DNA of 14,100 nucleotides from assembly GCA_044229975.1 (NCBI GenBank), contig JBGARZ010000036.1, positions 1-14,100 on the forward strand. Reading direction: 5' to 3'. The notes under the pieces were generated by a model. It was not told the origin of the DNA, made no database searches, and saw only the letters and a list, made by a program, of their open reading frames with translations. Shown here one piece after another: positions 1 to 14,100 of the stretch; position 1 is the stretch's first letter, and each line of letters opens with the position of its first letter. This stretch comes from Polyangiales bacterium (lineage in GTDB: Bacteria; Myxococcota_A; Polyangia; Polyangiales; Ga0077539). Position numbers and translations under genes: made by a program.

Positions 1-32
1 GGACTCGGCACGTCGGTGGCGGCGTCGCTCAT
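1..32 (-). CDS. Possible 5' end of a gene running off the left edge (MSDAATDVPS...)
   Basis: ATG at 32 on the minus strand, open to the window edge, with GC-rich third positions. Too short to identify. Confidence 0.35.
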   Translation of the reverse strand, partial: MSDAATDVPS

Positions 33-197
33 AGGCTGCGACTACAGAATCCCGGAGCTCCCGTCCAGAGGGGCGACGGCACGCTGGCGGTTGATACGCT
101 GCGGGCGAAGCGGCGCTCAGCTCAGCCACTCAACCCTGATTAGGCATGCCGCGGGTGTACCGCGGCAAAGACAAAAGGGCCGCAGGTAGCGCATACA

Positions 198-473
198 TTA
201 GTTGCGCCCTTTCGGGGGTTCCGGTGCGTCTGCGACCGTCGGCGTCGACTGCCGCAATGCGCGAGTAGCCTCGCGCAAAAGTTCAGCGACGCCATCTGTG
301 GATTTGGCCATCTCAGCGGCGAATTCCACTGGAACATGACCGGCAGTGGGCTGATCAAAGGACTCGTCTCGTTCTGCGAAGAACGCCACCACCATCAGCG
401 CCACTCGCTCTACACGCGACGACGTAGAGCGGGCGAACTCAATGCAGGTATCGCGGACAGCACGGGTCATCAT
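198..473 (-). CDS. Small hypothetical protein (~91 aa)
   Basis: ORF 198..500 with tandem ATGs at 473/470. Protein-like amphipathic composition (MMTRAVRDTCIEFARS...GVAELLREATRALRQ). Fills the gap between neighbours. No family recognised. Confidence 0.4.
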   Translation of the reverse strand: MMTRAVRDTCIEFARSTSSRVERVALMVVAFFAERDESFDQPTAGHVPVEFAAEMAKSTDGVAELLREATRALRQSTPTVADAPEPPKGRN

Positions 474-592
474 CGCGCCGTGAACTCCACATAGAAGCAC
501 TGGCCACCGTCACCATCCCGACGGTCCGTCACACCCTTGGCGGTCGCGCCGGAAACTCGCGGTCGCCGTTCGCCCTGTCGCAGCCTGCGACC

Positions 593-1006
593 ATGGACGA
601 ACCCGACCGCCCTCTGGTGCCCCCGCGCGACGAACCCGATGACCTCGTGCTTCCCGACACCCTCGACGCCCGCCACGCGGACCTCTTGCGAGAGCATGGC
701 TTCGAGGCGGCAGGCACCCTCGCGCAAGCCCTCTCGACGGACACCTACGACCTCGCGCGGGTCATCTACGCGATCGTGAACCCCGAGGCGACGGCCATTG
801 TCTACATCGGCGGCACCGAGGGCGGGCGCGACGTTCGGGTGCGGTTGCGAACGCACCTGCGGGATCGCGCCAAGATCGGTCACGTCGAAAAGGAGTCGCT
901 GCTCTTCGTCCACGTCATGCTCACCGAGTACGTCGTGCTGCACCATTTCGAGTCCGACACGGGGCGCCTGCCGGTCTGCAACAAGCGCAAGGCGGGGTTC
1001 TACTAG
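593..1006 (+). CDS. Stand-alone GIY-YIG nuclease family protein (137 aa)
   Basis: VIY-x11-YIG motif (VIYAIVNPEATAIVYIGGT), followed by the expected Arg/His helix (RLRTH), Glu (LTEYVVL) and terminal Asn (LPVCN). High GC3 codon usage. Confidence 0.8.
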   Translation: MDEPDRPLVPPRDEPDDLVLPDTLDARHADLLREHGFEAAGTLAQALSTDTYDLARVIYAIVNPEATAIVYIGGTEGGRDVRVRLRTHLRDRAKIGHVEKESLLFVHVMLTEYVVLHHFESDTGRLPVCNKRKAGFY

Positions 1007-1008
1007 CG

Positions 1009-2064
1009 TCATCGGTACTTGCTCCGCATGCGTTCGCGCGTGGCGGCGCTCACCTTGGAGACGCGCAACCGGCGCGGGCCCGAGGGGTTCGGGTGCTTGT
1101 AGTCGCCCTCGTAGAGACCCTCATAGGTCGGCCCTTCGCGGACCGTCCCGATGCCGAGCACCGACGCAAACGACGTCATCGGGTAGAAGCGCCGGTTGAA
1201 GCGGAAGACGTACTCATTGAGGTACGCTTGCAGGTGCTGCGCGCTGACGCCGTGGTGGGTGCCGCGCAGCCACGTCTTGAGATTCGAGAAGACGATGTGA
1301 ACCAGCGGGAGGTGCTGCTCGATCAGGTCGTGCTCGCCGTCGAGCACCAGCGATTCGTGCTGGTAACCGAGACGGGTCAGCCGGTTGTAGCCGTTGTGCC
1401 CGTCGGTGCGGACCACGGAACCCTTCGCGATGGAGTCCATGACGAACTCCTCGCACTCTGCTTGCTCGCGGGAGACGATGTGCCGCAGGCGAAGACGCCC
1501 CGCGTACTTGGCGCGGCGCCCTTTCTTCTCGCTCTGCCGGTAGCGCACTTCGACCGCGGCGATCACCAGCGGGGCGTCCGTGTTGCCGCGTCCCTTGCCC
1601 TTGGTGCGCCCGCCCACAAAGGACTCGTCGACCTCGACGGGGAACTCCTCGCCGATGCGGTCCTTGTCGGGTCGCACCATCCCCGCGCGCAGCTTGTGGA
1701 ACAACTGGAACGCCGTCTCATAGCGGGTGAGCCCGAGCTGTCGCTGAAACTGGAGTGCCGACATGCCGGGCGTCTGTGTCGAGACGAGGTAGGCCGCCCA
1801 GAACCAGATGTGCAGCGGTTGCTTCGTGCGGTGCATGACCGTCCCCGCCGTCAGCGAGGTGTCTTGCTGACACGACCGACAGCGGAGCACTTCGGGGCGC
1901 GCCTTGAAGCGGTAGGGCTCTGCCACGACGCCGCAATAACGGCACGCGAACCCATCGGGCCACCGCACGCGCTCCATGTAGTCGGCGCACGCGGGTTCAT
2001 CGGGGAACGCCCGCTGAAACTCCAGCAGAGACCGCGGTTGCTCTGCGGGCCGACGCGGCACCAC
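1009..2064 (-). CDS. IS1595 family DDE-type transposase (probably ISSod11-like group)
   Basis: Typical N-terminus (PRSLLEFQRAFPDE..C..Y...RWPDGF), zinc ribbon CRYC...CRSC, HTH (GMSALQFQRQLGLTRYETAFQLFHKLR), VEVDESFVGG, VRTDG, and LPLVHIVFSNLKTWLRGTHHGVS..HLQAYLNEYVFRFNRR. The ORF is open to 2229, but family similarity begins near the GTG codons at 2064/2061, so the start is uncertain. Confidence 0.95.
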   Translation of the reverse strand: MVPRRPAEQPRSLLEFQRAFPDEPACADYMERVRWPDGFACRYCGVVAEPYRFKARPEVLRCRSCQQDTSLTAGTVMHRTKQPLHIWFWAAYLVSTQTPGMSALQFQRQLGLTRYETAFQLFHKLRAGMVRPDKDRIGEEFPVEVDESFVGGRTKGKGRGNTDAPLVIAAVEVRYRQSEKKGRRAKYAGRLRLRHIVSREQAECEEFVMDSIAKGSVVRTDGHNGYNRLTRLGYQHESLVLDGEHDLIEQHLPLVHIVFSNLKTWLRGTHHGVSAQHLQAYLNEYVFRFNRRFYPMTSFASVLGIGTVREGPTYEGLYEGDYKHPNPSGPRRLRVSKVSAATRERMRSKYR

Positions 2065-2306
2065 GGGGACGCCGCGCACGGTCTTGGCCTCATCGGGGTT
2101 GCGCTTGCGGAGTATCCGCTCTTGCAACAGCCGCAGCCGTCGCGGGATGCGCGAAGTGAGGCGGCGTATGCGTGAACGCGGGCGCATGGGAGAGTGCGCG
2201 GAAGGTAGCAACGGATTCGGGACATGCAAGAGACGACGGACGATTGTGGGGAGGGCGTTATTCGATGTTGGTTATCAGAATTACTGTGCGACGAATGAAC
2301 CCAAAG

Positions 2307-3932
2307 CTACATTGGCCTAGAAACGCATCGGATGCCTATCTGATTGAATCGAATGCCAGTCGACCCATTGCCCCGTGCTGTCGTCCGCATGTTCGTCGAT
2401 GATGTGTCGACCCAAGCACCGCCACGCAACACACGGTTGATCCCAGATGTAGGTCCCGTGGGATCTAGCGCATACGATCCGGCATCGGTTGCCGCACCGT
2501 AGTTCTGGTACCAATAGTCTAGTACCCACTCAAAGACGTTGCCTGCCATGTCGGACAATCCGAGTGGCGAATCACCAGACGGGAACGAGCGGACCGCGCA
2601 GGTTGAGCCGGGAGTAGTGAGACGATTCCAGCACAATTGCGTCGTTGGCGATTCATTGCCCCAGGGGTAGGTTCGGCCGTCGGTGCCGCGTGCGGCGTAC
2701 TCCCACTGCGACTCGGTTGGTAGGTCGCCGCCACGCCATCGGCAATAAGTGCGCGATTGGTCGAAATCGACACAATTGACAGGATGGTTGTCGCGGTCTG
2801 GCACTAACCAGTTGCATGCGGTTGTGGTGTTTGGTTCGGAGCAACGCGCGGCGGATACACAGGAACGGTATTCCGACACTGTCACTTCTGTAATGCCCAT
2901 GCAAAATGCCGTAAGTCTTACGCCATGAACCGGCTGCTCGTACGAGTAGGTATTGGACCCCATCTGAAACATCCCTTCTGGGATCAGCCGCATGCCAGAA
3001 GGGCACATCGGAACGCGTGGCGGACACGCCCCGTCGGCCAGCGGTGCCCCAGCGTCACATGGCGATACAATGCATGCGGAGTCACGACAACCCCAACCAC
3101 CACGGCATGGGTTGTCGCATATCCCGCAATGATCTCTGTCGGAGGCGGTGTTCACGCATGCACCGCCGCATCTCGTTTCTCCGGCGCCACACGGTGCGAT
3201 GACATCCGTCCTCGGCACATCGTCCATTGCCACATCCACAGGAATCACGACGTCCACTGCAAGCCGGTCGATGGTCGTGGACGCATCGCCCGCGTCCTTC
3301 GTTCCGTCAACGGTAGTCACGTCACGCCCGATGTCTGCGGTAGTGGGTGCGTCGACCGTGACATCACGGTTCGCCGTGTCCGCCCCGATGTCACGGACTC
3401 CGATCGCATCTGTCTCGACGTCTGCAGCCGCCGTCCCGGCGTCGACCCCATCGAACGGGCGTACCGTCGCCCGCGTAGCGGGTTCGCAGCGCCCACGCTC
3501 TCCGCACCGTTCGTCGCTCCCGCACATTGCCCCAACGCACGCGGACGCGAGAAGCAGTGGCACCTCTTCGGTGCGCCCGCGGGTGAAGCGCACCACGGCC
3601 CGTTGCGCCACGACGGCTGTCGACGGGTCGCAGCCGTTGGGATCGCCGCACCCGAGCGTTTCGATCCAGACGGGCGTGTCGGTGTCGTCGTCGGCCGCGA
3701 TGACGCCCACCAGCAGCGGCAACGGGAGGCGCCCGTCTCCGTCGCCGAGGGTCGTCGTGCGGGCGCTCCGCAAGAGCCCCGCGGGGCCACCGCGCCGCAC
3801 GGTGAGGGTCACCGCCTGGATCGTCTGCCGCGGGCCCCACGCGACCTCGCTGTCGACCCGCACGATGAGTTCCGTGCGCGGGCGCTCGCACCCCACCGCC
3901 AGCATCGCCACCGCTACCGCAACACGTCGCAT
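2307..3932 (-). CDS. Lipoprotein with C-terminal FGE-sulfatase (SUMF1/EgtB/PvdO-family, C-type lectin fold) domain
   Basis: Signal peptide with lipobox (MRRVAVAVAMLAVG-C), Asp/Ala/Thr/Val-rich linker, Cys-rich repeat CGGACVNTASDRDHCGICDNPC, then FGE-sulfatase motifs: IPEGMFQMGS, EVTVSEY, HPVNCV, LPTESQWEYAARG, YPWGN, DMAGNVFEWV, RVLRGGAW, IGIRC. Confidence 0.9.
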   Translation of the reverse strand: MRRVAVAVAMLAVGCERPRTELIVRVDSEVAWGPRQTIQAVTLTVRRGGPAGLLRSARTTTLGDGDGRLPLPLLVGVIAADDDTDTPVWIETLGCGDPNGCDPSTAVVAQRAVVRFTRGRTEEVPLLLASACVGAMCGSDERCGERGRCEPATRATVRPFDGVDAGTAAADVETDAIGVRDIGADTANRDVTVDAPTTADIGRDVTTVDGTKDAGDASTTIDRLAVDVVIPVDVAMDDVPRTDVIAPCGAGETRCGGACVNTASDRDHCGICDNPCRGGWGCRDSACIVSPCDAGAPLADGACPPRVPMCPSGMRLIPEGMFQMGSNTYSYEQPVHGVRLTAFCMGITEVTVSEYRSCVSAARCSEPNTTTACNWLVPDRDNHPVNCVDFDQSRTYCRWRGGDLPTESQWEYAARGTDGRTYPWGNESPTTQLCWNRLTTPGSTCAVRSFPSGDSPLGLSDMAGNVFEWVLDYWYQNYGAATDAGSYALDPTGPTSGINRVLRGGAWVDTSSTNMRTTARGNGSTGIRFNQIGIRCVSRPM

Positions 3933-3939
3933 GGGGCGG

Positions 3940-3948
3940 ACGCTACCA
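3940..3948 (-). promoter_or_regulatory. Putative extended -10 element (TGG-TAGCGT) for the FGE-sulfatase lipoprotein gene, leaderless geometry
   Basis: TGn-TAnnnT located 7 nt upstream of the ATG at 3932; no Shine-Dalgarno sequence. Confidence 0.45.
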
Positions 3949-3957
3949 GAGCAGGAC

Positions 3958-3985
3958 TAGAAATCAGCGCGGGTTCTGGTACAAT
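3958..3985 (+). promoter_or_regulatory. Putative sigma70-type promoter (TAGAAA-16 nt-TACAAT with extended -10 TG), leaderless geometry
   Basis: TGG-TACAAT at 3977-3985, 7 nt upstream of ATG 3993. Weak -35 TAGAAA at 3958-3963. No Shine-Dalgarno sequence. Confidence 0.55.
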
Positions 3986-3992
3986 TCGCGCT

Positions 3993-4325
3993 ATGGCAAC
4001 CGAAAACGAGAAGGTACTCGCAATGATCGCTGCTGGAGTAGCTGTTGGCGTGGGGATATATGGTCTGTCTGCGCTTGACGACAGCAACCGACGCAAGAAC
4101 TTTCACGCGGCATTGTCCACATCACTACGGATTATGGGTTTGGAGCCAATGTCCGCAGAGTTCGGTCGTGGGGTCGGTGACCGGCCAGAGTGGCACGTCA
4201 CGTTCGGTCACCCATCGCGAGGCATCGTATCTTACGTCGTTGCGTTTGCTCCAAACACGCAACCTTACGCAGAGTCAACTCTCAATCAACTCATCGTTCG
4301 CTTGCAGCATGCGGTGGCCGCGTGA
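3993..4325 (+). CDS. Small hypothetical protein (110 aa) with N-terminal transmembrane helix
   Basis: 3' part of ORF 2925..4325 from ATG 3993. Hydrophobic Gly-rich stretch VLAMIAAGVAVGVGIYGLSAL followed by a soluble alpha/beta-like domain. Preceded by a good -10 element. Its stop overlaps the next start (GTGA). Confidence 0.75.
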   Translation: MATENEKVLAMIAAGVAVGVGIYGLSALDDSNRRKNFHAALSTSLRIMGLEPMSAEFGRGVGDRPEWHVTFGHPSRGIVSYVVAFAPNTQPYAESTLNQLIVRLQHAVAA

Positions 4326-5122
4326 AGTTCAAGAGACCAGACGTCGAACTAATCTCACAAGAAATGCGCAGGGCTTTGGTCGCTGCGATCGAAGCAGACC
4401 AAAAGATAGACATCCTCACAGACCTGCCAAACGAGATCGCGCTCAAAGAGGAGTTGGCACGCCTTGTGGACACGGGGGAGAGGTTTTGGGTGGCGTTCGT
4501 TGAGATTGATCGGTTCAAGTCGGTAAACGACGAGTTCGGGTATGACGCTGCCAATGAGATGTTGGTCGCCGTGTCGAGAGAATTGCGGTCCGCGGAGGAA
4601 AGGTTCGCTCATGGTGCCACCGCGTTCCGAGCCCATGGCGATGAGTTCTATATTCTTGGCATGACAAAGCAGACATCCGCTGGAAAGCCGTCCCACGTCG
4701 AAGCCACTCCAGAGATGGTGCATAAGGGGCTTGACGCATTTAGGGAGTGCATCAAGAACTCTCATAAGGTCGTCGAGAAGATCGCGAAACCGATGGCATG
4801 CACCGTCAGCATTGGTTGGCTACTGTCGTCAGACATGGCCACGAAAAAGCCAACCAGCATCCTCAAGACTCTTGAGATCGTGGTTTCAGAGGCTAAGAGG
4901 GGCGGCCGCGATAAAGTTGTTCGGTTTGATGATTCAATGAAGAAGAATCTTCTTTTTACTCAGCGTGGCACTTGCACGGCATGCTACTCGGCTTTCAGTG
5001 TTGACATCCCGCGAGAGAAGAATTTGCCTGAGCGCAAGTTGCAGTGCCCAAACTGCGGGGCTGAGATGAACCGCGACCCGATGCCCGACCTGCCACCCGA
5101 GGCGGAGGTGTTGGAGGCTTAG
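4322..5122 (+). CDS. GGDEF-domain protein with non-canonical HGDEF motif and C-terminal zinc ribbon (266 aa)
   Basis: DILTDLPN, FVEIDRFKSVNDEFGYDAANEML, FRAHGDEF, CTVSIG and EAKRGGRD are all GGDEF-domain landmarks. C-terminal CTAC...CPNC. Start placed at GTG 4322, which overlaps the upstream TGA. Confidence 0.88.
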   Translation: MKFKRPDVELISQEMRRALVAAIEADQKIDILTDLPNEIALKEELARLVDTGERFWVAFVEIDRFKSVNDEFGYDAANEMLVAVSRELRSAEERFAHGATAFRAHGDEFYILGMTKQTSAGKPSHVEATPEMVHKGLDAFRECIKNSHKVVEKIAKPMACTVSIGWLLSSDMATKKPTSILKTLEIVVSEAKRGGRDKVVRFDDSMKKNLLFTQRGTCTACYSAFSVDIPREKNLPERKLQCPNCGAEMNRDPMPDLPPEAEVLEA

Positions 5123-5365
5123 TCGGTCAGCGCGGGCGCTCCGAGGCGCCGTGGCGCGCGGACGGGGCCGCGGGGTGCCGCGGGGTGGCCGCCAGCGTGC
5201 GGGGCGGCTGCGGGGGTCGCGGGCGCCGCGCGAGGTGCCGCCGACCGCTCCCCCGCGCTGCGGGGTGTCTGCCGCGCGCTCACGCCGCCCCCGTGCTCTG
5301 ACGCGGCGCGGTGTCCCGGGCGGCTTGCGCACATCCGCCTACGTTTCCCGACCGAACCGCTTGGG

Positions 5366-5382
5366 TGGCAACCGGATAGGCA
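5366..5382 (-). repeat. Candidate IS1595-family terminal inverted repeat (TGCCTATCCGGTTGCCA on the minus strand)
   Basis: Resembles the TGC(C/T)TATCC(G/A)GTT ends I recall for ISSod11-like IS1595 elements (recollection, not checked). Coincides with the breakpoint of the adjacent gene. No convincing partner in the window. Confidence 0.5.
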
Positions 5383-6057
5383 TGCTTCGTAGGCTTCGCG
5401 CCGTGCCCGCAGCGCGACGGCGGGATCGATCACCGGGGCGGCGGGGGCGTTCTTGAGCGTGCGGGCCTCGCCGAGGGTCTGCCGGAGGCGCGCGACGTGG
5501 GCCTCGTCGAGGCCGCGCTCGGCGAGCACGGAGCGCACCTTGGCGGCGCCGGGGACGTCGCTCTTGGCGAGGGCCTCGACGCGGTCGAGGAAGGTGCCGA
5601 CGGAGCCGACCACGAGCGGGCCGAGGGGCTGTTGCTGGAGGTCGCGGAAGAAGGCTTCGAGCAGGCTCTCGCGGTGGGACGCCGGGGCGAAGCGCTCGAT
5701 GATGCGGCGCGTGCGGGGGAACCACTTGTTTTCGAAGTCGTCGAGGTGCTGGAGGATGCCGACGTTGGCGCCGCCCGTGGGCGCGTCGGGGGGCGTGACG
5801 TCGAGGGGCTGCCCCTCACCGGCGGCGACGCGGTAGAGGCGCCAGCCCTCCAGATGGTCATTGGTGGAATAGGCGACGCGGGCGCGGCTGCGGGCGAGGG
5901 AGGGGTCGGCGATCTTCACGAGGAAGCGGCTGATGCGCAGGAGGCGCATGGACTCACGAGAAGAGAAGGGGGCGGGCGCGGTGTCGGTATTGGTGTTGGA
6001 TGAAGTGTCGGCAGCGGGCGTGACGGATGGCTGGACGGGTTTGCTGGACTTGCTCAT
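5383..6057 (-). pseudogene. Hypothetical alpha-helical protein, apparently truncated at its 3' end by the IS insertion
   Basis: GGAGG ribosome-binding site ~10 nt before ATG 6057. 225 codons of high-GC3, protein-like sequence (LQHLDDFENKWFPRTRRIIER...GSVGTFLDRVEAL...LAERGLD) up to ...RREAYEA. The frame then reads the candidate terminal repeat (CLSGC) and low-complexity R/A/P sequence to 5119. Confidence 0.6.
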
Positions 6058-6160
6058 TGGGGTGGACCCTCCCTTTCGGGGCGATCGTTTCATTGAGCGG
6101 GGGAGGGAGGCAAGAGGTTTGTCGTGCCCTATCGCGACGCCGCCGCCCCGGGAGCACCAC

Positions 6161-6269
6161 TCCAGGCCTGCGGTCGTCGGCCTTACCCGGAGGGACGCGC
6201 CCGTCCAGGCCTGCGGTCGTCGGCCTTACCCGGGGGGACGCGCCCGTCCAGGCCTGCGGTCGTCGGCCT
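6161..6269. repeat. 43-bp tandem repeat, ~2.5 copies
   Basis: TCCAGGCCTGCGGTCGTCGGCCTTACCCGG(A/G)GGGACGCGCCCG at 6161-6203 and 6204-6246 (one mismatch), plus the first 23 bp again at 6247-6269. Confidence 0.95.
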
Positions 6270-6270
6270 G

Positions 6271-6473
6271 AATATTGGGGTGCCCCGCCCAGATCTTCGA
6301 GATCACTGCGGCTGAGCCGGAACTCAGAAGTGTCAGTAGTGCCGAGGCTTTCTCAATCGTCCTGTGCTGGTCTGCTGCGTATTTATAGTACTCAGCATTG
6401 AAGTGGGCGTCGTATGGAAGACGCAGGGGTTGGCCCCTGGCGCATCACTCGATGCGGATGTTGCAATGTTCAT
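6271..6473 (-). pseudogene. Frameshifted, truncated small membrane-protein gene (SLATT-like N-terminus)
   Basis: GGAGG then ATG at 6473 (MNIATSASSDAPGANP). After a one-base frame change the sequence reads YDAHFNAEYYKYAADQHRTIEKASALLTLLSSGSAAVISKIWAGHPNI and ends at the tandem repeat. Lower GC than the flanks. Confidence 0.45.
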
Positions 6474-6695
6474 TTCCACCTCCCACCAACTCAGTGTGAA
6501 CCATTGGCGTTGGCAGGCTGTCAAGAGACAGTGTGTCCTCTCCAGAGTTACCTGCCACCGATGTCTCGACTCCATTTCCTTCGGTGCAGAGTGGCGCCAA
6601 GACGGGACTCGGTTCGCTCTGAACGGCGCGGTTAGGCCGTGGGCCTCTCGGTCGGACCGCGCGCCGACCCAGCACCGACCGACACGCGCCCGAAG

Positions 6696-7898
6696 TCACC
6701 CCTCCGCCGCCCCCGCCATCCCCTCGACCGTCGCCGCGACCCGCTCCTTCACCGCCGCCGCCGCGCGCAGCATCGACGTCTTCCCCACCATCACATCGAC
6801 CAGCCGCTTCACTCGCCGGACGATGCCCTCCTGCACGTACGGCACGCCGTGCTTCTCGCACACCGCCTGAACCTTCGGCTGAAGCTTCTGGTACGCCCGC
6901 GCCGGCAGGTCGGGCCACAGGTGGTGCTCGATCTGGTAGTTGAGAAACCCCTGGAGGAAGTCCCCCACGTCGGTGCCCGTCGCGTAGTTCACCGAGCCCA
7001 GCACCTGCCGCAGATAGAACTCCCCGCGCCCCATCCCCGGCCCGTCGAAGCGCCACATGTCATCGCCTGCATGGTTGGGCGCGATGATCAGAAACGAGTG
7101 CAGGTTGTTGAGCGCCTCGGCCCCCACGGAGTTCATCCACACGCTCGCCACCGCCCAGGGCCCGAGCGGCGTGAACAGCGCCGGGATCACCACGAAGCGC
7201 CCCAGCCCGTACGGCAGCGCGCACTCCCTCAGGTACCGCCGCCCGTCCGCCGTGAACGGGTTGTACACCGAGAGGTACGACTCGGGCCCCGTCGCGATCT
7301 TCTTCGGTGCGGGCGACTCACCCGCCTCGCGACACTTCTCCGCGCGGCGCATCACCTGCCAGGTGTTGGGCCCGTAGTACGTGAACTTCCACGTCAACGA
7401 ATAGAACCCCACCACCGCGTACTTCAGCGCGGTGGGAATGTTCGCATCCCGTACGACCTTGAGGTTCTCCTCGACGAGGTCGGGGTCGAGCGTCTCTCCC
7501 GTGTGGTAGTGGTGAAGCTGGTTGTGCTCCAGCCGCCACGCCTCGGGGTGGATCCAATCGAACCAGTCGACGAGCCGTCGCTTGCCCGTCGCGAAGCCTG
7601 CGCTCGTGAGCCGCGCGGGCGTTCCTTCGACCTTGTCGTAGCCCTTGTGGATGACGTGGTGGGCGATGATGGCCCAGCGCGCGACGCTCCCCGTCGACAG
7701 CGCGAGCATCGACACGGGGTTGGGCCCGATCCACGCGGTCGCGTACCCGACGGCGGTGCACGCGCGACCCCAGCGCTCCATGCGAAGGAGGTGGTCGAGG
7801 TCGTCGGCGCCGAGGGAGGCGTCGATCTCCAGGCGGAGGGCGTCGAGGTCACGGGCGAAGGCGGCGCGGTCAACGTGGGCGAAGGGCATTTCCGACAT
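6696..7898 (-). CDS. Membrane-bound fatty acid (acyl-CoA) desaturase
   Basis: Three histidine boxes: HHVIH, HNQLHHYH and QIEHHLWP. Hydrophobic segments. C-terminal VQAVCEKHGVPY. Confidence 0.92.
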   Translation of the reverse strand: MSEMPFAHVDRAAFARDLDALRLEIDASLGADDLDHLLRMERWGRACTAVGYATAWIGPNPVSMLALSTGSVARWAIIAHHVIHKGYDKVEGTPARLTSAGFATGKRRLVDWFDWIHPEAWRLEHNQLHHYHTGETLDPDLVEENLKVVRDANIPTALKYAVVGFYSLTWKFTYYGPNTWQVMRRAEKCREAGESPAPKKIATGPESYLSVYNPFTADGRRYLRECALPYGLGRFVVIPALFTPLGPWAVASVWMNSVGAEALNNLHSFLIIAPNHAGDDMWRFDGPGMGRGEFYLRQVLGSVNYATGTDVGDFLQGFLNYQIEHHLWPDLPARAYQKLQPKVQAVCEKHGVPYVQEGIVRRVKRLVDVMVGKTSMLRAAAAVKERVAATVEGMAGAAEG

Positions 7899-8024
7899 GG
7901 CCCGGCACCTTAGACACGGCCCTCGCGCCTCGGCAACGGCATCCCACTCCTGCCCTCAGTCCCCCGCCCAGGTCCCAGTCCCCGCCCTTACCCGAAGGGA
8001 CGATCCCGCCCACGCCCCTGCGCC

Positions 8025-9449
8025 TCACCCCGGCCGCAGCGCCTTCACCCACGTCCGCAGATCATCCGCCGCGCGCCGCCCCTCCAGCAGCCCGAGCGCC
8101 ACCGCGTACACCACCAGCGCCAGCGCCGCCCGCGCCCACGGCCCCGGCGTGTGGACCAGCGCGAGGCTCCACGCGGCGAGCCCCGCCAGCAGCGGCCCCA
8201 TGTACGCGCCCCAGAGCGGTCGCCCCATGTGCCGCCCCGCCCAGCGTACGAGACCGATGACCACCACCGCCGTCACCACGCTGTACGCGCCCGCCACCGC
8301 GCCGAGGCCCCTCGTCCAGACGAGGAGCACCAGCGCCCAGGTCGCGATGGTCCACGCCGCGAAGATCTTGAGCGCGAGGCCGCCGCGGCCCTGCGCCTGG
8401 AGCAGCGAGAACAGCGGCGCGGCCAGCAGCCCGAAGGCCATGTTGACCAGGATGCCGTGCACGACCGGGACGGCGGGGCTCCACGCCGCGCCGTAGAGCA
8501 GCGGGACCAGCGCGGGGGCGACGATCGACAGCACCGCGAGCAGCGGCACGCCCAGCAGGAGCACCGTGCGCGTGGCGCCGACGAAGGCCGCGTAGAGCTG
8601 CGGGTCGCGCGCCTCGAAGCGCGCGTACACCGGAAACTGCACCTGCGACAGCGCGTTGACCGCGCGCACCGGGAGCGACGCGAACTTCACCCCGCGGTTG
8701 AAGAGGCCCACCGAGGCCAGACCCATCAGGGTGTTGAGCAGCGAGGTCGAGAGGTTGTCCTTGAAGTACGCGAACACCGCGAGCGCCTGCACCGGAACCC
8801 CTTCGCCGAGCGATGTGCGCAGCGCCGGCCGTGAGATGCCGAGGCCGGGCCATCCGCGTGCCGCGTACCACGCGAGCGCGAGCTGCGTGGCGGCGCCGGA
8901 GACCTGTCCGCCCACGAGCGCGAACATCCCGCCATAGGCATAGGCGAGCACCACGGTGACGAGCTGGCGGACGATGGTGGCGGTGAGGTCGATGCTGGCG
9001 ATGCGGCCGAAGCGCAGCTCGCGCTTGAGGCGGATGTACGGCACCGAACGGATGGGACCGACGAGGAAGAGCACGGACATCGCGCGCAGCACGGGGACGT
9101 CGTGCACGTCGAAGTGCATCTGCCGCGCGAGGTAGGGCGTCGCGAAGAAGAAGGTCACCGCCATCGCCGCGCCGATGGTGAGCAGAAACGTCAGCGCCGT
9201 GCGGTAGGTCTCGCGCGAGACGTCGTCCTTCTGGCGGATGAGCGCCGCGCCGAGGCCGCCGTCGCCGAAGAGGGCGCCGAGCCCGAGGTAGAAGGTTCCG
9301 ACCTCGAAGGCGCCGTAGGTGCCGGGGCCGAGGATGCGCGCGAGCACGATCTCGCTGAGCGCGAAGAGCACCGCGCCGAGCACCTGGATGCCCGCGAAGC
9401 GCGTGGTCTCGCGGAGGATGCGTCGGCCGATGGACTCCGGCTCGCTCAT
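8025..9449 (-). CDS. Wzx/PST-family oligosaccharide flippase
   Basis: Polytopic membrane protein with IVLARILGPGTYG, DGGLGAALIRQKD, LKRELRFGRIA and LMGLASVGLFN. ATG 9449 overlaps the upstream stop (ATGA). Confidence 0.9.
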   Translation of the reverse strand: MSEPESIGRRILRETTRFAGIQVLGAVLFALSEIVLARILGPGTYGAFEVGTFYLGLGALFGDGGLGAALIRQKDDVSRETYRTALTFLLTIGAAMAVTFFFATPYLARQMHFDVHDVPVLRAMSVLFLVGPIRSVPYIRLKRELRFGRIASIDLTATIVRQLVTVVLAYAYGGMFALVGGQVSGAATQLALAWYAARGWPGLGISRPALRTSLGEGVPVQALAVFAYFKDNLSTSLLNTLMGLASVGLFNRGVKFASLPVRAVNALSQVQFPVYARFEARDPQLYAAFVGATRTVLLLGVPLLAVLSIVAPALVPLLYGAAWSPAVPVVHGILVNMAFGLLAAPLFSLLQAQGRGGLALKIFAAWTIATWALVLLVWTRGLGAVAGAYSVVTAVVVIGLVRWAGRHMGRPLWGAYMGPLLAGLAAWSLALVHTPGPWARAALALVVYAVALGLLEGRRAADDLRTWVKALRPG

Positions 9450-10117
9450 CGCGGGACGGTCGCCACCGCGAGCCAGTTGAGCACCAGCTCTTCGCGCGCC
9501 GTCGGTTCGAGCGCCCTCGCGCCGAGGTTGACCCACGGGATGAGCCCGCGGGCCCACCAGCGCTTGTCGAGTTCGAGGTTGGCCATCTGCCCCAGCGACG
9601 ACCAGAACCCACCGAGCGGCGTGAGCGCGCACCCGGTGAGCCCGGCGTCGGCGATCACCGCCTCCAGCCCGTTGCGCGTGTAGCGCCAGTGGTCGTGCGG
9701 AACCTCATGCGCCGGCCACACGCCCGGCACCGTGAAGAGCACCGTCCCGCCGGGCTTCACCACGCGCGCGAGCTCCCTCAGGCAGGCGAGCGGATCGCGC
9801 ACATGCTCGAAGACCTGAAACGAGACACCCGCATCGAAGTGATCATCGGCGAAGGGCAGTCGCGACGCATCGCCCACCACGTCGGGGACGGCGTGCGGCC
9901 CCTCGCGATCGACGCCGACGTACTCGGTGACGGCAGCGCCCAGCATCGCGCGGTAGGGCTTGTGGCCGCAGCCGACGTCGACGACGCGGCCGTGGAGCTT
10001 CGCGAGCTCGGCGGAGAGCGCGTCCCACATCGGCGCGAGGTGCAGGTGCAGCGGCTGTCGCCAGCTCGCGCGGTGCGGTCGATACGGAACCGGGTTCGGT
10101 CGGTAGACGATGCCCAT
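9446..10117 (-). CDS. Class I SAM-dependent methyltransferase
   Basis: VVDVGCG motif I, GDASRLPFADDHFD, VFEHV, LARVVKPGG, PHDHWRYT. Confidence 0.9.
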   Translation of the reverse strand: MGIVYRPNPVPYRPHRASWRQPLHLHLAPMWDALSAELAKLHGRVVDVGCGHKPYRAMLGAAVTEYVGVDREGPHAVPDVVGDASRLPFADDHFDAGVSFQVFEHVRDPLACLRELARVVKPGGTVLFTVPGVWPAHEVPHDHWRYTRNGLEAVIADAGLTGCALTPLGGFWSSLGQMANLELDKRWWARGLIPWVNLGARALEPTAREELVLNWLAVATVPR

Positions 10118-10126
10118 GGCGGTGGT

Positions 10127-11143
10127 TCAGCGCACGGCGTCGTAGCACATCGCCGTTTGGCCCCAGTACCTCTCGCGGGGATCACCCCCCAGCACCGCCC
10201 GCTGAGTCTCTCTTGCTGATTCGCGTATTCCTTCGTCGAAGAGCGTCTCCAGCGCTTCGCTCCACCGCGCATCGTCGTGGGGAAGTAGCGAGCCCGGCGC
10301 GGTCTCGAAGAGCTCGCGGTGCGCGCCGATGTCCGAGGCCAGCACCGGCACCGACGCCTCCATCGCCTCCAGCGGAACCAACGGCATGCCCTCGCTGCGA
10401 CTCGGCGCGAGCAGCCATCGCGCGCCGGTGAAGAGGTCCATCGGTGGGCGCAATCCCGCGAGGGTGACCTTGTCGCGGAGGCCGAGTTCATCGCGCAGCG
10501 CGAGCAGCGCGTCGCGGTCGGGACCCTCTCCCGCGATGGCCCAGTGCCACGGTCGATGGGCGATGGGGGCGAGCGCGCGGAGCATGCGGTCGAAGCCCTT
10601 CTGGTGGTCGAGGCGACCGACGGACGCGAGGCCCACGACCCCATCGGGCCACGCGAAGGGCGCGACCGCGGGGCGTGGTGGCGGCGGTGCGTTGCGGATG
10701 ACCTGCGGTGTGAGACCGATGTGTTGCAAGCGCGCGGCGTCGGCCTGGGAGAGGGCGATCCAGCGGGTGTGTGGGCGCTTCGCGGCGAGGCGGATCATGG
10801 TGCGCGCGTCGAGGCGGGTGAGGCGGTCGACGGGCCACGAGGCGTCGGGTCGCGGGAGCAGGTGGAAGGTGACGACGAGCGGTCGACCGCGAGCAGCGAG
10901 GAGCGCGGGGCCGAGGCGGTCGGGCCACGGGAGGTGCGCGTGGAAGACGTCGGCGTCGCGCGAGCGCAGCGCCCAGCGGGCCCAGCGGTGCAGCGGAAGC
11001 ACGCGCGGGGCAGGGAGCGCACGGTCGAAGGGTAGGTCGATGCTGGAGCGGTGGCCGTGGCGGGTGGCGAGCTCGTCGAGCATGGTGGCGACGGCTTCGG
11101 TTCCGCCGACGTGGAGCGAGGGGACGAGGTGGACGAGCTTCAT
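10127..11143 (-). CDS. GT4-family (GT-B) glycosyltransferase
   Basis: MKLVHLVPSLHVGGTE, VGRLDHQKGFD, PSRSEGMPLVPLEAM (E-x7-E), PVLASDIG. ATG 11143 overlaps the upstream stop (ATGA). Confidence 0.9.
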   Translation of the reverse strand: MKLVHLVPSLHVGGTEAVATMLDELATRHGHRSSIDLPFDRALPAPRVLPLHRWARWALRSRDADVFHAHLPWPDRLGPALLAARGRPLVVTFHLLPRPDASWPVDRLTRLDARTMIRLAAKRPHTRWIALSQADAARLQHIGLTPQVIRNAPPPPRPAVAPFAWPDGVVGLASVGRLDHQKGFDRMLRALAPIAHRPWHWAIAGEGPDRDALLALRDELGLRDKVTLAGLRPPMDLFTGARWLLAPSRSEGMPLVPLEAMEASVPVLASDIGAHRELFETAPGSLLPHDDARWSEALETLFDEGIRESARETQRAVLGGDPRERYWGQTAMCYDAVR

Positions 11144-11988
11144 CGGGCGTAGAAGGCGACGGAGTCGGTGACGACGTGTGGACCGACGACGGCAGCGAGC
11201 GCGCGGTGGGCGAGGGCGTCGAGGGTGCGCGCGACGCGGACGGCGGGCGAGCGGGAGACACCATCGGGGTCGACGAAGCGCGACGGACGACTCCACGCGA
11301 CGTCCTCGCGAACCACGGTGAGGCCATGGTCGGCGAGCATCGAGCGCATGGCGCGCGGGCTCCAGAACCACAGGTGCTCCGGTGGTTTGTACTGGTCCCA
11401 GCGGGAGGGCGCGAGGCGCGTGGTGGTGCTGCCGATGACCGGAACGACGACCGCGAGCACACCGCCGTCGACGAGTCGGGCGCGCAGCGAGCGGAGGGTG
11501 GCGTCGGGGTCGGGGAGGTGTTCGAGGACGTCCCAGGCGGTGATGACGTCGAAGCGGGCATCCGGGTCGAGCGCGTCGAGCGACGGGACGACGGCGGCGC
11601 GGAGCGACGGGTCCATGGCGGCGAGCGCGTCGGGCGAGGGTTCGGCGCCCGCGACGGTGAAGCCCGCATCGCGCGCGTGGCCGAGGAAGAAGCCCGAGGC
11701 GCACCCGAGGTCGAAGAGCCGGCCGCGGGTGACGCCGAGGTCGCGGAGGGCTGCGAGGCGGGTGGCGCTCTTGCGCGCGACCTGTTCGCGCTCGCGGGTG
11801 AAGTAGTCGTCGTACCCGGCGCCGCCGCCCTCGAAGTACCCAGAGGCGTAGACCGCGGCGATGGCATCGGGCGATGGCGTGGGCCAGACGAACTCCAGGT
11901 CACACCGCGCGCATCGATGGACGTCGTGACCGCGCACGGTGAAGCGTCGCGGCGCGTGACGACGACAGCGCGGGCAGGTGGGGGTCAT
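11140..11988 (-). CDS. Class I SAM-dependent methyltransferase with N-terminal zinc-binding motif
   Basis: CPRC...CARC N-terminus, LFDLGCASGFFL motif I, FDVITAWDVLEHLPDP, PPEHLWFWS. Start placed at ATG 11988. Confidence 0.88.
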   Translation of the reverse strand: MTPTCPRCRRHAPRRFTVRGHDVHRCARCDLEFVWPTPSPDAIAAVYASGYFEGGGAGYDDYFTREREQVARKSATRLAALRDLGVTRGRLFDLGCASGFFLGHARDAGFTVAGAEPSPDALAAMDPSLRAAVVPSLDALDPDARFDVITAWDVLEHLPDPDATLRSLRARLVDGGVLAVVVPVIGSTTTRLAPSRWDQYKPPEHLWFWSPRAMRSMLADHGLTVVREDVAWSRPSRFVDPDGVSRSPAVRVARTLDALAHRALAAVVGPHVVTDSVAFYAR

Positions 11989-12028
11989 GCGGGTGATGCC
12001 ATTCGGCGGGCCCACCCGACGCGCCTGC

Positions 12029-13162
12029 TCACCGCACCACCCCCAGCACCGCCCGCGCAAACCGCTCGCCCACGCGCTCCCAGTCGAGCGACTCCGCCAG
12101 CACCCGCGCCCGCTGCGCCCGCTCGTCCGCCGCTCCCTCGTCCGCCCAGCACGCCATCACGCCCTCGGCCAGCGCCCCGGCTTCCGTCACCAGCAGCTCG
12201 CGCCCGTCGGCCACGTCGAAGCCCCTCGCGCCCACCGCCGTGCTCACCAGCGCAACGCCCGCGGCCATCGCCTCGGGCAGCTTCAGGCTCGACCCCTCTC
12301 CCTCTGTCAGCGCGTTCACGTAGCAACCCGCCGCGTCGAGGAAGGGTCGCGTGTCATCGACCGTCCCCGTCACTGTCACCCGCTCCGATGCCAGCGATCG
12401 CACCGTCGCGTCGGGCGCTCGTCCGCACAGCACCAGCGTCGCCTCCGGGTGCCGATCTCGCACCCGCGGGAGCACCTCGCGCGCGAGCCGCACCGCCGCC
12501 GCCACGTTGGGCGGATGGCTCATCGCGCCGATGAAGAGCAGCGAGCGCGACGTGCGCTGCGACGGAGCCCGGAAGGCGATCGCGCCCGCGTCGGTGCCGT
12601 TGGGGATCACCTCCGTCGGCCCGCCCCGATGCGCGCGGATCACCTCCGCGTCGCCCTCGGTGACGGCCGTGACCAGCGCCGCGTCCCGCCACTGCGCGCG
12701 CTCCCAGCGCTCCAGGCGCGCGTGCTCGCGGCCGTCGTCGGGGCTCATGCGCCGCGCGTAGCGGCTCTCGATGTTGTGCTCGTCGACCACCCGCACGACG
12801 CCTGCGTCGATGGCCCTCGCCGTCGCGCCCGCGTAGCAGTGGCAGGCGATGACGGCGTCGTAGGGACGCCGCGCGTGGGCCCGTCGCAGGTCGAGGGCGA
12901 GGCCGAGCGGCGCCGCCTCGCGCACGCGCCGGCTCTCGCGGATGAGTCGCAGCGAGCCGGGGTCGGCGTCGCGCAGGTACACGTCGCGGTAGGGCGCGAG
13001 CGCCGGTCCCACGTCGAAGGTGAACTCGACAGGGAACACCCGCGCGAACAGGTCGACGGTGGCGACCCGTGCGAGGGCGGCGGCGAGGCGGTGCATACGG
13101 ATGCGCCCGCCGGTGTTGGCGGGCGCGGGGAGGTAGGGGGTGATGAGGGCGAGATGCGCCAT
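12029..13162 (-). CDS. GT4-family (GT-B) glycosyltransferase
   Basis: LITPYLPAPANTGGRIR, VDEHNIES, VIPNG, LLFIGAMSHPPN, GSSLKLPEAMAAG, STAVGARG. Start at ATG 13162. Confidence 0.88.
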   Translation of the reverse strand: MAHLALITPYLPAPANTGGRIRMHRLAAALARVATVDLFARVFPVEFTFDVGPALAPYRDVYLRDADPGSLRLIRESRRVREAAPLGLALDLRRAHARRPYDAVIACHCYAGATARAIDAGVVRVVDEHNIESRYARRMSPDDGREHARLERWERAQWRDAALVTAVTEGDAEVIRAHRGGPTEVIPNGTDAGAIAFRAPSQRTSRSLLFIGAMSHPPNVAAAVRLAREVLPRVRDRHPEATLVLCGRAPDATVRSLASERVTVTGTVDDTRPFLDAAGCYVNALTEGEGSSLKLPEAMAAGVALVSTAVGARGFDVADGRELLVTEAGALAEGVMACWADEGAADERAQRARVLAESLDWERVGERFARAVLGVVR

Positions 13163-13188
13163 CGAAGGGCACCGCCCTCGGCGGGCGA

Positions 13189-13878
13189 CTACTTCTTCTT
13201 CGCGGCGGGCGCCTTGGCGTCCTTGGCGGCCGGGGCGGCCTTGGCGTCCTTGCCCGCGGGCTTGGCGGCGGCGGCGGCGTCGGGGGCAGCGGCGGCCTTG
13301 GCGGCCTCGGTGTCCTTCTCCGGCGCGACGATGGAGACCACGGTCTGGCTCGCGTCGAGCTTCACGGCGACGCCCGCCGGGAGGTTGAGCTCGCGGACGT
13401 GGAGGCTCTCCCCGAGGCCGAGGTTGGTGATGTCGGCTTCGATCTTCGCGGGGATCTTGTCGGGCGTGGTGACGACCGGGAGCGAGCGGTAGATCTGGCG
13501 GAGCACGCCGCCCTCGCCGGTGACGCCCTTGGACTTGCCGGTGAGGACGAAGGGAACCTGCACGATGATCTTGCGGTCGAGCGCGACGCTGTAGAAGTCG
13601 GCGTGGACGACGCCGCGGGTCATCGGGTCGTGGTCGAAGCTCTTGAGCAGCGCGAGCTGCGAGTGGCCGTCGACGGTGAGGGTGACGACCGTGTTGCTGC
13701 CGAGCGGGGCGTGCAGGATGGCCTTGATGTCCTTCGCCTCGACGCTGATGGCGCGGCCCTTCTCGCCGGGGCCGTAGACGATGGCGGGCACCTTGCCGCT
13801 CGCGCGAACGCGGCCGGCGGGACCCTTGCCATTGGCGGCGCGGGCGGAGGCTTGGATGGAGATGGTCGTGGTGGTCAT
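13189..13878 (-). CDS. rplY: 50S ribosomal protein bL25 / general stress protein Ctc (long form)
   Basis: GKGPAGRVRASGKVPAIVYG, HDPMTRGVVHADFY, IPAKIEADITNLGLGESLHVRELNLP. AGGA ribosome-binding site upstream of ATG 13878. Ala/Lys-rich tail. Confidence 0.96.
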   Translation of the reverse strand: MTTTTISIQASARAANGKGPAGRVRASGKVPAIVYGPGEKGRAISVEAKDIKAILHAPLGSNTVVTLTVDGHSQLALLKSFDHDPMTRGVVHADFYSVALDRKIIVQVPFVLTGKSKGVTGEGGVLRQIYRSLPVVTTPDKIPAKIEADITNLGLGESLHVRELNLPAGVAVKLDASQTVVSIVAPEKDTEAAKAAAAPDAAAAAKPAGKDAKAAPAAKDAKAPAAKKK

Positions 13879-14024
13879 GTGAAGTGGTCCTGCGGTTCCC
13901 CCATCCGTTCGCTCCGTCGCCGACGGTCGACCCGGAGTGGTCGACGCGGGGCGGGGATTCGCGGCCGTGGGATGTGATCCCTCGCGAGATCCCACCGATG
14001 AGTGGTGGGCGACGAGGGAGCGCG

Positions 14025-14053
14025 GGGATAACCGAAGGGGCCACCCGAGTAAA
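14025..14053 (-). promoter_or_regulatory. Putative rplY promoter (TTTACT-17 nt-TATCCC) followed by a GC-rich discriminator
   Basis: The only AT-rich hexamers upstream of rplY, with 17-nt spacing and CGCGCTCC directly downstream. The -10 lacks the conserved final T. Confidence 0.35.
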
Positions 14054-14058
14054 GAGGG

Positions 14059-14100
14059 CCGCCACCCCCCGCCGCCACCCCGCCGCCACCCGCCGCCACC
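14059..14100. repeat. Low-complexity (C)nGCCGCCACC repeat, 4 copies, running off the window edge
   Basis: GCCGCCACC units separated by C runs of variable length. Confidence 0.7.

Follow-up and report, generated by a model that had tools for sequence, protein, structure and literature searches.

The cassette described here is a compact 1.1-kb candidate, made up of a gene for a small predicted membrane protein (the partner) and an overlapping gene for a variant GGDEF protein (the cyclase). The pair is a real, conserved two-gene unit that is apparently undescribed. As it is rare, conserved, self-contained and often located among anti-phage genes, the likely reading is a nucleotide-signalling immune system not described so far. 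The genomic case for defence is good, and a role in defence or conflict in some form is considered fairly probable; the mechanism is proposed only.

The gene pair and its surroundings

The window, the whole stretch of 14,100 nt that was analysed, is one entire contig of a 10 Mb host genome with 71% GC. The features of the pair are listed in Table 1.

Table 1. Features of the two-gene cassette, in positions of the window.
Feature	Position	Strand	Remarks
Partner gene	3993..4325	+	110 aa; no Pfam family
Cyclase gene	4322..5122	+	266 aa; sensor-less variant GGDEF; GTG start
Predicted TM, glycine-zipper-like segment	4014..4076	+	partner residues 8-28
HGDEF active-site motif	4634..4648	+	cyclase residues 105-109
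C-terminal four-Cys zinc ribbon	4964..5074	+	R215, C218, C221, C242, C245, R251
Putative sigma70-type promoter	3958..3985	+	TAGAAA-16-TG-TACAAT; 9/12 matches

The two overlapping reading frames, the HGDEF motif and the four-Cys ribbon were all as given in the preliminary description of this DNA. The GTG start of the cyclase overlaps the TGA of the partner as GTGA and agrees with that of the homologue P0004, and the same −4 overlap was present at 16 of 30 representative loci; the public gene call for the cyclase is 14 aa shorter than the GTG-start version. Extensions of the reading frames to 466 aa and 310 aa were dropped because homology begins at 3993 and 4322. Both genes are single-copy in the genome. 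As had been noted, the GC of the pair lies below that of the host genes: 0.545 against 0.713 for the genome, which places it in the lowest 0.07% among 8,853 windows of sequence. Its GC3 values of 0.57 and 0.66 compare with 0.86-0.97 in six of the seven neighbours and 0.70 in the FGE gene.

The promoter search returned two sigma70-like sites against 0.4±0.6 in shuffled sequence. The −10 box of the listed site ends 7 nt upstream of the partner ATG, which indicates that the transcript is probably leaderless. TAnnnT was found 5-8 nt upstream of the partner start at 14 of the 18 scorable loci (37 examined), with a background of 76 in 7,482 ATG/GTG codons (1.0%). This conservation suggests that the cassette probably has a leaderless promoter of its own, in line with the one apparent promoter proposed for the pair.

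An FGE-domain gene, an IS1595 transposase gene and a weak GIY-YIG match lie to the left of the pair, and a hypothetical gene followed by a fatty-acid desaturase gene to the right. The IS1595 transposase gene (1009-2229) and a synteny break beside the desaturase gene bear out the earlier placement of the pair in a mobile region. At four same-genus loci another membrane-protein gene, EamA-like as we judge from its sequence, stands beside the desaturase gene (a fifth locus ends at the contig edge), so that the window is lineage-specific in its left part. No clean empty site was found: the downstream gene has different surroundings in two genomes of the genus. PADLOC gave no match for the three window neighbours scanned, and the window was scored as defence-negative.

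Several further observations concern these neighbours. The transposase gene, on the minus strand, is intact-looking, codes for a DDE domain and a Zn ribbon and is single-copy in the assembly. Convergent with it is a single-copy 137-aa reading frame (593-1006, plus strand) with the weak GIY-YIG match (E 0.028). The FGE-sulfatase/STIG1-repeat gene (2307-3932, minus strand) has numerous paralogues (47 tblastn rows) and its 3' part is GC-poor. The hypothetical gene at 5119-6057 (minus strand, ~312 aa) overlaps the cyclase stop codon, matched no family in Pfam, NCBIfam or PADLOC and is patchy, being found in 7 of 31 genomes. At the edge of the variable region sits an intergenic repeat (6060-6330) with many partial genomic copies (47 blastn rows, ~80-87% identity).

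The cyclase and its partner

The Pfam GGDEF profile (PF00990) matched residues 29-197 of the cyclase with 70.7 bits (cut-off 23.8), and TIGR00254 scored 51.4 (cut-off 37.4). In the AF2 model (pLDDT 94) a stalk helix (residues 8-27) is followed by a DxLT turn, the GGDEF domain and the Zn ribbon, whose CxxC...CPNC motif spans residues 218-245. The predicted structure matched DGC structures with Z scores of 20-23, which indicates a GGDEF protein and not an mCpol. The parallel drawn earlier with Cas10/mCpol and CBASS-type systems was not borne out as worded, the enzyme being a true GGDEF-family member (Z ~22 to DGCs) and neither mCpol/Cas10-like nor a CD-NTase. The other statements on the enzyme stood. 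No sensor domain precedes the GGDEF domain, as the N-terminus is the single helix 8-27 leading into DxLT; the RxxD I-site is absent from the query and from the whole cyclase family; and Pfam revealed neither EAL nor HD-GYP domains among the 8 window proteins and 109 neighbour proteins.

A search of 5.8 billion proteins with the cyclase gave 186 matches. Among the best 120 of these, which were examined, 89 were relatives of 220-346 aa at E<=2e-22; below them is a gap in which only one fragment falls, and ordinary GGDEF proteins begin at 1.7e-11. All four Cys residues are present in 85 of the 89. Thirty cyclase representatives formed one branch (100/100) against a small outgroup of 11 ordinary GGDEF proteins. 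About 90 sensor-less GGDEF proteins, this cyclase included, make up a clade of their own. A label test on the tree gave no demonstration of transfer, no relative was found in IMG/VR, and no longer fused form of the C-terminal half was found, an absence of little weight. One divergent family cyclase (L100:913-1926) has a PYGDEF motif, extended termini and no partner gene.

Active-site residues were counted in an alignment of 79 cyclase sequences. The HGDEF motif is nearly invariant (H in 78/79; G, D and E each in 79/79), as is the ribbon (Cys 77-79/79, R215 79/79, R251 76/79). D63, K66, N69 and GDEF are kept in 77-79 of the 79, and the DxLT turn is kept as well; in the stalk, E26 (75/79) and Q27 (68/79) are conserved. 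The pocket is remodelled throughout the family. The first metal ligand is E in all 79 (E61 here) and D in 28/28 parsed ordinary GGDEFs, and GH..G has become GY..A (Y 74/79, A 77/79). The Arg that follows the DxLTxLxN asparagine occurs in 0/79 cyclases against 14 of the 16 ordinary GGDEFs that could be parsed (13 of 29 were unparsable); this cross-dimer Arg was mapped to residue 38 from alignments, ranges and construct limits. At the guanine-reading Asp position, 48 of the 79 have D and 31 have N; the Asn, also present in this cyclase, is spread over several branches of the tree. The query differs from canonical class I DGCs at HGDEF, E61, GY..AN and E38.

PMC3974145 describes an engineered HGDEF variant of VCA0965 that is active and still raises c-di-GMP; among the full-text matches listed for HGDEF, this mutant was the only relevant one. 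In Hypr enzymes, according to PMC6456294, replacement of Asp by Ser together with loss of the cross-dimer Arg shifts the product to cGAMP. Judged from these residues, the cyclase is probably active and its product uncertain.

The partner begins with an acidic N-terminus, followed by a Gly-rich uncharged stretch (residues 8-28, KD19 2.04), Arg-Arg and an alpha-beta-beta-beta-alpha domain. AF2 confidence is low in the TM segment, and pLDDT is 96-98 in the alpha-beta3-alpha domain. At least 15 uncharged residues occupy the helix region in 51 of 57 partner homologues, with G15, G19 and G21 conserved in 42-49. The conserved residues (n=57) are R34 (52), F37 (55), R59 (55), W67 (57), T70 (53) and Y92 (49). 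The positive-inside rule is a guide to the orientation of membrane proteins, and by it the soluble domain is predicted to face the cytoplasm.

The partner matched no known family. A word-index search gave 1 homologue and a full HMMER scan 81. No Pfam family was matched by more than 2 of the 57 members, and searches of phage and plasmid collections gave no relative. Fold searches gave nothing at E<=0.001; the best match (Z 6.6) was HPF/dsRBD-like, and no nucleotide receptor was matched. In the predicted-fold check proposed for both proteins, the cyclase thus found clear counterparts and the partner none. As the HPF/dsRBD-like matches (Z<=6.6) lie within background, we set aside a ribosome-binding or HicA-like role. 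The partner and the cyclase were also compared with each other and are not homologous. ESM Atlas searches gave sub-threshold matches only (0.77), and a look-up of sequencing runs listed none.

Fused forms of the partner were observed. At L088:7191-7919 the soluble domain, with the TM absent, is fused in frame to an upstream domain without a Pfam match, which by its motif presumably resembles Panacea/YwgA-type proteins. Further TM-less fusions are P0152, P0182, P0189 and P0193. P0124 (336 aa) combines FG-GAP repeats with a C-terminus apparently identical to that of the partner homologue P0123 and is probably an assembly chimera.

Pairing, mobility and defence genes

All six-frame segments from 147 loci were searched iteratively with the partner HMM; the metagenome scan retained 80 of 106 confirmed loci. 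The partner lies directly upstream of the cyclase at 22/22 genome loci (window included) and at 41/48 metagenome loci. Of the 77 control loci only L122 gave a match, and it is a truncated member of the cyclase family. The proposed conservation of the pair is thereby confirmed. Two of the seven metagenome misses lack upstream DNA, two show by eye a partner C-terminus at the contig edge, two come from a single locus whose cyclase is broken at its N-terminus, and the last is the divergent L100. In whole-genome partner searches 7/7 matches adjoin a cyclase, only one of them being a new locus. Between loci, sequence identities of partner and cyclase co-vary (rho 0.53, 0 of 2,000 permutations, 30 representatives), a result that can also be produced by shared ancestry alone. 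Both genes are under purifying selection, with dN<dS in every pair for which dS could be computed. No third gene recurs across lineages.

Decayed cassettes were found in each combination, although some of the breaks may be assembly errors. An intact-looking partner stands beside a broken cyclase at L070, L021, L111 and L011, an intact cyclase beside a TM-less partner at L071/L074, L076 and L088, and both genes are damaged at L018, L019, L113 and L114. The breaks seen in the cyclase are a premature stop, an internal deletion and loss of the ribbon half. Tolerance of decay on both sides is compatible with an inducible system whose genes are each harmless by themselves, and speaks against a strict toxin-antitoxin or Panoptes arrangement.

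By their labels, the loci are mostly from Myxococcota/Polyangia; Acidobacteriota, Oligoflexia and Alphaproteobacteria appear once each. The partner was present in 5 of 401 genomes of the phylum, 3 of 401 of the class and 2 of 31 of the family (this genome counted; 11 candidates per genome were scored in the two large searches), and in 0/8 other genomes of the genus. The GC of the pair is below that of its flanks at 20/22 loci. The earlier view of a self-contained module and not a housekeeping DGC is supported, and the module is conserved and moves horizontally.

Defence genes were sought with PADLOC among 242 script-called neighbours within 6 kb at 34 non-redundant loci. Thirty loci were counted after removal of the duplicate L018 and four contigs shorter than 3 kb and addition of the window; generic matches (kinases, SAM methyltransferases, ABC ATPase, AddA-like helicases, SNase, sigma54 AAA) were ignored. 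A specific match at E<=1e-20 within 6 kb occurred at 16 of the 30 loci and at 1 of 20 control loci (167 proteins around ordinary GGDEF genes of five related genomes; Fisher p=5e-4); 14 of the 30 had none. Without the PDC-only and PbeA loci the count was 10/30 (p=0.003-0.03). The enrichment for which the preliminary description proposed a test was observed. The matches include type I and II RM, McrBC, Hachiman, ShosA, Lamassu LmuA, OLD/AbiE, HEC and PDC candidates. The pair lies directly downstream of HsdR and upstream of Fic and HEC-01 (L009), among type I RM genes (L011), immediately downstream of McrBC (L091) or between Hachiman and ShosA-like genes (L088). Four of the 16 defence-positive loci carry a decayed cassette (L011, L095, L111, L113). 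At one locus only, an ApaH/PNKP-like metallophosphoesterase gene (L006:6966-7502) stands directly upstream of the pair.

Related loci cannot be taken as independent, and ordinary DGC genes make a lenient control, so that these counts demonstrate residence in islands and not function; with ordinary DGC genes of five genomes as controls, the enrichment may reflect insertion hotspots of accessory genes. With such imperfect controls, the pair is enriched beside defence genes, patchy and mobile, as is general for defence systems.

Proposed function and comparison with known systems

The reading that we prefer, while giving it somewhat less than an even chance, is a triggered anti-phage module in which the variant GGDEF protein is a cyclic purine dinucleotide synthase and the partner a membrane receptor. 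The enzyme would normally be off and would be switched on by infection, the stalk helix and Zn ribbon being likely dimerisation or sensing parts. With no I-site, the product would be made without feedback, and the remodelled base pocket may give a product other than housekeeping c-di-GMP, or much more c-di-GMP. The partner would oligomerise via its Gly-rich helix, bind the signal through conserved Arg, Trp and Tyr residues of its cytoplasmic domain and depolarise the membrane, like Cam1 and Csx23. Those proteins are a precedent for a membrane helix joined to a small nucleotide receptor. Against this stand the best partner fold match, which is not a nucleotide receptor, the helix lost or damaged beside an intact cyclase, and the 14 loci, window included, that are devoid of a defence match. 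Moreover, related genomes carry 3-13 GGDEF matches and 48 of the 79 cyclases keep the canonical Asp, so that a pore gated by c-di-GMP would risk cross-activation. It is more doubtful whether the cassette is the first anti-phage system on a true GGDEF in the full sense, with a zinc-ribbon-gated cyclase, a non-housekeeping cyclic dinucleotide and a new single-helix class of membrane receptor.

The conserved stalk residues E26 and Q27 and the absent I-site would also suit a partner that, like SiaC, acts on the cyclase stalk as membrane anchor and activator or inhibitor, the output being the unrestrained cyclase itself, whose burst of c-di-GMP and drain on GTP would arrest the infected or stressed cell. 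SiaD is the best PDB profile match of the cyclase, in an alignment that spans the stalk, and PMC8457831 describes activation of SiaD by SiaC through stalk binding. The soluble domain of the partner outlasts loss of the TM, and the −4 overlap at about half of the representative loci suits a stoichiometric complex. Most partner members nevertheless retain the TM helix, no partner-cyclase fusion was seen (weak evidence in itself), and we regard this explanation as rather unlikely. Still less probable is an accessory c-di-GMP lifestyle module, an adhesion or motility switch unrelated to phage that travels via insertion hotspots. Such a module would account for the loci lacking defence neighbours, for the guanine-reading Asp in most cyclases and for one Polyangiaceae lineage in which the pair has a fixed site amid housekeeping genes; it fits poorly with a prevalence of ~1%, frequent decay, insertion among RM/McrBC genes, the missing sensor domain, the lack of a recurring phosphodiesterase or output gene and the family-wide remodelling of the pocket.

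Invariant K66, N69, G106, D107 and E108 and a kept DxLT turn among proteins that are ~40% identical make it very improbable that the GGDEF domain is catalytically dead, or of other activity, and serves the partner as a nucleotide-binding sensor, despite the uniform change of the first metal ligand to E and the loss of the cross-dimer Arg. A guard of the Panoptes kind, with a constitutive decoy nucleotide keeping a toxic partner shut, appears the least probable. Its layout of a minimal sensor-less synthase and a membrane protein is that of Panoptes and PanDA/Panoptoo. Intact-looking partners beside broken cyclases argue against it, assembly errors being possible there, and the partner is not S-2TMbeta. 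None of the 242 neighbours is a CD-NTase, while about half of PanDA systems reportedly lie near CBASS.

The cassette could be the source of a new second messenger, made in the altered GGDEF pocket, and of a new fold among nucleotide receptors, and it would show immunity using the c-di-GMP scaffold in cells with housekeeping c-di-GMP. Even if non-defensive, the pair represents a DGC clade not described before, whose partner is near-obligate and of no known family. An August 2026 preprint (PMC13640721) mentions the exaptation of GGDEF domains in antiphage defence as a topic for later study. Searches of the openly available full-text literature, which includes that preprint, PMC11974786, 10.64898/2026.08.10.743927 and PMC13725321, listed no account of the pair. 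Those that joined GGDEF with a zinc ribbon and a defense island, or with Myxococcota and novel defense-system candidates, gave no paper.

The cassette is not CBASS, Pycsar or Panoptes. Neither protein matched the PADLOC models, CBASS and Pycsar included, at E 0.1, and the partner, earlier likened to those of Panoptes or CBASS, is no known effector. Panoptes (OptS mCpol and OptE) and PanDA/Panoptoo (a minimal DAC and PanE) have the same two-gene operon of a minimal synthase, derived from a signalling fold, and a membrane protein. Here, however, the synthase is a GGDEF protein instead of an mCpol or DAC, the partner has one predicted helix and an alpha/beta domain instead of the 2TM-beta effector, no CBASS linkage was seen, and the decay pattern argues against constitutive repression.

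The cyclase shares the GGDEF fold of SiaD (PDB 7e6g; Z 22.4, rmsd 2.8 over 186 residues) at 25% identity, and its NCBIfam SiaD score is 57 against a 290-bit cut-off. An N-terminal stalk helix, the lack of a sensor domain and a small partner protein are common to both systems (PMC8457831). In contrast to SiaD/SiaC, the cassette has HGDEF, a Zn ribbon and no I-site, and is mobile, patchy and without SiaAB; its partner, unlike SiaC, is predicted to be membrane-anchored and belongs to no known family, and SiaC was absent among the partner fold matches listed. The type III CRISPR membrane effectors Cam1 (PMC10808066) and Csx23 (PMC11014256) resemble the partner in having an N-terminal membrane segment and a small, in the partner predicted, cytoplasmic domain, and Csx23 reportedly binds its signal via Arg residues. 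The partner, a candidate receptor, differs in lacking a CARF domain and a CRISPR context; no cytoplasmic domain of the Cam1/Csx23 type was among its listed fold matches, and its helix has no conserved internal acidic residue comparable with D17 of Cam1. The Hypr GGDEF cGAMP synthases such as GacA (PMC6456294) likewise have an altered base-reading position and no cross-dimer Arg, and GacA has D at the central motif position as in the cyclase here. The cyclase is distinguished from them by Asn or Asp at the specificity position (the Asp344 equivalent), where none of the 79 cyclases has the Ser/Thr of Hypr enzymes, by the absence of REC and by its Zn ribbon.
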